Virus record (IMG/VR): IMGVR_UViG_3300020810_001156
Location: 1 to 64,000 of that record
Length of the DNA stretch: 64,000 bases
Direction: 5' to 3' (one strand)
In this document: piece after piece, positions 1 to 64,000 of the stretch
How positions within the stretch are numbered: position 1 is the stretch's first letter
Layout of the letters: the number at the start of each line of letters is the position of its first letter
The notes under the pieces: model-generated
Seen by the model: only the letters and a program-made list of their open reading frames with translations
Told to the model about the DNA's origin: nothing
Database searches by the model: none
Made by a program: the position numbers and the translations under genes

Positions 1-2
1 AT

Positions 3-131
3 GTATCTGATTTTTTGGATGAGATGGAAATCAAAAGTTGGATGGCTAATGGAATTGGTGAAGGACCTTCTTCACAAAAGAAAAAGAAACTAACATCAGA
101 AAGAGTAAAACGAATAGTACAAATTGACTAA
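3..131 (+). CDS. hypothetical protein, 5' truncated by window edge
   Basis: Open frame from base 3 (VSDFLDEMEIKSW...) to TAA at 129-131. Confidence 0.5.
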   Translation, partial: VSDFLDEMEIKSWMANGIGEGPSSQKKKKLTSERVKRIVQID

Positions 132-132
132 T

Positions 133-315
133 ATGAATAAATTAACGTATCTTATAACCGAAAATGGTGAAACTTATTCAATGGAATTTATCACCGATAG
201 AACCGCAAGTTGGACTGAATCTCAGTATATGAGAAATCGTTCCAATATTCAAATGAATTTGATTGGTGAAGAACCAACGGATGAAACCGAACCAACATCA
301 TATAAATTAGATTAA
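133..315 (+). CDS. hypothetical protein
   Basis: ORF track 124-315; ATG at 133 follows the upstream stop. Confidence 0.7.
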   Translation: MNKLTYLITENGETYSMEFITDRTASWTESQYMRNRSNIQMNLIGEEPTDETEPTSYKLD

Positions 316-316
316 A

Positions 317-880
317 ATGGCAAATGATATTGAAAATTACATTGTAATTGAGAACTCAAATGAAGAAGTTCAAAAGGAAGTTCAGCGAATATTCCAAACC
401 GAAGAAGGTCAATGGGAAGTTCATTCAGAAGATTTAGCAAAGAGAGTATTTGGTGAGGATGCTCCCGAAGAATACGATAGAACTTGGTATTGTGATACTC
501 TTGGTGCTAAGTGGTTGTATGGTTCTATTGAAGATGATTCTGAGGAAGAACAAACCGTCCGAATCACTTCAGCATGGGACCCGGTTAATGGTTGGATTGA
601 ACGATTCGCTGAGAACCTACAAAAAATCAAAGAGGATGTTGTAGTTCACAATACCTTTGAAGATGAGGGATACAACTTTGCTGGTGTTTACTTTGTAGCA
701 AAATATTACGATGATTGTGAGTGGGTAGATATGGATGAGTATGAAGTAGATAAAATTTGGGAAGATGATGATGTTAGAGAAGAATATCATAACGAACTTT
801 ACCAAATTCTACAAGACCACAAAGGGGCATACCAAAATACTTTGGAAGATGTAAAGGAAAATCCTGAGGATTATCAATAA
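317..880 (+). CDS. YubB/DUF1281-like ferredoxin-fold phage protein
   Basis: Motifs WYCDTLGAKW and ITSAWDP resemble the WGTKW and FxTAWxPP motifs of this family. Confidence 0.55.
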   Translation: MANDIENYIVIENSNEEVQKEVQRIFQTEEGQWEVHSEDLAKRVFGEDAPEEYDRTWYCDTLGAKWLYGSIEDDSEEEQTVRITSAWDPVNGWIERFAENLQKIKEDVVVHNTFEDEGYNFAGVYFVAKYYDDCEWVDMDEYEVDKIWEDDDVREEYHNELYQILQDHKGAYQNTLEDVKENPEDYQ

Positions 881-913
881 AACTATATATTTATGGTAAA
901 TATACATTCAACT

Positions 914-1051
914 ATGAACATTAAAGAAAAACTTGCTAAGAAAATCTTAGAGACAAAATTGAATAAAGCAACTAAACACGCTAAATCTTATATTCAAAAG
1001 TTACAACTAGAATTGGATGATTTAATCAATAAAGGAAAAGGCAATGAATAA
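914..1051 (+). CDS. small hypothetical protein (45 aa)
   Basis: MNIKEKLAKK...; follows a TATATTTAT motif and overlaps the next ATG. Confidence 0.55.
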   Translation: MNIKEKLAKKILETKLNKATKHAKSYIQKLQLELDDLINKGKGNE

Positions 1052-1379
1052 AATAGTTTTAGGATATCTATCTGATGGTAATTTTTGGAGAGGTAGGCTG
1101 TATGAGGGTGATTTAAGTAATGATAGAAATTCATTGGAATATAGAAACCCAGACAAACTATCCGATTGGTTAGAAATAAAATGTGGAGGTGGCAAGGGTA
1201 ATACATATAATCCAGATATTCCAAATATCTATGATGCTGATAGATTGGAAGTTATCAAAACAACATTAGAAAGTAGATTGGGATGTGTAGTTGAATATCA
1301 CCAAACTGCATCCATCAATGATTATTGGGGAGCTAACTCAGAAGAGGATAGAAAAAAAGCAGGTACTATTCCTTATTAA
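1044..1379 (+). CDS. hypothetical protein
   Basis: ORF track; tight gene packing. Confidence 0.7.
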   Translation: MNKIVLGYLSDGNFWRGRLYEGDLSNDRNSLEYRNPDKLSDWLEIKCGGGKGNTYNPDIPNIYDADRLEVIKTTLESRLGCVVEYHQTASINDYWGANSEEDRKKAGTIPY

Positions 1380-1425
1380 TAGAATATTTTAGGGTTAAAT
1401 TTTTTTGAAAAAAGTTGGGAAAACA

Positions 1426-1472
1426 TTTGGATTTCTCAACTTTTTTTCGTATGTTAGTACTGTAATTGAGAG
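1426..1472 (+). promoter_or_regulatory. Bacteroidota sigma-A-type promoter with conserved TACTGTAATTGAGAG tail
   Basis: TTTG 1426-1429, 20-nt spacer, TATGTTAG 1450-1457. Confidence 0.8.
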
Positions 1473-1491
1473 ATAACCTAAAAGTATTGAT

Positions 1492-1821
1492 ATGAATTAT
1501 TTGATTGACCCCACTTCCCTTCTTTTCAACTCTCACCGAATTGAGGGATTCACCAAAATGATTGGTGATTTAAAAATTCATCAATGGGATTTATTGGATA
1601 TCGCACAAGAAGTTGCTGAAGAGTGGACCGAAGATTGGCCTGAAGATGAAGGATTCGGTTCTTCAGATATGACCTATATGATTAAGAACTTTATTGATAA
1701 TGTAATTTGGAAATTCGCTAGTGGTAAGTTGGAAACCAAATTTACTCCTTCACTTTCAATAGTGGAGTATTCAGAAGCTGAACACCACAATATGGTTCAA
1801 CGAATGGAAAGTGTAATTTAA
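1492..1821 (+). CDS. hypothetical early protein
   Basis: ORF track; directly downstream of promoter. Confidence 0.75.
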   Translation: MNYLIDPTSLLFNSHRIEGFTKMIGDLKIHQWDLLDIAQEVAEEWTEDWPEDEGFGSSDMTYMIKNFIDNVIWKFASGKLETKFTPSLSIVEYSEAEHHNMVQRMESVI

Positions 1822-1833
1822 ACCCTAAAAGAT

Positions 1834-2067
1834 ATGTTAAACGGAAAGATTGATTTTCTAACCCTAAGTAAAGTTGAGAAAGAGTTCGGTAACTTTGAAA
1901 TCGGACAAGTTCATGGTGGTGGTAATCCCATTTACCTACGATTCGGATATTGGAATCGAGTTGATGTTGTGAAACTCAACGAAATCTTAGGTTATCATGC
2001 TACCGCAATCGAAGATGATTGGTACGATGATGATTGTGGTTGGAAATATTCATATAAACTAAACTAA
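1834..2067 (+). CDS. hypothetical early protein
   Basis: ORF track. Confidence 0.7.
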   Translation: MLNGKIDFLTLSKVEKEFGNFEIGQVHGGGNPIYLRFGYWNRVDVVKLNEILGYHATAIEDDWYDDDCGWKYSYKLN

Positions 2068-2206
2068 GGAGGTACTTTTGAATAAGAAAGAATTCAAACT
2101 TTCAATCCGAACTTTGAACACTATGGCTAAACAAGGTATTGGTCATAGTTCTCTTAAAGAGGTAGTAAAAAATCTTCAAAAAAAATCAAAAAAAAGTAAG
2201 AAATAA

Positions 2207-2252
2207 TTTGGAATTCTCAGGAATATTTCGTATGTTAGTACTGTAATTGAGA
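2207..2252 (+). promoter_or_regulatory. Bacteroidota sigma-A-type promoter with TACTGTAATTGAGA tail
   Basis: TTTG 2207-2210, TATGTTAG 2231-2238. Confidence 0.8.
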
Positions 2253-2267
2253 ATAAAACCTAATACT

Positions 2268-2468
2268 ATGAAAAATTATCAAATCGTTTTAACAACCATC
2301 ATTTCCTTCTTTATCGCTTATTCGGTATTGTTTGGAATCGCACAAGAATATGTTCACTTTGCTGGTGAACTGAATGAGATGGCTGTATTTATCCTTGCTT
2401 CAACAATGGGATTCATGTCGTTGTTTGCTTGGAATTGGAAAGGATTGTGGAATTGGTTAATTAAATAA
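2268..2468 (+). CDS. small membrane protein (2 TM)
   Basis: Two hydrophobic stretches; ATG 2268 lies downstream of the promoter. Confidence 0.7.
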   Translation: MKNYQIVLTTIISFFIAYSVLFGIAQEYVHFAGELNEMAVFILASTMGFMSLFAWNWKGLWNWLIK

Positions 2469-2469
2469 T

Positions 2470-2604
2470 ATGGCATATTCAAAATCATTATACGAAGCAA
2501 TCCACAAAGGTACTTTGGTAAAATACCTAATGAGTAGAGATAGAGAGATAAAAAAACTTAAAAAAGAGATAGAAACCCTTAAAAACGGAAGTTATGAAAG
2601 CTAA
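2470..2604 (+). CDS. small hypothetical protein (44 aa)
   Basis: MAYSKSLYEAIHKG...; fills the gap between flanking genes. Confidence 0.55.
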   Translation: MAYSKSLYEAIHKGTLVKYLMSRDREIKKLKKEIETLKNGSYES

Positions 2605-2899
2605 TTTATTAGTACATTGTCAGTATTACGAAAACTATAATGTGGATTCCAATGGATTTGGTGAAGTTCCATATTGGAAACCTAAAGGTGGACACACCTT
2701 TACAATGCCTGTTGATTCAGACACGGTATTTTATGCGGATGAGGATAAACTCATTCAAGCCATCAAAAATTTGGTGGAATCTCAGAATTCGATTGCTGCG
2801 AAGTTCGAATATATCGAACATGAGTTGGTAACTTCTGAACCTACTTTGGTTGAAGGTTTGGAAACGGAGTTGGAAAAACTTTATAAAGAGGTTGCCTAA
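2594..2899 (+). CDS. hypothetical protein
   Basis: ORF track. Confidence 0.7.
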   Translation: MKANLLVHCQYYENYNVDSNGFGEVPYWKPKGGHTFTMPVDSDTVFYADEDKLIQAIKNLVESQNSIAAKFEYIEHELVTSEPTLVEGLETELEKLYKEVA

Positions 2900-2900
2900 A

Positions 2901-2932
2901 TTAGGTTTTCTCAAATAAATTTCGTATATTTG
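2901..2932 (+). promoter_or_regulatory. Bacteroidota sigma-A-type promoter
   Basis: TTAG at -33, TATATTTG 2925-2932. Confidence 0.65.
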
Positions 2933-2936
2933 TATT

Positions 2937-3242
2937 ATGGAAAAAGTTATTAAAGATGGTAAAGTGGGTGTATTGATTTCACCTGGTTTTGGAGCAGGAT
3001 TCTACACTTGGGGTTACCCCGAAGAAGCAATCTTTGACCCAACTTTGATTGAGTTGGTAGAAAACGAAAAGTGGCAGGAAGCCATTGATTATTGTGAAAA
3101 GACTTGGACCGATGGTTACTCTGGTGGTGTTCAAGATTTAAGAGTGGCTTGGATTGATGAGGGTACAAAGTTCATCATTGAAGAGTACGATGGTGCTGAA
3201 TCTTTCCTATTTAAAGAAGATATTGATTGGGTAACAGCATAA
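2937..3242 (+). CDS. conserved phage hypothetical protein
   Basis: VGVLISPGFGAGFYTW...EEYDGAE motif is typical of a widespread phage family. Confidence 0.75.
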   Translation: MEKVIKDGKVGVLISPGFGAGFYTWGYPEEAIFDPTLIELVENEKWQEAIDYCEKTWTDGYSGGVQDLRVAWIDEGTKFIIEEYDGAESFLFKEDIDWVTA

Positions 3243-3246
3243 AGTT

Positions 3247-3420
3247 ATGAGTGGAAAAGTAAGTGGATATACCGAAAAAATCTTCACCCAAGATGAGGTG
3301 AAAGATATTCTAAAAGAAATCATTGATATGGTAGATGATTTGGGATGGGAACATCAAAGAATGAGTACCAGCGGACAAGAAACCTACGAAAAGTTGTATG
3401 ATTACTTAGAAAATCTATGA
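3247..3420 (+). CDS. small hypothetical protein (57 aa)
   Basis: MSGKVSGYTEKIF...; ATGA overlap with next gene. Confidence 0.6.
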   Translation: MSGKVSGYTEKIFTQDEVKDILKEIIDMVDDLGWEHQRMSTSGQETYEKLYDYLENL

Positions 3421-3656
3421 AAACCTCAGTTCACTATCCATTAGATAAAGAACAAGCCAAACTTCTAAAACAATTGGATGTTTGGTTAATGGATAATATG
3501 TTAACACAGGGTAGTGAAGCAGAAAATATGGTGATGCAATTAAGAGAAAGAATCACCAAAATTGAAGATAAAGGTTACTATGATACAGGCGAAAAAGAAC
3601 TCTTAAATGAGTTAAGGTATCAGTATTTGGAGGACTTAAAAAGTAAATCTGAATAA
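3417..3656 (+). CDS. hypothetical protein
   Basis: ORF track; C-terminal GYY..KELLN.LR motif shared with 17543-17833. Confidence 0.7.
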   Translation: MKTSVHYPLDKEQAKLLKQLDVWLMDNMLTQGSEAENMVMQLRERITKIEDKGYYDTGEKELLNELRYQYLEDLKSKSE

Positions 3657-3659
3657 CCT

Positions 3660-3669
3660 TATATTTATA
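3660..3669 (+). promoter_or_regulatory. putative phage late promoter (ATATTTATA)
   Basis: Recurrent intergenic motif upstream of gene starts. Confidence 0.5.
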
Positions 3670-3721
3670 GAAACCGAATTGTTTTGTAAATCGGTTTTGT
3701 TGTTTAACTAAAGGGAAACCT

Positions 3722-4309
3722 ATGAGAAAACACATTATTTTTGGAATATTGATAGTTGTAGCTCTACTATCCTTTGGAATGAGTGATTCTAAAGACAAAG
3801 AGCTAAACCTTCCAACGATTGAACAAATGGAAGAAGAACGAAAACTGAAAGAAATTGCTATCCAAGATAGTATCAATCAGTACCACAAAGATGAATTAGA
3901 TAGATACTTAGATGCTATCGGATTTAGAGAAAGTGGAAATAGATATAATGTAACCAATACATTTGGTTATATGGGTAAGTACCAATTTGGTAAATCTACC
4001 TTAAAAGGCTTAGGATACAATGTAAGTAGAAATGAGTTTCTAAACAATCCAGACCTACAAGAAGAAGCAATGTTATCTTTATTAAACCATAATAAAGAGA
4101 AACTACAAACATATATTGACATTTACGATGGTAAAACGATAAATGGAATATATATTACTGAGAGTGGTATTCTCGCAGCTGCCCATTTAGGAGGACAAGG
4201 TTCTGTACGAAGATACTTTAAGAATGGAAAAGTTTTTAAAGATGGGAACGGAACTAAAATTACATCTTATATGAACCAGTTTAGTGGATATGACATTAAT
4301 TTAAATTAA
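3722..4309 (+). CDS. lysozyme-like / lytic transglycosylase protein with N-terminal membrane anchor
   Basis: IGFRESGNRY (catalytic Glu), GYMGKYQFG and ILAAAHLGG motifs of the lysozyme superfamily. Confidence 0.75.
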   Translation: MRKHIIFGILIVVALLSFGMSDSKDKELNLPTIEQMEEERKLKEIAIQDSINQYHKDELDRYLDAIGFRESGNRYNVTNTFGYMGKYQFGKSTLKGLGYNVSRNEFLNNPDLQEEAMLSLLNHNKEKLQTYIDIYDGKTINGIYITESGILAAAHLGGQGSVRRYFKNGKVFKDGNGTKITSYMNQFSGYDINLN

Positions 4310-4317
4310 TAAAGGAT

Positions 4318-4725
4318 ATGAGAAAATCGTTATGGATAGGGTTAGGCCTATTTTTTGTAGGTTGTGCCTACATCGGAGTACTTCTTCCTGGAGTACCAAC
4401 CACATTTTTTGTGATACTAGCTGCATGGGCATTTAGTAAATCTTCTGAGAAATTTAATAGGTGGTTACACGAACATCCTTTGTTCGGAAAGTATCTTACC
4501 AATTGGGAAACCAAAAAAATCTATCCAAATAGAGGTAGATGGGCTATGGTGGGTGTTATGTGTATTTCATTAATTTCAATGTATTTTACAGTTCCACTTA
4601 GAGTTGTAGGATATGCAGGAATTACATTTATACTAATTATTATTTGGGCATTTAGATATCCTGGTTCAGTTGAGGAGTATGATAAAAGAGTAAAAGAGGG
4701 TAAAAAAATCGGTTGGTTCAAATAG
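4318..4725 (+). CDS. ybaN: YbaN (DUF454) family inner-membrane protein
   Basis: GVLLPGVPTTFFVILAAWAF.KSS..F..WL..HP.FG.YL signature. Confidence 0.85.
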   Translation: MRKSLWIGLGLFFVGCAYIGVLLPGVPTTFFVILAAWAFSKSSEKFNRWLHEHPLFGKYLTNWETKKIYPNRGRWAMVGVMCISLISMYFTVPLRVVGYAGITFILIIIWAFRYPGSVEEYDKRVKEGKKIGWFK

Positions 4726-4728
4726 ATT

Positions 4729-5658
4729 GTGAAAAAGGTTACATTAGAACATACTGATATTCCTATAAAATACCCATCAATTGATTATTTTATTGATAAA
4801 CTTAAAAGTGGTCAACCATATCACTTTTTAAGATTTAATCATGGTATTATTGATTCTTTTGTTGACGCGTATGATAATTATGATATTCTTAAAAAAGATA
4901 TAGAATCTAAAAAATATGATACAATATCTCAAACGATATATGATGGGTATAAGAATTCACAATGGGGATTTAATTATTACAATTTACAATCAGAGACTAC
5001 GATTGATAAAATCAAATCTTTTGTAAAGATATTTTTTGAACTCAAATTATACATACCTAAATTGGAAGTTGGTATATCAAGTGGTGTTGGGATGGGTTAT
5101 ATATTTGGAACATATGCACCCGATTATCCAATTCAGATAAACAGAAATAAAGTTATTAAAGATATTGTAACTATAACAAATGGTGATTATTTCCATTCTG
5201 GTATTTTCAGGCATTTTTCAGTTATGGGTGATATGTTTAAATTCTTTGAAGTTGCCAATCAATTAAACTATGGTGTAATTGTAATAGGACCTAATTATTT
5301 GAGATTACTAAAATCCAAATATAACATTCAAAATTTCAATATGATTTCTATACCAACCAAAGGTGCTGTTGATTTTATGGATGAATATATTTCAGATATT
5401 AAAAATGCTATTAACCAAAATCAACATAACATATTACTTACATCGGTTGGAACTATAAGTTCTTGTTATATAGCTGATAAGTTAAAAGATGAAAATATCA
5501 TTGGTATTGATATTGGTAGAAGTTTAGATTGGGATATCAGAGAACATCAAAGTAAAGAACCTACAATGCCAAAAGGTGATTGTTGGATTTCACCTGCGGG
5601 TCGTGGAGATGTTTCTCAACAATATAAAAACTATATAAATGGTTTAAGAAATGGGTAA
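4729..5658 (+). CDS. putative GT-D-fold glycosyltransferase-like protein
   Basis: FLRFNHG N-terminal motif and C-terminal IDIGRSLD resemble GT-D/DUF1792 proteins; heads a sugar-modification operon. Confidence 0.45.
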   Translation: MKKVTLEHTDIPIKYPSIDYFIDKLKSGQPYHFLRFNHGIIDSFVDAYDNYDILKKDIESKKYDTISQTIYDGYKNSQWGFNYYNLQSETTIDKIKSFVKIFFELKLYIPKLEVGISSGVGMGYIFGTYAPDYPIQINRNKVIKDIVTITNGDYFHSGIFRHFSVMGDMFKFFEVANQLNYGVIVIGPNYLRLLKSKYNIQNFNMISIPTKGAVDFMDEYISDIKNAINQNQHNILLTSVGTISSCYIADKLKDENIIGIDIGRSLDWDIREHQSKEPTMPKGDCWISPAGRGDVSQQYKNYINGLRNG

Positions 5659-6289
5659 GGGAGTTTATAAAATTACTGAAGAATTTGAAGATAAATTGGC
5701 TCATTATACTGGAGCTAGATTTGCAGTAACGGTAGATAATATGAGTAACGCTCTATTTCTAGCGTTATATTATGAACACAATGTAATGAATAGAACTGAA
5801 GATATTCTTACGATACCAAGTCGTACATATCCATCAGTACCTTGTGAAATCATTCATGCAGGTCTTAAAGTGAACTTTCGTAAAGTTAAAGGAAAGACTA
5901 TCAAAGGAGCATACCAATTAGAGGGTTCTAATGTATGGGATTCAGCTCTAACTTTTACAGCTGATATGTACAAACCAAATACACATATGTGTGTTTCGTT
6001 TACAGGTCCTTACAAACATTTTAAACTTTCAAAAGGTGGTGCGATTCTAACCGATGATTATGATGCATATCTTTGGTTCAAAAGAGCTAGATATAGTGGA
6101 AGAAGAGAATGTTCATATCACGAAGATAACTTTGATATGTTAGGGTGGAATTTTTATATGATGCCCGAACTTGCCGCCAGGGGATTGTTACTTATGGGAC
6201 AATTCTATGAAGGTGGTAAGAAAAAGGTTAACGATGATTTAGAATTATCGTATCCTGATTTAAGTAAATTTGAAATATATAAACAATAA
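5651..6289 (+). CDS. DegT/DnrJ/EryC1/StrS-family aminotransferase (short form)
   Basis: FEDKLAHYTGARFAVTVDN..NALFLAL, SFTGPYKH...GGAILTDD and GWNFYM motifs. Confidence 0.8.
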   Translation: MGKGVYKITEEFEDKLAHYTGARFAVTVDNMSNALFLALYYEHNVMNRTEDILTIPSRTYPSVPCEIIHAGLKVNFRKVKGKTIKGAYQLEGSNVWDSALTFTADMYKPNTHMCVSFTGPYKHFKLSKGGAILTDDYDAYLWFKRARYSGRRECSYHEDNFDMLGWNFYMMPELAARGLLLMGQFYEGGKKKVNDDLELSYPDLSKFEIYKQ

Positions 6290-6309
6290 ATATATAGTTA
6301 GATTTATCA

Positions 6310-7452
6310 ATGAACTTCAAAAAAACCAAAGAACAATTAACGATAAAGAAATCAGCAAGAATATTTGCCGAAACTTATATTAAACCAAACGCTTATTATT
6401 GGGATAATAATGAAATCTTTCCAAAGGAGTTACTACATAATGCTGGTGAGTTGGGGTTTATGGGTATTTTAATTCCAAAAGAATATGGTGGATTGGGATT
6501 GGGGTATATTGAATATGCTGATGTAATAGAAGAGATATCCAAAGTAGACCCATCTATTGGATTATCCATAGCAGCTCATAATTCATTACCATCACAACAT
6601 ATTTACAAATTTGGTACAAAAGAACAAAAAGAAAAGTGGTTACCAAAACTAGCTTCTGGTAAGTGGATTGGTAGTTGGGGATTGACTGAAGAAAATACTG
6701 GTTCTGATGCTGGAAATATGGATTGTGTAGCTGTAAAGGATGGAGATGGTTGGCTGATAAATGGTGTAAAGAAATTTATTACACATGGTAAATCATCCGA
6801 TATTACAGTGGTAGTTGTGAGAACTGGTGATAGAGGAGATTCGCATGGAATGACTGCATTTGTGGTTGAAAGAGGAACTAGAGGGTTTTCCTCAGGTAAA
6901 GTAGAAACAAAAATGGGAATGAGAGCATCTGAAACTGCTGAAATGGTATTTAAAGATTGTTGGATTTCTGATGAAAATAGATTGGGAGAAATCGGTGAGG
7001 GGTTTATCCAATCAATGAAAATATTAGATGGTGGTAGAATATCAATAGCTGCACTATCTTTGGGGATAGCTAAAGGGGCTTATGAATGTGCTTTAAATTA
7101 CTCAAATAAAAGAGTACAATTTGGTAAACCAATTAGTTCATTCCAATCCGTTGGATTTAAATTAGCTGATATGGCTACCGAAATAGAAGCATCGGAATTA
7201 CTGATTCAGAAAGCATCTATTGAAAAGAGCACTAAGTTATCAGCTATGTGTAAGATGTATGCATCTGAAGTTTGTGTTAAGATAACTAATGAAGCTATGC
7301 AGATTTTGGGTGGATATGGATTTGTAAAAGGTGAATATCCAGTAGAAAGGTTTTTAAGAGATTCCAAACTATGTACAATCGGTGAAGGAACTACTGAAAT
7401 TCAAAAATTAGTAATTTTTAGAAAAATAAACAATGAAAGTAGGAAAGTATAA
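6310..7452 (+). CDS. acyl-CoA dehydrogenase
   Basis: GSWGLTEENTGSDAG, WLINGVKKFITHG, KMGMRASET, RVQFGKPI, QILGGYGF and TIGEGTTEIQ motifs. Confidence 0.95.
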   Translation: MNFKKTKEQLTIKKSARIFAETYIKPNAYYWDNNEIFPKELLHNAGELGFMGILIPKEYGGLGLGYIEYADVIEEISKVDPSIGLSIAAHNSLPSQHIYKFGTKEQKEKWLPKLASGKWIGSWGLTEENTGSDAGNMDCVAVKDGDGWLINGVKKFITHGKSSDITVVVVRTGDRGDSHGMTAFVVERGTRGFSSGKVETKMGMRASETAEMVFKDCWISDENRLGEIGEGFIQSMKILDGGRISIAALSLGIAKGAYECALNYSNKRVQFGKPISSFQSVGFKLADMATEIEASELLIQKASIEKSTKLSAMCKMYASEVCVKITNEAMQILGGYGFVKGEYPVERFLRDSKLCTIGEGTTEIQKLVIFRKINNESRKV

Positions 7453-7924
7453 TATAATCGCAGATGATGTAATTATCGAAGATGGTGTTGAAATTGGAAA
7501 CTTCAATATCATAGGAGCTGGAACTATAATCCGAAAGGGAACTGTAGTTGGTAACTATTGTGAAATAGGTGAAAATAATGATATCGGTGAAAACTCGATT
7601 GTTCAAGGTAGAGTTAGAACTGCTAGTGGGTGTATTATAGAAAAAAATGTAACTATAAAATATGGTACAATTCTAACTTCAGATGTACTACTAAAAGAAG
7701 GATGTTTTTTAGGTCCTCATACTATTACATTGGGTTCAACACATGAAAGGATAACCAAACATGGAACTGTAATCGGTAAAAATACCTACATTGGAGCTGG
7801 TTCGAAAATAGCTGCTGATACTAAAATCGGTGATGATATTGTAGTTGGTGCTTTGGGATTTGTAAATAAAGATATAAATGAAAAGGGAATATATGTAGGA
7901 TTGCCCGTTAAAAAAATAAAATAA
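7433..7924 (+). CDS. hexapeptide-repeat (left-handed beta-helix) acyltransferase
   Basis: [IV]G[DEN]xxx repeats; C-terminal YVGLPVKKIK. Confidence 0.85.
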   Translation: MKVGKYNIIADDVIIEDGVEIGNFNIIGAGTIIRKGTVVGNYCEIGENNDIGENSIVQGRVRTASGCIIEKNVTIKYGTILTSDVLLKEGCFLGPHTITLGSTHERITKHGTVIGKNTYIGAGSKIAADTKIGDDIVVGALGFVNKDINEKGIYVGLPVKKIK

Positions 7925-8745
7925 TGTTATCAATTCTTCCAAATGCTGGTTTTGGTTCTACAACCTATTATGATGGTGATGATGTAAATCACCTATCTCA
8001 CTTAAAAAATTGTAAGTTAATATGTAAAAAAAGATTCAATATTGATGAATCGGTTGAGCAAATAGTTGTAGAGGACCCTCAGCTACATTTTTACAAATTA
8101 TCAAATAAAGTATCAAATACTTACATTTTTAATGAAAATGAAGGGTATAGTAAGGGTAAAAATTGTGATATTCATAATACTGCTACAATTGGAGTGGGAG
8201 TAGAAATTGGTGATAATGTAACTATTGGACCAAATGTTGTAATTTATTCTCATACTAAAATTGGTGATAATGTAACAATAGATTCCAATTGTACAATTGG
8301 AACTGAAGGAATGATGTGGGTGTGGGATAATAATAAAAAAGTATATCTCAGACAGTTAGGTGGAGTTTTAATTGAAAATAATGTTAGGATTTGTAGTAAT
8401 TGTGTTATAGTTAGAGGTTCAGCTAATGAACTTACGATTATTAGAGAGGGTTCTAACTTAGCGCCAGGATGTTGTATTGGGCATGGAACTGAAATAGGTG
8501 AGTATGTACATTTCGCTAACAATATATCAACTGGTGGTTCAACAAAAATTGCTGGTTATAACTTTGTAGGAAGTGGTGTAGTTTTTAGAGCTGGTGTTAA
8601 CGTTACTTCAAATGATGTAATTATCGGAGCTGGTGCTGTTGTTAATAAAAACATAGATAAGAGTGGGGTTTATGTTGGTGTACCTGCTAAATGGATAAAA
8701 GAATCCAAAGGTAAATTAAATGGAATGCCAAAATGGAGAAGATAA
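7924..8745 (+). CDS. LpxD-like hexapeptide-repeat N-acyltransferase
   Basis: IGTEG..., QLGGVLIENNVRI..NCVIVRG, IGHGTEIG motifs of the LpxD family. Confidence 0.8.
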   Translation: MLSILPNAGFGSTTYYDGDDVNHLSHLKNCKLICKKRFNIDESVEQIVVEDPQLHFYKLSNKVSNTYIFNENEGYSKGKNCDIHNTATIGVGVEIGDNVTIGPNVVIYSHTKIGDNVTIDSNCTIGTEGMMWVWDNNKKVYLRQLGGVLIENNVRICSNCVIVRGSANELTIIREGSNLAPGCCIGHGTEIGEYVHFANNISTGGSTKIAGYNFVGSGVVFRAGVNVTSNDVIIGAGAVVNKNIDKSGVYVGVPAKWIKESKGKLNGMPKWRR

Positions 8746-9284
8746 AAGTATTTCAAATTGGATTTAACAAATGTGGAACACAATCTCTTTGTGATTTTTT
8801 TCTTCAAAATGGATATAAATCCGTACATTGGGGTGAAGGAAAATGGGCTAATCATTTTAAAAAAAATCAAAGTGAAGGTAACCTACTTTGTGAAGGAGCT
8901 AATGATATTGTAATGTGGACTGATATTGGATTTATACAAAGGAACTTTCAAATATTTGCTGAACAATATCCCAATTCTAAATTCATATACAATATCAGAC
9001 CTTTAGAAAAGTGGTTAGATAGTAGAATTAGACAATATAAAAAACATCCACTTTCCTTTACAGATGGATATGGATTTACTATTGAAAATGGAATTGATAG
9101 AATTGATTATTGGAAATCCGAATGGTTTTATCACAAAAAAGTTATTGAAGAGTTTTTTGTGGGAAATATGGCTAAACGATTATTGATTTTTGATATTGAA
9201 AAAAATAATGGTGAGGATATTCAATCTTTTTTACCAGAATTAAAGTTTAGTAACTTAAAAATACCATATAGAAACAAAGGATGA
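8733..9284 (+). CDS. sulfotransferase-family P-loop protein
   Basis: KVFQIGFNKCGTQSL PAPS-binding loop; FIYNIRP..KWL.SR. Confidence 0.75.
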   Translation: MEKIKVFQIGFNKCGTQSLCDFFLQNGYKSVHWGEGKWANHFKKNQSEGNLLCEGANDIVMWTDIGFIQRNFQIFAEQYPNSKFIYNIRPLEKWLDSRIRQYKKHPLSFTDGYGFTIENGIDRIDYWKSEWFYHKKVIEEFFVGNMAKRLLIFDIEKNNGEDIQSFLPELKFSNLKIPYRNKG

Positions 9285-9360
9285 GTGATATAGCAATTAT
9301 AGTAATTATTGTGATTGGAGGACTTTTATCTGGATATTTAAGATATTCGGAGTATAAAGA

Positions 9361-9392
9361 TTTGTAATTCTCATTTATTTTTCGTATATTTG
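9361..9392 (+). promoter_or_regulatory. Bacteroidota sigma-A-type promoter
   Basis: TTTG 9361-9364, TATATTTG 9385-9392. Confidence 0.8.
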
Positions 9393-9432
9393 TATTAACA
9401 AAACTTAAAGATGAACAAAATCAAGTAATGTA

Positions 9433-9657
9433 ATGGAAACTTATGTAGTAATAGCATATCGATGGGGTGATATCAATGAACACTCATATTTGGTAGCAGT
9501 TTGTGATTCACATTTTATTGCTCAGAGATATGCTGATAATGAAACCACTGCTAGAGCTGGAAAGTATGGTTGTATGGTTTACAAAAAAATGATGAACGCA
9601 CCATTTACTGATAATGATGTATTGGTATATAAAACTAAATCACAAAAACAAAAATAA
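9433..9657 (+). CDS. hypothetical protein
   Basis: ORF track. Confidence 0.7.
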   Translation: METYVVIAYRWGDINEHSYLVAVCDSHFIAQRYADNETTARAGKYGCMVYKKMMNAPFTDNDVLVYKTKSQKQK

Positions 9658-10728
9658 ATGAATTACGCACTAACTTACGATGATATTCAATTAGTACCAG
9701 CTTTTTCGAATATCAAATCAAGACAAAATATCAAACTTCATACGATGTTGAGTGAAAGATATGGATTATTAAATCCTATCGTAGCTTCACCAATGGATAC
9801 AGTTTGTGAGTTTGAAATGGCTTACAAAATGGCTGAATTGGGTGGAGTTGGGTGTATTCACCGATTTATGAGTATCAAAGAACAAAGAGATATCGTAGAG
9901 AGGTTGTATGAAGCAATCTATGCCGATGAATTTGGTATTGCTGAACAATGGGGTGTAATGTACGATGATTGGCATGGTGAAATCAAAGCCGTACCTATCA
10001 TGGCTGCTATTGGAGTTCAAAATGAAGATAAGGATAGAGCTTCGGCATTGGTTGAAGCTGGTGCAAATGTTTTACTGATTGATGTGGCTCATGGAGACCA
10101 CCAAAATGTGTTAGATATGATTCATTGGTGTGTAACTCAAGATGATTTTCAAAATGTAGATATCATAGCTGGAAATATTGCAACTGCAGAGGCAGCAGAG
10201 TTACTCCAAACTTATGGAGTACATGGTTTGAGAGTTGGAATTGGTGGAGGTTCACTTTGTACAACGAGAATTAAAACTGGGTTTGGTGTTCCAAATGTAA
10301 CTTCATTAGAGGATATCGCTAGGGTATCGAATGTACCTATTATGGCTGATGGTGGTTTGAGAACTTCTGGTGATATCTCAAAAGCACTAGCAGTTGGAGC
10401 TGATTGTGTAATGTTGGGTTCACTATTAGCTGGAACTGATGAAGCGCCTGGTCAAATTGTTGAAACTCCAAACGGATTGTACAAAAGATATAGAGGTTCA
10501 GCATCATTGGAAACTAAAGTAACTCACGGACAAGCTGCGAGAAATGTTGAAGGTGAAGCAACAACAATTCCATATAAAGGTGGAGTTAAATTTATTATCA
10601 ATGGATTATTGGATGGAGTGAAATCAGCCCTAAGTTATGCTGGGGCTAGTGATTTAAAAAATTATAATCCAAAATATGTAGTAGTTACCAATGCTGGACA
10701 GAATGAAGCTAAACCGCATCTTTTATGA
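9658..10728 (+). CDS. guaB: IMP dehydrogenase / GMP reductase family protein, no CBS domains
   Basis: ALTYDDIQLVP, ASPMDTV, IDVAHG, GNIAT, GIGGGSLCTTR (catalytic Cys), ADGG; IMPDH versus GMPR not resolved. Confidence 0.85.
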   Translation: MNYALTYDDIQLVPAFSNIKSRQNIKLHTMLSERYGLLNPIVASPMDTVCEFEMAYKMAELGGVGCIHRFMSIKEQRDIVERLYEAIYADEFGIAEQWGVMYDDWHGEIKAVPIMAAIGVQNEDKDRASALVEAGANVLLIDVAHGDHQNVLDMIHWCVTQDDFQNVDIIAGNIATAEAAELLQTYGVHGLRVGIGGGSLCTTRIKTGFGVPNVTSLEDIARVSNVPIMADGGLRTSGDISKALAVGADCVMLGSLLAGTDEAPGQIVETPNGLYKRYRGSASLETKVTHGQAARNVEGEATTIPYKGGVKFIINGLLDGVKSALSYAGASDLKNYNPKYVVVTNAGQNEAKPHLL

Positions 10729-10901
10729 TAAAATGGTGGAGAACAAATAAAGAACTCGAAACTGAGATTGGTAGATTAGAACACCAAATCCGTCTCATGC
10801 AAGACCATTTTGCGGTTCAAAATAAAGAGATTTTGAGCTTGAAAAAGCAAATCCGTGAGCTTGAAATGTTGTGGGATATAGAAATGAAAAAGAAATATTA
10901 A
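10725..10901 (+). CDS. small coiled-coil protein (58 aa)
   Basis: MIKWWRTNKELETEIGRLEHQ...; ATGA overlap with the upstream stop. Confidence 0.6.
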   Translation: MIKWWRTNKELETEIGRLEHQIRLMQDHFAVQNKEILSLKKQIRELEMLWDIEMKKKY

Positions 10902-10904
10902 AGA

Positions 10905-10913
10905 ATATTTATA
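10905..10913 (+). promoter_or_regulatory. putative phage late promoter (ATATTTATA)
   Basis: Recurrent intergenic motif. Confidence 0.5.
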
Positions 10914-10929
10914 CTAAAAAGGAAAAATT

Positions 10930-11115
10930 ATGAGTCAAGAACAACATAAACCCAGAGATATCCACCAAATGTATGGGTGGGTAGTAGTAGGTAAGAGAGA
11001 TGGGAGAGAACATGCGCTCCATTTCCAAACCAAAGAGGAAGCTATGAAATCTTCATTGGAGGGCATCCTTATGGATGAGAGATACTACAAAGAAGTTTAC
11101 TTAAAAAATAAATAA
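10930..11115 (+). CDS. hypothetical protein
   Basis: ORF track. Confidence 0.65.
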   Translation: MSQEQHKPRDIHQMYGWVVVGKRDGREHALHFQTKEEAMKSSLEGILMDERYYKEVYLKNK

Positions 11116-11116
11116 T

Positions 11117-11539
11117 ATGAGTAAGAAAAAAGCTGTTATAGTTAGTGGATATTTCAATCCGCTTCATAAAGGACACTTAGAATTATTTGAGTTAGCAAAA
11201 CAACACGCTGATAAACTTTGGGTGATTGTAAATTCAGATAAGCAAAGAGAACTGAAAGGTTCTGAGTACTTTATGGATGAGGATGAAAGATTACAAATCG
11301 TAAAAGCAATTAGATATGTAGATTATGCTCTAATTTCTCAAGATACTGATAAAACACAATGTGAAACCCTCAAACAATTTTCAGAAATGTTTGGTGAGAT
11401 TTATGATTTGGCATTCGCTAATGGTGGTGACCAAAATAATGATACAATCCCAGAAGTTGAGGTTTGTAAAGAAAATGGTATTGAATTAATCGATGGATTA
11501 GGAAACAAAATCCAATCCTCAAGTTGGTTATTGAAATAA
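11117..11539 (+). CDS. cytidylyltransferase-like nucleotidyltransferase (RfaE-II/TagD family)
   Basis: VSGYFNPLHKGH (HxGH), VIVNSD, FANGGD motifs. Confidence 0.9.
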   Translation: MSKKKAVIVSGYFNPLHKGHLELFELAKQHADKLWVIVNSDKQRELKGSEYFMDEDERLQIVKAIRYVDYALISQDTDKTQCETLKQFSEMFGEIYDLAFANGGDQNNDTIPEVEVCKENGIELIDGLGNKIQSSSWLLK

Positions 11540-11543
11540 TAGA

Positions 11544-11888
11544 ATGAGTGAAGATACAATTATAAACCTACTTGCAGCTGGAACTTTGATAGTTGCAGTA
11601 GTATTAAGCATAATAATTAGAAATACTAAAATACACAAAGTATTAACTTTCATATTTTATCCATTAATAAAACTAAAAGATTGGGTTGACCCGAACTATT
11701 GGGCTGGTGAGATAGGTGAAAAGAGTGGAATGTATGAAAAAGCAAGAAACTCTAAAAGTAGAAAATGGGTTGATAATCTAAAAGGTTGGAAATGGTGGGC
11801 ATGGCAAATAGGAGTTGGACTTGTATTTGTAATTGTTTTAGAATTCGTTCTAAATATGATAGGATTAACAATGTTACCTTGGAAATGA
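11544..11888 (+). CDS. membrane protein
   Basis: N- and C-terminal hydrophobic helices. Confidence 0.7.
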   Translation: MSEDTIINLLAAGTLIVAVVLSIIIRNTKIHKVLTFIFYPLIKLKDWVDPNYWAGEIGEKSGMYEKARNSKSRKWVDNLKGWKWWAWQIGVGLVFVIVLEFVLNMIGLTMLPWK

Positions 11889-12064
11889 CAGCAAAAGAGT
11901 GGTTAGATAAGCAAGAATGGGAAAACAAATTCGTAGAATCTGTTGCTTGGTCTCATCATACAACAATGGATAGTATAATGGAAGAATATGCTAAACACTA
12001 TTTAACCGAACATTTAAAATATACTCAAAGAAAAATCGAAACTGAAAAGAAAAAATATATATGA
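11885..12064 (+). CDS. hypothetical protein
   Basis: ATG 11885 (ATGA overlap) preferred over track start 11786. Confidence 0.6.
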   Translation: MTAKEWLDKQEWENKFVESVAWSHHTTMDSIMEEYAKHYLTEHLKYTQRKIETEKKKYI

Positions 12065-12261
12065 TAGATTTTATTCTAACTTATTTCCTTTTAGGAACAC
12101 TATGGACTATGTACTTTGAATATGCAGTAAATCCGAAACAAATGAGTAATTCCGATAGAATCCGTCAAATGATTTTTTGGATTATACCCGCTGGAGCTTT
12201 TGTGATTGGCTTCATTATTGGATTCATAAATCACATCAACAATTTTTTTAAAAATAATTAA
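12061..12261 (+). CDS. small membrane protein
   Basis: Two hydrophobic segments. Confidence 0.7.
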   Translation: MIDFILTYFLLGTLWTMYFEYAVNPKQMSNSDRIRQMIFWIIPAGAFVIGFIIGFINHINNFFKNN

Positions 12262-12273
12262 CTTTAATAAAAT

Positions 12274-12300
12274 ACACCCCAATTCGGTGGGTTTTTTATT
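12274..12300 (+). terminator. intrinsic terminator
   Basis: CACC/GGTG hairpin followed by a T-run. Confidence 0.55.
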
Positions 12301-12320
12301 TGAAAATAATTGTAAAAAGG

Positions 12321-12352
12321 CTTGACTTTTATAAAAATTCTTATTAGATTAG
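12321..12352 (+). promoter_or_regulatory. Bacteroidota sigma-A-type promoter (variant)
   Basis: CTTG 12321-12324, TAGATTAG 12345-12352. Confidence 0.55.
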
Positions 12353-12365
12353 AGGTGTTGAGTTA

Positions 12366-12548
12366 ATGATAATTAAACCCCTTACTAATATGGACCAACG
12401 AATGAAAGATAGACTTTGGAAAGAAAGAGAAATGAGAGCCGAATTGGCTCATGAAGATAGAAGTTGGAGAAACCAACAACAAATGAGAGTGATTCATAGA
12501 AGAAGAGCTCAAGTTCAATTGGAAAGATTAAACCAAAAATCTCAATGA
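12366..12548 (+). CDS. hypothetical basic protein
   Basis: ORF track. Confidence 0.6.
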   Translation: MIIKPLTNMDQRMKDRLWKEREMRAELAHEDRSWRNQQQMRVIHRRRAQVQLERLNQKSQ

Positions 12549-12937
12549 GTACCTTTCCTACCGATTTCCAAAAAGTAGTAGATTTCTTAAAATACTACGA
12601 TGTGAATGTAATGATTGATTCAGTTAGTTGTTATATTAAAACCGATGATGAACAAACCATTTGCATTCACCACAATTATAACTTAGAGAAAAACGGATTA
12701 ATTACCCTACTTCACGAAGCTGGACATGTATTACAATCCAATGATAATGGAGTGTGTAATCATTACAAAAATGTGGATGATATGGAAAATCCCAAAGAGT
12801 ACAATATGTACCAATTTATGAATGAGTTGGATGCTTGGAATAGAGGTGAGGAATTGATTGAAATGTTGGACTTGGATGTTGATTCAAATAGATTCCATAA
12901 ACAAAGAGAGGAAGCGCTCTTAACTTATTATGTTTAG
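12545..12937 (+). CDS. HExxH zincin-like metallopeptidase (ImmA/IrrE-like)
   Basis: LITLLHEAGH followed by E.DAW..G. Confidence 0.6.
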   Translation: MSTFPTDFQKVVDFLKYYDVNVMIDSVSCYIKTDDEQTICIHHNYNLEKNGLITLLHEAGHVLQSNDNGVCNHYKNVDDMENPKEYNMYQFMNELDAWNRGEELIEMLDLDVDSNRFHKQREEALLTYYV

Positions 12938-13124
12938 AGAACCCGAAGTATTAGAAAACGAAAATGGAGTATCTACTCCTGTATTTTTAAAGAGTGGATT
13001 CTTTGATGAAACTTTCTTACATAAGGAACGAAACCCTATTGAAGATGTAGAAGAGATGCTAGAGGAATATTCCGATTTAATCCATTGGGTCTATATTCCT
13101 TTGTGGAGATTTAGAACCGAATAA
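12930..13124 (+). CDS. hypothetical protein
   Basis: ORF track. Confidence 0.6.
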   Translation: MFREPEVLENENGVSTPVFLKSGFFDETFLHKERNPIEDVEEMLEEYSDLIHWVYIPLWRFRTE

Positions 13125-13125
13125 A

Positions 13126-13157
13126 TTTGCATGATTCAAATATTTTTCTTATATTAG
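13126..13157 (+). promoter_or_regulatory. Bacteroidota sigma-A-type promoter
   Basis: TTTG 13126-13129, TATATTAG 13150-13157. Confidence 0.75.
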
Positions 13158-13172
13158 TGCTAAAATAATAGT

Positions 13173-13949
13173 ATGACTTTTTGGGAATGGAAAAATGAGG
13201 TATCTCAAGTTAAGAGTAAATTGGATATTCGAAAGGAGAGAGTAGAAGAATTCTTTAAAAATGAAGAATGGAGAAACCACCAGAAATTATCCGAATGGGC
13301 TATAAAGAATGATATAAAGTATCTTAGAAAGTACGATGCATTTGAGTATGAGTATGAATACAAATATATCATGTACTATGAATACCAAGTCCGTACAGCG
13401 TTACCACCAATAGAACCAAAAGAGAATCATTTTTGGTGTAGGTATTGTAGAGATGAAAAACCACAATCTGAAGTTAGGGGTACTTCAATATGTACTCCAT
13501 GTGCTAAACAATATCGAAGAGATAATTACGCTGAAAAAGAACGAAATTCAATGAGAGAAAGATATCATTCAGACCCAATACATAGAATTGGTTCTGTTAT
13601 AAAAGCTCATATCAATCATATCTTAAATAATAAATTTGATAAGATAAGAGATGAAACATGGGAAGAAACTGTTGGATTGAGTAAGCAGGCATTTTTAGAT
13701 TATATTTTAGAACAATGTGAACCTCATTGGAATATGGATAATTACGGAACGGAATGGGTCATTCAACATATCATTCCAAGAGATTGGGCTGAAGTAGAAT
13801 CTGATGCATATCTATTGAACTATTATAAGAACTTAATGCCGTGGGGTTTTTCTGAGAACGCAGCTCTTAAAAATAGAATCGAACCTTCTCAATTAAATGA
13901 ATGGCATTACACTAATGAGAGAATTCAACAATTGATTCAAAACCAATAG
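13173..13949 (+). CDS. HNH-type endonuclease-like protein with Cys4 zinc finger
   Basis: CRYC...CTPC, then MDNYGTEWVIQHIIP...YYKNLMP...EN, like the W.NYG.WHIDHIIP...NLQPLW..N free-standing HNH family. Confidence 0.65.
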   Translation: MTFWEWKNEVSQVKSKLDIRKERVEEFFKNEEWRNHQKLSEWAIKNDIKYLRKYDAFEYEYEYKYIMYYEYQVRTALPPIEPKENHFWCRYCRDEKPQSEVRGTSICTPCAKQYRRDNYAEKERNSMRERYHSDPIHRIGSVIKAHINHILNNKFDKIRDETWEETVGLSKQAFLDYILEQCEPHWNMDNYGTEWVIQHIIPRDWAEVESDAYLLNYYKNLMPWGFSENAALKNRIEPSQLNEWHYTNERIQQLIQNQ

Positions 13950-13954
13950 TAAAG

Positions 13955-13984
13955 AATCCACCCCAAAAAGGTGGGTTTTCTTTT
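13955..13984 (+). terminator. intrinsic terminator
   Basis: AATCCACC/GGTGGGTT hairpin followed by TTCTTTT. Confidence 0.7.
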
Positions 13985-14045
13985 GCGCCAAATCCAAATG
14001 AACTCGAAGTTGGAAAACCAAGATAAAAATAATATAGCTAAGAAT
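13985..14045. repeat. imperfect ~60-bp repeat, copy 1 (copy 2 at 16530-16585)
   Basis: GCGC-AAATC..AAC-CGAAG-TGGA..AAG-TAAAAATAA-ATAGCTAAGAAT shared; each copy follows a terminator. Confidence 0.65.
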
Positions 14046-14141
14046 AGTAGTAATCAATATAGTATAGGTATAGAAGATATATAAGATAAAGAATAAGAAG
14101 ATATAATAGTTATATTAAATAACCCCAAATACCACCCAGCT

Positions 14142-14297
14142 ATGATAACTCAGAAAGAACTCATCCATATGTACTATAAGATATGTGATATAGAAGAGGA
14201 ATTGTATGTTAACCCCTTCCCCAACGATAAGATACTCCTCCTGACCGAAGATTTAAAAAAGACTATCATCAATAGAGTAGATGAAGCTCCTAAATAA
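14142..14297 (+). CDS. small hypothetical protein (51 aa)
   Basis: MITQKELIHMYYKICDIEEELY...; not in ORF track. Confidence 0.45.
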   Translation: MITQKELIHMYYKICDIEEELYVNPFPNDKILLLTEDLKKTIINRVDEAPK

Positions 14298-14426
14298 TCA
14301 AACCATCAACACTCTTTTACCATAAGAGTTAGGATAATGACACCCCCATATAATTAACTATACCGATATACACCTATAAGCATATATTCTAATACTTATA
14401 TACAAATAGGTTTATTTCTATCTCTA

Positions 14427-14462
14427 TCCCACTACCTACCACTTTCCCCCACTTTTCCCCAC
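14427..14462 (-). promoter_or_regulatory. four GTGG boxes at exact 10-bp period (MraZ-operator-like array)
   Basis: Minus strand reads GTGGGG-AAAA-GTGGGG-GAAA-GTGGTA-GGTA-GTGGGA. Confidence 0.55.
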
Positions 14463-14665
14463 CTAATAACATACTACTAAATAATTAGCTAAGAAAAGTA
14501 CTCTATCACCATGGTAGAGGGGCTTGTGTGTGTGTTGGTATCGCTGCAAATTTTCCTGGCCCTGATTCTGATACTATCTCCGAGCCACCTTACCCCTTTA
14601 ACCCCTAAATCCCATAAGCGCTTAGAGACAATCCCTGAGAGAGCTTGGAAATTGGGCTGTAAGAG

Positions 14666-14697
14666 CTAATATACAAAAAAGAAATGAGATATACAAG
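14666..14697 (-). promoter_or_regulatory. Bacteroidota sigma-A-type promoter, minus strand, firing into non-coding DNA
   Basis: Reverse complement: CTTG-N20-TATATTAG. Confidence 0.7.
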
Positions 14698-14707
14698 CCA
14701 TATGGCC

Positions 14708-14810
14708 TGACAATTCGTCATTGTGGATAACTTTTTTTATTAACACCAAAATGTGGATAACTTTTCAAGCGGCTGTTGATAACTTTTTAGCTTGATTTGA
14801 CAAATTGTCA
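14708..14810. promoter_or_regulatory. three co-oriented DnaA boxes flanked by two TGACAAnTTGTCA-type palindromes
   Basis: TGTGGATAA at 14722 and 14752, TGTTGATAA at 14774, each followed by CTTTT; palindromes at 14708-14720 (imperfect) and 14798-14810. Confidence 0.75.
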
Positions 14811-14819
14811 TACAAATAA

Positions 14820-14851
14820 TTTGGATATATCATTTATTTTTCGTATCTTTA
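14820..14851 (+). promoter_or_regulatory. Bacteroidota sigma-A-type promoter upstream of candidate sRNA
   Basis: TTTG 14820-14823, TATCTTTA 14844-14851. Confidence 0.65.
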
Positions 14852-14854
14852 AGG

Positions 14855-14925
14855 GTGGCTGGGTGGGAGTAGTATAGGGGAAAACAGCGAATACTGCCGC
14901 AGGAATTAGATTCACCGGCAGTCAC
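14855..14925 (+). ncRNA. candidate structured small RNA
   Basis: Own promoter; closing stem GTGGCTG/CAGTCAC plus GGTG/CACC; inner stem GTAGTAT/ATACTGC; no ORF. Confidence 0.4.
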
Positions 14926-14959
14926 GACAAAAAAAATATTAAAAAAAAGTGAGAAAAGG

Positions 14960-15006
14960 CTTGCATGATTCAAATTAATTTCGTATATTAGTACTGTAAT
15001 TGAGAG
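14960..15006 (+). promoter_or_regulatory. Bacteroidota sigma-A-type promoter with TACTGTAATTGAGAG tail
   Basis: CTTG 14960-14963, TATATTAG 14984-14991. Confidence 0.8.
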
Positions 15007-15029
15007 ATAAGTTAAAACCTAAAACAAAT

Positions 15030-15605
15030 ATGAGTAAGAAATTCAAATTTAAATTAAACGGAATGGAGTTCTCCCTTCCTATTAAACACCTAAAGACAAC
15101 TGATTGGAATGGTAACCCTACCAAGCCTGAGATTTCGATTAACCACTCAGCTGGGTCAAACCTTCTGAAACAATATGTGAAAGCGAAGTATCCCAAAGTT
15201 ACGGTGATGGTTTCATCATCTATCTTCTCTATGGGTAACTCAGTTGATGTGTATATTACTGATGAGGTTGGTAATCCAGTTGATAAATCTATTGTAGAAG
15301 ATGTTCAAGCTTTCGGTAACCAATTTGTTTATGGTCAGTTCAACGGAATGATTGATATGTATGAACACAAAGAGTGTGGTGCTACCTCTGAAAGTGGTAC
15401 TACTATCACTGGTAACATCAAATACCTTCACGTTCAGAATCGTGCGAAGCACGCATCTCTTCCTGATGTATGTAGAATGTTGGTTGAGATGACAACTACT
15501 GAGAACTATGTGTTTGGAAAAGTAAGTGTTGAAAAAGCTATTGAACATGCTAAGAGTTTCGGCGCTAGTGAGAATAATATTAACAAAGCTCTAAAATTGA
15601 TATAA
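15030..15605 (+). CDS. LPD29 (large polyvalent protein-associated domain 29)-like protein
   Basis: LLKQYVKAKYPKVTVMVSSSIFSMGNSVDVY...F.YGQFNGMIDMYE matches the LPD29 pattern. Confidence 0.7.
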   Translation: MSKKFKFKLNGMEFSLPIKHLKTTDWNGNPTKPEISINHSAGSNLLKQYVKAKYPKVTVMVSSSIFSMGNSVDVYITDEVGNPVDKSIVEDVQAFGNQFVYGQFNGMIDMYEHKECGATSESGTTITGNIKYLHVQNRAKHASLPDVCRMLVEMTTTENYVFGKVSVEKAIEHAKSFGASENNINKALKLI

Positions 15606-15606
15606 T

Positions 15607-15759
15607 ATGAGTAAGTATGAGAATGGGTATCTACCTAAGATTCAGTATTGGCAATCCCAATACGATTTGGCTAAGGAAGCTGGAAATAATTCAGCGATGT
15701 TGAAGTGTTTGGATAAGTTAACTTACTTTGTCCAACGCCAAAAAGAGGTGTACGGATAA
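15607..15759 (+). CDS. small hypothetical protein (50 aa)
   Basis: MSKYENGYLPKIQYWQ... Confidence 0.6.
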   Translation: MSKYENGYLPKIQYWQSQYDLAKEAGNNSAMLKCLDKLTYFVQRQKEVYG

Positions 15760-15785
15760 AAAAATTGAAAAAAGTTTGAAATAAA

Positions 15786-15828
15786 TTTGGATATATCATT
15801 TTTATTTCGTATATTAGTAGTGTAATTG
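15786..15828 (+). promoter_or_regulatory. Bacteroidota sigma-A-type promoter upstream of tRNA
   Basis: TTTG 15786-15789, TATATTAG 15810-15817, TAGTGTAATTG tail. Confidence 0.8.
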
Positions 15829-15871
15829 GTTGAGGTGATTGAGATGTACTCTAGCCCTAACTAACAAATTT

Positions 15872-15943
15872 GCGGGAGAAGCGTTAAGAGAAACGTGCCG
15901 GGCTTCCAGCTCGGAGAAGGTGGGGCGGTTCCATCCTCCCGCT
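15872..15943 (+). tRNA. tRNA-Gly(UCC) with non-canonical D and T loops
   Basis: Acceptor GCGGGAG/CTCCCGC; D stem GCGT/ACGT; anticodon stem CCGGG/CTCGG with loop CTTCCAG; T stem GGTGG/CCATC; U73; no encoded CCA. Confidence 0.75.
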
Positions 15944-16009
15944 CAACTGATGATGAGATTAAGGATAACTCGGCTCCGAATGGGGAGGTAGCATCATCAA
16001 ACACATATT

Positions 16010-16297
16010 ATGGGAGAACAAGTAGCAAACAATAGAGAAATGCAGGAAGTGATGTATCTCCGCCAAGAAGATGGAAAGTGGTACATCCTATCCGAACCTA
16101 AATCACCTGGCCTGGTGAAGAAGGAATACTTACCTATTGGCAATCGGCTTGTATATCCTAAGAAGTGGGGAAGGAAGAAAGCTGCTGAGGTACTACTATC
16201 CGCACTTATATCAGATTCGGAAAAGGTGTGTGAAAAAGCTAATGAGAGGTTGGAAGTACTAAGAGGATTAACTGCTGAGGTTAGTGAATGGAAGTAA
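16010..16297 (+). CDS. hypothetical protein
   Basis: ORF track. Confidence 0.7.
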   Translation: MGEQVANNREMQEVMYLRQEDGKWYILSEPKSPGLVKKEYLPIGNRLVYPKKWGRKKAAEVLLSALISDSEKVCEKANERLEVLRGLTAEVSEWK

Positions 16298-16467
16298 TGA
16301 CTTATTATCAGATACGGAAGAAAGTAGAAGAATCAGGTAAGTCACTGGAAGTCAGAGAGTTAGCTAAGCAGTTACAACTTCAACTATCGGAACCTGGAGC
16401 TAATATCCCATTTAAAGATGCATATGAAATGGCCTATAATGAGATACTCCTACAAAGGGTTTACTAA
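16297..16467 (+). CDS. small hypothetical protein (56 aa)
   Basis: TAATG overlap; MTYYQIRKKVEESG... Confidence 0.55.
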   Translation: MTYYQIRKKVEESGKSLEVRELAKQLQLQLSEPGANIPFKDAYEMAYNEILLQRVY

Positions 16468-16500
16468 ATAAGGGTTATAGTAGTGGGTTGAGGTTACTAA

Positions 16501-16528
16501 GGGAGTGAGGAATCGCTCCCTTTTTTTA
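16501..16528 (+). terminator. intrinsic terminator
   Basis: GGGAGTGA-GGAA-TCGCTCCC followed by T7. Confidence 0.85.
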
Positions 16529-16529
16529 T

Positions 16530-16585
16530 GCGCAAATCTCAAACCGAAGCTGGACAAATAAGCTAAAAATAAAATAGCTAAGAAT
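16530..16585. repeat. imperfect ~60-bp repeat, copy 2 (copy 1 at 13985-14045)
   Basis: Shared core ends in TAAAAATAAAATAGCTAAGAAT. Confidence 0.65.
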
Positions 16586-16630
16586 CCCTATACTATACAT
16601 AAGAGAATATATACTATACTTATACTCACT

Positions 16631-16780
16631 ATGACAACAAAGAAAACACATAGTATATACCACAACACTCAGAACACTATAAAGTGTTACCATTGTAATT
16701 GGGAATGGGAGAGTGGGGCTTTAACCCTATACGAATGCCCCCATTGTGGAAAAGTGGCTGAAGGTATTTCCCAGCTCTAG
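16631..16780 (+). CDS. small zinc-ribbon protein (49 aa)
   Basis: KCYHCNWEW...YECPHCGK (CxxC...CxxC). Confidence 0.6.
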   Translation: MTTKKTHSIYHNTQNTIKCYHCNWEWESGALTLYECPHCGKVAEGISQL

Positions 16781-16990
16781 CGAGCGTAAGCGAGCGGAGG
16801 AGACAGGGGAGACCCCCCACCCCCCTTAGACAGGTTTCTTGTTGCTACCGGATTTGGAAACGCTCTCAAGCCGGGTCTGGTCCGTTTTCGCCTCGAGCCC
16901 GGTTTTTTCCGGTATAGAAAAAATACCCTTTGATACCCCTTCGGTGTATCCTAAGAGGATATCAAACTCGGATTTGTGAAGGGAGCCATT
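16779..16990. other. GC-rich non-coding structured island (candidate packaging/terminus or origin site)
   Basis: AGCGAGCG x2, AGACAGG x2, GGGGAGACCCCCCACCCCCC, CCGGG/CCCGG stem, UUCG hairpin; contrasts with AT-rich surroundings. Confidence 0.45.
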
Positions 16991-17009
16991 TTTATTTTAC
17001 CTCATTTTA

Positions 17010-17041
17010 TTTGGAATTCTCATTTATTTTTTGTATATTTG
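17010..17041 (+). promoter_or_regulatory. Bacteroidota sigma-A-type promoter
   Basis: TTTG 17010-17013, TATATTTG 17034-17041. Confidence 0.8.
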
Positions 17042-17064
17042 TATAAACTAAAATTTAAGAAGAT

Positions 17065-17223
17065 ATGCAAGCATTGACATTAAAAGAAACAATCAACATT
17101 GGAGGTAAGCAATTTTATCATTATTCATTGGGCGGAAAGTACTTCTCTAAAGAGTGGGTAGTAATTCATGGAATAACCTATTATGATTCAGTAAGAGGTG
17201 AAGAAGATTTTCGAAGAGTATAG
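17065..17223 (+). CDS. small hypothetical protein (52 aa)
   Basis: First ATG after the promoter; MQALTLKETINIGGK... Confidence 0.55.
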   Translation: MQALTLKETINIGGKQFYHYSLGGKYFSKEWVVIHGITYYDSVRGEEDFRRV

Positions 17224-17410
17224 ATATACCTTTAAGGGAATCACTTATGAGATAAGGGAAGAACCTCAAAGAGCGAAACAGCTACTTAGGGATTTCCTTC
17301 ATTGTGAAGAAACAAAGGATTGGATAACTATTAAGAATCGAATAACCAATGGATTGATGTTCGGTTGGTTAAAAGAAGTAGAAGAAAAGAATGAGCAAGG
17401 ATTTTGGTAA
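17198..17410 (+). CDS. hypothetical protein
   Basis: ORF track (GTG start). Confidence 0.6.
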   Translation: MKKIFEEYRYTFKGITYEIREEPQRAKQLLRDFLHCEETKDWITIKNRITNGLMFGWLKEVEEKNEQGFW

Positions 17411-17542
17411 GAAGGTTCATAAAATGAATCAGTTAAAGAAAAGATTAAAAAGAAGTAGAGATAACGAAGGACACTCTACTCCCCTAAAGGATAAACTTAG
17501 GTTAAAGAGATTAGTAGAATTAAAGAAAGAGATAGATAAGAA

Positions 17543-17833
17543 ATGGAAACCGAAACATTAAGTAATCAAAGAGAAGCTCTTTTGGAGTTACAAGGGTGGC
17601 AAGAACAAATCTTAGCTATGAGTTCTTCGGAGTTAGGAAATGAGATTCCCTTAAAGAAAAAACAAATGAAGATGTTGGAATGGGCTCTATCCGATGAATA
17701 CTTTATACTAAGGGCTAATGATAGAAAGGTTCTTAAAAGAGTATATGAGAGAGGATATTACTATGAAGAAGATAAAGAAGTTCTCAATTGGATTAGAGAG
17801 AATATCTTAAAGGGAAAGAATTTCATTAAGTAA
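17543..17833 (+). CDS. hypothetical protein
   Basis: ORF track; C-terminus resembles 3417-3656. Confidence 0.7.
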   Translation: METETLSNQREALLELQGWQEQILAMSSSELGNEIPLKKKQMKMLEWALSDEYFILRANDRKVLKRVYERGYYYEEDKEVLNWIRENILKGKNFIK

Positions 17834-18017
17834 TGGATAGAAGTATAAAAGATATCCTTGATGAGTTGACCTATGAATGCGATGAGTGTTGTGGCATTAC
17901 ATCGGATAGAGAAAGGGTATTGGATTTAATAGAAGAGTTAAGAAGGAAGTTGGATGTTGGGTAGTTACTCAGTATTCCCTATAAGGTGATATTTATCTAT
18001 AAAGGATTAAATGAATT

Positions 18018-18305
18018 ATGGGGCCTGAAGAATACCATTACTTAGATAAGTTCAATAACCAATACTTTAAGAATATGAGGGAGGTTCGTATATCCTCCTT
18101 ATATTGGGTATGGGATAACTTATCTTCTAATTCAGGTTCTATACGAAGAAAGACAATAATAGAACTCATACCTTATCCATCCTTATCTCAATTGCTTTCC
18201 GAATTGGAATCGGAAGAAAGATATGAGGATTGTAAGGTTGTATGGGATATAATGAATTTATATGAAGAACATGAGAAAAAAGGAATATACAAACAACTCT
18301 TCTAA
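18018..18305 (+). CDS. hypothetical protein with UVR-like motif
   Basis: LSELESEERYEDCKVVWD resembles the UvrB/C hairpin. Confidence 0.6.
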   Translation: MGPEEYHYLDKFNNQYFKNMREVRISSLYWVWDNLSSNSGSIRRKTIIELIPYPSLSQLLSELESEERYEDCKVVWDIMNLYEEHEKKGIYKQLF

Positions 18306-18519
18306 TTTACCCATAGGGGAATGGAAGATAGGAGATGATACGGATTTCATTTCCTTTGCTTTAAAACAAAAACCCCATTGGTTTCATAGGATGATGGCTA
18401 GGTTTTTCTTTGGCCTTCGTTGGATTGATTTCGAAGAACCACATGATGTGAAACCTTCTAAAGGGATAAGGGCTGGTGTAACGAAGGTTGTACCACCTTC
18501 TAAACGAATCCGAAGATGA
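18262..18519 (+). CDS. hypothetical protein
   Basis: ORF track; KPHWFHRMMARFFFGLRW. Confidence 0.6.
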   Translation: MKNMRKKEYTNNSSNLPIGEWKIGDDTDFISFALKQKPHWFHRMMARFFFGLRWIDFEEPHDVKPSKGIRAGVTKVVPPSKRIRR

Positions 18520-18736
18520 GAGCGATAGAACAAAAGAGTAGATTAAAACACATTGCCCATAACCCATCTGGAGAATTGGTGAGAATTCTAACTCAAAGAG
18601 GACGAGCTTGGTTGAGGCTAAGAACTATCAATAGGAATCAAATAACGACGACGGAAAATTCGTTTTGACCGACACCGTAAAAAATTTTAAAAAGACTGGG
18701 GTAGAACGGGCCCCCTCAAACAACAATAAGGGTTAT

Positions 18737-19027
18737 ATGGGAAAGAAAAAGAAAATCAAAAAAGGATTAGGAAGAAAAATAGGAGAGTGGTTGGTTTTCA
18801 ATCGTAGGTTAACTGCTGCGGAACGATTAGGAAATAGAATGGGTTATATGGGTTCGGCATTTATTATGATGTCTCCATATTTACTTCCTTACGATAACTT
18901 AGGCGCTTACACATATTTAATTGGAGCCGTTCTATCTATACCACAAGTATTCCTTGCCAAACAATGGAACTTAGTGGTAATCAACTTAAATCTATTGGTA
19001 GGATATGGATTATACCTTTATCGATAA
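18737..19027 (+). CDS. small membrane protein
   Basis: Three hydrophobic helices; ATG 18737 preferred over TTG 18665. Confidence 0.65.
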   Translation: MGKKKKIKKGLGRKIGEWLVFNRRLTAAERLGNRMGYMGSAFIMMSPYLLPYDNLGAYTYLIGAVLSIPQVFLAKQWNLVVINLNLLVGYGLYLYR

Positions 19028-19114
19028 ATTAAAAATAAAATTTAAAATGTGGTTGGTTGGAAAGACCGTTAAGATTTGGTTTCCAATCCCCAAACCACGT
19101 CTTTGGAATATATT

Positions 19115-19414
19115 ATGATTTGGAAAGATAGAGAGTGTTTACATTTAGTTCTAATGAAAGACCCTTTCGAAAGAATAGCAAAGGGTGTGAAGAAAATCGA
19201 ATATAGAGAACGAACTGATTATTGGAATAGAAGATTATGGGGAAAGGATATCAAATGGATTTTCTTTCAATATGCGTATCATAAGAACCCCACACATATG
19301 GTTGTGGAATGTAAGAAGGTAGAAATCACCGATAGATGGGAACTTCACTTAGGTGATATCATTCACTTTGAAAATAATCATATAGATAATTTAGAATTGT
19401 TAAAGGAAAAATAA
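19115..19414 (+). CDS. ASCH-domain protein
   Basis: LHLVL..DPFERIAKGVKKIEYRE..DYW..RL signature. Confidence 0.8.
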   Translation: MIWKDRECLHLVLMKDPFERIAKGVKKIEYRERTDYWNRRLWGKDIKWIFFQYAYHKNPTHMVVECKKVEITDRWELHLGDIIHFENNHIDNLELLKEK

Positions 19415-19415
19415 T

Positions 19416-19425
19416 TATATTTATA
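19416..19425 (+). promoter_or_regulatory. putative phage late promoter (TATATTTATA)
   Basis: Recurrent intergenic motif. Confidence 0.5.
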
Positions 19426-19448
19426 TACACAACTAAAGGAGTATAGAT

Positions 19449-19736
19449 ATGAAAATCGGTATTAAATCACATGGTAAAGGATACCAAATAGAATTCACAA
19501 TCGGACCAGGTAGAGGTGATACACACCTTACGGCAATGGCTAAAACATCAGTAGAATTAGATAAATTGAAAACTGCGATTATCAATAGAGAACATGGTGA
19601 GGAAGCAATTGGTGTAATTATTGCTAGGGCAATTGAAAAGAAATTAAACTTACCTGTTGAAGTGGATTATGGATATAGAGGAGCAGGATTTGGATTTAAA
19701 TTTGATTTATATTCTATTGCTAAAAAATTAAAATAA
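19449..19736 (+). CDS. hypothetical protein
   Basis: ORF track. Confidence 0.7.
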   Translation: MKIGIKSHGKGYQIEFTIGPGRGDTHLTAMAKTSVELDKLKTAIINREHGEEAIGVIIARAIEKKLNLPVEVDYGYRGAGFGFKFDLYSIAKKLK

Positions 19737-19745
19737 GGAATTATT

Positions 19746-20108
19746 ATGAACGAATATGTAGGAACTTTGATGCAGAGTAGAAACCAAACTCACATCTTTC
19801 ACTTACAAACAACATCTTACGCTAAGCATGTAGCGTTACAAGAATACTATGAAGGAATCATTGATTTGATTGATGGATTAGTAGAAGCATATCAAGGTAA
19901 GTACGAAATCATAACTGGGTATAAAATGATTGGTACATTAGAAGATATGAGTGATGAAGGAGATATCACAAACTATATTGAAAAGATAGCAAGATATTGT
20001 GAATTAAAAAGAGAGAAACTTCCACAAGATAATTTCTTAACTAACATCTATGATGATATAGATGTATTACTTCGTTCCACACATTACAAATTATCACAGT
20101 TATCTTAA
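19746..20108 (+). CDS. ferritin/Dps-like four-helix protein (DUF5856-like)
   Basis: HIFHLQT.SYAKH.AL.EYYE.I.DLIDGLVEAYQG motif. Confidence 0.75.
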   Translation: MNEYVGTLMQSRNQTHIFHLQTTSYAKHVALQEYYEGIIDLIDGLVEAYQGKYEIITGYKMIGTLEDMSDEGDITNYIEKIARYCELKREKLPQDNFLTNIYDDIDVLLRSTHYKLSQLS

Positions 20109-20125
20109 CCAAAAAATAAAGAGCA

Positions 20126-20163
20126 TAAAAAAAGGGGATGATTAATTTCATCCCCTTTCTTAT
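20126..20163. terminator. bidirectional intrinsic terminator
   Basis: AAAAAAGGGGATGA-TTAATT-TCATCCCCTTTCTT between convergent genes. Confidence 0.85.
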
Positions 20164-20179
20164 TTTATAAAGGTTTCTC

Positions 20180-22900
20180 TTAGAATCTATAAGTTAAACT
20201 TGCGTTCCAAGTTCTACCAAATCCGAACCATACTGAGTTTCTAACATCAACACCATTCCATGTAGTTGAACTAGCATCTGCATGAATGTTAGAGTTAGAT
20301 TCTGCAATATAAACAGCATCGAATAAGTTGTTGATATTAGCTCTCGCAGTAAATTTACCAAACTTACCAGTCAATCCTAAATCAACTAAACCATACGATG
20401 GTAATTTCATCGCACCTAAGTTATCAGGTTGTGTAAACTCCGAATCAGTAATAGAGTAGTCAGCGTATAATCCATCTACAAATCTATAATCTACATCAAC
20501 ATTAAATCTTTTACCTAACTTCTGGTCTACTCCTAAAACAGCTACGAATTGTGCAGCATCACCAACTTTAGCATCTTTAAGGTAAAGAGTACCTGTTCCG
20601 ATTGATTGTTGGTTATCATCAAATAATTCTGCTTCGAAATCTTTAGTATATCTCCAATCACCGATTGATAACATACCTCTGAATCTCGTTGCGTTTGATA
20701 ATTGATACTTACCTTCAAATTCGATACCATTATGTACTACATCGATATCTCTGAATTGTGCAAATCCATCTACACCTTGTTGGTTAGATAAACTTCTACT
20801 AACAAATCTATTACCCCAAGTTGTTGTGTAAGCGTTAATGTTAAACGATACATCTGAACCAATAAAACCATAACCCAATTCAAATGAACGAATTTCTTCG
20901 TTTTGTAAATCTGGATTAATTTCATTAGCAAAGTTAGGGAATACTGCATCAAACTGAGGTTGTCTTGAAATTACACCTGCGTTAAAGAACACATTTGATT
21001 TCTCATCGATATTGTAGTTAGCACCACCCTTTACATATCCACCACCTTGGTTTTGAACATCTGATTCTGGGTTACCTGGTTGGTCAAAATAATCGATTCT
21101 TTGGAATGCTTGGTTAGATAAACCTGCTTGTACTACTGCAGTTAATTTATCTCCCTGATATTCTACTAAACCATTAAGACCTTGCCATCCAACTTTACCA
21201 ACATTGTAGTAATCAATCTTCGGACCGTTTAGACCTGTATTCTGAAAAGGATTTGCTTCAACTAAAGTATTGATGATTTGACCGTTAGAGTTTTTGTTAC
21301 CCGTTGAGTAATAACCATCTAATCCCATTAAATCATTAAGAACTCTATAATGATAACCAGTATAGCTTCTTAAATCAACACCAATAGATGTTTTGAATTT
21401 ACCAAATTGTCCTTCTAAGTTTGAGATACCACCAACCCAGTTGTGTGAGTTCATAGATGCTCTTCTTACCAATACTGTTCTATTTACATTAGAATCTCTG
21501 AATCCATTCGAACCAATAAGTTGTCCTTGGAATGCTGAGATATCACCTGTATATCCTTCAGTAGTTGATTGGTTAGCTGCAACGATTGCATCGAAATCGA
21601 TGAATCCATTTGCATCTCTTGAACCTCTACCATTTTCTAAGTAGTGTTCTGTAAGGTCTTTTCTGAAAGGTAAGATATCAGTTGCAGCTGCACGATAGTT
21701 GTTACCACGAGGACCTGTACCACCACCTCTACCAGCAGAACCATATAATGATGTTGCTAATTTAAGGTTATCTGAAATGTTCCAATCCCAGTTGAAAGTT
21801 GCTAATGGTTTGTTGTAGAAGTTTCTTCTTAAAGAATACTCTTCTCCATTTAGTGTACCACCATTAGAATTCCATCTCTGGTCAATTCCTTCTTCACCAA
21901 AGTTTTGGTAATCTCTAATAGATACCCAAACATCTCTTTGATGGTGCCATTGACCTGCACCTAAGAATGAAAAGTTCAATTCATGGTCTGAACCTTCCGG
22001 TGCGTAACCAACTGCAGCGAAGTAAGTCCATCCTTCACCTGAAGTGTTGTAAACATATCCGTTACCAGCCCACTTAGATAATAAGAAAGATGATGCCCAT
22101 CCTTTATCATTCTTACCTGTGTTGTAAGAAACTCCTGTTTTGGTGTATCCATCGTTACCAACCATTTGAATTACTTTACCACCTTCAGTTTTCTGTGCGG
22201 CTTTAGTAAAAATGGAAACAGTTCCCCCAACTGAAGGAACTGCCAACTTAGATGCACCTAAACCTCTTTGGATTTGGATACCTGATGCTACATCGGTTAA
22301 ACCTTGCCAGTTACTCCAATATACCCATCCGTTCTCCATATCGTTAACGGGTTGTCCGTTAATAAGGAAAGATGTATTTCTTTGGTCAAATCCTCTAAGA
22401 GAGATTCTTGAATCACCATAACCACCACCTTGTTTAGTAGCATAAACCCCTGGAGTTTTATTCATAATTTCAGGGAATTCTTGGTTACCAACCTTTAGAG
22501 AAATCTCAGCTGGTGATATCGATGATACCGCTACTGGAGTTTCTCTTACTTTTGCTACATCAATTACCCCTGATGTAACCACCACTTCAGCTAACTGATT
22601 TAATGCAGTTGGTAAATTTACAATCATATCGTTCACAGCAACAACCTCAGTTGTTTGGAAACCAATAAAAGAAATTACTAAAGTGTTACCAGCGGATGCC
22701 CCAGAAATAGAAAAGAGACCATCAAAATCGGTTGTTGTACCATTTTGGGTCCCTTTGATTACTACCGTTGCGCCTGGTAGGGGTTCATTCGTTTCTGCAT
22801 CTACCACTGTTCCAGTGATTTGTGCGAAACCGGTCATTGAGGTGAAAACCATCAATAACCCAATCAAAAATTGCTTCATAATTGCTTGATTTTTGTTCAT
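20180..22900 (-). CDS. TonB-dependent outer-membrane receptor
   Basis: Signal peptide (FAQ), CarboxypepD-like domain (ITGTVVD..EPLPGATV), plug (SLRGF...INGQP), barrel ending ...SLTYRF. Confidence 0.9.
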   Translation of the reverse strand: MNKNQAIMKQFLIGLLMVFTSMTGFAQITGTVVDAETNEPLPGATVVIKGTQNGTTTDFDGLFSISGASAGNTLVISFIGFQTTEVVAVNDMIVNLPTALNQLAEVVVTSGVIDVAKVRETPVAVSSISPAEISLKVGNQEFPEIMNKTPGVYATKQGGGYGDSRISLRGFDQRNTSFLINGQPVNDMENGWVYWSNWQGLTDVASGIQIQRGLGASKLAVPSVGGTVSIFTKAAQKTEGGKVIQMVGNDGYTKTGVSYNTGKNDKGWASSFLLSKWAGNGYVYNTSGEGWTYFAAVGYAPEGSDHELNFSFLGAGQWHHQRDVWVSIRDYQNFGEEGIDQRWNSNGGTLNGEEYSLRRNFYNKPLATFNWDWNISDNLKLATSLYGSAGRGGGTGPRGNNYRAAATDILPFRKDLTEHYLENGRGSRDANGFIDFDAIVAANQSTTEGYTGDISAFQGQLIGSNGFRDSNVNRTVLVRRASMNSHNWVGGISNLEGQFGKFKTSIGVDLRSYTGYHYRVLNDLMGLDGYYSTGNKNSNGQIINTLVEANPFQNTGLNGPKIDYYNVGKVGWQGLNGLVEYQGDKLTAVVQAGLSNQAFQRIDYFDQPGNPESDVQNQGGGYVKGGANYNIDEKSNVFFNAGVISRQPQFDAVFPNFANEINPDLQNEEIRSFELGYGFIGSDVSFNINAYTTTWGNRFVSRSLSNQQGVDGFAQFRDIDVVHNGIEFEGKYQLSNATRFRGMLSIGDWRYTKDFEAELFDDNQQSIGTGTLYLKDAKVGDAAQFVAVLGVDQKLGKRFNVDVDYRFVDGLYADYSITDSEFTQPDNLGAMKLPSYGLVDLGLTGKFGKFTARANINNLFDAVYIAESNSNIHADASSTTWNGVDVRNSVWFGFGRTWNASLTYRF

Positions 22901-23003
22901 AAATAATATAACTAATTAATATAACTTAACCCCATAAAGGGGTTTCTTTGAATATGTATAATGAACTTTGAAAAACAAAATTTCACTTGTACATATTTTG
23001 ATA

Positions 23004-23035
23004 CTAAGATACGAATAAATTTCTTAATATCCAAA
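23004..23035 (-). promoter_or_regulatory. Bacteroidota sigma-A-type promoter for the TBDR
   Basis: Reverse complement: TTTG-N20-TATCTTAG. Confidence 0.75.
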
Positions 23036-23075
23036 TAATATTTGGAAAATATTAAAAAAATGTTAATAAAAAATA

Positions 23076-23107
23076 TTTGTATATGTCAATTTTTTTTCGT
23101 ATATTAG
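23076..23107 (+). promoter_or_regulatory. Bacteroidota sigma-A-type promoter for the helicase
   Basis: TTTG 23076-23079, TATATTAG 23100-23107. Confidence 0.75.
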
Positions 23108-23149
23108 TAAAATTGTATATTTATGTATATACATATATAAGTATTACGA

Positions 23150-24529
23150 ATGTTAACATTACGAAATAATCAAATAGAACCTGTTAGAAAGGGTATTGAA
23201 TATTTTTCTGAAAATAAACCCGTTCCATCAATTATCGTAGCACCTACTGCTTTCGGTAAATCAATTGTTATTGCTCATATAGCAAAAGGTGTGGGAGAGA
23301 AGGTACTTGTTATTCAACCATCAAAAGAATTATTAGAACAAAACTATGAGAAGTTTACTAACTTAGGTGGTGAAGCAACTATCTATTCCGCTTCAATGGG
23401 TGAAAAAGAGATTGGTGATGTAACATATGCTACTATTGGTTCTATTGTTAATATAGCATATAAATTCAAAGAGTATGGAATATCTAAAGTAATCATCGAT
23501 GAGTGCGATAGGTTTCCCAGAGAACCAAATGGAATGTTAAGAAGATTCTTAAAGGGAGCTGGTATCATCCATACTTTAGGTCTAACTGCTACCCCTCTCA
23601 AACTTCAAACCAATATGGGTGAAGATGGTAAACCTTTCTCTAAGTTGGTTATGTTAACTAATCGTTCTAAGAAAGGTAACTTCTTTAAAAAGATTATTCA
23701 TGTTGCCCAAATTCAACAAATGGTTGAATCAAAGTTTTGGAGTAGATTAGAATATCAATCCTATGATTTCAATACTGGTGATTTGGTTTACAATACAACT
23801 GGTGCTGAGTATTCTAATTCATCTATAAAAAGAGCATATAAGAATCAAAAGATATCTTCTAAGATTGTAAAGAAGGTTGAAGAACTATACAATAGAAAAT
23901 CAATCTTAATAGCAGTTCCTTCAATCGATGAGGCTAAAGAATTAACTACAATGATTCCAAGTTGTAAAGCAGTTTACTCTGATATGCCAACTTCGGAAAG
24001 AAAAGAGATTATTGAAGATTTCAAAGCTGGTAGGTTAAGATGCATCGCTCAAGTTAATATCTTATCAGTTGGATTTGATTATCCAGAATTAGATTGTATC
24101 ATAACTGGTAGACCTACTGCTTCTTTGAGTTGGTGGTATCAATTTGTTGGTAGAGTTACTCGTATCCATCCAAACAAATCAGAAGGATTGGTTGTAGATT
24201 TCGTAGGAGCAGTTCCAAAGTTTGGAAAGGTTGAAGATATCTACTTCAAAGAAGATAAGGGAAGGTGGAGTATGTATGGTGAAGGAAAGAAACTACTAAC
24301 AGGTATCCCTATAAAAGAGATTGGTTTGCATATAGAAGGTGAACCATCACCATATGAAAAAGCCGCTGCATCACCATCAGTTAAGATGCCGTTTGGTAAA
24401 TATGCTGGTAGAGAGGTTAGAGAGATTCCTGCTCATTATAGAGAGTGGATGTTGACCAATTTTAATTGGACTCCATTTAACCAAAAGATTAAGGATGAAA
24501 TTCTAAGACTAAAATCTATTGGTATTTAA
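23150..24529 (+). CDS. SF2 DEAD/DEAH-like helicase (RadD/UvsW-like) with C-terminal DUF3820-like domain
   Basis: APTAFGKS, IIDECD, GLTATP, LSVGFD, QFVGRVTR; tail MPFGKY.G. Confidence 0.9.
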   Translation: MLTLRNNQIEPVRKGIEYFSENKPVPSIIVAPTAFGKSIVIAHIAKGVGEKVLVIQPSKELLEQNYEKFTNLGGEATIYSASMGEKEIGDVTYATIGSIVNIAYKFKEYGISKVIIDECDRFPREPNGMLRRFLKGAGIIHTLGLTATPLKLQTNMGEDGKPFSKLVMLTNRSKKGNFFKKIIHVAQIQQMVESKFWSRLEYQSYDFNTGDLVYNTTGAEYSNSSIKRAYKNQKISSKIVKKVEELYNRKSILIAVPSIDEAKELTTMIPSCKAVYSDMPTSERKEIIEDFKAGRLRCIAQVNILSVGFDYPELDCIITGRPTASLSWWYQFVGRVTRIHPNKSEGLVVDFVGAVPKFGKVEDIYFKEDKGRWSMYGEGKKLLTGIPIKEIGLHIEGEPSPYEKAAASPSVKMPFGKYAGREVREIPAHYREWMLTNFNWTPFNQKIKDEILRLKSIGI

Positions 24530-24537
24530 TACTTACT

Positions 24538-24547
24538 TATATTTATA
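24538..24547 (+). promoter_or_regulatory. putative phage late promoter heading the exported-protein operon
   Basis: TATATTTATA just after the helicase stop. Confidence 0.5.
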
Positions 24548-24695
24548 ACAAATACTCATTGTATAGTATCTAATACTCAACGAGTATAATCGTTATCTCA
24601 ATTAAGTTTATCGGAGGGTTCTCCTCTGGTGTTTTATAAATCGTTTTATTATTAAGTTATACAATTGGTTACTTTAACTATAAAGTAGGCATTTT

Positions 24696-25175
24696 ATGTA
24701 TGCGTTAAGATTTTTAGGAATTGTTTTATTCTTAATATTGGGTGTATCAAGTATATCCGCACAAGAAATAAAGGTAGGAGATGTTACAAACGAAATCCGA
24801 TTAGGACCTTTCGCTGGTAATGCAAATCTTGCTATGGGAGTTCGTAATATTACCGAAGAACTTCTTATGGATTTGGATTACGATTTATCCCCATACGCAG
24901 AAACACAAATTAATATAAGACTTGTATTCTTTGATGTAAAGAATATTGGTAAGAGTATTGGTGTATATCATAATAAGGTATCAGCAACTCAAATCATTGC
25001 AATAGGAGAATTACAAGTTGGTAAGAAAGTAAAGAAACGAGTTACTAAAAAAGGAGTGAGTAAAGAAATATCTAACTCCACTTTGGTGGTAGCATCAGAT
25101 GGTTCGTTTAATCAACAAACGGCATCAAGTGCTGTAAAAAAGGTTTTAGTAGAAATAATTAAAGATTTATTATGA
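24696..25175 (+). CDS. exported CsgG/TolB-N-like alpha/beta protein
   Basis: Signal peptide (SAQ); LAMGVRNITEELL helix and terminal S.AVKK.L helix resemble the CsgG fold. Confidence 0.5.
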   Translation: MYALRFLGIVLFLILGVSSISAQEIKVGDVTNEIRLGPFAGNANLAMGVRNITEELLMDLDYDLSPYAETQINIRLVFFDVKNIGKSIGVYHNKVSATQIIAIGELQVGKKVKKRVTKKGVSKEISNSTLVVASDGSFNQQTASSAVKKVLVEIIKDLL

Positions 25176-26848
25176 AAAAAATTTTAACATTATTAGTTAG
25201 TGTATTGTGTACACTAAGTGTCTTTGGACAATCTCGTATGGATTATTCGAGAGTAAATACAGTAACCCAAGTAGGGGATACTTTAATTGTAAAATATCAA
25301 TACTTTAAAGGAACTGATGTTAATGGTAATGATATGCCAGATGCGACACTTTATCAGTTTGATATACAACATAACAATAAGTTATTGGATGTTATTGAAA
25401 ATGATTGGCAACCAACATCTAACTCTTCACAAAAAGCAGTAAACACTTGGAATGGATATAAGTTTACTATTGATTCTGAAAAAGACCAAACTGATTTTGA
25501 TGGGCAATATCTAAGTTGGTTAAGTGGAGATGCTACCTATGGAACAAATGCTGATTGGTCAGTACAAAGGGTAACTTATCAAGATGTAACTTCATTGGAA
25601 AATGGTGATGAGATTATGAAGGTATCTTATAAGATTAAAGATAAGGCAAATTCAAACTATACTGATTATACTAATTTAATCAATGTGAATTGGGCAAACT
25701 ATAAAGAAGCAGATGGTACTCAGATTGATGTAACTGGTCAATCTAATATAGGGTTAACAGGTATTCAAGGTGGTGATGCTGGTAATGTTTCTATTTCAGT
25801 ATCATCGAATGTAATCACAAATAATATTGGTGATGGTGGTGATTTCTCTTATACAATTTATAACAAAGGTGAAAATACTAATCCAATAGCAAGTGGTAAC
25901 TTTGATGCTGCTGGTGATGCAACTGTAACTGGTTTGGAAAATGATGTTGAGTATGATTTATATGTTTCAATTGATTCATCTAAAGAGTATTTAGATAATG
26001 TAGTAACTGTATCTGATTTATCATTGGTGTTTGCAGAAGCAATAGGAGCAGGCGATTCTCCAAATGGTATTTCAACTACATTTGATTATTACATTCAAAG
26101 TATTTTAGCGAATGTTGTAGGTACTTCTATTCCAAATGGTGGTGATATAAACTTTGATGATTCGTATGAGATACTTGCTTATCTACAAGGTGTAACATCT
26201 ACCAATACAACATTCATTTCAAAAACAGGTGAAGTGTATAATGTAAGTGGTATCAAATCTACTTTTGGTGATGAAGTAAATGGTATAGCAACCGTTTCAC
26301 CAACATTCAAACCAACTGATAGTGATAAATCGTTCCAATTTGCTCATGCAATTTCTGGTGATGTAAACTTCTCACATGGATTTGAACCAACATCAACTAA
26401 TGCGGATATACCAACCTCAGCACAATCAACTACTACTCAAAGAAGTATGATGGCAAGGGGTGCAAAACTTAATCCTGAAACTGCTAATTTAGATTTAACA
26501 TCTGAATTAAAAGATGGTCAAGTAATCTTCACAATAGGTTCGGAGGTTGAGGAAATGATTGGTGCTCAGTTTAACATTGTTTACGATAGAACGAGATTAG
26601 TATTAGATGATGTAATATTTGATACTGGTAATACAATGACCAACTTCTCAAATCACATTGAAGAAAATGGAAAAATAAATATAGGTTCTTTTGACCAAAA
26701 CTTTGAGGCAACTGTTAAGACAGGTACTCCTTATAAGTTAATCTTTACACCAACCGTACAGTTACAAAACACATCAGGTTTAATTACTTTCAAAGTTAAT
26801 GAAGGTGTTAAAGCAGATGGTACACAAATTAAATTTATAATGGAGTAA
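25172..26848 (+). CDS. exported cohesin- and dockerin-like domain protein
   Basis: Signal peptide (FGQ); cohesin-like N-terminus (YQFDIQHN..LL) and C-terminus (GAQFNIVYD); dockerin-like VTVSD and GDVNFSH segments. Confidence 0.6.
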   Translation: MKKILTLLVSVLCTLSVFGQSRMDYSRVNTVTQVGDTLIVKYQYFKGTDVNGNDMPDATLYQFDIQHNNKLLDVIENDWQPTSNSSQKAVNTWNGYKFTIDSEKDQTDFDGQYLSWLSGDATYGTNADWSVQRVTYQDVTSLENGDEIMKVSYKIKDKANSNYTDYTNLINVNWANYKEADGTQIDVTGQSNIGLTGIQGGDAGNVSISVSSNVITNNIGDGGDFSYTIYNKGENTNPIASGNFDAAGDATVTGLENDVEYDLYVSIDSSKEYLDNVVTVSDLSLVFAEAIGAGDSPNGISTTFDYYIQSILANVVGTSIPNGGDINFDDSYEILAYLQGVTSTNTTFISKTGEVYNVSGIKSTFGDEVNGIATVSPTFKPTDSDKSFQFAHAISGDVNFSHGFEPTSTNADIPTSAQSTTTQRSMMARGAKLNPETANLDLTSELKDGQVIFTIGSEVEEMIGAQFNIVYDRTRLVLDDVIFDTGNTMTNFSNHIEENGKINIGSFDQNFEATVKTGTPYKLIFTPTVQLQNTSGLITFKVNEGVKADGTQIKFIME

Positions 26849-26850
26849 AT

Positions 26851-27228
26851 ATGAAAAAAGTATTAGTATTATTATCTTTGGTTTTATTAATGGGATGTGT
26901 TAAGGATGAAATCCTTTCTCCTATTGATAATACAGTAGAGGTTCCTGAATCATTGGTTATTGGTGATTTACAAGGTATTAAAGTAGAATCAACAATCGTA
27001 ACCGATGAAGTTAAGATGAATATCAAACTTCCTTATACGGGAACTTATAGAGTTAAAATTAGAGATATAGGAAAAGAACTTATATCTCAAGAAAAGTTAC
27101 AAGCAAACGAAGGAGATAATATTCTTAAAGTATATGTTTCTTCTTTATCAAACGATGGTTATACTTTAGAGTTGACCGATGATAATCACGATATCATAGG
27201 TATAACTTCAATCGTAGTAAACAACTAA
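26851..27228 (+). CDS. lipoprotein consisting of a T9SS C-terminal sorting domain-like Ig fold
   Basis: Lipobox LMGC then VKDE; IRDIGKELI...GDN.LKV.VSSL..GYTLEL resembles type A CTD. Confidence 0.6.
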   Translation: MKKVLVLLSLVLLMGCVKDEILSPIDNTVEVPESLVIGDLQGIKVESTIVTDEVKMNIKLPYTGTYRVKIRDIGKELISQEKLQANEGDNILKVYVSSLSNDGYTLELTDDNHDIIGITSIVVNN

Positions 27229-27238
27229 ATATAAAATT

Positions 27239-27541
27239 ATGAGTGAAGAAAAAGAAGTAGGGTTCTTCGGACAATTGAAAAATCAAATCATAACTGGTGC
27301 AGGGGTTATCCTAACTGGTTTGGGTACAATGTTTATGGATGAAGTAAAAACATTCATTGGTATTGGAGATGAAGAAGAAACCAAAACAGAACAAGTTCAA
27401 GTTGAACAAAAGCAAGAGGTCAATGTAAGTGGACCTGAAATCATTATCAATATTCCTGAACAAAAAACAGAAACTAAAACAATTATTAAAGAAGTTCCTG
27501 TTAAAGAAAAGAAGGAAAAAGAAGAAGAAATAGATTGGTAA
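27239..27541 (+). CDS. membrane-anchored protein with charged low-complexity tail
   Basis: One TM segment; KTIIKEVPVKEKKEKEEE. Confidence 0.75.
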   Translation: MSEEKEVGFFGQLKNQIITGAGVILTGLGTMFMDEVKTFIGIGDEEETKTEQVQVEQKQEVNVSGPEIIINIPEQKTETKTIIKEVPVKEKKEKEEEIDW

Positions 27542-27570
27542 TAAGTTATATATTGTTAATATTAAATTAA

Positions 27571-27807
27571 ATGATTATGTTAAAATTCTTTAGAAATTTT
27601 TGGGAACTAAACACTATGCCGATGGTGGATATGTGGAATGATGCCGAAACTGTTAATGAAAAAATAGTAGCAGTATTTTTTAGCATTTGGATTGCTATAT
27701 TGTTGGTATTGTTTTATGTAGGAATGACGGGATTATTATACGGATTAATATCAGGAGAAGCAGATGTAGCAAATGCAACATTTGGTATCTTTGATTATTG
27801 TTGTTAA
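27571..27807 (+). CDS. small membrane protein
   Basis: Long hydrophobic segment. Confidence 0.65.
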   Translation: MIMLKFFRNFWELNTMPMVDMWNDAETVNEKIVAVFFSIWIAILLVLFYVGMTGLLYGLISGEADVANATFGIFDYCC

Positions 27808-28008
27808 TTATGAAAAAAATAATTGATATATTGAGTAAGATTGATAGTTGGGTATATAATCAACTATTAAATTTATACCCTAATCTTACAAAACATATGA
27901 GGGAAAAATAATGGGATTATTAGATGTGTTTATAATAACATCTGCAATCGTTATAGGTATGTCCGTTGTAATCGGACAATTAATGAAAATATTTGATAAG
28001 GAAGAATA

Positions 28009-28725
28009 ATGAAAAAATTATTACTATTGTTGGTATGTGTATTTTTAACACAAACCACATTTGCGCAAGTTGGAAGTATTAAAGCAGAAGAATATGTTGC
28101 TGAATTCGAAAAGAAAAAATCAATTGATGATGTTTCGGATTATGATGGTGATATGTTGCCTGTTGCACTACTCGATGTAGGTATCTCAGATGCTCTCTAC
28201 GAAACTTATCCTGAATTAAGGGATGGTAGAGTGGGTTTAGGACTTACAAACATTGTAATCGAATATTTGGATTGGACAAATAGATTTGAATTTGTTGAAG
28301 AAAAATCTGCAATCAAAGATAGAATGAAATCACAATGGGTTGCTTCTCGTAAAGGTGTATCTGAAAATAAAGTTTATGGTATGGGTAAGATTACTCTTGC
28401 TGAATACTTTGTAACTATTGAGATATACGATTTCTCAGTATCGGAAGATGAAGTACTTTCACTTAAAGAAGGTTCTAAACAAACTCAAACAACTCGTTTA
28501 GGATTACAAGTAAGATTTACCGATGCTGAAACTGGTAGATACTTGGTAGGTTCTGGTTTAGGAGATGCTAAGACTGTTAAAACTCAAGAAGGTTTAATTG
28601 GTTTAGATGTAGATGAAATCGCATTTAGAGAATCAGGTATCGGAGTTGCAACTCGTAAAGCATTAGAAACAGCTTCAGCAAGAATTGTGGCAAGAATGAT
28701 ACGAAAAGGAATCTTCCCAAACTAA
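28009..28725 (+). CDS. csgG: CsgG-family (curli assembly/transport) protein
   Basis: Signal peptide; RFEFVEEK, AEYFVTIEIYDF, LGLQVRFTDAETG...GSG.G, G.ATRKALETA motifs. Confidence 0.7.
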   Translation: MKKLLLLLVCVFLTQTTFAQVGSIKAEEYVAEFEKKKSIDDVSDYDGDMLPVALLDVGISDALYETYPELRDGRVGLGLTNIVIEYLDWTNRFEFVEEKSAIKDRMKSQWVASRKGVSENKVYGMGKITLAEYFVTIEIYDFSVSEDEVLSLKEGSKQTQTTRLGLQVRFTDAETGRYLVGSGLGDAKTVKTQEGLIGLDVDEIAFRESGIGVATRKALETASARIVARMIRKGIFPN

Positions 28726-28728
28726 TGG

Positions 28729-30339
28729 ATGAAAAAACTACTATCGATACTATTTTTTATATTCGTAACACAAGTTAGTTACGGACAGACATTTACACAA
28801 ACCTTTGTAGATAGATGTACTGGTGAAGTACAAGTAGTAACTGCCAACTTTCAAACGGGTTCGGCAGTTGTTTCATTTTATAATAAAGTTAGAGTATTTA
28901 CATATCAAGAATATGTAAACGGAGAATTACACCAATGGTTGATGACTACTTATGCTTGGTGGCAAGCACTCTCCCCATGTTCAGCTGCACAAACTCAAAC
29001 TACCAACGCACAAAACGCAGCGAATAACGCCACAAATAACACTACAAACACAACCAATACAAATACCTCATCAACTAGCAACACATCTTCATCAAGTAGT
29101 AGTTCATCATCAAGTTCGTCTGGAGGGGATTCTGGTAGTTCATCTTCAAGTTCGTCAGGTGGTTCAGACGGTGGTGGTGATGGAAGTAGTTCATCAGGTG
29201 GTTCAGAAGGTAGTGGAGAAGGTAGTGGAGAAGGTAGTGGAGAAGGTTCTGGCGAAGGAAGTGGAGAAGGTAGTGGAGAAGGTAGTGGAGAAGGTGAAGG
29301 TTCTGGTGAAGGTTCCGGTGAAGGTGAAGGTGAAGGAGAAGGTAGTGGAGAGGGTGAAGGTGAAGGAGAAGGTTCTGGTGAAGGAGAAGGAGAAGGTTCT
29401 GGTGAAGGTGAAGGAGAAGGTGAAGAAGAGTCATCTGAAGAAAGTTCAGAGGAAGAATCAAGTGAAGAGGAATCATCAGAAGAATCGGAAGAAGAAAGTT
29501 CAGAAGAAGAATCCGAAGAAGAGAGTGAGGAGGAATCAGAAGAAGAAGAGAGTGAAGAAGAATCTGAGGAAGATGAGGAAGAATCTGATGAGGATGATGA
29601 AGAAGAATCCGAAGAAAGTGATGGTGAAGATGAAGAAGATGAGGAAGATGAAAAGGAAAAAAAGTTTATGCCTATTCAATTAAAGGCGGATATGATGGCT
29701 CAACAAGCTCTTACTTTGGATTATAATGCGGTTCTTAATATCGGTGCTTCTATGAGTTCTATTTTTGGTGATAGAAGTTATGGTGCTAATCTTATGATAT
29801 ATGATAATCTTAAACAAGCAAACATTTCACTTAACACATCAGGTGTTACTATGAATGATAATTACGAAGTAACATGGGTAGATGGTGTTTCGGTTTCTTA
29901 TATGAGAAACTATAAGATGAATGCTATATCAGCATCAGCAAGTAGAATGAAACCATTAGGTAAGTGGGGAACTGTTGGTGTGGGTATTAACTATTCTTAT
30001 ATGACGGGTAAAGACCAATTAGGGCAACAACTTCCTAAGTCTTGGATGTTAGGATATAATGTTGTTTATTCTAATATGATAAAAATAACTGATAGAATAA
30101 TGTATTCACCAGCATTGGTTGGAGTTAGTTCTCCATTATCATATACACAAATGCAAGAAACTGATATTGTAGATTTTTCTACAATCAATAAAGATTTAAT
30201 GGTTATAGTAGCAAACCCATTCACAATACAATTAACTAATAGATTTTCGTTCAATGTAGGGTGGACAGTTATAATGAGTACGAGTGAATATCTACCGATA
30301 TTAAACTCGTTTATGATAGGTTCTAAAATACCATTTTAA
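28729..30339 (+). CDS. exported protein: small N-domain, long S/G/E low-complexity stalk, C-terminal beta-barrel-like domain
   Basis: Signal peptide (YGQ); GSGE and EEES repeats; alternating beta strands ending in Phe. Confidence 0.8.
29206..29660 (+). repeat. coding low-complexity repeats (GSGE / GEGE / EEES)
   Basis: Tandem GAAGGTAGTGGA-type and GAAGAA-rich units. Confidence 0.9.
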
Positions 30340-30341
30340 TT

Positions 30342-30890
30342 ATGAATAAAAAAATAGAAATTTCTGTATGGTTACTTTGTTTATTAGTAATCGGATTTTG
30401 GTTTATTGGATATACTACACAATACCAAAGACCAGCTAAAATAGAATATGTAGAAGTAGTAAAAGAAGTAGAAGTAGTTGTTACTGATACAATCTATGTA
30501 GATAAAATCATAGAAGAAAAAATATATGTACCAAAATACATTACACAAATCGAAAGAGATACAATTAAAGTAGAAGTACCAGTAGAAGTAATTGTTGAAA
30601 AACAAATACCAATTACTAAAAAAGTATATGTGGATAAAGTAGTAGATAGACTTGTTGAAGTTCCCGTCAACGAGAAAAAACTATTTTTAGGGTTTGGTTA
30701 TCAATACGATTTTGAAAATTATTTTAGTGGAGCAAATATAAAGTTAATTCACAAAACACCTAAAGATAAAATGTTTAGTTTAGATGTTGGTTTCAGAAAT
30801 GATTTGTTAGATAAAGAAACTAATGTAGGAAGATTAAGACCTTACATTGGAGGTTCTATATATTTTAGAATTGATAATCCAAACAAATAG
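30342..30890 (+). CDS. membrane-anchored protein with V/E/K-rich repeats and C-terminal beta strands
   Basis: TM helix; KVEVPVEVIVEK and VDRLVEVPV repeats. Confidence 0.75.
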   Translation: MNKKIEISVWLLCLLVIGFWFIGYTTQYQRPAKIEYVEVVKEVEVVVTDTIYVDKIIEEKIYVPKYITQIERDTIKVEVPVEVIVEKQIPITKKVYVDKVVDRLVEVPVNEKKLFLGFGYQYDFENYFSGANIKLIHKTPKDKMFSLDVGFRNDLLDKETNVGRLRPYIGGSIYFRIDNPNK

Positions 30891-32920
30891 TGAAAAAACT
30901 TCTTTACATATTATTATTTTTACCCACTTTAGTTTTTGGACAAAGTGGTGAAGGATATGTAAATTACAAATCCTATAAAACTCACTATGGGAATGGTTAT
31001 AGTTCAACCTATAATGGATACACATATAGTGGATTAGCTGATAACGCAACCGAGTTACAAGCAATGTTAGATGTAAATCACCCTGGTACATCTTTAACAC
31101 ATGAAGGTGAAGCAGTAGCTAATTCAAGTGAAGGATTAAAAGGAGGTAGACCTTCCAGATGGGGGAATGATTTTTATGCCGTTTATCACTATGGTTGGTT
31201 TCAACCACAAGAAACAGGAACTTACAGATTTACCCTACAATCAGATGATGGTAGTGGTTTATGGATAGATGGAGACTTAAAACTATTTAGACCTTGTTGT
31301 GGTGCATCCTCTGTGGATGTTTCCTTAACATCAGGACAATGGTACTTCTTTGAAACAAAATGGCAAGAATATACAGGTGGTGATTATATGTACTTTATGT
31401 ACTCACCTCCAAGTAATGCTAATGTGTTTTATGTTGGTGACCAAACACAGTATCTTAAAGTAACTAATATAGAACCAGAAGAAGAACCAATAAGTCCTGA
31501 AGTAGATTTAGATTTAGAATTCCATTCTCAATTAGCACCAGAAGAATATAGATTCAGAGTTTACTATGATGGAACTTCTGCACAAGATGGAACTGAATGG
31601 TTGAATACATCTACAATGAACTCTTCTTATTATTTAGATGATGATGGTAGTAAGGATATTACTGATTATCTAAATTTAGTCAAAATGGCAGATGGTAAGA
31701 AGGCAACTACAACTGGTGGTTGGACGGAGTGGTGTGTGGTTTATGATTATGATACAACTAACAAACGATACAGGGTTGGTATTGATAAAAGAGAATTTCC
31801 AAGTGGATTTACTTTTACTGATTTGAAACAATTAAAGTTGTTTGATTTATGGGATGGTGAAATAACTTATATGTCAGATGATATCTATTGGGCAAATTAT
31901 TACATCTATACTGATACTCAATTTGATTTCACAAGTTCAACCTTTTCATCTTATATAAGAGATGCAAATGGATTCTATGGAATAAAAGCAGATTTCTCAT
32001 TTGAAGATGTTGAAATATACAAAGGACATAAAGTATCATTTATGAATCCATCTACCAATATAGAAGGATGGACAGCAGAAGAATTTATGGATGATTATAT
32101 TACAGTTGCAGATGTAGTTGCAGGATTTAACGAATTAGCTGGTGGTGGAATTAATGGTGGATTAAAAGGAGATTTGAATGGAGTCCAATTACAAAACTCA
32201 GATGTTAACCAAGATGGTGAATTTGATTTTCAAGATAGTCAAATAGGATTATCTTTTTTGACTGGTGGTGATACTCCGTTTGATGGAAGTTTATATGATA
32301 TAATGAGAATAGTTCCTAAATCAGAATATGATAATACTACAACTACTAATTGGAAAACACAAACAAATAAATCACCATCAACATCGTTTACGTTTAGTCT
32401 TATAGATACGATACAAACTTTAGAGTATAAGGTTTCTTTTATAGGTGATGTAAACCTTTCACATTCTGCTCCCCAAACAGGTACTTCACCCGCTACCCAA
32501 TCTACTATATCTTCAAGAATGATGAGTGTAAGAAATTCATCTACTCAAAACAATACTTCGTTAGAGGTTGATTTAGATATTGAAAAAACTGAAGAACATA
32601 TAATCATTACATTAGATTTGCCTGAGAATAATTTTAATCTAATTGGTTCTGAATTTAGAATTGGGTTTGATAATGAACGAGTAGAATATGATAAGTTAGA
32701 AACTAATACAATGATGAATAGCTTTGATGCTAAGAGGAGTTCTTATGTTAAGGTGGGTTCTATATCAACTGATGGTTCTCTAACCTTAAACAGCGGCGTT
32801 CAATATAAAATTTATTTTAAACCAATACAATCATTTGAATCAACATTAGGATTGGTATCGGTTAAGAAATCAGAAGTTGTTGATGTAAATGCTAATATAA
32901 TAAATGTAATTATAAAATGA
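30890..32920 (+). CDS. exported PA14-domain protein with dockerin- and cohesin-like domains
   Basis: Signal peptide (FGQ); GWFQPQETGTYRFTLQSDDGS.LWIDG (PA14); DVNQDGEFDFQD; GDVNLSH; C-terminal cohesin-like domain. Confidence 0.75.
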   Translation: MKKLLYILLFLPTLVFGQSGEGYVNYKSYKTHYGNGYSSTYNGYTYSGLADNATELQAMLDVNHPGTSLTHEGEAVANSSEGLKGGRPSRWGNDFYAVYHYGWFQPQETGTYRFTLQSDDGSGLWIDGDLKLFRPCCGASSVDVSLTSGQWYFFETKWQEYTGGDYMYFMYSPPSNANVFYVGDQTQYLKVTNIEPEEEPISPEVDLDLEFHSQLAPEEYRFRVYYDGTSAQDGTEWLNTSTMNSSYYLDDDGSKDITDYLNLVKMADGKKATTTGGWTEWCVVYDYDTTNKRYRVGIDKREFPSGFTFTDLKQLKLFDLWDGEITYMSDDIYWANYYIYTDTQFDFTSSTFSSYIRDANGFYGIKADFSFEDVEIYKGHKVSFMNPSTNIEGWTAEEFMDDYITVADVVAGFNELAGGGINGGLKGDLNGVQLQNSDVNQDGEFDFQDSQIGLSFLTGGDTPFDGSLYDIMRIVPKSEYDNTTTTNWKTQTNKSPSTSFTFSLIDTIQTLEYKVSFIGDVNLSHSAPQTGTSPATQSTISSRMMSVRNSSTQNNTSLEVDLDIEKTEEHIIITLDLPENNFNLIGSEFRIGFDNERVEYDKLETNTMMNSFDAKRSSYVKVGSISTDGSLTLNSGVQYKIYFKPIQSFESTLGLVSVKKSEVVDVNANIINVIIK

Positions 32921-33258
32921 GAAAGATATTATTATTTATATTATTAATTTTGGTATCTTGTCAACCTGATGAGTTAATGGTTGTTGAACCATATCCACAA
33001 TACGAAATGATATTTGAGGAATCAATATCTAAAGTGGTTGATGGACAAGAGTTCTCATTTGAGGTATCAACAACTGAAGAATATACGTTGATTATATCAC
33101 ACCAAAATAGTTCAGTAATATCAAAAGAATCATTCATGCCAACAATGGGATTGAATACTAAAATCCTTTATACAAAATCTTTACCTAAAGGAGAATTAAA
33201 CTTAATATTAATTTTATCTAAAGAAGAAATCCAAAAAACTACTATTATTATAGAATAA
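32917..33258 (+). CDS. lipoprotein with T9SS CTD-like Ig fold (paralog of 26851)
   Basis: Lipobox LVSC then QPDE; similar strand pattern ending KTTIIIE. Confidence 0.55.
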   Translation: MRKILLFILLILVSCQPDELMVVEPYPQYEMIFEESISKVVDGQEFSFEVSTTEEYTLIISHQNSSVISKESFMPTMGLNTKILYTKSLPKGELNLILILSKEEIQKTTIIIE

Positions 33259-33268
33259 TATATTTATA
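33259..33268 (+). promoter_or_regulatory. putative phage late promoter (TATATTTATA)
   Basis: Recurrent intergenic motif. Confidence 0.5.
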
Positions 33269-33271
33269 GGT

Positions 33272-33928
33272 ATGTTAGTATATGATTTCAAAAATGTGGG
33301 AAAGATTTATGGATTGACCAATAATGATTCGGTTGAACCAAAACATGCTGACCGTATTGCTGAAATTCCTAAATCTATTTTTTCTGGGTTTAAGTATGAG
33401 AGGTATAAAAATATGCCTCCATATAAAAACGAATCTATGAGAACAATGCAGGAATTAATTAGATTATCACAAATACCATCTAATGATGAATTTACTTTGA
33501 AGATGGATAAAGTGAAAGAATCTTTTAAAAATTTATGTGAAGAATTAGATATTGATTTCCCAAAAGAAATGGTAAAAGATTTAAAAGATGCTGCTAGTGG
33601 TGTGATATTAGATTTAAAATATCACTACAATAGACCGAGGCCTTACAAATTAGCACCTTTACTTAATATAGAATTAGATACTAACGAAATCGAAGATACA
33701 ACATCAGATTCACCATCTTATCCTTCTGGACACGCAGCTCAAGGTATTCTGATATCCAATTATTTAGCTTACAAAAATCCTTTACATAGAGGAAAGATTT
33801 TGAGGTTAGGTAGAGATATAGCAAAGAGTAGAGTTACTGCAAAAGTTCACTATCAATCGGATGTAGATTTTGGTTCAATGATTGGAAACGATATGTTCAA
33901 CTATTTAAAAGAAAACAAATTAATATAA
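33272..33928 (+). CDS. PAP2-superfamily phosphatase/haloperoxidase-like protein
   Basis: KYHYNRPRP, PSYPSGHA and SRV.AKVHY.SD motifs. Confidence 0.9.
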   Translation: MLVYDFKNVGKIYGLTNNDSVEPKHADRIAEIPKSIFSGFKYERYKNMPPYKNESMRTMQELIRLSQIPSNDEFTLKMDKVKESFKNLCEELDIDFPKEMVKDLKDAASGVILDLKYHYNRPRPYKLAPLLNIELDTNEIEDTTSDSPSYPSGHAAQGILISNYLAYKNPLHRGKILRLGRDIAKSRVTAKVHYQSDVDFGSMIGNDMFNYLKENKLI

Positions 33929-34128
33929 TGCCAGCAAAATTAAAACCAAGTACAAAGGAATATCTTAGAGATAAAAATGGCAGACAAATCAATAAATGGT
34001 TTTGGAAGCATTATACTTTGAGTGGGGCAGGAACAGAAGAGTTGATAAAGTTATATGGCACACCTTCCTATAAGAAGAAAAAACAAATGATTAAAAGAGA
34101 ACTTCAAAAAAGAGGAGTAGAACTATGA
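33928..34128 (+). CDS. small basic hypothetical protein
   Basis: ORF track. Confidence 0.65.
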   Translation: MPAKLKPSTKEYLRDKNGRQINKWFWKHYTLSGAGTEELIKLYGTPSYKKKKQMIKRELQKRGVEL

Positions 34129-34361
34129 AAGAATTTGCAGTACAAAAACAATTAATACCAGTAGATACTAATACTGGAGACCCTTCTTGGGCAAAAAGAC
34201 AGATTTGGGTTTATAAATTAAATGGAGATGATACTATTGATGAGTATGATACTCAATCTGAAGCAGAAATAAAAAGAGATGAATTGGATTCTAACGACCC
34301 GACAAGTAGAGTATATAGGGTAGTAAGAAGAATAGACCAATTTAACTATGAAGTGCTTTAG
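34125..34361 (+). CDS. hypothetical protein
   Basis: ORF track. Confidence 0.7.
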   Translation: MKEFAVQKQLIPVDTNTGDPSWAKRQIWVYKLNGDDTIDEYDTQSEAEIKRDELDSNDPTSRVYRVVRRIDQFNYEVL

Positions 34362-34614
34362 TTGTCTTGTCTAAATTTTTATTTTAATTTTTTTATTTAA
34401 CACTTGTCTTGTCTTGCACCGTGTCACTGTGTCCGAAAAATCAAAAAGAATATTTGCTCGGTCCAACAATCGTTTCTGATTGAAGTTTGGAAGCGTTTAG
34501 ACTCATAGCTTCACCTTAGAGTATCGTATGTTCGTATAATACATATAGACCAAAATCACCAAACATAAAAAAAATTTGAACTTTTTTCACTTTTTGAAAA
34601 TTTAGTTGAAAGTG

Positions 34615-34646
34615 TTTGGAATTGTAAAATATTTTTCGTATATTTG
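34615..34646 (+). promoter_or_regulatory. Bacteroidota sigma-A-type promoter
   Basis: TTTG 34615-34618, TATATTTG 34639-34646. Confidence 0.8.
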
Positions 34647-34669
34647 TGGATAAACATCAAATAGAATAT

Positions 34670-35029
34670 ATGGAAGATAAAGTACCTTACGGAGAAACCG
34701 CAGTAGAATTTTGTGAAAGAACCTACCCAGAAACTTGTAAAGAGTTTAAACTAATTTTAGATGAGATGTATGAAACCTTTTGTAAGAAACAAAGAAATTA
34801 TGGACCAGGCAACATTTCAGTTGGTTCATCTTTGGAAACCGAAGAAGATGTTAAAGTAGCATTGACGGGTTTGTGGTTTAGAAAGAATGATAAAATCCAA
34901 AGATTACTTCAGTTAGTTGTAAAAGGTCAACCCGATGAGGTTGGTGAAAATATTCAAGATACTTATGAGGATTTATCAGTTTATGGTATAATCTCTCAAT
35001 TAGTACAAAGAGGTAAATGGGCAAAATAA
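34670..35029 (+). CDS. DUF1599 / nucleotide-modification-associated all-alpha protein
   Basis: F.KKQRNYG..NI, R.NDKIQRL, DTYEDL.VYGII. Confidence 0.75.
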   Translation: MEDKVPYGETAVEFCERTYPETCKEFKLILDEMYETFCKKQRNYGPGNISVGSSLETEEDVKVALTGLWFRKNDKIQRLLQLVVKGQPDEVGENIQDTYEDLSVYGIISQLVQRGKWAK

Positions 35030-35163
35030 AATTTAATACTTACTTGGTATGGGGGCAGATTTACATCCTACCCTATATTAAGTTAACACACAATAGAAAC
35101 CTCAATGGTGATTTAGAACTTATCATTGGTTGGTTAAATAAAGAATTGGTAATCGGAATTTAA
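35017..35163 (+). CDS. small hypothetical protein (48 aa)
   Basis: MGKIKFNTYLVWGQ...; fills the gap between genes. Confidence 0.5.
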   Translation: MGKIKFNTYLVWGQIYILPYIKLTHNRNLNGDLELIIGWLNKELVIGI

Positions 35164-35164
35164 T

Positions 35165-35845
35165 ATGAGAATCTGGCACATATCAGATACACACACTTAT
35201 CACAATTTGTTGGAAGTTCCAACTGATATTGATATGGTGATTTTTAGTGGGGATTGTTCTAATCCAAAAGACCCTTACAATAACGAAGCTGAGGTAAGAG
35301 GTTTTATTGATTGGTATCGTTCACTAAAGATACCTTTAAAGATATTTGTTGCTGGAAATCACGATACTTCTATTGAAAACAAATTCGTAACCAAAGAAGA
35401 TTTTGAAAGACACAAAATTATCTATTTGGAAAATGAAAGTATCACTATTGAAGGATTAAAAATCTTTGGTTCACCTCATACTCCAACATTTGGATATGGT
35501 TGGGCTTTTAATAAAGATAGAACTAAGTTGGAAAGAATTTGGAGAAAAGCTATTGATGAAGATGTGAATATTGTTATCACCCACGGACCTCCAAAGGGTA
35601 TCTTAGATTTATCATTTGATAGAGCTGGAAATTTAGAAAGGTGTGGTGATAAATCCCTTCTCAATAGAGTAATGGAAGTAAATCCAAAATTATGTTTATT
35701 TGGACACATCCACAACCACCAAGATATTATCAATCAGGGAACAATGAAGTTGAGTGGATTAGATACTATCTTCTCAAATGGTTCGGTGATGAAAGATGGT
35801 AGATTTGGTAAATTAACTTCAAACGGAAACATCTTTGAGTTATAA
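35165..35845 (+). CDS. calcineurin-like metallophosphoesterase
   Basis: ISDTH, SGD, AGNHD, THGPP and FGHIH motifs. Confidence 0.95.
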   Translation: MRIWHISDTHTYHNLLEVPTDIDMVIFSGDCSNPKDPYNNEAEVRGFIDWYRSLKIPLKIFVAGNHDTSIENKFVTKEDFERHKIIYLENESITIEGLKIFGSPHTPTFGYGWAFNKDRTKLERIWRKAIDEDVNIVITHGPPKGILDLSFDRAGNLERCGDKSLLNRVMEVNPKLCLFGHIHNHQDIINQGTMKLSGLDTIFSNGSVMKDGRFGKLTSNGNIFEL

Positions 35846-35857
35846 ATACTTATTATT

Positions 35858-36316
35858 ATGAGATGGGTAGAATACTTTCAAAATTTAGCACACCAAATTA
35901 AACTCAAATCCAAAGATGAGAGAACTCAGATTGGAGCAGTAATAGTTGGTAAAGATAAAGAAATTGTATCAACAGGTTACAACTCATTTCCCAGAGGTAT
36001 TGATGATACAATAAAAGAAAGACAAGAAAGGCCAGAGAAATATTTTTGGTTTGAACACGCTGAAAGAAATGCCATATATAACGCAGCTCGAATTGGAGTT
36101 TCTACTAAAGGATGTACAATGTATCTAAGTTGTGGTATCCCTTGCTCTGATTGTGCTAGAGGAATTATCAATGCTGGAATCGTAAGAATCTTTTGTGAAA
36201 GAGGTGGTGGAGCAAAAGGACCTAAGTGGGAAGAATCCGCTGAAAGGAGTTGGAAGATGTTCGAAGAAGCTGGAGTAAATGTTCAGTTTTATGATGAAGG
36301 TAATAACGGAATCTAA
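35858..36316 (+). CDS. dCMP deaminase (cytidine/deoxycytidylate deaminase family)
   Basis: TGYN, HAERNAI and PCSDCARGII. Confidence 0.95.
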   Translation: MRWVEYFQNLAHQIKLKSKDERTQIGAVIVGKDKEIVSTGYNSFPRGIDDTIKERQERPEKYFWFEHAERNAIYNAARIGVSTKGCTMYLSCGIPCSDCARGIINAGIVRIFCERGGGAKGPKWEESAERSWKMFEEAGVNVQFYDEGNNGI

Positions 36317-36332
36317 TCTTTCTTAAATTCGA

Positions 36333-36341
36333 ATATTTATA
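36333..36341 (+). promoter_or_regulatory. putative phage late promoter (ATATTTATA-TAGAAAGGA)
   Basis: Identical extended context at 54020. Confidence 0.55.
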
Positions 36342-36356
36342 TAGAAAGGAATTATA

Positions 36357-37547
36357 ATGGCTGAACCAGCATATAACGCAGGAGGACTTATTGGTTTTAA
36401 TGAAACTACTACTGGTGGTAACACTAATAGTGGTAATAATGGTTATACACCAAGTCCACCCAAATCACCCCCACCAATTCCTACACCACCACCAAAAGAA
36501 AGTAATCCACCTCAACCAAAACCACAAAAAACTACTTTGGATGAGGTATCTTCTGTATCTAAACCATTAACCCCAACAAAAAAACCAGCATCTAAAAACA
36601 TTAGAGAACGTATTAGTGTAGAAAATGTTATTGAAAAACAAACAGTTGGTAATTTTGAAGAAATTGATAAAATAAGATTATTTGGTGAATATCCCCAAAA
36701 CTTTGTGGATATCCCTAAATACGATTTATCAAAGCTAAATGTAATTAGTGATGAGGAGGTTGATTTCAATTTTATTCTTTGTTTGAAAGATGGTGAAGAA
36801 TCACTACCCCGATTATTTGTAACAAAAAACTTTTACGAAAGATTAACAAATAACTACTCTACTGGAAACCCATTTGGTGTAAATGATATTATAGATGAAA
36901 AAAATATTATAGTAATTGATATTAAACCCTTAAAAGAAAAGGTAGAACTTTTAAGGATAGCTGAGTTAAACACAGATATAGATTTAACATCGGTTCAGGA
37001 ATCTGAAAGGAGTTATGTAGAGGTAATTAGAAATTTATTTGTTCATTCCAATTACGAAAAAGATGCAGTAAAGGGATTACAAGCTAATCCCACATATACT
37101 GATATCGAACTATTAAGATATATTTCTTGGGCAGTTGCGAAACCATCTAATAATTTCGATGAACGATTAATACCAGCTGAACAATTAGGTACTTTTAAAG
37201 ATATTCCACAAAACGCTGATATTAGTGATGATGAACCATCTAAAAAGATTGAAGAAGAATTAGATAACAATGGAAATCCAATTGACCCAAATCCAAACTT
37301 ATATCCACCAATTGGTAGAAGGGGTGTAGAAGATGAAGAAGAAGTTTTCTATAATGGAAAAACTTGGACTTGGTTCGAAGAAGAAGAATCTTGGAATTTG
37401 GTAAATCGGGATAATGGTGAACCATTACCTGGTGGAGGTAACAATGGTGGTTCTGGAGGTTCTGGAGGTTCTGGGGGTTCTGGAGGTTCTGGAGGTTCTG
37501 GCGGCTATGGTGATGTTGGTGGTGGTGGACCTAGAGATAGAAGTTAA
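36357..37547 (+). CDS. hypothetical protein with Pro-rich N-terminus and Gly/Ser tail (probably virion-associated)
   Basis: ORF track; low-complexity ends like 60722-62236. Confidence 0.75.
   Translation: MAEPAYNAGGLIGFNETTTGGNTNSGNNGYTPSPPKSPPPIPTPPPKESNPPQPKPQKTTLDEVSSVSKPLTPTKKPASKNIRERISVENVIEKQTVGNFEEIDKIRLFGEYPQNFVDIPKYDLSKLNVISDEEVDFNFILCLKDGEESLPRLFVTKNFYERLTNNYSTGNPFGVNDIIDEKNIIVIDIKPLKEKVELLRIAELNTDIDLTSVQESERSYVEVIRNLFVHSNYEKDAVKGLQANPTYTDIELLRYISWAVAKPSNNFDERLIPAEQLGTFKDIPQNADISDDEPSKKIEEELDNNGNPIDPNPNLYPPIGRRGVEDEEEVFYNGKTWTWFEEEESWNLVNRDNGEPLPGGGNNGGSGGSGGSGGSGGSGGSGGYGDVGGGGPRDRS
37449..37502 (+). repeat. 6x 9-bp coding tandem repeat (GGS)
   Basis: GGTTCTGGN x6. Confidence 0.9.
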
Positions 37548-37596
37548 ATCTAATTTTTATTATATTTATAATAGTAACAACTAAACATTTCGCACT

Positions 37597-37956
37597 TTGA
37601 AAAAAAGACCTTTAGCAAATGTTGAATGGAGAAAATACTTCTCTCTTAATAATACCACATTGAATGAGTATTTAAATTCCTATGGAGATGATTTTCTTAA
37701 CCAATCCCTTTCTTTAGTTATTCAAGCCCACAAACAAAATCTTCCCTCAGTTGTATTGATTGAATTTACAATCGATGGTGTTGTTTCGGTTGTGGAAAAG
37801 AAAGATTACTTATTGGTTTTACAACGATTACTAAATTTGTGTGAACGATTGGAAAAGTATGAGATTTGTGCTGAGATTGTAAAGTATCAGAAATCAATTC
37901 CACCAAAGATTAAAACCCCAACTAAAAAATCGCATAAGATAACTACATTTAATTAA
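37597..37956 (+). CDS. hypothetical protein with UVR-like motif
   Basis: TTG start after TATATTTATA at 37561; LCERLEKYEICAEI. Confidence 0.65.
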   Translation: MKKRPLANVEWRKYFSLNNTTLNEYLNSYGDDFLNQSLSLVIQAHKQNLPSVVLIEFTIDGVVSVVEKKDYLLVLQRLLNLCERLEKYEICAEIVKYQKSIPPKIKTPTKKSHKITTFN

Positions 37957-37961
37957 AACAC

Positions 37962-38624
37962 ATGGCAGAGAACATTACAAAAGTTCCACCAAAAGGTAAA
38001 ATCAAATTTGATATAACCTTGTCTGAAGAACAAAAGTTAGCAAAAACAGCAATCCTTTATCATCCTTACAATTTTATAATGGGAAAAGCAGGTTCCGGTA
38101 AAACCCTTTTAGCAGTACAAATAGCATTAGATATGTTTTTTACGAGGCAGGTAAATAAGATTGTAATAACAAGACCAACGGTATCAAACGAAGATAATGG
38201 ATATCTGCCTGGTTCACTAAATGAAAAGATGGAACCTTGGTTAGTTCCAATTCGTTCTAATATGAGAAAGGTTTATAACAAACCTATGATTTTAGAGAAG
38301 ATGGAAAAGAACGAAGATATTGAATTAGTTTCTCTTTCACATTTCAGAGGAAGAACATTTGAACACTCGATTGTGATTGTAGATGAATTTCAAAACCTAA
38401 CTAAACCACAATTAGGAATGGTATTAGGTAGATTAGGTAAGGGTTCAACAATGATTTTAACAGGAGACCCACAACAAATCGATTTGAAGTTTTCAAATGA
38501 TTCGGCAATACATGAAGTTCCTAAAGTAAAGGATTCACAATATGTTTATTCAACTCATCTGAGAGATAATCACAGACATGAAGCATTGGATGAACTACTA
38601 CGATTGTTGAGTAATTATCAGTAA
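37962..38624 (+). CDS. phoH: PhoH-family ATPase
   Basis: GKAGSGKT, GYLPG, FRGRTF, VDEFQN, GDPQQID. Confidence 0.95.
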   Translation: MAENITKVPPKGKIKFDITLSEEQKLAKTAILYHPYNFIMGKAGSGKTLLAVQIALDMFFTRQVNKIVITRPTVSNEDNGYLPGSLNEKMEPWLVPIRSNMRKVYNKPMILEKMEKNEDIELVSLSHFRGRTFEHSIVIVDEFQNLTKPQLGMVLGRLGKGSTMILTGDPQQIDLKFSNDSAIHEVPKVKDSQYVYSTHLRDNHRHEALDELLRLLSNYQ

Positions 38625-38662
38625 AAATAAATTAAAAATAATTAAAAAAAGTTGAGTTTTCC

Positions 38663-38709
38663 CTTGGATTTCTCAACTTTTTTTTGTATGTTAGTACTGT
38701 AATTGAGAG
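38663..38709 (+). promoter_or_regulatory. Bacteroidota sigma-A-type promoter with TACTGTAATTGAGAG tail and overlapping inverted repeat
   Basis: CTTG, TATGTTAG 38687-38694; AAAAAAAGTTGAG/CTCAACTTTTTTT. Confidence 0.8.
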
Positions 38710-38715
38710 ATAGAT

Positions 38716-39045
38716 ATGAAAAACCAAAAGACATTAAACGCCCTTCGTAAGAAAGCCGGATTGGGTATTTGTGAAAATTCAAGAATGCCAAACCTCAACA
38801 AAGTTGGTGAACTACTAACTGAGTTAGGAATTGAAAACGATGTAACAAATTGGAGTTGTACCAAATGGACATCAGCGGCAGGTTACCGATACAACACTTC
38901 GGGGGGTACTCGTGATTACAATGGTTACCGATTGAAAGTTCCTCAAATCAATTTGAATATCAATTCAACTGACACATACTACTCTTGGAACACAAAGATG
39001 TTCGCTAAAGAGTTGGTAGAATTGATTGAAAAAGTTCAAAAATAA
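38716..39045 (+). CDS. hypothetical early protein
   Basis: ORF track. Confidence 0.75.
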   Translation: MKNQKTLNALRKKAGLGICENSRMPNLNKVGELLTELGIENDVTNWSCTKWTSAAGYRYNTSGGTRDYNGYRLKVPQINLNINSTDTYYSWNTKMFAKELVELIEKVQK

Positions 39046-39056
39046 TTAAGAAAAGA

Positions 39057-39103
39057 CTTGCATAATTCAAAATTATTTTGTATGTTAGTACTGTAATTGA
39101 GAG
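39057..39103 (+). promoter_or_regulatory. Bacteroidota sigma-A-type promoter with TACTGTAATTGAGAG tail
   Basis: CTTG 39057-39060, TATGTTAG 39081-39088. Confidence 0.8.
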
Positions 39104-39134
39104 TAAGAGTTAAAACGATTAAACCCTAAAAGAT

Positions 39135-39446
39135 ATGAAAACTAAATTTGATTTGTGGCTCGAAAAAGTTAACGAAGAGAGAAAAACCTATTGGGAAAGT
39201 AAATTTAATTACAAACCCTACGAACCCCTAAGAGTTGATAAAGGTAGAAAATACATCCGTTTGTGGGATGGTAGTTCTGCTTGGGGATTTGTTTCTATGG
39301 TTGATGGAGTTAACAAAGGAGTTCCAGTTAAGAAAGGTGATTTGTTGAAACCACAAGGTTGGCAAGGACCTGCTAAACATTCTCGTGGTAACATCTTTGA
39401 TGGTACTGATAAGTGGGAATACTACGGACCAAATTACTTAGTTTAA
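39135..39446 (+). CDS. conserved phage early protein
   Basis: GRKYIRL...GDLLKP.GW..PAKH.RGNIF motif widespread in large phages. Confidence 0.8.
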   Translation: MKTKFDLWLEKVNEERKTYWESKFNYKPYEPLRVDKGRKYIRLWDGSSAWGFVSMVDGVNKGVPVKKGDLLKPQGWQGPAKHSRGNIFDGTDKWEYYGPNYLV

Positions 39447-39469
39447 TTAAACCTTAAAACATAAACGAT

Positions 39470-39697
39470 ATGAATATTAAAGAATTTTATTTGAACACTT
39501 ACCCAACCGATGAATTGGGAGTTGAAATCAACGAGAAAGCCACCTTTGTTGGTTTGGTTACCGAACTATTTGGTGGGAGCGATATCTACGAATATATTGG
39601 TGTTGGTGATAGTATCATCAGAGAACGATGTTTTGAAGAACTAGCAAAACAACTAAACAAACCATATGATTTTGTTTACAATTTATGGTTAAATTAA
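39470..39697 (+). CDS. hypothetical protein
   Basis: ORF track. Confidence 0.75.
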   Translation: MNIKEFYLNTYPTDELGVEINEKATFVGLVTELFGGSDIYEYIGVGDSIIRERCFEELAKQLNKPYDFVYNLWLN

Positions 39698-39708
39698 TTC
39701 AAAAAAAG

Positions 39709-39750
39709 CTTGCATGTTTCAAATAAATTTTGTATATTAGTACTCTAATG
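39709..39750 (+). promoter_or_regulatory. Bacteroidota sigma-A-type promoter
   Basis: CTTG 39709-39712, TATATTAG 39733-39740, TACTCTAAT tail. Confidence 0.75.
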
Positions 39751-39756
39751 AGTGAT

Positions 39757-40242
39757 ATGATAAAAAAGAAAATAGTTTACATTGATATGGATGGAGTCAT
39801 CGTTGACTTCGGAAAAGCAATCAAAGATTGGTTTGAAAAACATCCACATTTAGAAGAAAGATACAAAACTCATCCTGACCACATTCAAGGTTTATTCAGA
39901 ATCGCACCTCCCATTAAAGGTGCTATTGAAGCTATTAAAAAATTACACAATAGTGGTAAGTATGAATTATTCATCGCCACCTCTGCTCCTTGGGGTAATC
40001 CTCAATCTCTTACTGATAAAAGATTTTGGTTAGAAGATTACTTCGATAATATCTTTCACAAAAGATTATTCACTACTCACAGAAAAGATTTGTTAATGGG
40101 TGATTACCTTATTGATGATAGATTAAAGAATGGAGCTGGTGAGTTCAAAGGTAAATTATTAAGATTTGGATATGATTGGGAAAACAACAATTCTCCTAAT
40201 GAATATCCTGATTGGGATTCTATTTTAGATTATTTATTATGA
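39757..40242 (+). CDS. 5'(3')-deoxyribonucleotidase (NT5C, HAD family)
   Basis: YIDMDGVIVDF, ATSAPW, K..WLE.YF, GDYLIDD. Confidence 0.9.
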   Translation: MIKKKIVYIDMDGVIVDFGKAIKDWFEKHPHLEERYKTHPDHIQGLFRIAPPIKGAIEAIKKLHNSGKYELFIATSAPWGNPQSLTDKRFWLEDYFDNIFHKRLFTTHRKDLLMGDYLIDDRLKNGAGEFKGKLLRFGYDWENNNSPNEYPDWDSILDYLL

Positions 40243-40790
40243 AACAATTCGATAGTATAAATTTTTTATTAAAGTTTGCATTAGTTCTTTATTCATTAAT
40301 GTTATTGGGAACATTAACATCTTGTACGGATGACCCATTATCAGATTTACCCGATAATTACACAATGGAATTAGATGGTAGATTAGATACAACCAATGAA
40401 GGATTATATAAATTAGAACTAAACTCTACACAAAATTCTATTCAAACAATTCATAGAATTACAGGTAAACTTTTAAATCACAACGAAGAACCATTATATC
40501 CACAATTAGTTGAATGGGAATCATCTCATCAATGGACTTTAAATGATACTGCTTATGTATTCATTCGAAGAACTATAAATGTATTAGGTGATTGGGTAGA
40601 TGTAGATACAACTTATGTAACTGGATTTGCTGGAACCATTGTACCGACTATAAATGAGTTTTCATATAGTGGAACTGGTGGAGAAATAAATACAGTAATT
40701 GCACCAATAGATGAAATGGTTGGCGATACACTTATTGTAAAAGCAACATTTCAAGACTTAGAAGAAACAATTAGAATCGTATTAGAATGA
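40239..40790 (+). CDS. lipoprotein
   Basis: Hydrophobic stretch and lipobox LTSC then TDD. Confidence 0.7.
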   Translation: MKQFDSINFLLKFALVLYSLMLLGTLTSCTDDPLSDLPDNYTMELDGRLDTTNEGLYKLELNSTQNSIQTIHRITGKLLNHNEEPLYPQLVEWESSHQWTLNDTAYVFIRRTINVLGDWVDVDTTYVTGFAGTIVPTINEFSYSGTGGEINTVIAPIDEMVGDTLIVKATFQDLEETIRIVLE

Positions 40791-41161
40791 GAAAGGTAAG
40801 ATTACAAGCAACACCACTAACCGATGAAACTTTTAAGAGGCAAGGTTGGTCAAAACATCTTTCAAATGATTATAATGGTACTGGAGATTTTATTGAGAAT
40901 AGGGAGGATTTAGATGATAATGAAGAACTGGACAAACCTTATTTTTGGACACTCCCTCTACCTAAAGAAAGAAATGATAAGTATGCACCCCGATTTGTAA
41001 CCAACTCATCCGATGATGATGCAGAGTTGGTAAATATGGGATTAAAGCCAGGTCAATATTTTATTGAAATTTTAGATTTCGATGGACTTGGATTTTGTAC
41101 AACTGAGGAAGAATTAGAAATATTATATAGGTCACTAACTGGAAAATATATAGAACAATGA
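40787..41161 (+). CDS. hypothetical protein
   Basis: ORF track. Confidence 0.75.
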   Translation: MRKVRLQATPLTDETFKRQGWSKHLSNDYNGTGDFIENREDLDDNEELDKPYFWTLPLPKERNDKYAPRFVTNSSDDDAELVNMGLKPGQYFIEILDFDGLGFCTTEEELEILYRSLTGKYIEQ

Positions 41162-41844
41162 TTAGAAACTATACAGAAGAACAAATAGAAGCAAACTATA
41201 ATAAGTTTATAGAAGCTATTAAAAAAGTGTTTAGTGGAGAACGATTAGAAAAACTTCTCCATATGTATTCCCCAGAAGAATTGGGAACTGAACTTGCTAT
41301 TGCACCCGCAAGTGGTAAACTTAATTTTCACTCTGCATATCCTGGTGGTTATATCGACCACGTAATGAATGTAGCAAGAAACGCTTACAAACTAAAAAAG
41401 ATGTTTGAAGAGAGTGGTGGGTTTATTAACTTTACTGATGAAGAATTATTCTTCGCAGCTTTCCACCACGATTTAGGAAAGTTGGGTGATGGTAAAGAAC
41501 CATATTATTTACCACAAGAATCGGAATGGCATCAAAAAAATAAAAAAGAATATTTTACTCACAATCCAAAGTTACAATACTTTGATGTAACCGATAGAGC
41601 ATTTTGGTTACTGAATCAATATGGAATCAAATATACTCAGAAAGAACAATTGGGTATTCATATGGCTGATGGATTGTACAACGATGCAACTAAGAAATAC
41701 TTTATTTCTTATAATGAAGATTTCCAAGTAAAAACTGATTTACCATACATTATTCATTGGGCTGACCATATGAGTACTAGATTAGAAAATTCAGAATATA
41801 GAAAATCAACGGGTATGTATGACAATATTTCCGAAAACTTTTAA
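41158..41844 (+). CDS. HD-domain phosphohydrolase
   Basis: APAS...FH.AYPGG..DH, FHHDLGK, IHWAD. Confidence 0.9.
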   Translation: MIRNYTEEQIEANYNKFIEAIKKVFSGERLEKLLHMYSPEELGTELAIAPASGKLNFHSAYPGGYIDHVMNVARNAYKLKKMFEESGGFINFTDEELFFAAFHHDLGKLGDGKEPYYLPQESEWHQKNKKEYFTHNPKLQYFDVTDRAFWLLNQYGIKYTQKEQLGIHMADGLYNDATKKYFISYNEDFQVKTDLPYIIHWADHMSTRLENSEYRKSTGMYDNISENF

Positions 41845-41850
41845 TTAAAC

Positions 41851-41890
41851 TGACAAGTTGTCATACAAAATGAAATGGTATGGATTTGGT
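41851..41890 (+). promoter_or_regulatory. palindromic operator TGACAAGTTGTCA plus GG-N10-G element upstream of hsp20
   Basis: TGACAAnTTGTCATACAAA also at 14798; TGGTATGGATTTGGT at 41876-41890. Confidence 0.45.
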
Positions 41891-41931
41891 AATATATAGA
41901 TTGTATGTTTAACTTAAAAAAAGGAAAAAAT

Positions 41932-42297
41932 ATGATTTTAACATTTGACAGATTCTTTGATGAGGTATTTGATTCTAAATTTCAACCGATGCAAATAAAT
42001 CATCAACAAGGAAACTATTCCATCAATACAACTAAAGATGGAAAACAAAGTATTGTTATAAGTGTTGTAGGACACAACCCAAAAGATGTAAATGTGGATG
42101 TTACTGAAGATTTAATTACAGTAAATGCAGAAACTGAAAATGTGAATGCAGTTGTTGGCAATATAAATCTAAAGTTCAAAGTAGGAAAAGATTACGATGG
42201 AACTACTGCAGAAGCATCAATTGAAAATGGTCTACTTACCATTCTTTTGGATAAAAAAGAAGAGAGAAAAAGTAAAAAGATAAAGATTAAATTTTAA
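41932..42297 (+). CDS. small heat-shock protein (Hsp20/alpha-crystallin family)
   Basis: V.GHNPKDVNV.V, AEASIENGLLTI.L motifs. Confidence 0.85.
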   Translation: MILTFDRFFDEVFDSKFQPMQINHQQGNYSINTTKDGKQSIVISVVGHNPKDVNVDVTEDLITVNAETENVNAVVGNINLKFKVGKDYDGTTAEASIENGLLTILLDKKEERKSKKIKIKF

Positions 42298-42318
42298 TCT
42301 TAGTGGTGTTAGTTTAGT

Positions 42319-42350
42319 AAAGGGGAGGTTGAATAAATCTCCCTTTTTTC
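42319..42350 (+). terminator. intrinsic terminator
   Basis: GGGAGGTT/AATCTCCC hairpin followed by T6. Confidence 0.7.
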
Positions 42351-42389
42351 ATTTTCTTATATTTATATATATTAACAAATAGAGTTATT

Positions 42390-42569
42390 ATGAAACCAGA
42401 ACATAAACAAAAAGCATTATCTCATATTGAGGGAGTAGAAAATCACAACAAAGTGATTAAAGGTATGTTAGATGGAAGTAGACCATCAGACCAAAAAGAA
42501 GCTTTAAGACTAACACATCAAATTGAAAGGTTACTCGAACTTACGAAAAATCTCGTAGACTTAGCATAG
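42390..42569 (+). CDS. small hypothetical protein (59 aa)
   Basis: MKPEHKQKALSHIEG...; follows TATATTTATA at 42358. Confidence 0.65.
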   Translation: MKPEHKQKALSHIEGVENHNKVIKGMLDGSRPSDQKEALRLTHQIERLLELTKNLVDLA

Positions 42570-42579
42570 AAAGAGTAAA

Positions 42580-43983
42580 ATGAAGTTCAGAACTTTATTA
42601 TTGGGATTATCTGCGTTGTTCGTAGCATTTAACGCAGCATTCTTCTCCGTAACTGGTTTATCTAAACTATTTGCAGGAGCAGCATTTTCCGTTATGATAA
42701 TGGCAAGTTCATTGGAATTAGCTAAATTAATTACGGCTGGATATCTTTATAATTATTGGGAAAAAATAAACAAAACATTTAGAATCTATCTAAGTGGAGC
42801 AGTGGTTATATTAATACTAATCACATCATTAGGTATTTACGGATTTCTAACATCAGCATTTCAAGATACATTTAATCAATTTAGTGTTCAAGAAAAACAA
42901 CTAGCATTTCTACAACAAAAAGAAAAGTTTTGGGCAGATGACGTTGCAAGATACGATACTGAATTAGAAAGAATTTCACAAAATATTTCAACACTTTCAA
43001 ATGCTAAAGCAACCGGAATCCAAGTTAGAGATACAACTTCATCAACTGGATTTAGAAACACAATCTCAACAACCGAACTAAGATTATCACAACAAAGAAT
43101 ATCGGTTGAAGAAGATAACAGAAAAGAGGTTCAAGGAAAAAGAGAAGTAGCGGCCGATTCATTACAATCCATTCAATTAAAAATATTAGATGTTGAATCA
43201 TCAGAAGGTGTTTCATCGGAGTTAGGACCTTTACAATACCTTAGTGGATTATTGGATAAACCTATGGACCAAATTATAAACTGGTTCATTCTTATTATTA
43301 TCTTTGTATTCGACCCATTGGCAGTTGCACTTGTAATCGCATTCAACAACGCAATGAAAGTTGATAAAGGTGAAAAGGATAAAAAGAAAGTAGTTGAGAA
43401 AAGAGAACTCTATGGTGAAGAACCTGAAGAGGGCTCTGATATCTACACCGAAGGTGAATTAAAGGATTGGGATACCACATTATCAGATGGGTTAGAAGAT
43501 GAAGAATGGGATGAAGACCATGCCTTAGACCAAGTAATGAATGATATGGTATCCGATATGGATATGGAAGAACTCAATGAAGATTTATTTGGCGAGGAAG
43601 ATGATGTTCCATATGAAGATAGTAAGTTTGAAACTGACAATACTACTACGGAAGATAAAAAAAAAGTTGATGAAGCTGTAATCGTTGATGGTGTTGAGTT
43701 AAAAAAAGATACAAAAAGACGAGGTGTTGATATTGATGGTGATGGTACTATTGATGGATATGATAATACAGGAGATGGATTAATTGATGAACCAAAACCA
43801 TCATCTTCTCAACGAGCACAATATGTAATGAGAGAAAAACCATATTATGCTAGACCTGACTTTAATTGGGGAGATAGAAGTAAGTGGATAAACAATCAAA
43901 ACGCGGTAAACTATTGGTTGACTTACATAAAGAATGATAAAGATACTTCTTATCCAACCGACTTCGATTCTAAAACTTATTAA
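42580..43983 (+). CDS. membrane protein with long coiled coil and acidic C-terminus
   Basis: Three N-terminal TM helices, coiled coil, IIFVFDPLAV helix, DIDGDG/DNTGDG loops. Confidence 0.8.
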   Translation: MKFRTLLLGLSALFVAFNAAFFSVTGLSKLFAGAAFSVMIMASSLELAKLITAGYLYNYWEKINKTFRIYLSGAVVILILITSLGIYGFLTSAFQDTFNQFSVQEKQLAFLQQKEKFWADDVARYDTELERISQNISTLSNAKATGIQVRDTTSSTGFRNTISTTELRLSQQRISVEEDNRKEVQGKREVAADSLQSIQLKILDVESSEGVSSELGPLQYLSGLLDKPMDQIINWFILIIIFVFDPLAVALVIAFNNAMKVDKGEKDKKKVVEKRELYGEEPEEGSDIYTEGELKDWDTTLSDGLEDEEWDEDHALDQVMNDMVSDMDMEELNEDLFGEEDDVPYEDSKFETDNTTTEDKKKVDEAVIVDGVELKKDTKRRGVDIDGDGTIDGYDNTGDGLIDEPKPSSSQRAQYVMREKPYYARPDFNWGDRSKWINNQNAVNYWLTYIKNDKDTSYPTDFDSKTY

Positions 43984-43989
43984 AAATAA

Positions 43990-44021
43990 TTTGGTTTTTT
44001 GAAAATAATTTCGTATATTTG
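43990..44021 (+). promoter_or_regulatory. Bacteroidota sigma-A-type promoter
   Basis: TTTG 43990-43993, TATATTTG 44014-44021. Confidence 0.8.
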
Positions 44022-44050
44022 TTATAAACAAATAAGAAATCATACAAAAG

Positions 44051-45004
44051 ATGAATTTAGGATACGCTTGTATTAATATGACTCTATCAGGTCAAAAACC
44101 AAAAGTAACTACTAATCGTTCAATGATTAAAAGAACATTCTTAGAAAGGGGTGTTGGTTACGCAACTGAATTAGGGTTACAAAACGCAAGAGATTTGTTT
44201 CATATTTTAAAATGGAATAATGAAAATGGAATCAAACTATTTAGATTATCATCTGAAATGTTTCCATGGGGTTCTGAGTATGATTTAGAAACAGCACCAC
44301 ATTACCTAAGAATTAAAACAATATTAGAGGGGTGTGGTCATTATGCAAAAACAAATGGAATTAGAATTACTTCTCACCCTGGTCCTTTCAATGTTCTTAC
44401 TTCACCACATAAAAAAGTAGTAGATAATACTATTACTGATTTAGAACTACATGGTAAAGTTTTTGATTTATTAGGATTAGAAAAATCACATTATAACAAA
44501 ATCAACATTCATTGCAATGGTGTTTATGGAGATAAGAAATCTGCTATGGATAGATTTTGTGATAACTTCCAAAGATTATCACCATCGGTTCAATCTCGTT
44601 TGACAGTTGAGAATGATGATAAAGCATCAATGTATTCGGTAAAAGATTTAATGTATATTCACAACAAAATTGGTATCCCAATCGTATTTGATTATCACCA
44701 CCACAAATTTAATACAGGTGGATTGAGTGAAGAAGAAGCTCTAAAATTAGCAATCTCAACTTGGCCAAAAGGAATTAAACCCATTGTTCATTACTCTGAA
44801 AGTAAAGCATTACATGAGGAGAATGAAAAATTAAAACCACAAGCACATTCAGATTACATCAATGAATTACCCGAACTATATGGTACTGATGTTGATGTAA
44901 TGGTGGAAGCAAAAGCAAAAGAACTTGCTATTCTACCATTTATTAATAAAGATAGTGTATGTGCTTATAGTGGATTGTTAAACACACAAAGTTACGCAGA
45001 ATGA
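44051..45004 (+). CDS. uvsE: UV DNA damage endonuclease (UvsE/UVDE)
   Basis: LGYACIN, FRLSS, HPGPF, HCNG, ENDDK, FDYHHH, HYSES, AHSD, EAKAKE. Confidence 0.95.
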   Translation: MNLGYACINMTLSGQKPKVTTNRSMIKRTFLERGVGYATELGLQNARDLFHILKWNNENGIKLFRLSSEMFPWGSEYDLETAPHYLRIKTILEGCGHYAKTNGIRITSHPGPFNVLTSPHKKVVDNTITDLELHGKVFDLLGLEKSHYNKINIHCNGVYGDKKSAMDRFCDNFQRLSPSVQSRLTVENDDKASMYSVKDLMYIHNKIGIPIVFDYHHHKFNTGGLSEEEALKLAISTWPKGIKPIVHYSESKALHEENEKLKPQAHSDYINELPELYGTDVDVMVEAKAKELAILPFINKDSVCAYSGLLNTQSYAE

Positions 45005-45387
45005 TTATAGATGTAGATATTAAAGCTCCTAAGAGAGTAGAAAAGAATTGGGGATATGAATTATGGATTCACAACGATGAAGAGTATTGTGGGAAATTAT
45101 TGGTATTCACAAAAGAAAGAAATAGATTCTCAATGCATTACCACTTAAAGAAAAAAGAAAGTTGGTATGTGCAAGAAGGAAGATTCCAATTTAATTGGTT
45201 GAATGTAGAAGATGGAAAATTAGAAGGTAAAACTTTAGAGAAGGGTGATAGTGTTTTAATTGAAAGAGGATTGCCTCATCAGTTAATTTCATTAGAAGAT
45301 AACTCAATTGTATTTGAAGTTTCGACTGAACACTTTGATGAGGATAGTTACAGAGTTTATAGAGAAACACCTGAGGATTTATTATGA
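45001..45387 (+). CDS. cupin-domain protein (sugar isomerase-like)
   Basis: K.WGYE.W..N..EYCGK, SMHYH..K.ESWYV, PHQL, EVST. Confidence 0.85.
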   Translation: MIIDVDIKAPKRVEKNWGYELWIHNDEEYCGKLLVFTKERNRFSMHYHLKKKESWYVQEGRFQFNWLNVEDGKLEGKTLEKGDSVLIERGLPHQLISLEDNSIVFEVSTEHFDEDSYRVYRETPEDLL

Positions 45388-45560
45388 GTTACATAAAAGT
45401 TCACGTACCAGAAATATATCAATTAAAAGAACAATTTGAGTCTGATAAAGATAAATGGATTCAATACTATTCAAAGTATGGAGCATTTGTTGGAAGTTCA
45501 GATTCGGTAGATTACCTAACTAAAGAAATAGAAAAATATTATGATAGTAAAAAGAGTTGA
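45384..45560 (+). CDS. small hypothetical protein (58 aa)
   Basis: MSYIKVHVPEIYQL...; ATGA overlap. Confidence 0.55.
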   Translation: MSYIKVHVPEIYQLKEQFESDKDKWIQYYSKYGAFVGSSDSVDYLTKEIEKYYDSKKS

Positions 45561-46119
45561 AAAAACTCCCGTTACAAACGAAGAGTTAAACCTATATAAA
45601 GAAAGAATATCTAAATTAGATAAAGAGTTTGCAGTAACTGCATTAGATGTTGGGATGGATAAGAGAATCGTAACCATTAAGTTTGGTGGTGATTACGATG
45701 ATTTAACTTTGGTAAATCCAACAATAACAAAAACATCAGATGCTATGGTACAATATTTTGAAAAAGATTTACACAAGAAAAACAAAGTAAGAAAAACAAT
45801 TAGACATAAATCCTTTTCAGTTGATACAGACAATTTAGGTTTGGTAGAATTTTCATCGGACAACGATAGTTGGAAAACACAAGATGAGTTTATGAATGAT
45901 TTGGGCTTATTCGAATGTATTACCGCACAAAGATTAATCGATTCAATTGATGGTATTGATATTAGTTCACCACTTCGTAGATACACAGCTGAAATCAAAA
46001 AAGAAAAGAAGCCAGGTAGAAACGAAAGAGTAATGTTACAATCACCTGAAGGAGATATGGAATTTGTTAAATACAAAAAAGCACAACCTCTTTTAGATAA
46101 AGGATATAAATTGGTATAG
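45541..46119 (+). CDS. peptide deformylase-like protein with degenerate catalytic motifs
   Basis: A.DVG..KR, LVNP.I and AQRLIDSIDGI align to PDF motifs; HExxH and EGCLS lost. Confidence 0.65.
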   Translation: MIVKRVEKTPVTNEELNLYKERISKLDKEFAVTALDVGMDKRIVTIKFGGDYDDLTLVNPTITKTSDAMVQYFEKDLHKKNKVRKTIRHKSFSVDTDNLGLVEFSSDNDSWKTQDEFMNDLGLFECITAQRLIDSIDGIDISSPLRRYTAEIKKEKKPGRNERVMLQSPEGDMEFVKYKKAQPLLDKGYKLV

Positions 46120-46121
46120 TT

Positions 46122-46373
46122 ATGGGAATTTTTAGTTACGAATCAGAAGATTCCCTAAATAGGGAAGCTAAGAACATTTCATTCGATGTTCCTGATGATA
46201 TGAATATTTATGAGTATAAGATTATGTGTGTTCGAATGGCACATGCAATGGGTTATCATCACAAATCTGTAAAGAAGGCGTTTGGTGAATTAGATTACGA
46301 AACGGAATCGGATAGAGATTTTAAAGAATTTATGGAAGCAGTTAATCAACTAACTGGTTCTCTTACACCCTAA
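46122..46373 (+). CDS. hypothetical protein
   Basis: ORF track. Confidence 0.75.
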   Translation: MGIFSYESEDSLNREAKNISFDVPDDMNIYEYKIMCVRMAHAMGYHHKSVKKAFGELDYETESDRDFKEFMEAVNQLTGSLTP

Positions 46374-46376
46374 TGA

Positions 46377-46595
46377 ATGAATAAACTATACATATTAGAA
46401 CAAAAAATAGCAACTTTGGAAATTATATTAGAATCGATAGTAGAAGAATTAATTGAAACCAAATTGGTTAATGGAGAAACCTTAGATGCTAGGATTATAG
46501 AAAGAATAAAAGAGTTATCTAATAAAGTAAAAGAAGAAGAAAAACAAATTGAACTACTTAACTTTCCCTATTGGGGAGAAAAAGGTGAAGCATAA
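46377..46595 (+). CDS. hypothetical coiled-coil protein
   Basis: ORF track. Confidence 0.7.
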   Translation: MNKLYILEQKIATLEIILESIVEELIETKLVNGETLDARIIERIKELSNKVKEEEKQIELLNFPYWGEKGEA

Positions 46596-46627
46596 TTTGG
46601 TTTTATCAAAATAATTTCGTATATTAG
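46596..46627 (+). promoter_or_regulatory. Bacteroidota sigma-A-type promoter for the sigma-factor operon
   Basis: TTTG 46596-46599, TATATTAG 46620-46627. Confidence 0.8.
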
Positions 46628-46644
46628 TAAAATATTTTAACTAC

Positions 46645-46917
46645 ATGGAATCAATTTATATATTATATGTTATCATAGCATTATTAGTACTTTCAAATAT
46701 ATTCTTTATTTGGAAAGGAACTCAACTCGTTAAACAAGTTGAAGATGCTGTAAATGAAACTGATAATGTTACCGATGAAACACTTATAGTTTTGGAAAGA
46801 ATGTTATCAGAAATGAAAGAAATAGATATCAGAGGTTCATTTGAATCAGATGATGAGGTTGGTGTTGTATTTAATGAGTTAAAAGATATTATTCAAAAAT
46901 ACCAAAACAAATTATAA
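46645..46917 (+). CDS. membrane-anchored coiled-coil protein
   Basis: N-terminal TM helix. Confidence 0.75.
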   Translation: MESIYILYVIIALLVLSNIFFIWKGTQLVKQVEDAVNETDNVTDETLIVLERMLSEMKEIDIRGSFESDDEVGVVFNELKDIIQKYQNKL

Positions 46918-46918
46918 A

Positions 46919-47638
46919 ATGCCAAGACCTAGAAAAAATAAACAATACTTTACACAAGATACGCAAGATGCAATTATAGCGTATAATAAATCAAAGAGTG
47001 ATAGAGAAAAAAATGAACTTTATCGGAATCGGATAAAGTATCCTTTTGAAAAATTAGCAGAAAACATATTAAATACATTTAAATTCTCTTACTTTGATGT
47101 ACCAAAAGAAGATGTACAAAAAGAAGTGGTAGCTATTCTTATTCAAAAAATTCATATGTTTAAAGAAGGTAAGGGAAAAGCATTTTCATACTTTTCAATT
47201 GTAGCAAAAAACTATCTTATCCTTAATAATAACTCAAATTATAAAAGATACAAAAAAACAGATTTGTTATCTCAGATGCCACAAACTTGGAATCCTGAAA
47301 ATGATTTTTATCACGAACAACAAGGGGATGAGTTTTCTGAATTTAAAGAATTAATGTTACAATATTGGGATAAAAATCTTACAAAAGTATTCACAAAGAA
47401 GAGAGATATTCAAATAGCAGATGCTATCTTAGAGTTATTTAGAAGAAGTCAATATATCGAAAACTTTAATAAAAAGCATTTATATCTTTTAATCAGAGAA
47501 ATGACTGATTGCAAGACTCACTATATCACAAAAGTAGTTAATGTAATGAAAGAGCATCAGAAAAAAATGTTAAATGATTATTTAGACTATGGTGAGTTAA
47601 AGGAAGATTCTGATGAAGATGAATTCTTTTCTTACTAA
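46919..47638 (+). CDS. phage RNA polymerase sigma factor (T4 gp55-like)
   Basis: QYFT...AI..YN, KLAENI, F...KGKAFSYFSIVAKNYLI resemble sigma region 2 of gp55-type factors. Confidence 0.7.
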   Translation: MPRPRKNKQYFTQDTQDAIIAYNKSKSDREKNELYRNRIKYPFEKLAENILNTFKFSYFDVPKEDVQKEVVAILIQKIHMFKEGKGKAFSYFSIVAKNYLILNNNSNYKRYKKTDLLSQMPQTWNPENDFYHEQQGDEFSEFKELMLQYWDKNLTKVFTKKRDIQIADAILELFRRSQYIENFNKKHLYLLIREMTDCKTHYITKVVNVMKEHQKKMLNDYLDYGELKEDSDEDEFFSY

Positions 47639-47688
47639 TCCTATATTTATTCTAAATAGGTTATAATACTTCACTTAAAGAAATACAA

Positions 47689-47799
47689 ATGGAATTGGAA
47701 GATATTTTCAAGACCAAAGAATTCAAATCGTTACCACTTCATAAACGAATTTGGATTAGAATTAAGGTTGCATTTTTTGGACTATTAGAATTAATGTAA
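47689..47799 (+). CDS. small hypothetical protein (36 aa)
   Basis: MELEDIFKTKEFKSLP...; follows TATATTTAT at 47642; TAATG overlap. Confidence 0.5.
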   Translation: MELEDIFKTKEFKSLPLHKRIWIRIKVAFFGLLELM

Positions 47800-47987
47800 T
47801 GAAAAAATGGACTTCGGTACGAGCAGTTTACCTACTCATGTCTCTCGTACTTTTATCCGCCACACTTCTACAAAATTGGTGGATAGTATTATTTGTAGTA
47901 ACAATGTTGCAAATCGGTGTATGGACTAAATTTTGTCCATCTAAGTTTTTATTTGAAAAGTTAGGATTAAAGAAATCAGAACTTTAA
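47799..47987 (+). CDS. DUF2892/YgaP-like small membrane protein
   Basis: W..VR......G/S, two TM helices, G.WT.FCP....F.KLG. Confidence 0.7.
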   Translation: MKKWTSVRAVYLLMSLVLLSATLLQNWWIVLFVVTMLQIGVWTKFCPSKFLFEKLGLKKSEL

Positions 47988-47996
47988 AAGTTACTT

Positions 47997-49229
47997 ATGA
48001 ATCGGTTTGCGAAAATATGTTTAGGCATGGCAGGTGCTATTATGTTCACTTTCTTTGCAGTACAAACTTGTATTGTATTTAGATGGTGTGAACCCTCTTA
48101 CTTTCTTGCCGAATTTGGATATGGTTGTGTTATTGCATTCATGCCACCATTCTTCTATGTGGTATATGATTTCATTCGTACTACAAAATTAAAAGAAGCA
48201 AATATTGATTTACAATTAAATGCTATTGATAAATCTAATTTGGTGGTTATGTTGGATATGGATGGGTACATCTTATCAGCAAACAAAAAGTTTTGTAACA
48301 CAATGATGTGTACTGAAAAAGAACTAAAGTACAAACAACATAAAAGAATGGTCCCAAAAGAATATGGTGATAGTTTAGAGTATCACGAATTTTGGGAAAG
48401 GTTAAAGAGAGGTGAAAGTATTACTGGTGAATTTGAAAGAATTGCAAAGGATGGTACATCTCGTTGGTTATTTGGTAACTACACTCCCATCCAAAGTTCA
48501 GATGGTAGTTACAACAAAGTTCTAAAGATAGCAACTGATATTACACTTCAACACGAATCCGAAGTGTTGGTAAATCAGAAAAACTCTTACTTAGAACACG
48601 CTGCGAAGATTCTCCGACACGATATGCATAGTGGTATCAACACATATATGCCAAGAGGATTATCATCATTACAAAGAAGATTATCTGAAGAAAAAATTAA
48701 AGAGTTAAAAATTGATGCTCCACTAAGGATGTTAGCAGAAGGATTGAAACACACACAAAAAGTTTATGCTGGTGTTAAGGAGTTTACAAACTTAGTTAAG
48801 GAAGATGCACAATTAGATATGAAGGAATGTAACTTATCAGAAATATTGAGAAATTACTTATCCTCTACATCTTATGTTTCACAAGTTAAAATAGATAGGT
48901 TACCATTCACTCAAGTAAACGAACCACTCTTTTGTACTGCAATAGATAACTTAATCAGAAATGGATTAAAGTATAATGATAGTAGTACAAAGGTGGTTAA
49001 AATTTATATGGAAAATGATTTTACAATTTGTGTGGAAGATAATGGTAGAGGTATTACTAATGAAGAGTTCATTGAGTTATCTAAACCATATACAAGAAAA
49101 GAAGGACAAAAGGAAGGAGGTTCAGGATTGGGATTAAACATTTGTATCGCAATTTTGAAAGAACATGGTTTTAAGATAACTGCAGAGAAGTTAGACTCTG
49201 GTACAAAATTAAAAATTAAATTAAAATGA
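47997..49229 (+). CDS. membrane PAS-domain sensor histidine kinase
   Basis: Two TM helices; PAS-PAC; H-box LRHDM; N-box DNLIRNGLKY; EDNGRGI; GSGLGL. Confidence 0.9.
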   Translation: MNRFAKICLGMAGAIMFTFFAVQTCIVFRWCEPSYFLAEFGYGCVIAFMPPFFYVVYDFIRTTKLKEANIDLQLNAIDKSNLVVMLDMDGYILSANKKFCNTMMCTEKELKYKQHKRMVPKEYGDSLEYHEFWERLKRGESITGEFERIAKDGTSRWLFGNYTPIQSSDGSYNKVLKIATDITLQHESEVLVNQKNSYLEHAAKILRHDMHSGINTYMPRGLSSLQRRLSEEKIKELKIDAPLRMLAEGLKHTQKVYAGVKEFTNLVKEDAQLDMKECNLSEILRNYLSSTSYVSQVKIDRLPFTQVNEPLFCTAIDNLIRNGLKYNDSSTKVVKIYMENDFTICVEDNGRGITNEEFIELSKPYTRKEGQKEGGSGLGLNICIAILKEHGFKITAEKLDSGTKLKIKLK

Positions 49230-49672
49230 ACACAATGATTAACTCAATCTTGTTAGTGGATGATGAGGACTTATTCCACTTGGTATTTGAAGATGCTTGT
49301 AGTATCTTAGATATCACTCTATCTTTAGAGGCACTAAATTCATCTGATGAAGCAGATGAAAAATTCAAAGAATGGTTTCCAGAAAACCCAGCAGATGAAA
49401 GACCCGAATGTGTATTCGTTGATTTGAATATTATCGGTTCTTCATATGATGGTATTGAACTTATTCGTAAAATCAATTTTGAATATGGTAACGGATGTGT
49501 AATTGGTATTATCTCATCTTCAGATGATAATCAAGAAATTGAAAAAGCAAAATCAGCAGGTGCACAATTTTGGATTATTAAATCCGATGATATTGAACCT
49601 CGATTAGAAGAATTCAGAAAAGATTATGAAGGATATCTAAACCGAACCGCTCCATTCAAAATTTATAAATAA
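49226..49672 (+). CDS. single-domain response regulator (receiver only)
   Basis: ILLVDDED, phospho-acceptor VFVDLN, ISSS, WIIK. Confidence 0.9.
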   Translation: MNTMINSILLVDDEDLFHLVFEDACSILDITLSLEALNSSDEADEKFKEWFPENPADERPECVFVDLNIIGSSYDGIELIRKINFEYGNGCVIGIISSSDDNQEIEKAKSAGAQFWIIKSDDIEPRLEEFRKDYEGYLNRTAPFKIYK

Positions 49673-49680
49673 GTTTTACA

Positions 49681-50274
49681 ATGATTGAGGTTACGAAACA
49701 TACCAGAGATATCCTATTGGGTGTTGCTAAGAAAAGGAAAGTTTATGTTGAAGGAAACTTTCTTAAACTCTTAAAAGCACCCGATGGGGATACCGAGTTT
49801 GAAGAATATCTTAAAATATGTAAGGATAAAGATTCTACTGCTCGTAGAAAAAGATTACAAGTAACTAAGCAAGTTCAACAACAAAACAAAGAGTTGGTTG
49901 ATAAACAAAAGGAAACCGATGAATTGATGATAGAACTTCAAGATGCTTTGGAATCTGCAAAACAATCTGAAGAAGAAGCAAATCAATTAAGACAAGAAGC
50001 CGAAAAAGGAATGGGTAAAGCATTAGAAGATTTGGAACTAATGCAAAAGAAAACACAATTTGAGTTAATCAGTACAATTGTTAAAGTAGCACTTTATGTG
50101 ATTATAGGAGTTGGTGTTCTCACAACTGCTATGTATGGGTTAGCATTGATTTCTGGTACTGATACACAAATCATAGGTTCTACTTGGAGTAATATGTTTG
50201 GTATTCTCCTAACTAACGCATTCTCAATCGTTGGTACGATTATGGGTGTAAAGTATGCAACTGAAAAAGAATAA
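49681..50274 (+). CDS. coiled-coil membrane protein
   Basis: Long coiled coil and two C-terminal TM helices. Confidence 0.75.
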   Translation: MIEVTKHTRDILLGVAKKRKVYVEGNFLKLLKAPDGDTEFEEYLKICKDKDSTARRKRLQVTKQVQQQNKELVDKQKETDELMIELQDALESAKQSEEEANQLRQEAEKGMGKALEDLELMQKKTQFELISTIVKVALYVIIGVGVLTTAMYGLALISGTDTQIIGSTWSNMFGILLTNAFSIVGTIMGVKYATEKE

Positions 50275-50276
50275 AG

Positions 50277-50807
50277 ATGAGTCCTCAAATCATAGATAAA
50301 GTTAGTGTGGAAACTTACTATGATGTATTATCCATACCATTTGATAGGGAAGTATCAGAACCACATCATATCAGTTCTATCGTAGATTTTAAGACCCTAA
50401 GAGAAGATACACAAAATTTTTTATTAAAACTACCCATCGTTCAGTTCACAGGTAATTTTAAGGCAGGTGGCTTGGATTCTAAACAACGATTGTATCTAAT
50501 GAGTAGTATGAATGATATCTTCTTCGTAGACACCCTTAAAACGAATTATGCTAAGTGTGTAACCAAACTGATTAATGTTCCCGATTTAAGTGGAAAGGAA
50601 GTTATTGAAAGAACTGATGAGCATAGAAGTATTAAACGAATTAGAAAATCCGAAAGTTATGAAGTTACCTATAATGAGGTGGATTATGTAATTGAAATTA
50701 CCGAAGAGGGTAATGGAACATTTACCAGCATTATGTATGGGGATAACTTCGTAATGGATTATATGTTGGAGAAAGATATATTGGAATATTTTTATAAGAA
50801 TAAGTAA
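50277..50807 (+). CDS. hypothetical protein
   Basis: ORF track; last gene of the kinase operon. Confidence 0.75.
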   Translation: MSPQIIDKVSVETYYDVLSIPFDREVSEPHHISSIVDFKTLREDTQNFLLKLPIVQFTGNFKAGGLDSKQRLYLMSSMNDIFFVDTLKTNYAKCVTKLINVPDLSGKEVIERTDEHRSIKRIRKSESYEVTYNEVDYVIEITEEGNGTFTSIMYGDNFVMDYMLEKDILEYFYKNK

Positions 50808-50859
50808 TTGTTTTTGTTTGATTTAGTATAATATACTTATTGGTATATAATAATAAATT

Positions 50860-51003
50860 ATGGCAAAAGCAAAGGGAGGTTTTGGTATTTCGTTATATCG
50901 TTCTCAAAGTAAGAAGAGACCTGGTGTTCACGCTAAGAGTAAAACTTCAAAATCTAAAAATAGTAGAAATTACAAAAAGGCATATAGAGGGCAGGGTAGA
51001 TAA
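50860..51003 (+). CDS. small very basic protein (47 aa) ending YRGQGR
   Basis: MAKAKGGFG...KKAYRGQGR; preferred over overlapping track ORF 50840-51040. Confidence 0.75.
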   Translation: MAKAKGGFGISLYRSQSKKRPGVHAKSKTSKSKNSRNYKKAYRGQGR

Positions 51004-51025
51004 TCCTACACTTTTTTGTTTATTG

Positions 51026-51034
51026 ATATTTATA
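51026..51034 (+). promoter_or_regulatory. putative phage late promoter heading the baseplate module
   Basis: ATATTTATA. Confidence 0.55.
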
Positions 51035-51058
51035 TATTGAACAAATATTGATAAACGT

Positions 51059-51454
51059 ATGTCAACAGATTTCGAATTATTCCCAGGCAAAAACCTTAGT
51101 GGGTTGTTTGAGGATATCTATAACAATCAAATAAATAAAAAGAAACATATTTCTGATGTCATCTTTGAAATCAGAAAAATGATTAGGCATAATGGTGATA
51201 TGGGAATTTTAGGTCCAGTCATCAAAGACTTAATTGATACATCAGTTCGTAACGATGACCAATTGGTTAAGTTAGCAACTATCGCACAAAGAATTATAGC
51301 ATCTAATCAAAAATCAGAAGGAGATACTGGATTCCTCACGGAAGCAGAGAGAGAACAATTACTTTCAGAAATTGAACAAGTTCAAGATGAGGTTAGTAGG
51401 GTAGATGATTTACAAAACGAAATAGAAGAAGTAAAACAAAAATTAGAAAAGTAA
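51059..51454 (+). CDS. hypothetical helical protein (structural module)
   Basis: ORF track. Confidence 0.8.
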   Translation: MSTDFELFPGKNLSGLFEDIYNNQINKKKHISDVIFEIRKMIRHNGDMGILGPVIKDLIDTSVRNDDQLVKLATIAQRIIASNQKSEGDTGFLTEAEREQLLSEIEQVQDEVSRVDDLQNEIEEVKQKLEK

Positions 51455-52680
51455 TGTTTGGGGATAGAAATCGTAATGTACAATCCAATCAAAGTGTTAA
51501 TATTAGAAGGCATAAAGATACTATGTCTATGGGTACTGTATATAAGATTATATTGGATATTAATGATGATATTCTTTCTGATTTAGAAATAGAAGAACCA
51601 CTAAAAGGTAAATATATAGGAGCGATTCAGTTCAGAGCTTCAACTAGTCAAAATAAAAAAGATGAAGGATTAACTTTAGCATTACCGAAAGATAAAACAT
51701 GTGTTTCTCTACCAACTATAAATGAAACAGTTGCTATTACCAATTCACCAGCTGGTGGATATTTGTATGAACGAATCATCAGTTCGGCATTACCAAATGT
51801 AAATACAAGTATAGATGAAATAAATGCATCTCAGAAAAAAGAAAAATCAGCTCAATCAAACACCGCATCTAATTATGGTAACGTACAATCAACTGGAATA
51901 TCAAGAACGGAAAGTTCATCTGATTCGATTGATGTTTCTTCGCTAGGTCAATATTTCCAACCAGATGGTACTATTCATAAACTTAAACTATATGAGGGTG
52001 ATTATTTAATTGAAAGTAGATTTGGTCAATCAATTAGATTTAGTGGTTATAATAACCCTGATAATATTTTTTCACCAAACATTATAATTAGAAATGGTGA
52101 AAATGGAGAATCCCTAACAAAGGATATAGGAACATCTACTGAAGAAAGTATTAATGATGATGGTAATATTATATTTTTAGGTAGCGGTGAACGATTATTG
52201 GAATATACATTACCAACTGAAAATGAATATCCATCATTTTTTAATTACCCATCAGAACTAAAAGGAAATCAAATATTATTAAATTCAGATAGAGTTATTA
52301 TATCGGCTAAATCAGCCGAAATGATTTTTTCTGCAAAAAAAGATATTGGTTTTATAACTGATGGTCAATTTTCAATTGATGCAACCGATGGTATAAACAT
52401 CACAACAGATAATCATATATTTGTTGATACACAGGATAGAGATATAAATTTAGATATTGGTAATGGTACTATTATGTTAGGAACTGATGGTGAGTTGGAA
52501 GCTGCACCAAAGGGTGAAACTTTGGTAGAGTTATTGGGTGAAATGATAGATTTAATAACACAACAAATATATTTAACACCAGCTGGCCCAACCTCACCTG
52601 GCCCAACAAATATAGCACAATTTACAACATTGAAATCTAAATTACAAACAATGTTAAGTAATAATGTACAACTAAAGTAA
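51454..52680 (+). CDS. baseplate hub/central spike protein (gp5/VgrG-like)
   Basis: N-terminal OB-like LP..NETV, YEGD.LIESRFGQSIRF, beta-helical ILLNSDRVIISAK, terminal TPAGP. Confidence 0.65.
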   Translation: MFGDRNRNVQSNQSVNIRRHKDTMSMGTVYKIILDINDDILSDLEIEEPLKGKYIGAIQFRASTSQNKKDEGLTLALPKDKTCVSLPTINETVAITNSPAGGYLYERIISSALPNVNTSIDEINASQKKEKSAQSNTASNYGNVQSTGISRTESSSDSIDVSSLGQYFQPDGTIHKLKLYEGDYLIESRFGQSIRFSGYNNPDNIFSPNIIIRNGENGESLTKDIGTSTEESINDDGNIIFLGSGERLLEYTLPTENEYPSFFNYPSELKGNQILLNSDRVIISAKSAEMIFSAKKDIGFITDGQFSIDATDGINITTDNHIFVDTQDRDINLDIGNGTIMLGTDGELEAAPKGETLVELLGEMIDLITQQIYLTPAGPTSPGPTNIAQFTTLKSKLQTMLSNNVQLK

Positions 52681-52681
52681 T

Positions 52682-53095
52682 ATGGCAGTAAATAAAAACA
52701 TATTGGGTGGTGCTAGTGATAGTATAAAAAAAGTTGCTGATATATCTAATATTACAAATAATCCTAAAGATACGATAAGTAGCATAACTACAGAACTACC
52801 AACTCCACCTGCATTACCAAAAGTTCCACCTAAGCCAGAATTACCGGCGTTACCAAAGGTTAGATTGCCTAAACTTCCACCTATTCCAAAGTTTAGAAAA
52901 AAGAAAGTAGAAGAAAATCCTAAACTTAAAAAAGGATTACCAAAGTTACCAACTCCACCTAATCTACCACCAATACCAGTAGTACCTAAAGTACCAAATA
53001 TTCCAAAAATACCTAATATAGAACTGCCAAAGGTACCTGAAGTAAAAATACCTGATATTAATTTACCAAATCCATCGGATTTATTAAAAAGATAA
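52682..53095 (+). CDS. Pro/Lys-rich protein
   Basis: LPKVP/IPKIP repeats. Confidence 0.7.
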   Translation: MAVNKNILGGASDSIKKVADISNITNNPKDTISSITTELPTPPALPKVPPKPELPALPKVRLPKLPPIPKFRKKKVEENPKLKKGLPKLPTPPNLPPIPVVPKVPNIPKIPNIELPKVPEVKIPDINLPNPSDLLKR

Positions 53096-53098
53096 AAA

Positions 53099-54004
53099 AT
53101 GTCTTGGGGATTATTTAAAAGAAACGTAATACGAAAGACAAATCCAAATAACAATCCTTCTTTAGATATAAATAAGGTTGCAACTATTTGGGCTGATGAA
53201 TATGATGCTGCGATAAAAAGAGGAAAAGATTTTATTAATTTAGAATCAGTACAAGCTGGTAATAAAGAAATAATGAAAAATCTTTTTAGAGTTGCGTTAT
53301 TAAAAGGATTGGCAACACCACCTGGCGTAAATTTTTCATTACCAAATGAATTTGGGAATGGTGTAAAAGCTTATTGGGCCGGAGCCCAAATGAACCCATT
53401 TCCAATTCCACTAATTCCAGCACCCGGTTCAATTCAAAATTTAGTAGTAAATTCTAATATTGTAACTAATGTGGGGGTGTGGCCTCTATACCCACCATTA
53501 AAACCCGCTAAAAAACAAGAGATAATAGTAAATATGTTTATACTTGCCGCTATTGTGCATTTATTTTCGATAGGTGGTGTTATACAAACAACTTCACTAT
53601 ATCCATCGGCACCATCCCCAATACCCGCTCCTGGTGTTATAATTTGGACGGGATATTTAATACCACCCGCAATCCCTATTCCAAATCCAAACTTCCCATC
53701 TGCGGATGGTAGTGAACTACCTGTAATAGAGCAGGTTGATAATAACACTATAAGTGAAGTTGGTCCTATTCAAGAATATGAATTACCCAATGATAGTGAT
53801 GATAGTGGATTAGGTGATGGTATAAATGGAGATGGTAGTGGATTAGGTGATGGTATAAATGGAGATAGTTCTTTTGAAGATATGGTAAACTCATCTTTAG
53901 GAGATGATATTAATGATATTGGTGATGGTAATAATATCAACAAACAAATAGAAGAATTTAAAAAACAATTAGTAGCAATACGACCAGATTGTATTAAAAA
54001 TTAA
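53099..54004 (+). CDS. hypothetical baseplate-region protein
   Basis: ORF track; context. Confidence 0.75.
   Translation: MSWGLFKRNVIRKTNPNNNPSLDINKVATIWADEYDAAIKRGKDFINLESVQAGNKEIMKNLFRVALLKGLATPPGVNFSLPNEFGNGVKAYWAGAQMNPFPIPLIPAPGSIQNLVVNSNIVTNVGVWPLYPPLKPAKKQEIIVNMFILAAIVHLFSIGGVIQTTSLYPSAPSPIPAPGVIIWTGYLIPPAIPIPNPNFPSADGSELPVIEQVDNNTISEVGPIQEYELPNDSDDSGLGDGINGDGSGLGDGINGDSSFEDMVNSSLGDDINDIGDGNNINKQIEEFKKQLVAIRPDCIKN
53803..53866 (+). repeat. tandem 33-bp-period coding duplication (SGLGDGINGD x2)
   Basis: TAGTGGATTAGGTGATGGTATAAATGGAGAT at 53803 and 53836. Confidence 0.9.
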
Positions 54005-54019
54005 AAAAACCTAAATCAA

Positions 54020-54028
54020 ATATTTATA
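54020..54028 (+). promoter_or_regulatory. putative phage late promoter (ATATTTATA-TAGAAAGGA)
   Basis: Same extended context as 36333. Confidence 0.55.
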
Positions 54029-54050
54029 TAGAAAGGAAAACATTTTAACA

Positions 54051-54584
54051 ATGGATACTGATAAATTAGTAAAAGCAATACAGATTATAGTTAAGGAGGA
54101 AATCAAAGTGATTCTTCCCAAACTCGTTAAAGAAGGTGTTAAGAAAGAAATGGCTAAGTTATTGAAAGAAAACAAAAAACTTAAAGAAGCTATTACACCA
54201 AAACAACCAACATTTATGGATTCAAATGTAATGGAAGAACCAGTTCAACCACAAAAAACATTTAGTAAGAATCCTGCATTAAATGAGGTATTGGCACAAA
54301 CACAACCCTTTAACTCACAACAAAGAAGTGGAACTAATGTTCCATCATATGCTGGGGCACCAACCGAAGTATCGTCTGGTACGATGAACTTCGATTCAAA
54401 CTCAGTACATACATTAGGTGCATCAAATATAGCACAACAAATGGGTTACGGAGATATGGCACCAAAACAAGGTTTAGGTGTTCATACTGGAAACGCTGGA
54501 TTGGATAAAGCACTAAATAGAGATTATAGTGGTTTAATGAAAGCATTGGATAAAAAGAAAGGTCCTTGGAGACCGGGAATGTAA
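54051..54584 (+). CDS. hypothetical structural-module protein
   Basis: ORF track; LNEVLAQT and ALNRDYSGLMK motifs. Confidence 0.8.
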   Translation: MDTDKLVKAIQIIVKEEIKVILPKLVKEGVKKEMAKLLKENKKLKEAITPKQPTFMDSNVMEEPVQPQKTFSKNPALNEVLAQTQPFNSQQRSGTNVPSYAGAPTEVSSGTMNFDSNSVHTLGASNIAQQMGYGDMAPKQGLGVHTGNAGLDKALNRDYSGLMKALDKKKGPWRPGM

Positions 54585-54592
54585 TATAGATT

Positions 54593-55021
54593 ATGGCAGT
54601 TGAGTTAGGAAGAAGAATTGTTAAAGATACCATTGCATACGCAAATTATGCTATTGGTATTACATTACCATTAACTTTTGGTAAAAATACCTTTGAACAA
54701 TCTTTTCTAACTAAAGACCAAGTTAAATCAAATATTAAAAATCTTCTACTTACTAAAAGGGGGGAACGTATTTTACAACCTGAATTTGGTAGTGGAATCC
54801 AATCGTTATTGTTTGAACCAAATGTAGATGATTTAGAAGGTAGAATAGAAGATACAATAAACGAAAGTTTAGAACAGTGGTTACCTTATGTTACGGCAGA
54901 AGAAATTGATATTGAATCAACTGATGAATTGAGAGATAACAATAAATTAAATGTTTCAATTAAATTTAGAATTGGTGATGATATTAATTTAGAAACCTTA
55001 ACATTCACAGTTCAGGGATAA
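54593..55021 (+). CDS. baseplate wedge protein (T4 gp25/GPW family)
   Basis: VKSNIKNLLLTKRGERILQPEFGS, QWLPYV. Confidence 0.9.
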   Translation: MAVELGRRIVKDTIAYANYAIGITLPLTFGKNTFEQSFLTKDQVKSNIKNLLLTKRGERILQPEFGSGIQSLLFEPNVDDLEGRIEDTINESLEQWLPYVTAEEIDIESTDELRDNNKLNVSIKFRIGDDINLETLTFTVQG

Positions 55022-55027
55022 TAAGAT

Positions 55028-57061
55028 ATGGCAATTACAAAAACAACAAAGAATTTTAAGGGTAGAGGTAAGGATATAAAATACCTCAATAAAGATTTTA
55101 CTGAATTCAGAACTAATCTTATTGAGTTTGCTAAAACTTATTTCCCAACAACTTATTCTGATTTTAACGAATCCTCTCCTGGTATGATGTTCATTGAAAT
55201 GGCATCTTATATTGGAGATTCACTTTCATATTATGTTGATGATACCTTAAAGGAATCATTAATGGTACATGCTGATGATATTGAAAATGTAATAGCACTT
55301 TCACAATACTTAGGATATAAACCCAAAGTATCCGCACCAGCAGTAACAACTTTATCTGTCTATCAATTAGTTCCTTCAACTGGAACTGGTGCAAACAATA
55401 CATTTGATGAAACATATCTTTTAAAGATAAAAGAAGGTATGATATTGGAATCTTCAAATGGAGTATCTTTTATTACAAAAGATGTAGTTGATTTTTCGGA
55501 TTCAACTGATAGAGAAATTACAATATACCAAACCGATTCGGTTACTGGAGAAACATCATTTTATTTAGTAAAGAAATTAGTAAAAGTTATTTCGGCAGAA
55601 GTAAAAACTGAAGAATTTACATTTGGTTCATATGAAGAATTTCAAAAAATTGATTTATTGGATACAAACATTATAGATATCTATGATGTACGAGATTCAA
55701 ATGGAAACAAATGGTATGAAGTTCCCTACTTAGCACAAGAATTGGTATTTGTGGATTATCCGAATACGGAAAGTAATGACCCAGACCTTTATCAATTTAA
55801 ATCAACAGTACCATATGTATTAAATACACTTAAAACATCTCGTAGATTTGTTAAACAGGTTAACCCAGATAGTACAACAACTATTCAGTTTGGTGCAGGA
55901 GACCCAACAGCGAATGATGAAACGATTATACCTAATTTAAAAAATGTTGGATTGGGATTACCCAATTCTATTTCTAAATTAGAAGAATCATTTGACCCAA
56001 CTAACTTTTTAAAAACCAAAACTTATGGTTCATCACCATCAAATACAACCATAACTGTAAAATATTTAGTTGGTGGTGGTGTAGAATCAAATGTTCAAAA
56101 AGGAACAATTACTCAAATTAGAAATAGTGAATTTGAAGAAGATACAACATTATTCACACCAACGCAGTTGGCAATTTATAATTCAGCTAAAAATTCAATC
56201 GCAGTAGATAATGAAGTTCCTGCAACAGGTGGTAAAGGTGGTGATACTATTGAAGAAATAAGACAAAATGCTTTAGCAAACTTTGGTTCTCAGAATAGAG
56301 CAGTAACTGCTAAAGATTATGAAGTAAGAGCATTATCAATGCCAACTAAGTATGGTTCGGTTGCAAAGGCATACGCTACGGCAGATGGTACATTAGATAA
56401 CAACTCACCATCATCAATTCTTTCTTCACCAAAAGCTCTACAAGAGTTTACTGATTTAGTGATGAGTTTTGTTGAGAAGCCAGATAGTGAAGAACCTGAT
56501 AGAAAAAGCGTTCAACAAGAAATACAAAAATATCTAACTGGAAAAACATCAAATGATAATGAAAAAAATAATCCATTCGCAATAAATTTATATTTGTTAG
56601 GGTATGATTCAAATAAAAAATTATCAAATCTTAATAGAGCAGTAAAGGAAAATTTAAAAACATATCTATCGGAATATAAAATTTTAACCGATGGTATTAA
56701 TATTAATGATGGGTTTATTATTAATATAGGAATTGAATTTGAAGTAATTACTTTAAAAAATTATAATAAAAGTGAGGTAATTTCTGATTGTATATCCGAA
56801 TTAAAAGATTATTTAAATATTGATAATTGGACATTCAACAATACAATTAATATTTCAGAATTAGAATTAATTGTAGCAAATGTTGATGGTGTTAGTTCAG
56901 TACCAAAATTAAAAATTGTAAATAAGTGTGGTGGAGAATATTCACCAAACTCATATAATATAGAAGCGGCGATTAAAGATAAGATTTTATATCCATCTTT
57001 AGACCCATCGGTTTTCGAAGTTAAATTTCCAGATTCGGATATTAAAGGGAGGGCAAGATAA
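55028..57061 (+). CDS. baseplate wedge protein (T4 gp6 / baseplate J-like)
   Basis: YLNKDF..FR..L, DFNESSPGMMFIEMASYIGD.LSYY.D, QNRAVTAKDY. Confidence 0.9.
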   Translation: MAITKTTKNFKGRGKDIKYLNKDFTEFRTNLIEFAKTYFPTTYSDFNESSPGMMFIEMASYIGDSLSYYVDDTLKESLMVHADDIENVIALSQYLGYKPKVSAPAVTTLSVYQLVPSTGTGANNTFDETYLLKIKEGMILESSNGVSFITKDVVDFSDSTDREITIYQTDSVTGETSFYLVKKLVKVISAEVKTEEFTFGSYEEFQKIDLLDTNIIDIYDVRDSNGNKWYEVPYLAQELVFVDYPNTESNDPDLYQFKSTVPYVLNTLKTSRRFVKQVNPDSTTTIQFGAGDPTANDETIIPNLKNVGLGLPNSISKLEESFDPTNFLKTKTYGSSPSNTTITVKYLVGGGVESNVQKGTITQIRNSEFEEDTTLFTPTQLAIYNSAKNSIAVDNEVPATGGKGGDTIEEIRQNALANFGSQNRAVTAKDYEVRALSMPTKYGSVAKAYATADGTLDNNSPSSILSSPKALQEFTDLVMSFVEKPDSEEPDRKSVQQEIQKYLTGKTSNDNEKNNPFAINLYLLGYDSNKKLSNLNRAVKENLKTYLSEYKILTDGININDGFIINIGIEFEVITLKNYNKSEVISDCISELKDYLNIDNWTFNNTINISELELIVANVDGVSSVPKLKIVNKCGGEYSPNSYNIEAAIKDKILYPSLDPSVFEVKFPDSDIKGRAR

Positions 57062-58128
57062 TGGCATACTATTTTTTAACAGCATCAAAAGATGCATCGG
57101 TGTACTTACAACAACCCGACCAAAACGCTGGTTTAGATGAGGTATTAGAGGTTAGTAAGGTTTATTATGGTAACATCAAAGATGTATCCAGAGCACTTCT
57201 TAAATTTGATGTAACTGGATTATCATCTAGCTTAGCAGATGGGTCTGTAACAATGTCTGAAGCAACCCTTATATTAAAAGAAACCGAATCAGAAGAACTT
57301 CCATTAGAATTTACATTAGAAGCATATCCAATTTCACAAAGTTGGGAAATGGGTAATGGTACTCGTTTTGATGATATTACAACATCGGGTGTAACTTGGA
57401 ATAATAGAGAAGGTGATTCTACACTAAGATGGTTGGAAACATCTGAGTTTAGTAGTGTATCTACTGGTTCTTATGAAGGCAAAGGTGGAACATTTTATTA
57501 CGCATCTTCTTCATTACAAAACTTTGAATATAAAACTACCGATGTTTATATAGATATCAAAGATATTATGATTGATTGGATTAGTGGTTCTATTCCAAAT
57601 GATGGAATCATTCTAAAATTACCATTTTCAAAAGAAACAGATACAAATGATTATGGTATTCTTAGGTTTTTTAGTAAAGAAACAAACACCATTCATCAAC
57701 CAAAAGTTAGAATAGGTTGGGATGATACATCATTTTCAACTGGTTCGTTGACTGAGTTAACATCGGAAGAAATAAAAGTTGGAATTAAAAATTTTAAAAA
57801 AGAATATAAAGTAAATACAACTCCAAAATTAAGAGTAGTTGGTAGAGATTTATATCCAATAAAAACATTCTCATCAACATTACAATATAGTATTAGTAAA
57901 TTTTTACCAATAACATCATATTATCAAATATCCGACTATCATTCAGGTGAAGTAGTAGTTCCATTTTCAGATTATACAAAATTAAGTTGTGATTCCGATG
58001 GAAATTACTTTAAATTAAATTTATCTAATTGGGAAGTTGATAGGGTGTATATTATAGAATTTAAAGTTAGTATCAATGGAACTGATTATTTCTTTGATGA
58101 TGATTATACATTTAGCGTAATTTCATAA
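57061..58128 (+). CDS. virion structural protein (DNRLRE-like beta-sandwich)
   Basis: ASKDASVY, SRALLKFD, W.MG.G, FFSKET.TI.QP; context. Confidence 0.7.
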   Translation: MAYYFLTASKDASVYLQQPDQNAGLDEVLEVSKVYYGNIKDVSRALLKFDVTGLSSSLADGSVTMSEATLILKETESEELPLEFTLEAYPISQSWEMGNGTRFDDITTSGVTWNNREGDSTLRWLETSEFSSVSTGSYEGKGGTFYYASSSLQNFEYKTTDVYIDIKDIMIDWISGSIPNDGIILKLPFSKETDTNDYGILRFFSKETNTIHQPKVRIGWDDTSFSTGSLTELTSEEIKVGIKNFKKEYKVNTTPKLRVVGRDLYPIKTFSSTLQYSISKFLPITSYYQISDYHSGEVVVPFSDYTKLSCDSDGNYFKLNLSNWEVDRVYIIEFKVSINGTDYFFDDDYTFSVIS

Positions 58129-58131
58129 ACA

Positions 58132-59448
58132 ATGTTTAAAAAGAATAGAGCACAAAAAAAGGCAGAATCTATAAAACGAGGTCAAGCTGGTATGGGTAAT
58201 GAAAAAGAACCTATGAAGCGTGGACTTGGTAGAGATGAGTTTGTCAAAAAACTTAAAGAAGGTGGTTCTCTAAATCTTCCTAAAAAAAACGAACGTGGTG
58301 TACGCATCGCTAAAAGAAATGTAGTTAAGGGAAGGCCAATTAATCCATTATCGGATGTAATTAAAAATAGACCATTTGATTCTACAACAATAGAACCAAA
58401 TGTAAATCCATCTACAATAAATTGGGATGGTGTTAATAGTGCTGATTATGATGAATTATATGGATATATTAGTGAGCAAGAAATAGATGGTGGTATCATA
58501 GGCGGTCAACTAATTAGACCTAAATATGATAGTGTTGAATTGGAAAAATCAATAGATACTAGAATATTTGAACTTATACCAAACACACCAGCACCACAAC
58601 CAGATACAGTACTTCGTTCAGTATATAATACAGCATTAGAACAAATAGAAGATTTAACTGCCGAGGTTGAAAGATTAAATAATGATGTTAGTAATTTAAA
58701 TTCAATAATAGCTGAATTAGAAAGTATAGTTGCTGCATTAAGAATAGAAACCGATAATGAAAAATTAAAAGCTAATATTGCAAATGACCAAAGAGATATT
58801 GCTAATACTCAAATTGCATCAACAACAATAGATTTACAAAACGCGGTACAAAACTCAATCAACGAAGCAATCGAAAGAGTTTCTTTAACCGCTAGAATAG
58901 AGGCATTACAAGAATCGTTTAGAGTACAAAAAGAACTAACTGAAGAAAGAGAAAAACAAAATGCTGCACAAAACGCATTAGAAGGATTAAATGGATTCTT
59001 CCAACAAACTGAAAATAGTGGATGGAAGATATCAGCAAACGATGTAAATGAAGAGGGTAAGAAGGGATTAAAAATTGCATCTCGTAAACCCGATGAAGTT
59101 TCGATAGTAAATGGTTCTAAGGGTGTTGCATTCTTTAACTTTACAACTGAAGAACAAACATTTACATTATCTGAAAGTATTAGTTGGCTTGACGGCCCTA
59201 AAACTTGGAAAGTTCCTGCTAGAAATGAACAATCTGCTGGTGTAACTACTGTTACATTTAAGTGGACACCTCTTGGTAAAACATCTAAAAGAAAACAAGA
59301 AAAAAGCGGAACTCTTATAATTAATACATCAGCTGGTGATAAATTGGAGATAAAAGCATATTATTGGAAACGAGTTAAGAGAAAAGACAAGTGGGGAAGT
59401 AGAGGTACTGCTCAAGTATTTGTTGGTGAAGATAAAACAGGTGGATAA
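58132..59448 (+). CDS. coiled-coil virion protein
   Basis: Central heptad region; context. Confidence 0.75.
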   Translation: MFKKNRAQKKAESIKRGQAGMGNEKEPMKRGLGRDEFVKKLKEGGSLNLPKKNERGVRIAKRNVVKGRPINPLSDVIKNRPFDSTTIEPNVNPSTINWDGVNSADYDELYGYISEQEIDGGIIGGQLIRPKYDSVELEKSIDTRIFELIPNTPAPQPDTVLRSVYNTALEQIEDLTAEVERLNNDVSNLNSIIAELESIVAALRIETDNEKLKANIANDQRDIANTQIASTTIDLQNAVQNSINEAIERVSLTARIEALQESFRVQKELTEEREKQNAAQNALEGLNGFFQQTENSGWKISANDVNEEGKKGLKIASRKPDEVSIVNGSKGVAFFNFTTEEQTFTLSESISWLDGPKTWKVPARNEQSAGVTTVTFKWTPLGKTSKRKQEKSGTLIINTSAGDKLEIKAYYWKRVKRKDKWGSRGTAQVFVGEDKTGG

Positions 59449-60716
59449 TGGCAATTAAAACATTTAAGGAAATAATAGAAAATAAAGGGTATCGAATTTC
59501 TACTAAAGATAGAGAAATTTTCGAAAAAGGAACCCTGCAATCTTTTTTCGGATTTTCTGATGCGGATATGATTGAGTTCATTGTTTATGATGCCAATGAT
59601 AATCAGCTTCCTCAGGGTGATGAAGGAAAGTTAGTTAGATACATTCCACTTAGTTCAGAAAACATTAAAGATTATTTTTTAATCGCAGATGGAACCGAAT
59701 TTCAGGCATTTAATTTTCCCAATGAATATTTTATTGATGCAGAACGATTAATTAATGAGGCGGGATATAATAATGGTATATTTAAAGCACAAATAACACT
59801 ATTAAATAAAAGAGTTGGATTTGATAACTTAAATGAAAAACTTTGGATTAAAGAAATATCTCCATCGAGAACTGAAGTAAAGTTACTACCGATTCGAAAT
59901 GAAGTTTCAGAAAAAACTGATTTATTAACCAGATTTAATATTATGGTAAATGGACAATCTTTTAGGGATGATATTTTACCATATATAGGGGAATTTGTTG
60001 AAAAAATAGATTCAAAAGAAATAGATTCATTTATTAAAAAGACATATACTGAAAAATGGTATAACAAATTAGTTTCTGAGTTTGGTGTTAGGGAGTTCGA
60101 TAGATTAATGACAAGAATACATAAACAATTTGCAGAAGCGATGAAATATGAATTTTTAAATAGAAATTCTTACATTGGTGATGTAAACTATGGTAAAAAG
60201 AAACCGACAAAAGAATCATTATCTTTATCAAAAGAAGCAGTGTACAAAACAGCTCAGAGAATCTTAATAGAATGTGTAGATAAATTTTTGCCACAAAGAA
60301 CAATTCAATCAAGAACAACTAGAGAAAATGAATTTGATGCTAGTAGAGATAAAGTTGGTAAAATTATAAGAACTAGAGAATCGGATGTAATTATTCAACC
60401 GAATGTGCCGGGTATTGAGGTAACAAAAGAAAAACCTCTACCACAAACAAAAGATGAATTTAAGGAATCAAAAAATTTAGAGGTAGCTATTAAAAAAGAA
60501 GTACCATCTGAATTACCAATTCCAAAATTTATAAAAGAAAATCCGATTAAAAGTAAAAAGAAAAGTATATTTAAAAATAAGTTTTTGGGATTGGGTACTG
60601 GTAAACGAATACCGCTTGAAAATGATAAGAGTGGTGCATTTACAAAAAGACCAAATCCAATAACAACACCAGTTACAAATCAAAGAGGTGGAGGAGGACC
60701 TTCTGATATAAGTTAA
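59448..60716 (+). CDS. baseplate-region structural protein
   Basis: WIKEISPSRTEVKL motif; context. Confidence 0.75.
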   Translation: MAIKTFKEIIENKGYRISTKDREIFEKGTLQSFFGFSDADMIEFIVYDANDNQLPQGDEGKLVRYIPLSSENIKDYFLIADGTEFQAFNFPNEYFIDAERLINEAGYNNGIFKAQITLLNKRVGFDNLNEKLWIKEISPSRTEVKLLPIRNEVSEKTDLLTRFNIMVNGQSFRDDILPYIGEFVEKIDSKEIDSFIKKTYTEKWYNKLVSEFGVREFDRLMTRIHKQFAEAMKYEFLNRNSYIGDVNYGKKKPTKESLSLSKEAVYKTAQRILIECVDKFLPQRTIQSRTTRENEFDASRDKVGKIIRTRESDVIIQPNVPGIEVTKEKPLPQTKDEFKESKNLEVAIKKEVPSELPIPKFIKENPIKSKKKSIFKNKFLGLGTGKRIPLENDKSGAFTKRPNPITTPVTNQRGGGGPSDIS

Positions 60717-60721
60717 TAATT

Positions 60722-62236
60722 ATGCCAGCACCAATAAAAAATATCGATTATGATGAAGTATATGACCCTAATGAGGGTGATAATACTGGACCACAAGAGC
60801 CAGACCAAGACCCTGGTGTAGGTAATGGCCCTGCTACTGGCGATACTGGTGATACTGGTAATACTGGTGGTAATAGTGGAGGTAACTCACCAAAGGGACC
60901 TTATGGTGATACAGAAGACCCAGAAGAACCACCAAAGGATACTATCTCAGACCCTATTTTATTTATTATAAAAACTAATGAAAAGGGATTTTCAACTTTT
61001 GTAAATGATGAAAAAGTTGGTATAAATTCATTGGTAAGAGTTACAAGAGAATCATTAGCAAGAACTGGTGATAAAAAAATAAAAGTATCTAAAGAGGGTT
61101 ATGTATGTAACGAATACTACATCGTATCTATGTTAGATGATGGGGCTCCCATTATAGAAAATCAAGGATTAAAACCGGAAAACCAATTACTTGGAATAAA
61201 TACAAAAGCAATTTCTCTTATCAAATATGTTGATAATAAAATTGTAGAAGAAAAGGGTATTGCTAGTGTATCTTCTATTGATTTAAATTTTAAATTAAAT
61301 AAAAAACCAGTAAATACAGGCGGTGGACGTGATGAATATGAGGAACCAAGTAGTTATAAAGTAAATTTTTTAATAACTGGTGAGGGATTGCCGGTAAGTG
61401 TACTAAAAAATGGAAATAAAAATGCACAATTTTTTCCATCTATTGGACAGAGTTCATATGAAGATGTTGAAGGAACAAACTATGTAATAAGTTCAGCTGA
61501 TACTTCTTTGTATAGGATTACTCGTATTGATATTCTCAAACCAGATAATAAACCCATTATAATAGAAGCGGATGCTGGTGAATCGTTGGAAACAACATTA
61601 AAATTGACATCTGAATATAGTATTGGCATAGATACCGAAAAGATACCAGTTCCATTACCAGGATTAGACCCTCAAATATCATTGGTAAATGGAGACCCAA
61701 GAAAATATAATATTAACACTAAATCTGGAGTACCACTACTGGTTCAGATGAACGATGATGTGCAAGCAATAACAGTTGTAGTTGGTGATGATGTTTTGGA
61801 ATTTGATGATTTTGGTAGAGATAATTATGAGGAACCGGGTGGAAAGGTTGTTGGTATAACAATACCTCATAGGGTTTTTAACAAAATAGGACAATATAAT
61901 ATAAAATTATTTCCATTTTCATTTGATGATTATGAAAATCAAGTTAGAGAATCGGAACAACCTATTACTATAACACCAAAAGAAGTTACACCTAAGTTTG
62001 TACAAAACGAAAAAGAATTACCCCCACCACCACCAAAACCAGAGGATAAGGCTAATCCATATAAGCCAGTATCTACACCATCTGGTGGCTCTCCTCGTAG
62101 AGGTGGCGGAGGTGGAGGCGGAGGCCGAAACGAATTTATAGAAAGAGACGAATTTAATGATTTTGGAGATAGATTCGATGACTTTGGAAGAGATGATAGC
62201 ATCCTCAGACCTAATTATGATATAAGACAATTCTAA
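60722..62236 (+). CDS. structural-module protein with low-complexity termini
   Basis: ORF track; context. Confidence 0.75.
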   Translation: MPAPIKNIDYDEVYDPNEGDNTGPQEPDQDPGVGNGPATGDTGDTGNTGGNSGGNSPKGPYGDTEDPEEPPKDTISDPILFIIKTNEKGFSTFVNDEKVGINSLVRVTRESLARTGDKKIKVSKEGYVCNEYYIVSMLDDGAPIIENQGLKPENQLLGINTKAISLIKYVDNKIVEEKGIASVSSIDLNFKLNKKPVNTGGGRDEYEEPSSYKVNFLITGEGLPVSVLKNGNKNAQFFPSIGQSSYEDVEGTNYVISSADTSLYRITRIDILKPDNKPIIIEADAGESLETTLKLTSEYSIGIDTEKIPVPLPGLDPQISLVNGDPRKYNINTKSGVPLLVQMNDDVQAITVVVGDDVLEFDDFGRDNYEEPGGKVVGITIPHRVFNKIGQYNIKLFPFSFDDYENQVRESEQPITITPKEVTPKFVQNEKELPPPPPKPEDKANPYKPVSTPSGGSPRRGGGGGGGGRNEFIERDEFNDFGDRFDDFGRDDSILRPNYDIRQF

Positions 62237-64000
62237 TGCCAGCACCAAAAAACATATTAGATATTTTAAAATCTTTGGGAGCAAACAAAGTTCCACCAAA
62301 GAATAATGCCATTATATCATTATCTGATTTAAATAAATCTGGTAAAGCGGGTGGTGGAGCATTTAATCCTATTAATGATATTTTAAAACCAATAAACCCT
62401 ATAAACTATCCAACTAAACCAGTAAATGATTTAGGATTAAAATCAAATATTCCAAATACAAAAAAAGCAAACGAAAAGAAATTGCCTGAGGTATCTTTAT
62501 CAGATAGACCTAAAAATCTAAATGAAGTTGAAGAACAAAAAGATATTGTAACTAAGTTAGATGAGGGAACTCAAGATAATGAAACATCTAATATCTTAGA
62601 TAGAGCAGTTAGTTTAACAATTAATGTTGTTGATGAGTATTCTGTAACTGTACCAGATATTAGAAGAATCACATATCCCAAAGTAATTAGGGGTGCTGAT
62701 TTTATTGGATATGATGTTGATTTTAAATTAAGATTTGATGTAGAAGGATTAGAAAGAAGTGGGTTTGTTGAAGTTGGTATTGGTAGAGTTAAAAATGCAT
62801 TTACAACAAGAGAATTTAATCTTAATTTTAATGTACAAGAGATTCTAATCAACTATCTTGATATGGAAGGTACTGAAGATGTTGATAAAATTAAGATACC
62901 AATATCATTAACTCCTGTAAACCAAAATCTAAGAAAAGAAAAGGTAAGGGGTGAAACAGAAACTTTTACTATTTTATTTGATAAGGGTGATTTAGATATA
63001 CCACGTTCGGTTGCTATTAACAGGATATCAGAAGGATTCATTTCTCAATTTAATAAATGTAGTTTTGATGATTCAACATATCTTACTCACTTATTACATT
63101 TGGGGGATGGTAACAACAAAGTAATAACAACTTGGAGAGGATTGCAAGAAATCACTCAAACTGGTGGTGATGCATCTTCGTTAATTTTAAAGTTATATGA
63201 ACCCCTTTCAAACGATATACAAACAAATCAAAAAGTTTGGATTACTAAAATTCAAACCAATCCTATATTTGAGACACTCACATTATTGGGTGATACGCAG
63301 GATTACTGCCCACCATTACAAGGACCTAATTTTTCGTTAGAATCTGATAATGGTATTGGATATCAAGTATATAGTGATTTACTTGCAAGTGGTTCATCAA
63401 CAAATGATGCACTAATAAGAGAGTATGGTGAAAAAGTTGGTATAGATACCAAAAAATTAAATATTCAATATGTAAGTGGTTCCGAATATGTATTTGAAAA
63501 TTTTGTACATTTTGGTTCGGCTGAAGAAAGAATTAAAAACTTCCAATATAAAGTTGAACTATTAGAATCATATCAAACAAAATATAATAGTTTATCGGTA
63601 TCTCAAGTAGAATTGGGGTATTTATTAGCAGAGGGTGGATTGGTTGATGAATATACAATCATAAGTGAACCAGCTTCTTCCAGTTTACAAATTGAGGCTA
63701 TAAGTGTAACAGCAGCTTCGGTGGTACAAGCTAATCAACAATTGGTTAATATAAACAATCTTATCAAAACATTTGATGGATTTGAAAACTTTTTATATAC
63801 ATCAACCAATTCATTAGCATATCCTAAGAGCGGAAGTTCAATTATAGCATCAACCGATTCTCAGGCAATTGCTTGGTATAATACTGCTGTAAATGAAGCC
63901 GCAACATTTGATAGAAATAATGTAGATTACCTAAACAACAATCTTCCAGAATTTATTAGAGAAGATTATCAGAACGAGGACTTTATGTTGTTTATGGATA
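62236..64000 (+). CDS. large baseplate/virion protein, 3' truncated by window edge
   Basis: ATG overlaps the upstream TAA; frame appears open to the end; NFVHFGSAEERIKNF.YK and final EDFMLFMD. Confidence 0.8.
   Translation, partial: MPAPKNILDILKSLGANKVPPKNNAIISLSDLNKSGKAGGGAFNPINDILKPINPINYPTKPVNDLGLKSNIPNTKKANEKKLPEVSLSDRPKNLNEVEEQKDIVTKLDEGTQDNETSNILDRAVSLTINVVDEYSVTVPDIRRITYPKVIRGADFIGYDVDFKLRFDVEGLERSGFVEVGIGRVKNAFTTREFNLNFNVQEILINYLDMEGTEDVDKIKIPISLTPVNQNLRKEKVRGETETFTILFDKGDLDIPRSVAINRISEGFISQFNKCSFDDSTYLTHLLHLGDGNNKVITTWRGLQEITQTGGDASSLILKLYEPLSNDIQTNQKVWITKIQTNPIFETLTLLGDTQDYCPPLQGPNFSLESDNGIGYQVYSDLLASGSSTNDALIREYGEKVGIDTKKLNIQYVSGSEYVFENFVHFGSAEERIKNFQYKVELLESYQTKYNSLSVSQVELGYLLAEGGLVDEYTIISEPASSSLQIEAISVTAASVVQANQQLVNINNLIKTFDGFENFLYTSTNSLAYPKSGSSIIASTDSQAIAWYNTAVNEAATFDRNNVDYLNNNLPEFIREDYQNEDFMLFMD

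What the first reader, a model, noticed from the sequence alone, without database searches (positions are those of the whole stretch)
25172..27228. Duplicated scaffold + lipoprotein gene pair, each scaffold carrying both cohesin and dockerin
Seen: pairs 25172/26851 and 30890/32917 share the order TV(S/A)D helix, GDVN(F/L)SH, S/T-rich linker with SMM, C-terminal cohesin-like domain, then a CTD-like lipoprotein gene. Their N-termini differ (cohesin-like versus PA14). Inference: subunits with both binding partners could polymerise head-to-tail, with swappable functional heads.
Basis: partly seen in the sequence, partly recalled or inferred. Interest (0 to 1): 0.6.

Follow-up and report, generated by a model that had tools for sequence, protein, structure and literature searches.

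The report
Phage cohesin-dockerin proteins with paired lipoproteins
A large marine phage of flavobacteria carries two related exported proteins, each with a dockerin-like module and a cohesin domain (the snap-together parts of bacterial cellulosomes), each followed by a related small lipoprotein gene, inside a conserved block of cell-envelope genes; cohesin-dockerin pairs have hardly been described in phages.

Summary
The window is part of a 252.6-kb phage record.

- **Gene A** (25172-26848) folds as cohesin, a small beta-sandwich, a dockerin-like helical module, a beta region ending in GDVNFSH, an S/T linker and a second cohesin.
- **Gene B** (30890-32920) has a PA14 lectin head and a beta-rich region, then the same roughly 290-aa C-terminal module.
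- **Cohesin folds** are strong: Z 13.7-14.1, with 49 of the top 50 PDB rows for A being cohesins.
- **The dockerin-like part** matches dockerins only at profile level. Its first calcium loop is degenerate in all 58 aligned family members. The second is canonical in B but not in A.
- **The two lipoproteins** look unrelated pairwise (E 7.4) but are paralogues through intermediates (hhalign E 2.6e-12).
- **The roughly 10-gene cassette** is conserved in the diverged phage contigs long enough to show it. It was not found in GenBank phages or the cellular genomes sampled.
- **Docking model:** B's dockerin-like helices sit on B's C-terminal cohesin (ipSAE 0.75, best control 0.00). This pass may reflect memory of solved complexes.

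Binding within one molecule is sterically possible, so head-to-tail polymerisation is neither shown nor favoured. Heads do vary (PA14, C-type lectin, LCCL, cohesin). I read this as a new phage variant of non-cellulosomal cohesin-dockerin systems, probably acting in the host envelope.

The parts
24609..24631 (+). Terminator-like hairpin between the helicase gene and the cassette; likely upstream boundary of the transcription unit
   Evidence: 10-bp stem followed by a T run
24696..25175 (+). 159-aa protein with a signal peptide, the first gene of the cassette; overlaps the start of gene A
   Evidence: ORF and sequence. Homologues sit in the same position in 5 other phage contigs. No Pfam, PHROG or NCBIfam match.
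25172..26848 (+). Gene A (P0001, 558 aa): signal peptide, N-terminal cohesin, beta-sandwich, dockerin-like module, beta region with GDVNFSH, S/T linker, C-terminal cohesin
   Evidence: AF2 model with pLDDT 86.6 and pTM 0.69; structure comparisons
25226..25774 (+). A, residues 19-201: N-terminal cohesin-fold domain
   Evidence: VIA-align Z 13.7, rmsd 2.3-2.5 A over 134 aa against 6kgc_A and 2vo8. No sequence similarity to the C-terminal cohesin.
25775..25981 (+). A, residues 202-270: small beta-sandwich, placed like the X module that precedes type II dockerins
   Evidence: Secondary structure of the model. Residues 19-399 align with CipA CohI9-X-DocII chains 4fl4_L and 3kcp_A, but at high rmsd of 7.5-12.4 A.
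25982..26197 (+). A, residues 271-342: dockerin-like helical module (TVSD helix at 279-282). Both loops are non-canonical in A.
   Evidence: Family profile A4 matches it at E 6.4e-24 at 25982-26200. That profile's top PDB hits are dockerins. Loop analysis.
26198..26377 (+). A, residues 343-402: small beta region ending in the family-conserved GDVNFSH (396-402; nt 26357-26377)
   Evidence: G and D are invariant and S, H, S at least 90% conserved across 58 family members. Function unexplained.
26378..26476 (+). A, residues 403-435: disordered S/T-rich linker
   Evidence: pLDDT below 50 at 416-431. Family linker length is 17-45 aa, median 29.5, with 31% S+T.
26477..26845 (+). A, residues 436-558: C-terminal cohesin-fold domain
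   Evidence: Z 13.8, rmsd 2.2 A over 121 aa against 1aoh_A. Profile A5 against PDB: top 15 hits are all cohesins, best E 5.4e-6. PF00963 scores 17.8 bits, below the 24.1-bit cut-off.
26851..27228 (+). lipA (P0002, 125 aa): lipoprotein starting 2 nt after A's stop; mature part is a small beta-rich domain; residues +2 to +4 after the Cys are K-D-E
   Evidence: Lipobox LLMGC. Weak hits to DUF3244 (E 0.0017) and Por_Secre_tail (E 0.0036). Family counts. Paralogous to lipB.
27239..27541 (+). 100-aa protein with one predicted membrane helix, a charged tail and a conserved C-terminal D/K-W; cassette member
   Evidence: Sequence. Seven homologues in related contigs, all ending in W.
27571..27807 (+). 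78-aa small membrane protein; cassette member
   Evidence: Sequence. Five-member family across contigs.
28009..28725 (+). 238-aa protein with a signal peptide; cassette member
   Evidence: Sequence. Five-member family across contigs. No family match.
28729..30339 (+). 536-aa outer-membrane protein: signal peptide, small two-Cys domain, about 230 aa of acidic S/G/E low complexity, and a C-terminal beta-barrel ending in F
   Evidence: Sequence. Atlas: residues 320-536 match beta-barrel porin-like models, and the nearest clusters are viral, TM 0.82-0.96.
30342..30890 (+). 182-aa protein with an N-terminal membrane helix; cassette member directly upstream of B
   Evidence: Sequence. Three-member family across contigs.
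30890..32920 (+). Gene B (P0003, 676 aa): signal peptide, PA14 head (18-200; nt 30941-31489), beta-rich middle (201-391), dockerin-like module (392-463; nt 32063-32278), beta region with GDVNLSH (519-525; nt 32444-32464), linker (526-555), C-terminal cohesin (556-676; nt 32555-32917)
   Evidence: AF2 model with pLDDT 81.8. PA14 Z 16.1 and cohesin Z 14.1. Pfam PA14 E 1.3e-5. Dockerin profile hit at 32078-32275, E 2.6e-21. Canonical loop DVNQDGEFDFQD.
32917..33258 (+). lipB (P0004, 113 aa): lipoprotein overlapping B's stop codon; residues +1 to +4 after the Cys are Q-P-D-E; paralogue of lipA
   Evidence: Lipobox LVSC. hhalign of the lipA family against the lipB family: 97.6% probability, E 2.6e-12.
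33272..33928 (+). PAP2-family phosphatase-like gene that follows lipB in four of the contigs
   Evidence: Pfam PAP2 E 5.7e-11. Synteny.

Best explanation
This is part of a conserved block of about ten genes in an uncultured jumbo myovirus that probably infects marine Flavobacteriales. The block encodes proteins sent into the host cell envelope.

**Components**
- Two paralogous Sec-exported modular proteins, A and B, share a C-terminal unit: a dockerin-like helical module, a small beta region, a flexible S/T linker and a cohesin domain.
- Their N-terminal heads differ. A has a cohesin plus a beta-sandwich. B has a PA14 lectin, and relatives have C-type lectin or LCCL heads.
- Each is followed, tightly coupled, by one of two paralogous small beta-sandwich lipoproteins.

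**Proposed mechanism**
1. The two conserved helices of the dockerin-like module dock onto the flat face of a C-terminal cohesin.
2. Because the linker permits it, the default state is probably a closed intramolecular clasp. Exchange in trans, giving A-A, B-B or A-B chains, remains possible.
3. The cognate lipoprotein tethers the unit to the outer membrane.
4. The variable lectin heads bind glycans. A's unpaired N-terminal cohesin is free for another partner.

The net effect would be remodelling or coating of the infected cell's envelope, for example receptor masking or adhesion.

**Shown:** the genes, the duplication, the folds, the conserved synteny, and restriction of the family to phage-like contigs in what was searched.

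**Modelled only:** the contact between the dockerin-like module and the cohesin.

**Inferred:** export, lipoprotein tethering, glycan binding and the biological purpose.
For: **Phage context.** The window lies in a 252.6-kb virus record. It carries a helicase and a baseplate wedge gene. The nearest isolates by baseplate wedge are Microcystis phage Mel-JY01 (42.6%) and Flavobacterium phage immuto (38.6%).

**Host hint.** The phage's TonB-dependent receptor is 65-76% identical to receptors in marine Flavobacteriales genomes assembled from metagenomes (MAGs).

**Folds.** There are three cohesin-fold domains at Z 13.7-14.1, and 49 of the top 50 PDB rows for A are cohesins.

**Profiles.** The cohesin profile's top 15 PDB hits are all cohesins, best E 5.4e-6. 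The dockerin-like profile's top hits are dockerins, best E 2.5e-4. Pfam Cohesin hits 34 of 58 family members and Dockerin_1 hits 15 of 58.

**Docking model.** ipSAE is 0.75 against a best control of 0.00. That mark was reached by 58 of 80 solved complexes and 2 of 110 mismatched pairs. Runs agree in at least 96% of contacts, and partner pLDDT is at least 66.
- The interface uses dockerin-like helix 1 (T405, V406, A407, F413) and helix 3 (L454, G459).
- On the cohesin it uses G586, E588, F612, G623, V664 and A668.
- Many of these positions are 80-100% conserved in the family.

**Conservation.** The dockerin-like module and C-terminal cohesin are the best conserved parts of A-type proteins, at 46% and 49% against 36-38% elsewhere.

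**Duplication of both genes.**

**Synteny.** The cassette is conserved in contigs with A or B at only 25-70% identity.

**Export signals.**
- Signal peptides are followed by a nearly invariant Gln.
- Lipoboxes are followed by acidic residues. By my own knowledge, this resembles the Bacteroidota lipoprotein export signal.

**Related viral clusters.** The nearest fold clusters are all viral, and some combine Por_Secre_tail, Cohesin and Dockerin_1. These look like cargo for host type IX secretion.

**Transcription.** Contigs from four RNA libraries lie on A, lipA and the next gene. Some have no mismatches, and two bridge gene junctions.
Against: - Neither A nor B reaches a Pfam cohesin or dockerin threshold on its own.
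- The first calcium loop is degenerate in all 58 aligned family members, and A's second loop is non-canonical. Calcium-dependent dockerin behaviour is therefore doubtful for A.
- The docking pass may come from the model's memory of solved cohesin-dockerin complexes, and it used my own alignments.
- I could not fold the dockerin-like module alone or inspect coordinates. Its fold rests on profile matches and predicted helices.
- A and B have no T9SS sorting domain, and the genome has none at E<=0.1. In a Bacteroidota host they may therefore stay in the periplasm rather than reach the surface.
- No direct evidence links the lipoproteins physically to A or B. In one relative (L007) the lipoprotein genes are not adjacent to the big genes.
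- Contigs from RNA libraries do not prove transcription.
Confidence: 0.5

Rival explanations
1. The dockerin-like module of one subunit binds the C-terminal cohesin of the next, so A and/or B form open head-to-tail polymers that display their heads.
For: - The modelled contact between the dockerin-like module and the cohesin uses conserved residues.
- Both partners lie on one polypeptide in every one of the 128 family clusters.
- Only two dockerin-like modules and three cohesin folds exist in the whole genome. The partners must therefore be each other, or host proteins.
Against: - The 17-45-aa flexible linker allows binding in cis.
- Independent monomer models of short relatives superpose on A 278-558 and 307-558 at TM 0.68 and 0.66, rmsd 3.7 A. 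The same intramolecular arrangement is therefore predicted repeatedly.
- In cellulosomal scaffoldins, a cohesin and a dockerin on the same chain normally do not bind each other (established knowledge of type I and type II specificity).
- No oligomer model was run.
Confidence: 0.2
2. The cassette is a lysis-stage envelope apparatus, equivalent to a spanin or other outer-membrane disruptor for Bacteroidota hosts. Inner-membrane, periplasmic, lipoprotein and outer-membrane parts are joined through cohesin-dockerin contacts, and the lectin heads bind peptidoglycan.
For: - Endolysin genes lie inside the cassette in relatives: Amidase_2 in L005 and GH19 with PG_binding_1 in L009.
- The cassette holds small membrane proteins, lipoproteins and a beta-barrel.
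- A and B lack a surface-sorting domain, so they may be periplasmic.
Against: - In this window no endolysin lies within 24.7-34 kb.
- Swapping of lectin heads (PA14, C-type lectin, LCCL) and many close variants in metagenomes fit binding to variable external ligands better than binding to invariant peptidoglycan.
- There is no similarity to known spanins or holins.
Confidence: 0.1
3. This is an auxiliary nutrient-capture system. Lectin-headed proteins anchored by lipoproteins act as surface glycan-binding proteins that feed the phage-encoded SusC-like TonB-dependent receptor during a long jumbo-phage infection.
For: - A TonB-dependent receptor with a CarboxypepD_reg domain lies 2 kb upstream on the opposite strand. 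It is also present in L003 and L008.
- It is 65-76% identical to Flavobacteriales receptors.
- The heads are carbohydrate-binding folds.
Against: - The receptor is not seen in the stretches fetched around the cassette in L005, L009 or L010.
- No SusD-like gene or glycoside hydrolase lies in the cassette.
- Surface exposure of A and B is unproven.
Confidence: 0.12
4. A and B are virion parts, such as fibres or decoration proteins, and the cohesin-dockerin contacts assemble them on the particle.
For: - Lectin and Ig-like domains are common on phage fibres.
- BFVD fold hits include tail and baseplate proteins at weak scores.
Against: - Both have classic N-terminal signal peptides with a conserved cleavage-site Gln.
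- Their neighbours are lipoproteins and an outer-membrane barrel.
- The structural gene block lies elsewhere, with the baseplate wedge at 55 kb.
- There are no PHROG structural matches.
Confidence: 0.03

Closest known systems
Cellulosomal scaffoldins and adaptor scaffoldins (C. thermocellum CipA CohI9-X-DocII; A. cellulolyticus ScaA/ScaB)
   Same: - Nine-stranded cohesin fold, Z 13-14.
- Cohesin and dockerin on one polypeptide.
- A's order of cohesin, beta-sandwich and dockerin-like module mirrors Coh-X-Doc: 4fl4_L and 3kcp_A align over residues 19-399.
- The modelled contact uses dockerin helices 1 and 3.
   Different: - It is encoded by a phage whose likely host is Gram-negative Bacteroidota.
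- No enzyme in the genome carries a dockerin.
- There is at most one canonical calcium loop.
- The dockerin-like module lies upstream of a C-terminal cohesin, joined by a flexible linker.
- The heads are lectins, not CBM3.
- Sequence similarity appears only at profile level.
Non-cellulosomal cohesin-dockerin systems (C. perfringens GH84C/GH33 toxin-complex modules 2w1n, 2jh2, 2vo8, 2o4e; A. fulgidus cohesin 2xdh)
   Same: - Cohesin folds used outside cellulose degradation. These entries are among the best structural matches, at Z 12.9-13.7.
- By my own knowledge, the A. fulgidus protein also carries both a cohesin and a dockerin.
   Different: - Those are cellular proteins with two-loop dockerins.
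- Here the family was found only on phage-like contigs.
- It is also paired with lipoprotein genes.
Viral 'Secretion system C-terminal sorting domain' protein clusters (ESM Atlas viral clusters; BFVD A0A6J5M064, uncultured Caudovirales phage)
   Same: - They are the nearest whole-protein fold matches: Foldseek E 5.5e-23 and TM 0.44-0.52.
- They are viral, of similar size, and carry Pfam Cohesin (60-69% of members) and Dockerin_1 (36%).
   Different: - Those carry a T9SS Por_Secre_tail sorting domain (72-98% of members).
- A and B have none and instead end in a cohesin.
- A weakly CTD-like domain sits on the separate downstream lipoprotein.
- I could not fetch those sequences to align them.
T9SS C-terminal sorting domain (Por_Secre_tail) and DUF3244, compared with lipA/lipB
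   Same: Small beta-sandwich of similar size. Por_Secre_tail hits 7 of 13 lipoproteins (best E 7.3e-5) and DUF3244 hits 6 of 13.
   Different: - The window's lipA scores below the curated cut-off, at 18 against 27 bits.
- It is a stand-alone lipidated protein, not the C-terminus of a cargo protein.
- A PDB profile search gives nothing.
PA14 lectin domains of adhesins (yeast Flo/Epa, Marinomonas MpIBP, RsgI anti-sigma sensors), compared with B's head
   Same: Fold Z 14-16 over residues 18-200. Pfam PA14 and GLEYA hits.
   Different: The carbohydrate-binding residues were not checked, and the ligand is unknown.
Virus contig with dockerin domains and a signal-peptide protein, from anaerobic methane-oxidising archaea (ANME) enrichment cultures (PMC13452462)
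   Same: Virus-encoded dockerin domains next to an exported protein. The authors suggest a role in cell-surface adhesion.
   Different: - It is an archaeal virus contig whose genes are closest to ANME-2 host genes.
- The paper does not mention cohesins (0 occurrences), reports no lipoprotein pairing, and proposes the role only as a hypothesis.

Membership tests
Cohesin (Pfam PF00963) | Nine-stranded flattened beta-sandwich (jelly-roll) fold | tested here: met
   A 19-201: Z 13.7. A 436-558: Z 13.8, rmsd 2.2 A over 121 aa. B 556-676: Z 14.1. Nine strands in the models. 49 of the top 50 rows for A are cohesins.
Cohesin (Pfam PF00963) | Sequence match to the family model above the curated cut-off | tested here: not met
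   No hit at E<=1 for A or B. The six-frame search gives 17.8 bits against a 24.1-bit cut-off at 26546-26797. At family level, 34 of 58 relatives hit at E<=1, best 8.3e-7, and the profile's top 15 PDB hits are all cohesins, best E 5.4e-6. I read this as a remote homologue, not a model-level member.
Cohesin (Pfam PF00963) | Binds a dockerin on one face of the sandwich | tested here: inconclusive
   Docking model only: ipSAE 0.75 against 0.00 for the best control. The pass may come from memory of solved complexes.
Dockerin (Pfam PF00404, type I/II/III) | Two tandem segments of about 22 residues, each an EF-hand-like calcium loop (D-x-D/N-x-D/N-G-x5-D/E) followed by a helix | tested here: not met
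   Loop 1 is never canonical in 58 family members: position 1 is P/T/A, position 3 is W/L, and only D5, T9 and D12 are kept. Loop 2 is canonical in 26 of 58, including B (DVNQDGEFDFQD), but not in A, which has a 5-aa insert.
Dockerin (Pfam PF00404, type I/II/III) | Sequence match to dockerin models or solved dockerins | tested here: inconclusive
   No Pfam hit for A or B. Fifteen of 58 relatives hit Dockerin_1, best E 9.3e-4. The family profile's top PDB hits are dockerins, E 2.5e-4 upward, mostly over the second loop and helix.
Dockerin (Pfam PF00404, type I/II/III) | Dockerin fold of the isolated module | not tested
   Both structure-prediction jobs went to the full-length proteins. The models show four helices at A 272-338 and B 396-457. 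The cohesin and PA14 domains filled the fold-search lists.
Cellulosome-type scaffoldin system | A set of dockerin-bearing enzymes that plug into the scaffold's cohesins | tested here: not met
   Only two dockerin-like modules exist in the 252.6-kb genome, both on A and B themselves. No glycoside hydrolase lies in the cassette.
T9SS type A sorting domain (Por_Secre_tail), for lipA/lipB | Score above the curated cut-off and location at the C-terminus of a secreted cargo protein | tested here: not met
   lipA scores 18 bits against a 27-bit cut-off. TIGR04183 gives E 0.069. The domain is the whole mature part of a stand-alone lipoprotein. Seven of 13 relatives give weak hits.
Bacterial lipoprotein | Signal peptide ending in a lipobox with an invariant Cys | tested here: met
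   LLMGC in lipA and LVSC in lipB. The Cys is invariant in 13 aligned relatives.
PA14 domain (PF07691), for B's head | Pfam match above the cut-off, and the PA14 beta-barrel fold | tested here: met
   25.5 bits against a 24-bit cut-off. Z 14-16 against PA14 structures over residues 18-200.

The most novel reading that the evidence does not exclude
A widespread clade of marine jumbo phages builds its own cohesin-dockerin assembly on or in the envelope of infected flavobacteria. Lipoprotein-tethered subunits would link through dockerin-like:cohesin contacts into chains or a coat. Their interchangeable lectin heads would mask phage receptors or glue infected cells to glycan-rich particles. This would be a viral, non-enzymatic counterpart of the cellulosome scaffold.
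Probability: 0.2. Interest if true: 0.8.

Novelty: new variant of a known kind. Interest (0 to 1): 0.6.

Why it matters
Cohesin-dockerin pairing is known almost entirely from the cellulosomes of Gram-positive anaerobes, plus a few cellular oddities. In this window the same parts sit on exported proteins of an abundant, uncultured phage lineage from marine and salt-marsh samples. The word-index searches returned 1,455 hits for gene A and 237 for gene B across metagenomes, and related phage contigs reach 279 kb.

If the modelled contact is real, phages use a modular snap-together system to change their host's envelope during infection. The swappable lectin heads would then point to an arms race over surface glycans.

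That would bear on three things:
- How superinfection, adsorption to debris, or particle attachment are controlled in flavobacteria that degrade algal blooms.
- How proteins without a type IX sorting signal are anchored in Bacteroidota envelopes.
- New orthogonal cohesin-dockerin pairs for protein engineering.

If the contact is only an intramolecular clasp, the finding is still a new, phage-restricted domain architecture with a co-duplicated lipoprotein partner.

Tried and rejected
**Searches that found nothing or too little**
- Megablast and tblastn of the region, A, and B's module against 50,697 GenBank phage records gave no match.
- PHROGs and NCBIfam gave nothing for A, B, lipA or lipB.
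- phmmer of A and B against PDB sequences gave nothing for cohesin or dockerin; only the family profiles did (then 29, 46, 47).
- The lipoprotein profile against PDB gave nothing.
- The third word-index search, with the lipoprotein profile, returned 736 unnamed relatives with no Pfam record.

- With A alone it found only a second assembly of the same phage, L003.
- 'relatives' is not available for a virus record, and 'of' needs a G handle.

**Cellular genomes**
- A pattern scan of 185,579 species genomes with the A-type cohesin alignment found no relative.
- Five flavobacterial genomes had no match.
- A sample of 401 genomes of the same class gave only six weak partial cohesin-like hits in very large proteins, E 6.6e-5 to 4e-4. 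The family was not found in those searched, which does not prove absence.

**Ideas tested and dropped**
- That the upstream 159-aa and 238-aa exported proteins are also a duplicated pair: no similarity.
- That A's two cohesins are an internal duplication: no sequence similarity.
- That the phage uses T9SS sorting domains: none at E<=0.1.
- That 'SMM' is a motif: the linker is not conserved.

- Docking of each lipoprotein against the C-terminal module.
- Docking of the dockerin-like modules against A's N-terminal cohesin.
- A two-copy model.

- Read laying was given 4,251 letters.
- No other genetic code was used.

Full report
**1. What the sequence is.**
The window is the first 64 kb of a 252,603-bp IMG/VR virus record, with about 32% GC. 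Nearly all genes lie on one strand. It carries a phage-type DNA helicase (phrog_16, E 2e-65) and a baseplate wedge gene. The nearest isolates by baseplate wedge are Microcystis phage Mel-JY01 (42.6%) and Flavobacterium phage vB_FspM_immuto (38.6%). So this is an uncultured jumbo myovirus.

A second assembly, L003, is a 107-kb contig carrying an identical copy of gene A and the same run of ORFs, TonB-dependent receptor included. The receptor (20180-22900, minus strand) has CarboxypepD_reg and Plug domains. It is 65-76% identical to receptors in marine Flavobacteriales genomes assembled from metagenomes (MAGs): Polaribacter, Flavobacteriaceae and Cryomorphaceae. That points to a marine Flavobacteriales host. 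DNA runs holding the region come from salt-marsh and marine metagenomes, and one relative is a Tara Oceans scaffold.

**2. Check of the observation.**
- A runs 25172-26848 (558 aa).
- lipA runs 26851-27228 (125 aa, lipobox LLMGC).
- B runs 30890-32920 (676 aa, GTG start).
- lipB runs 32917-33258 (113 aa, lipobox LVSC).

The TV(S/A)D and GDVN(F/L)SH motifs are present in both large proteins. A and B align by BLASTP at E 5e-15 over their last 190 residues. An exhaustive HMMER scan with A 270-558 found 128 clusters at 50% identity. All complete members carry the whole roughly 290-aa unit at the C-terminus, behind N-termini of different lengths, giving proteins of 500-880 aa.

The 58-sequence alignment A3 shows these conserved elements:
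- (L)D-x-V-V-T-V-S-D-V;
- a D-V-N-x-D-G loop followed by D-S-Y-x-L-L-x-H-x-x-G;
- G-D-V-N-x-S-H-S;
- a variable S/T linker;
- a conserved C-terminal domain.

'SMM' is not conserved.

**3. Folds.**
AlphaFold2 on a 48-sequence alignment gave a model of A with pLDDT 86.6 and pTM 0.69. A 36-sequence alignment gave B at pLDDT 81.8 and pTM 0.60.

For A, Foldseek's best PDB matches are mostly cohesins, at probability 1.0. VIA-align resolves two cohesin domains:
- residues 19-201, Z 13.7, rmsd 2.3-2.5 A over 134 aa;
- residues 436-558, Z 13.8, rmsd 2.2 A over 121 aa.

For B, residues 18-200 are PA14 (Z 14-16) and residues 556-676 are a cohesin (Z 14.1). Between these domains, A has a small beta-sandwich (202-270), four helices (272-338), a small beta region ending in GDVNFSH, and a disordered linker. 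A's residues 19-399 align, at high rmsd, with the CipA CohI9-X-DocII chain, so the domain order resembles Coh-X-Doc.

**4. Sequence-level membership.**
On their own, A and B hit no cohesin or dockerin model. PF00963 reaches 17.8 bits against a 24.1-bit cut-off. Family profiles do better:
- The C-terminal domain profile's top 15 PDB hits are all cohesins, best 3l8q_A at E 5.4e-6.
- The helical-module profile's top hits are dockerins, best 3ul4_B at E 2.5e-4, and 5m2s_B is matched across both helices.
- Among the 58 members scanned, 34 hit Pfam Cohesin and 15 hit Dockerin_1.
- Language-model features of A 425-558 also point to cohesin clusters, score 0.91.

The dockerin-like module is atypical. 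Its first loop is never a calcium loop: only D5, T9 and D12 are conserved, and positions 1 and 3 are hydrophobic or small. The second loop is canonical in 26 of 58 members, including B (DVNQDGEFDFQD). In A's clade it is broken by a 5-residue insert. I therefore call it dockerin-like, not a dockerin.

**5. The lipoproteins.**
lipA and lipB are not similar pairwise (E 7.4). I fetched relatives from six other contigs and clustered all cassette proteins. The two lipoprotein groups join into one family, with cross-group BLAST reaching 1.9e-10. hhalign between the two sub-alignments gives 97.6% probability and E 2.6e-12 over 112 columns, signal peptide included. So both genes of the pair were duplicated, long ago.

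Seven of 13 lipoproteins weakly hit Por_Secre_tail (best E 7.3e-5) and six hit DUF3244; the window's lipA scores 18 bits against the 27-bit cut-off.

After the lipidated Cys, most of the lipoproteins have K/Q/P followed by acidic residues, for example VKDE and QPDE. By my own knowledge of Bacteroidota lipoprotein export signals, this suggests surface exposure. That is an inference.

**6. Context.**
The pair belongs to a conserved cassette. Its order is:
1. an exported protein of about 155 aa;
2. A;
3. lipA;
4. in some relatives, an endolysin;
5. a membrane protein of about 100 aa ending in D/K-W;
6. one or two small membrane proteins;
7. an exported protein of about 235 aa;
8. an outer-membrane protein with a long acidic low-complexity stretch and a C-terminal barrel;
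9. a membrane protein of about 180 aa;
10. B;
11. lipB;
12. a PAP2-like gene.

The barrel's nearest models are viral. In L007 the order is shuffled: A and B are adjacent, and lipB and lipA are adjacent further on. The set is therefore conserved more strictly than the adjacency.

A terminator-like hairpin at 24609-24631 precedes the cassette. B-type heads vary: 13 of 36 are PA14, 10 GLEYA, 2 C-type lectin and 1 LCCL. Atlas clusters show the same heads.

The genome holds only two dockerin-like modules, three cohesin folds and these two lipoproteins. It has no T9SS sorting domain at E<=0.1.

**7. Distribution.**
- The word-index searches returned 1,455 hits for A, 237 for B and 736 for the lipoproteins. 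All listed hits are unnamed, and some lie on contigs up to 279 kb.
- No GenBank phage matched.
- A pattern scan of 185,579 species genomes found none.
- A sample of 401 genomes of the same class gave only weak partial hits.
- The nearest fold clusters are all viral. Several combine Por_Secre_tail (72-98% of members) with Cohesin and Dockerin_1. The best BFVD match is an uncultured Caudovirales protein named for a secretion-system sorting domain, E 5.5e-23.

Related phage proteins thus appear to be cargo for the host's type IX secretion system. The family here lacks that domain and has a weakly similar domain on a separate lipoprotein.

**8. Binding test.**
One docking job paired B's C-terminal cohesin (555-676) with B's dockerin-like-plus-beta region (392-529), using my own alignments. 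The score was ipSAE 0.75 against a best control of 0.00. That mark was reached by 58 of 80 solved complexes and 2 of 110 mismatched pairs. Runs agreed in at least 96% of contacts, and partner pLDDT was at least 66.

The interface uses the TVAD helix (T405-N414) and the helix after the calcium loop (S450, L454, L457-G460). These are the two helices that canonical dockerins use. On the cohesin it uses residues that are largely conserved in the family: G586, E588, F612, G623, V664 and A668. Interface positions on the dockerin-like side have lower entropy than the rest (p 0.005). On the cohesin side they do not (p 0.40).

The tool warns that such a pass may reflect memory of solved cohesin-dockerin complexes. 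It shows likeness, not binding.

**9. Cis or trans.**
The linker is 17-45 aa, median 29.5, with 31% S+T. Atlas models of short relatives (289 and 248 aa) superpose on A 278-558 and 307-558 at TM 0.68 and 0.66, rmsd 3.7 A. This means independent predictors put the dockerin-like/beta part and the cohesin in the same relative place within one chain. A closed intramolecular form is therefore sterically possible and would compete with polymerisation. I had no further job to fold two copies. I rate strict head-to-tail polymerisation at about 0.2.

**10. Expression.**
Contigs from four metatranscriptomic libraries lie on the 159-aa gene, A, lipA and the following genes. Some pieces have no mismatches. 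Two pieces bridge gene junctions: X18 at 26611-27254 crosses the A/lipA junction, and X17 at 26822-27399 runs from the end of A through lipA into the next gene. This is compatible with transcription, possibly co-transcription. It is not proof, because such libraries can contain DNA and contigs do not show transcripts.

**11. Literature.**
Full-text searches for cohesin, dockerin and phage found no description of phage-encoded cohesin-dockerin proteins. One paper reports dockerin domains beside a signal-peptide protein on a virus contig from enrichment cultures of anaerobic methane-oxidising archaea (ANME), and suggests a cell-adhesion role (PMC13452462). Automatic annotations of viral clusters with Cohesin and Dockerin_1 do exist. 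The parts have therefore been flagged by machines, but as far as I could search they have not been studied.

**12. Verdict.**
The domain reading is largely right, with an atypical dockerin. Swappable heads are confirmed. Polymerisation remains an open and less likely option.

The best reading is a phage-specific envelope cassette. Its two co-duplicated pairs, each a dockerin-like-plus-cohesin protein and a lipoprotein, would place lectin or cohesin heads in or on the infected cell's envelope. Location, partners and purpose are inferred.

Noticed in passing
window 20180-22900 (-): The phage carries a full-length SusC-like TonB-dependent receptor (906 aa, with CarboxypepD_reg, Plug and barrel). 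It is 65-76% identical to receptors of marine Flavobacteriales MAGs, and is also present in a second assembly (L003) and in a Tara relative (L008). It is a likely host-derived auxiliary gene and a host clue.
   Followed up: partly
window 28729-30339 (+): A 536-aa outer-membrane protein has about 230 residues of extreme acidic S/G/E low complexity between a small two-Cys domain and a C-terminal barrel. The barrel's nearest predicted structures are viral clusters. The ORFs listed at 28952-29683 (+) and 29075-29476 (-) are probably by-products of this repeat.
   Followed up: partly
window 26357-26377 and 32444-32464: GDVNxSHS is the most conserved motif of the family (G and D invariant; S, H, S at least 90%). 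It is not at the modelled cohesin interface. It resembles positions 1, 3 and 5 of a calcium loop without its helix. Its function is unexplained.
   Followed up: partly
window 27239-27541 (+); homologues in L004, L005, L007-L010: A 100-aa membrane protein with one predicted helix and a charged tail always ends in D/K-W. It keeps its place after lipA. It could be a holin-like or spanin-like protein, or a ligand for another cassette member.
   Followed up: no
L005 9172-9660; L009 5479-6318: In two relatives an endolysin gene sits inside the cassette: Amidase_2 in L005, and GH19 with PG_binding_1 in L009. In this window none lies between 24.7 and 34 kb.
   Followed up: no
L007 4344-10572: In one diverged relative the order is shuffled. 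The A-type and B-type genes are adjacent, and the two lipoprotein genes are adjacent about 1.2 kb downstream. B's head there carries LCCL instead of PA14.
   Followed up: partly
window 33272-33928 (+): A PAP2 / acid-phosphatase-like gene without an obvious signal peptide follows lipB here and in three relatives (L008, L010, L011).
   Followed up: no
window 24500-28750: Contigs from four metatranscriptomic libraries (salt-marsh and 'freshwater' labels) cover much of this stretch. Several differ at many third-codon-like positions, which points to co-occurring strains of the phage.
   Followed up: partly
window 1-64000: ARAGORN found no tRNA or tmRNA gene in the window.
   Followed up: yes

What the first reader, a model, noticed from the sequence alone, without database searches (positions are those of the whole stretch)
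24696..33258. Phage-encoded cell-surface assembly system: CsgG pore-like proteins, cohesin/dockerin scaffolds, lectin and beta-barrel
Seen: one co-directional cluster of about 12 genes, nearly all with signal peptides, lipoboxes or TM anchors. It includes two CsgG-like proteins, two cohesin+dockerin scaffolds (one with PA14), two CTD-like lipoproteins, a barrel with a polyacidic stalk and two VEK-rich anchored proteins. No CsgA/CsgB curlin repeats are present. Established: CsgG is a secretion pore, cohesin-dockerin pairs self-assemble, and PA14 binds glycans. Inference: the phage builds a non-curli surface appendage or coat on the infected cell, for adhesion to particles, aggregation with new hosts, or superinfection/grazer shielding. 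This is the best candidate for an undescribed system.
Basis: partly seen in the sequence, partly recalled or inferred. Interest (0 to 1): 0.85.

Follow-up and report, generated by a model that had tools for sequence, protein, structure and literature searches.

The report
Phage-encoded host-envelope adhesin gene module
A large marine phage of Bacteroidota carries a conserved block of about twelve genes whose products are all addressed to the host cell envelope (a divergent CsgG-fold protein, an outer-membrane barrel on a long acidic linker, and sugar-binding cohesin/dockerin proteins with partner surface lipoproteins); it most likely re-dresses the surface of the infected cell and is a new, Bacteroidota-style counterpart of the curli-type modules already known from SAR11 phages.

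Summary
Window 24696-33258 is one co-directional, tightly packed block in a Flavobacterium-phage-immuto-like myophage. All ten main products carry Sec signals, lipoboxes or membrane anchors.

Confirmed with tools:
- g6 is a remote CsgG-family protein, and g1 is a short paralog.
- g2 and g9 end in cohesin modules and carry a dockerin-like EF-hand segment; g9 has PA14.
- g7 is a novel N-domain, a 228-residue linker (net charge -82) and a 12-strand outer-membrane barrel.
- g3 and g10 are lipoproteins with the Bacteroidetes surface-export signal.

The CTD-like fold of g3/g10 stays weak.

In 45 dereplicated viral loci, g4, g6, g7, g1 and a cohesin protein always co-occur. Cohesin proteins either carry a type IX secretion C-terminal sorting domain (T9SS CTD) with no lipoprotein nearby, or lack it and are matched 1:1 by a lipoprotein.

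Envelope and surface targeting is strong. A CsgG secretion pore is doubtful, because g6 has no lipid anchor and polar hairpins. Function is untested.

Phage-encoded curli (type VIII secretion, T8SS) modules are already described in pelagiphages, so I rate this a new variant of a known kind.

The parts
24609..24631 (+). Terminator-like hairpin between the upstream helicase gene and g1; marks the start of a separate transcription unit
   Evidence: 10-bp stem, T-run; sequence
24696..25175 (+). g1, 159 aa, secreted (signal peptidase I site ISA|QE), short paralog of the CsgG/LptE/LpoB fold clan
   Evidence: Atlas TM 0.67-0.74 to CsgG/LptE/FlgT clusters; hhalign to g6 family E 2.9e-4; jackhmmer converges on g6 family; present in 37/37 loci
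25172..26848 (+). g2, 558 aa, secreted multidomain protein: unassigned N-terminal half, degenerate dockerin-like segment (25979-26206), Ser/Thr linker, C-terminal cohesin module (26486-26845)
   Evidence: a cohesin protein lies upstream of the CsgG-like gene in 42/42 loci
26851..27228 (+). g3, 125 aa lipoprotein (LLMGC|VKDE) with Bacteroidetes lipoprotein export signal; beta-rich domain weakly CTD/DUF3244-like; partner of g2
   Evidence: LES consensus from PMC5080379; 1:1 rule with CTD-less cohesin proteins
27239..27541 (+). g4, 100 aa, bitopic inner-membrane protein: short acidic N-terminus, Gly-rich TM helix (res 17-33), E/K/V/P-rich extended tail ending EEEIDW
   Evidence: directly upstream of the CsgG-like gene in 42/42 loci
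27571..27807 (+). g5, 78 aa, small membrane protein (hydrophobic stretch res 28-61); variable accessory gene
27810..27911 (+). mini-ORF, 33 aa, conserved just upstream of the CsgG-like gene in six related loci
27911..28009 (+). mini-ORF, 32 aa, one hydrophobic helix, found only in this contig
28009..28725 (+). g6, 238 aa, secreted non-lipidated CsgG-family protein (signal TFA|QV); conserved YPEL-D-RVG-G loop at the position of the CsgG constriction loop; polar hairpins
28729..30339 (+). g7, 536 aa: signal (YG|QT); novel N-domain with invariant Cys pair (res 21-90, 28789-28998); disordered Asn/Thr, then Ser/Gly, then Glu-rich linker (res 91-318, 28999-29682, net -82, tandem-repeat DNA 29196-29652); 12-strand outer-membrane beta-barrel ending ...GSKIPF (29731-30336)
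   Evidence: directly downstream of the CsgG-like gene in 40/40 loci
30342..30890 (+). g8, 182 aa: N-terminal membrane anchor, V/E/K-rich beta-prone spacer, about 70-aa aromatic-rich C-terminal region; accessory gene
30890..32920 (+). g9, 676 aa, paralog of g2: PA14 lectin-type domain (about 31142-31474), dockerin-like segment with canonical Ca loop (32075-32287), C-terminal cohesin (32558-32917)
32917..33258 (+). g10, 113 aa lipoprotein (ILVSC|QPDE), paralog of g3, start overlaps g9 stop by 4 nt; partner of g9

Best explanation
This is an operon-like accessory module of a large marine Bacteroidota (Flavobacteriales-type) myophage. During infection it puts at least ten phage proteins into the host cell envelope and so re-dresses the cell surface.

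Shown:
- All products have Sec, lipoprotein or membrane-anchor signals of Bacteroidota type.
- An invariant core always travels together. It consists of g4 (inner-membrane anchored with an extended tail), g6 and its short paralog g1 (secreted, non-lipidated CsgG-fold proteins), and g7 (novel disulfide-type N-domain, a long disordered linker, and a 12-strand outer-membrane barrel).
- A variable shell of glycan-binding cohesin/dockerin proteins (PA14 here; C-type lectin or LCCL in relatives) accompanies the core.
- These shell proteins either carry a T9SS sorting domain or, as here, are matched one-to-one by a small lipoprotein that bears the surface-export signal.

Inferred:
- g3 and g10 take over the anchoring/export role of the T9SS domain and hold g2 and g9 on the cell surface.
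- The core forms an envelope-spanning platform: periplasmic CsgG-fold rings under the g7 barrel, tethered to the inner membrane by g4. This platform anchors or services the surface layer rather than acting as a classical lipidated CsgG pore.
- The pay-off is attachment of the infected cell to glycan-rich particles or neighbouring cells, i.e. adhesion or 'sibling capture', as proposed for pelagiphage curli modules.
For: - Signals and lipoboxes. The lipoprotein export signal K-(D/E)2 / Q-A-(D/E)2 comes from PMC5080379.
- CsgG family and fold of g6. g1 as paralog.
- Barrel.
- Cohesin, dockerin-like and PA14.
- T9SS CTD on orthologous cohesin proteins: immuto gp015 has Cohesin 5.9e-9 plus Por_Secre_tail 2.4e-8; Tara loci; 26 dereplicated loci.
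- Co-occurrence in 45 dereplicated loci: g4 42/42, cohesin protein 42/42, g7 40/40, g1 37/37. The count of CTD-less cohesin proteins equals the count of lipoproteins (1:1 in 10 loci, 2:2 in 8), and there are 0 lipoproteins in the 26 loci with CTD-bearing cohesin proteins.
- Position among replication and nucleotide-metabolism genes, about 20 kb from the baseplate gene.
- No close g6 relative in 185,579 species genomes.
- Precedent for phage-borne CsgG-centred adhesion modules: PMC7029224, PMC9599517.
Against: - No expression, localisation or phenotype data exist.
- g6 lacks the lipid anchor and the amphipathic hairpins of pore-forming CsgG, so the role of the core is a guess.
- How CTD-less g2 and g9 cross the outer membrane is unknown; they could stay periplasmic.
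- The widely spaced invariant Cys pair in the g7 N-domain argues against autotransporter-type export, so the acidic 'stalk' may be periplasmic rather than on the surface.
- The dockerin-like segment has one canonical loop at most, and no cohesin partner has been identified.
- Melnitz-infected cultures showed no clumping (PMC9004378), which weakens the aggregation idea for the analogous system.
- 100% conservation of the core fits an essential step (for example lysis) as well as an accessory one.
Confidence: 0.4

Rival explanations
1. Receptor masking or superinfection exclusion. The lectin/cohesin layer and the polyanionic g7 linker cover or bind the glycan or T9SS-dependent receptors used by this and competing phages. 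This blocks secondary adsorption to infected cells and stops progeny from being lost on debris.
For: - Phage-encoded envelope proteins of lytic phages classically do this (T5 Llp, T4 Imm/Sp; established knowledge).
- The genes sit in an early/middle-type neighbourhood.
- The adhesin genes are far more divergent (g2 32-55%, g9 35-67% identity) than the core (g6 78-96%) across the same loci, as expected for parts that track variable surface glycans.
- The pelagimyophage literature also invokes surface change to avoid co-infection (PMC7029224).
Against: - Known exclusion systems are one or two genes, not ten.
- No PADLOC or PHROG match.
- The invariant CsgG-fold, barrel and g4 core has no obvious role in masking.
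Confidence: 0.2
2. Lysis-timing or outer-membrane-breaching device. The adjacent inner-membrane protein (g4), periplasmic ring proteins (g1, g6) and outer-membrane barrel (g7) act like a spanin or gated secretin, as proposed for CsgGF of phage Melnitz.
For: - The g4-g6-g7 adjacency is invariant, which fits an essential function.
- An inner-membrane plus outer-membrane gene pair is the spanin hallmark (established knowledge).
- No spanin is annotated in phage immuto.
- A lysis role was proposed for Melnitz CsgGF (PMC9004378).
- Small membrane proteins (g5 and the 32-aa ORF) lie in the block.
Against: - In phage immuto the annotated endolysin lies about 6 kb beyond the block; no endolysin gene was identified or sought in this window.
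- g4's tail is low-complexity by composition rather than the coiled coil expected of an i-spanin; coiled-coil propensity was not computed.
- g7 is an integral barrel, not a lipoprotein o-spanin.
- Lectin, cohesin and T9SS-cargo proteins that always accompany the core are unnecessary for lysis.
Confidence: 0.1
3. Nutrient-capture auxiliary module. Surface glycan-binding proteins hand substrates to the neighbouring phage-encoded TonB-dependent transporter, like a stripped-down polysaccharide-utilisation locus.
For: - A SusC-type TonB-dependent receptor lies 1.8 kb upstream and is conserved in several related contigs.
- PA14 and C-type lectin domains are present.
- The lipoproteins are predicted to be surface-exposed.
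Against: - The receptor is on the opposite strand, behind a helicase gene.
- It is present in only 5 of 37 dereplicated loci.
- There is no SusD partner and no glycoside hydrolase.
- The hypothesis does not explain the core genes.
Confidence: 0.08
4. The proteins are virion components (decoration or fibre proteins) and the N-terminal hydrophobic stretches are not cleaved signals.
For: Ig-like, lectin and cohesin-type domains do occur on phage particles (established knowledge).
Against: - Five signal-peptidase-I type signals with the Bacteroidetes +1 Gln.
- Invariant lipobox Cys in 12 of 12 g3/g10 homologs.
- An outer-membrane barrel with a C-terminal aromatic signal.
- A T9SS sorting domain on orthologs.
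- Location outside the structural module.
- No PHROG structural hits.
Confidence: 0.02

Closest known systems
Phage-encoded curli / type VIII secretion modules of pelagimyophages, pelagipodophages and Methylophilales phage Melnitz (PMC7029224, PMC9004378, PMC9599517)
   Same: - Both are in marine phages.
- Both are multi-gene blocks of exported proteins centred on a CsgG-family gene.
- Both lie between the replication and structural modules.
- Function is unproven in both, with adhesion/aggregation ('sibling capture'), uptake or lysis timing proposed.
- The g6 family profile aligns to Melnitz CsgG over 219 columns (hhalign E 1.3e-5).
   Different: - Melnitz CsgG is canonical (Pfam 1.2e-48, lipobox) and comes with CsgF, curlin-repeat proteins, FecR and a CHASE2 cyclase.
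- Here Pfam does not see g6, which has no lipobox.
- There is no CsgF and no curlin repeats.
- The partners are a 12-strand barrel with a novel N-domain, a bitopic inner-membrane protein, cohesin/dockerin/lectin proteins and LES lipoproteins or T9SS cargo.
- tblastn finds no link between the two groups.
E. coli CsgG curli secretion channel (PDB 4uv3, 6l7a)
   Same: - Same fold; it is the best structural match.
- The profile match covers residues 4-195.
- A conserved Tyr-Pro sits at the constriction-loop position.
   Different: - g6 has no lipid anchor in the phage clade.
- Its hairpin segments are charged (SEDEVLSLKEGSKQTQ) rather than amphipathic and aromatic (GGVGARYFGIGADTQYQL).
- There is no CsgE, CsgF, CsgA or CsgB.
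Periplasmic ring-forming relatives of the same fold clan (PelC of the Pel exporter, FlgT/FlgP flagellar rings, LptE)
   Same: These are lower-ranked structural matches. Pairing a ring-type protein with an adjacent outer-membrane barrel resembles PelC-PelB and LptE-LptD (established knowledge).
   Different: - TM-scores are much lower than to CsgG (0.26-0.41 against about 0.54).
- Those proteins are lipoproteins or parts of other machines.
- There are no polysaccharide-synthesis genes here.
Cellulosome-type cohesin-dockerin assemblies
   Same: - A cohesin module.
- A dockerin-type Ca-binding loop plus helix.
- Ser/Thr linkers.
- A surface-anchored design.
   Different: - No enzymes and no multi-cohesin scaffoldin.
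- At most one canonical dockerin repeat.
- The cargo is lectin-type domains.
- It is phage-encoded in Bacteroidota.
- Anchoring is by T9SS CTD or LES lipoprotein rather than SLH or sortase.
12-strand outer-membrane barrels with N-terminal extensions: FapF amyloid exporter, type Va autotransporter beta-domains, NanC/KdgM porins
   Same: - Size and strand number.
- Foldseek TM 0.61 (NanC), 0.52-0.58 (FapF), 0.38-0.47 (autotransporters).
- The order N-domain, linker, barrel resembles FapF and autotransporters.
   Different: - No sequence-family match in Pfam; close homologs of the barrel carry no barrel-family Pfam annotation.
- The N-domain is novel.
- The Cys pair 54 residues apart is atypical for autotransporter passengers.
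Bacteroidota surface proteins exported by T9SS (CTD cargo) or by the lipoprotein export signal
   Same: - Orthologs carry PF18962.
- g3 and g10 carry C-x-K/Q-x-D/E motifs matching the LES described in PMC5080379.
- Gln at +1 of the signal-peptidase-I sites.
   Different: The genes are encoded by a lytic-type phage rather than by the cell. The apparent swap between a fused CTD and a separate lipoprotein partner was not found described in the literature searched.

Membership tests
CsgG family (PF03783) | Sequence/profile similarity to CsgG | tested here: met
   g6 alone gets no Pfam hit. However, 15 of 36 homologs hit PF03783, best E 3.7e-23. The family profile hits E. coli CsgG at E 4.5e-4 and Melnitz CsgG by hhalign at E 1.3e-5.
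CsgG family (PF03783) | CsgG fold | tested here: met
   AF2 pLDDT 80.6. The Foldseek top 20 hits are all CsgG, E 2e-7, TM 0.45-0.56.
CsgG curli secretion pore (T8SS) | N-terminal lipidation (lipobox Cys) for outer-membrane targeting | tested here: not met
   The window clade and its close viral relatives have signal-peptidase-I type signals ending in Q, some with no Cys at all. The more distant homologs that match Pfam CsgG mostly have G/A-C lipoboxes.
CsgG curli secretion pore (T8SS) | Two amphipathic hairpins that build the 36-strand membrane barrel | tested here: inconclusive
   The model shows long strands 133-151 and 155-172. Their distal halves are charged or polar with no aromatic girdle, and the second hairpin is short and of low confidence.
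CsgG curli secretion pore (T8SS) | Partner genes CsgF/CsgE and curlin-repeat substrates | tested here: not met
   No PF10614 or PF07012 hit at E <= 0.1 in any of the ten proteins. The Melnitz module has both.
CsgG curli secretion pore (T8SS) | Nonameric channel assembly | not testable with these tools
   No multimer prediction is available.
Cohesin (PF00963) | Cohesin-type module by sequence profile | tested here: met
   The A3 profile's five PDB hits are all cohesins, best E 7.7e-5. Atlas neighbour clusters carry PF00963. Immuto gp015 hits PF00963 at 5.9e-9. g2 and g9 themselves are below Pfam detection.
Dockerin type I (PF00404) | Two tandem Ca-binding loop plus helix repeats | tested here: inconclusive
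   The A6 profile's top 14 PDB hits are dockerins, E 4.1e-5, but only through the second repeat. g9 has one canonical loop, and the first repeat is degenerate. Both g2 repeats are degenerate. Pfam E is 0.0068 in one ortholog.
Cohesin-dockerin system | Specific cohesin-dockerin binding | not testable with these tools
   This needs complex prediction or biochemistry.
PA14 (PF07691) | Pfam match above the gathering score | tested here: met
   g9 scores 25.5 bits against a cutoff of 24. Orthologs score 41 and 37.7 bits.
T9SS C-terminal sorting domain (PF18962) | CTD match in g3/g10 | tested here: inconclusive
   g3 scores 18 bits against a cutoff of 27. Only 1 of 12 family members hits. hhalign places g3 residues 54-111 on the CTD of immuto gp015 with P 0.003 and probability 10%.
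Bacteroidota surface-exposed lipoproteins | Lipobox Cys followed by the acidic export signal K-(D/E)2 or Q-A-(D/E)2 | tested here: met
   Cys is invariant, and acidic residues fall within the four residues after it in all 12 homologs, with Asp near-invariant at Cys+3 (CVKDE, CQPDE, CMKDD ...). The consensus comes from PMC5080379. Actual surface exposure is not testable here.
Outer-membrane beta-barrel proteins | Closed antiparallel barrel and a C-terminal hydrophobic/aromatic signal | tested here: met
   AF2 pLDDT 84.5 with about 12 strands. All top Foldseek hits are outer-membrane barrels. The C-terminus ...GSK(I/L)P(F/L/I) is conserved in 22 sequences.
Type Va autotransporters | Autotransporter beta-domain family match and an export-compatible passenger | tested here: not met
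   No Pfam autotransporter hit. Structural TM is only 0.38-0.47. The N-domain has an invariant Cys pair 54 residues apart.
Two-component spanins | i-spanin with a coiled-coil periplasmic domain plus a lipoprotein o-spanin | tested here: not met
   g4's tail is low-complexity and E/K/V/P-rich. The outer-membrane partner is a barrel, not a lipoprotein. There is no PHROG lysis hit.
Sus-like polysaccharide utilisation locus | Adjacent SusC/SusD pair with glycan-degrading enzymes | tested here: not met
   A SusC-type receptor is present, but there is no SusD-like ORF beside it and no glycoside hydrolase domain in the cluster.

The most novel reading that the evidence does not exclude
The invariant quartet (g4, g1, g6, g7) is a previously unrecognised phage-built, envelope-spanning machine. 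It would consist of non-lipidated CsgG-fold rings docked under a dedicated 12-strand barrel and tethered to the inner membrane. This machine would export or anchor a phage-specified adhesin layer independently of the host's own secretion systems. The fused-CTD versus separate-lipoprotein alternation would then show phages switching between hijacking T9SS and bringing their own surface-display route. If so, phages would actively control the adhesion and aggregation behaviour of abundant marine Flavobacteriia.
Probability: 0.25. Interest if true: 0.85.

Novelty: new variant of a known kind. Interest (0 to 1): 0.66.

Why it matters
Marine Flavobacteriia are the main degraders of algal polysaccharide and live attached to particles. 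A widespread phage lineage carries this module: at least 518 IMG/VR contigs, and 3,533 homologs of g6 at E <= 0.001 in a 5.8-billion-protein collection. If the module changes what the infected cell sticks to, or which phages can reach it, then it bears on particle colonisation, carbon export and phage competition in the ocean.

It also widens a puzzle so far confined to SAR11 and OM43 phages, namely why lytic phages carry CsgG-centred envelope modules. The cultured Flavobacterium phage vB_FspM_immuto and its host carry the core genes, so the question is directly testable.

The exact swap between a fused T9SS sorting domain and a separate export-signal lipoprotein is a natural experiment on how Bacteroidota place proteins on their surface.

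Tried and rejected
- Direct family scans of the ten proteins returned only PA14 and low-complexity noise: Pfam, PHROGs, NCBIfam and PADLOC.
- Single-sequence PDB searches of g6 and g1 found nothing. The g1 family profile against PDB also found nothing.
- The g7 N-domain profile found nothing in Pfam or PDB.
- Megablast of the block against GenBank phages gave no match. tblastn of g9 gave no match.
- A second cohesin in the N-terminal half of g2 was not detected by hhalign or by PDB profile search.
- hhalign of the g3 family against the 646-aa CTD protein of locus L012 was negative.
- Promoter scans were uninformative. Sigma-70-type sites were not enriched, and the Bacteroidetes -7 motif TAnnTTTG was only marginally enriched.
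- A genome-collection scan with g6 found no cellular close relative.
- The first alignment-based viral scan failed for lack of conserved columns and was repeated with closer sequences.
- My HMMs found no CsgG-like gene in Pelagibacter phage Mosig.
- tblastn with a cellular CsgG-like homolog hit only immuto phages, so no sequence bridge to pelagiphage CsgG was obtained other than by profile.
- I considered and rejected four readings: virion proteins, spanins, a PUL, and a canonical curli system. The reasons are in the membership table.

Full report
CONTEXT

The window is the first 64 kb of IMG/VR contig IMGVR_UViG_3300020810_001156, which is 252,603 bp. It is AT-rich (about 32% GC) and almost all genes are on the + strand. 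Its closest cultured relatives are the 160-kb Flavobacterium myophages vB_FspM_immuto.

The block 24696-33258 is flanked upstream by a helicase and downstream by a PAP2 phosphatase, a metallophosphoesterase and a dCMP deaminase. A baseplate-wedge gene lies at 55 kb. The cluster therefore sits in the replication and nucleotide-metabolism part of the genome, as its counterpart does in immuto.

THE OBSERVATION

Ten ORFs (here g1-g10) and two mini-ORFs fill the interval with no real intergenic space. Several start/stop overlaps occur (g1/g2, g9/g10). The unit begins after a terminator-like hairpin.

The N-termini are read directly from the sequence:
- g1, g2, g6, g7 and g9 have signal-peptidase-I type signals, each followed by Gln. 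This pattern is typical of Bacteroidota by my own knowledge, and it is also seen in all g7 homologs.
- g3 and g10 have lipoboxes.
- g4, g5 and g8 each have a single hydrophobic anchor.

DOMAIN CHECKS

CsgG-like g6. Off-the-shelf scans see almost nothing, so I used family profiles and structure prediction.
- g6 has 3,533 homologs at E <= 0.001.
- Of 36 diverse homologs, 15 match Pfam CsgG, best E 3.7e-23.
- The family profile finds E. coli CsgG at E 4.5e-4.
- An AF2 model (pLDDT 80.6) has CsgG as its 20 best PDB matches.

CsgG-like g1. This is a short paralog of the same clan.

Cohesin, dockerin-like and PA14.
- The C-terminal 120 residues of g2 and g9 are cohesin modules.
- A 70-residue internal segment is dockerin-like, with one canonical Ca loop in g9 only.
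- g9 has PA14.
- The protein atlas independently places g2 among viral clusters that carry Cohesin, Dockerin_1, Por_Secre_tail, Lectin_C and LCCL.

Barrel protein g7.
- Its last 202 residues fold as a roughly 12-strand outer-membrane barrel (pLDDT 84.5). The nearest structures are NanC, FapF and autotransporter beta-domains.
- The conserved C-terminus is ...GSK(I/L)P(F/L/I).
- Before the barrel lies a 228-residue linker (E74 S60 G48 D11, net charge -82) encoded by imperfect tandem repeats.
- Before the linker lies a 70-residue N-domain with an invariant D-P-C ... P-C cysteine pair. This domain matches nothing known.

Lipoproteins g3 and g10. They have an invariant Cys followed by acidic residues (CVKDE, CQPDE). 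This fits the lipoprotein export signal that sends Bacteroidetes lipoproteins to the cell surface (PMC5080379). Their 'CTD-like' fold is supported only by sub-threshold hits.

CONSERVATION

At least 518 IMG/VR contigs encode a g6 relative. I analysed the 80 best loci, which reduce to 45 after dereplication at 95% identity. Where flanks allow:
- a g4-type gene lies directly upstream in 42 of 42 loci;
- a g7-type gene lies directly downstream in 40 of 40;
- a g1-type gene is present in 37 of 37;
- a cohesin protein lies upstream in 42 of 42;
- a lectin domain (PA14 or C-type) is present in 22 of 37;
- the TonB-dependent receptor is present in only 5 of 37.

Two layouts exist.
- Layout A (this window): g1, [dockerin-like + cohesin protein], lipoprotein, g4, (g5), CsgG-like, g7, (g8), ([lectin + dockerin-like + cohesin protein], lipoprotein).
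- Layout B (immuto and Tara Oceans contigs): [cohesin + T9SS sorting-domain protein], g4, CsgG-like, g7, (C-type lectin protein), g1.

The number of cohesin proteins without a sorting domain always equals the number of g3/g10-type lipoproteins (1:1 in 10 loci, 2:2 in 8). The 26 loci with a sorting-domain cohesin protein have none. These loci are related, so the counts are not independent events. Even so, the rule has no exception, including one layout-A-like locus (L068) that carries the sorting domain and lacks the lipoprotein.

No close g6 relative was found in 185,579 species genomes. The more distant homologs recovered by phmmer mostly carry lipoprotein signals and include those that match Pfam CsgG; their genomic origin was not checked.

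WHAT IT MOST LIKELY IS

The T9SS sorting domain on orthologs shows that the cohesin and lectin proteins are meant for the cell surface. The 1:1 alternation says that, in this phage, a surface-exported lipoprotein has taken over that role. Anchoring is the simplest reading.

The invariant core is harder to interpret. g6 has the CsgG fold and a highly conserved YPEL-D-RVG-G loop where CsgG has its constriction loop. However, the phage clade has no lipid anchor. The segments that form the membrane hairpins in E. coli CsgG are charged here (SEDEVLSLKEGSKQTQ against GGVGARYFGIGADTQYQL). I therefore do not file g6 as a curli-type pore.

A periplasmic ring under the adjacent g7 barrel, tethered by g4, is my preferred but unproven picture. 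Precedents for rings of this fold clan are PelC, FlgT/FlgP and LptE, which appear as lower hits.

The topology of the g7 N-domain and acidic linker (surface stalk or periplasmic spring) is unresolved. The widely spaced Cys pair argues against autotransporter-type export.

COMPARISON WITH WHAT IS KNOWN

Phage-encoded CsgG is not new. Pelagimyophages, pelagipodophages and phage Melnitz carry curli (T8SS) modules. Proposed roles are aggregation ('sibling capture'), uptake or lysis timing (PMC7029224, PMC9004378, PMC9599517).

I fetched the Melnitz module. Its CsgG is canonical (Pfam 1.2e-48, lipobox). It is accompanied by CsgF, curlin-repeat proteins, FecR and a CHASE2 cyclase. The g6 family aligns to it only at profile level (E 1.3e-5), and none of the partner genes is shared.

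The present module is thus a distinct, Bacteroidota-adapted variant of a known kind: a CsgG-centred envelope module of marine phages. Its new content is cohesin/dockerin/lectin display proteins, T9SS or LES addressing, and a barrel protein with a novel N-domain. Seven literature searches found no description of it. Individual immuto genes are annotated as 'cohesin domain-containing' and 'lectin C-type', and one uncultured-phage protein is auto-named CsgG.

VERDICT

The rivals, with their tests, are listed separately: receptor masking, lysis device, nutrient capture and virion proteins.

Interest is moderately high. The module is abundant, strictly conserved and mechanistically opaque. It is testable in a cultured phage-host pair.

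Noticed in passing
window 20180-22900 (- strand): The phage carries a 906-aa TonB-dependent receptor of SusC type (CarbopepD_reg_2 + Plug + barrel). It is 71-86% identical in related viral contigs. It is 65-76% identical to chromosomal genes of marine Flavobacteriales/Bacteroidota MAGs (for example a Polaribacter chromosome, 72%), which points to host-derived acquisition and to the likely host group. There is no SusD partner, and it is present in only 5 of 37 dereplicated loci.
   Followed up: partly
window 33272-33928 (+): A PAP2-family phosphatase with intact catalytic motifs but no signal peptide or membrane segment lies directly after the cluster. It follows the cluster in most layout-A loci. 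Whether it belongs functionally to the module (for example lipid or undecaprenyl phosphate chemistry) is unknown.
   Followed up: partly
window 27810-27911 and 27911-28009 (+): Two mini-ORFs fill the apparent gap before the CsgG-like gene. The 33-aa one is conserved (40-58% identity) at the same position in six related loci. The 32-aa one is a single hydrophobic helix seen only in this contig.
   Followed up: partly
window 29196-29652 (+): The acidic linker of g7 is encoded by imperfect 6-36-nt tandem repeats (GAAGGT, GAAGAAGAATC...). Linker length and composition vary widely between relatives (306-639 aa proteins; neutral Ser/Thr/Asn/Gly-rich in immuto), which suggests slippage-driven length variation.
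   Followed up: partly
window 23150-24529 (+): The upstream superfamily-2 helicase has a C-terminal match to QSregVF_b ('quorum-sensing-regulated virulence factor', E 2.3e-6). This is an unusual appendage for a phage helicase.
   Followed up: no
L180-L182 (Pelagibacter phage Mosig, MT647606.1): HMMs of the g6 family (including cellular CsgG-like members) found no CsgG-like gene in Mosig, and its record has no curli annotation. Melnitz (MZ577097) has an annotated CsgF-CsgG-curlin-FecR-cyclase block at 50.7-56.9 kb.
   Followed up: partly
L061, L069, L072, L085, L096, L097 (layout-B loci): Some layout-B loci carry an additional stand-alone 261-267-aa ORF that matches the g7 barrel profile, next to the full-length g7-type gene.
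   Followed up: no
window, whole: No tRNA genes occur in the 64-kb window, whereas phage immuto has a tRNA cluster a few kb downstream of its version of the module. The parent contig (252.6 kb) is much larger than immuto (160 kb). Several related contigs are 250-290 kb.
   Followed up: no
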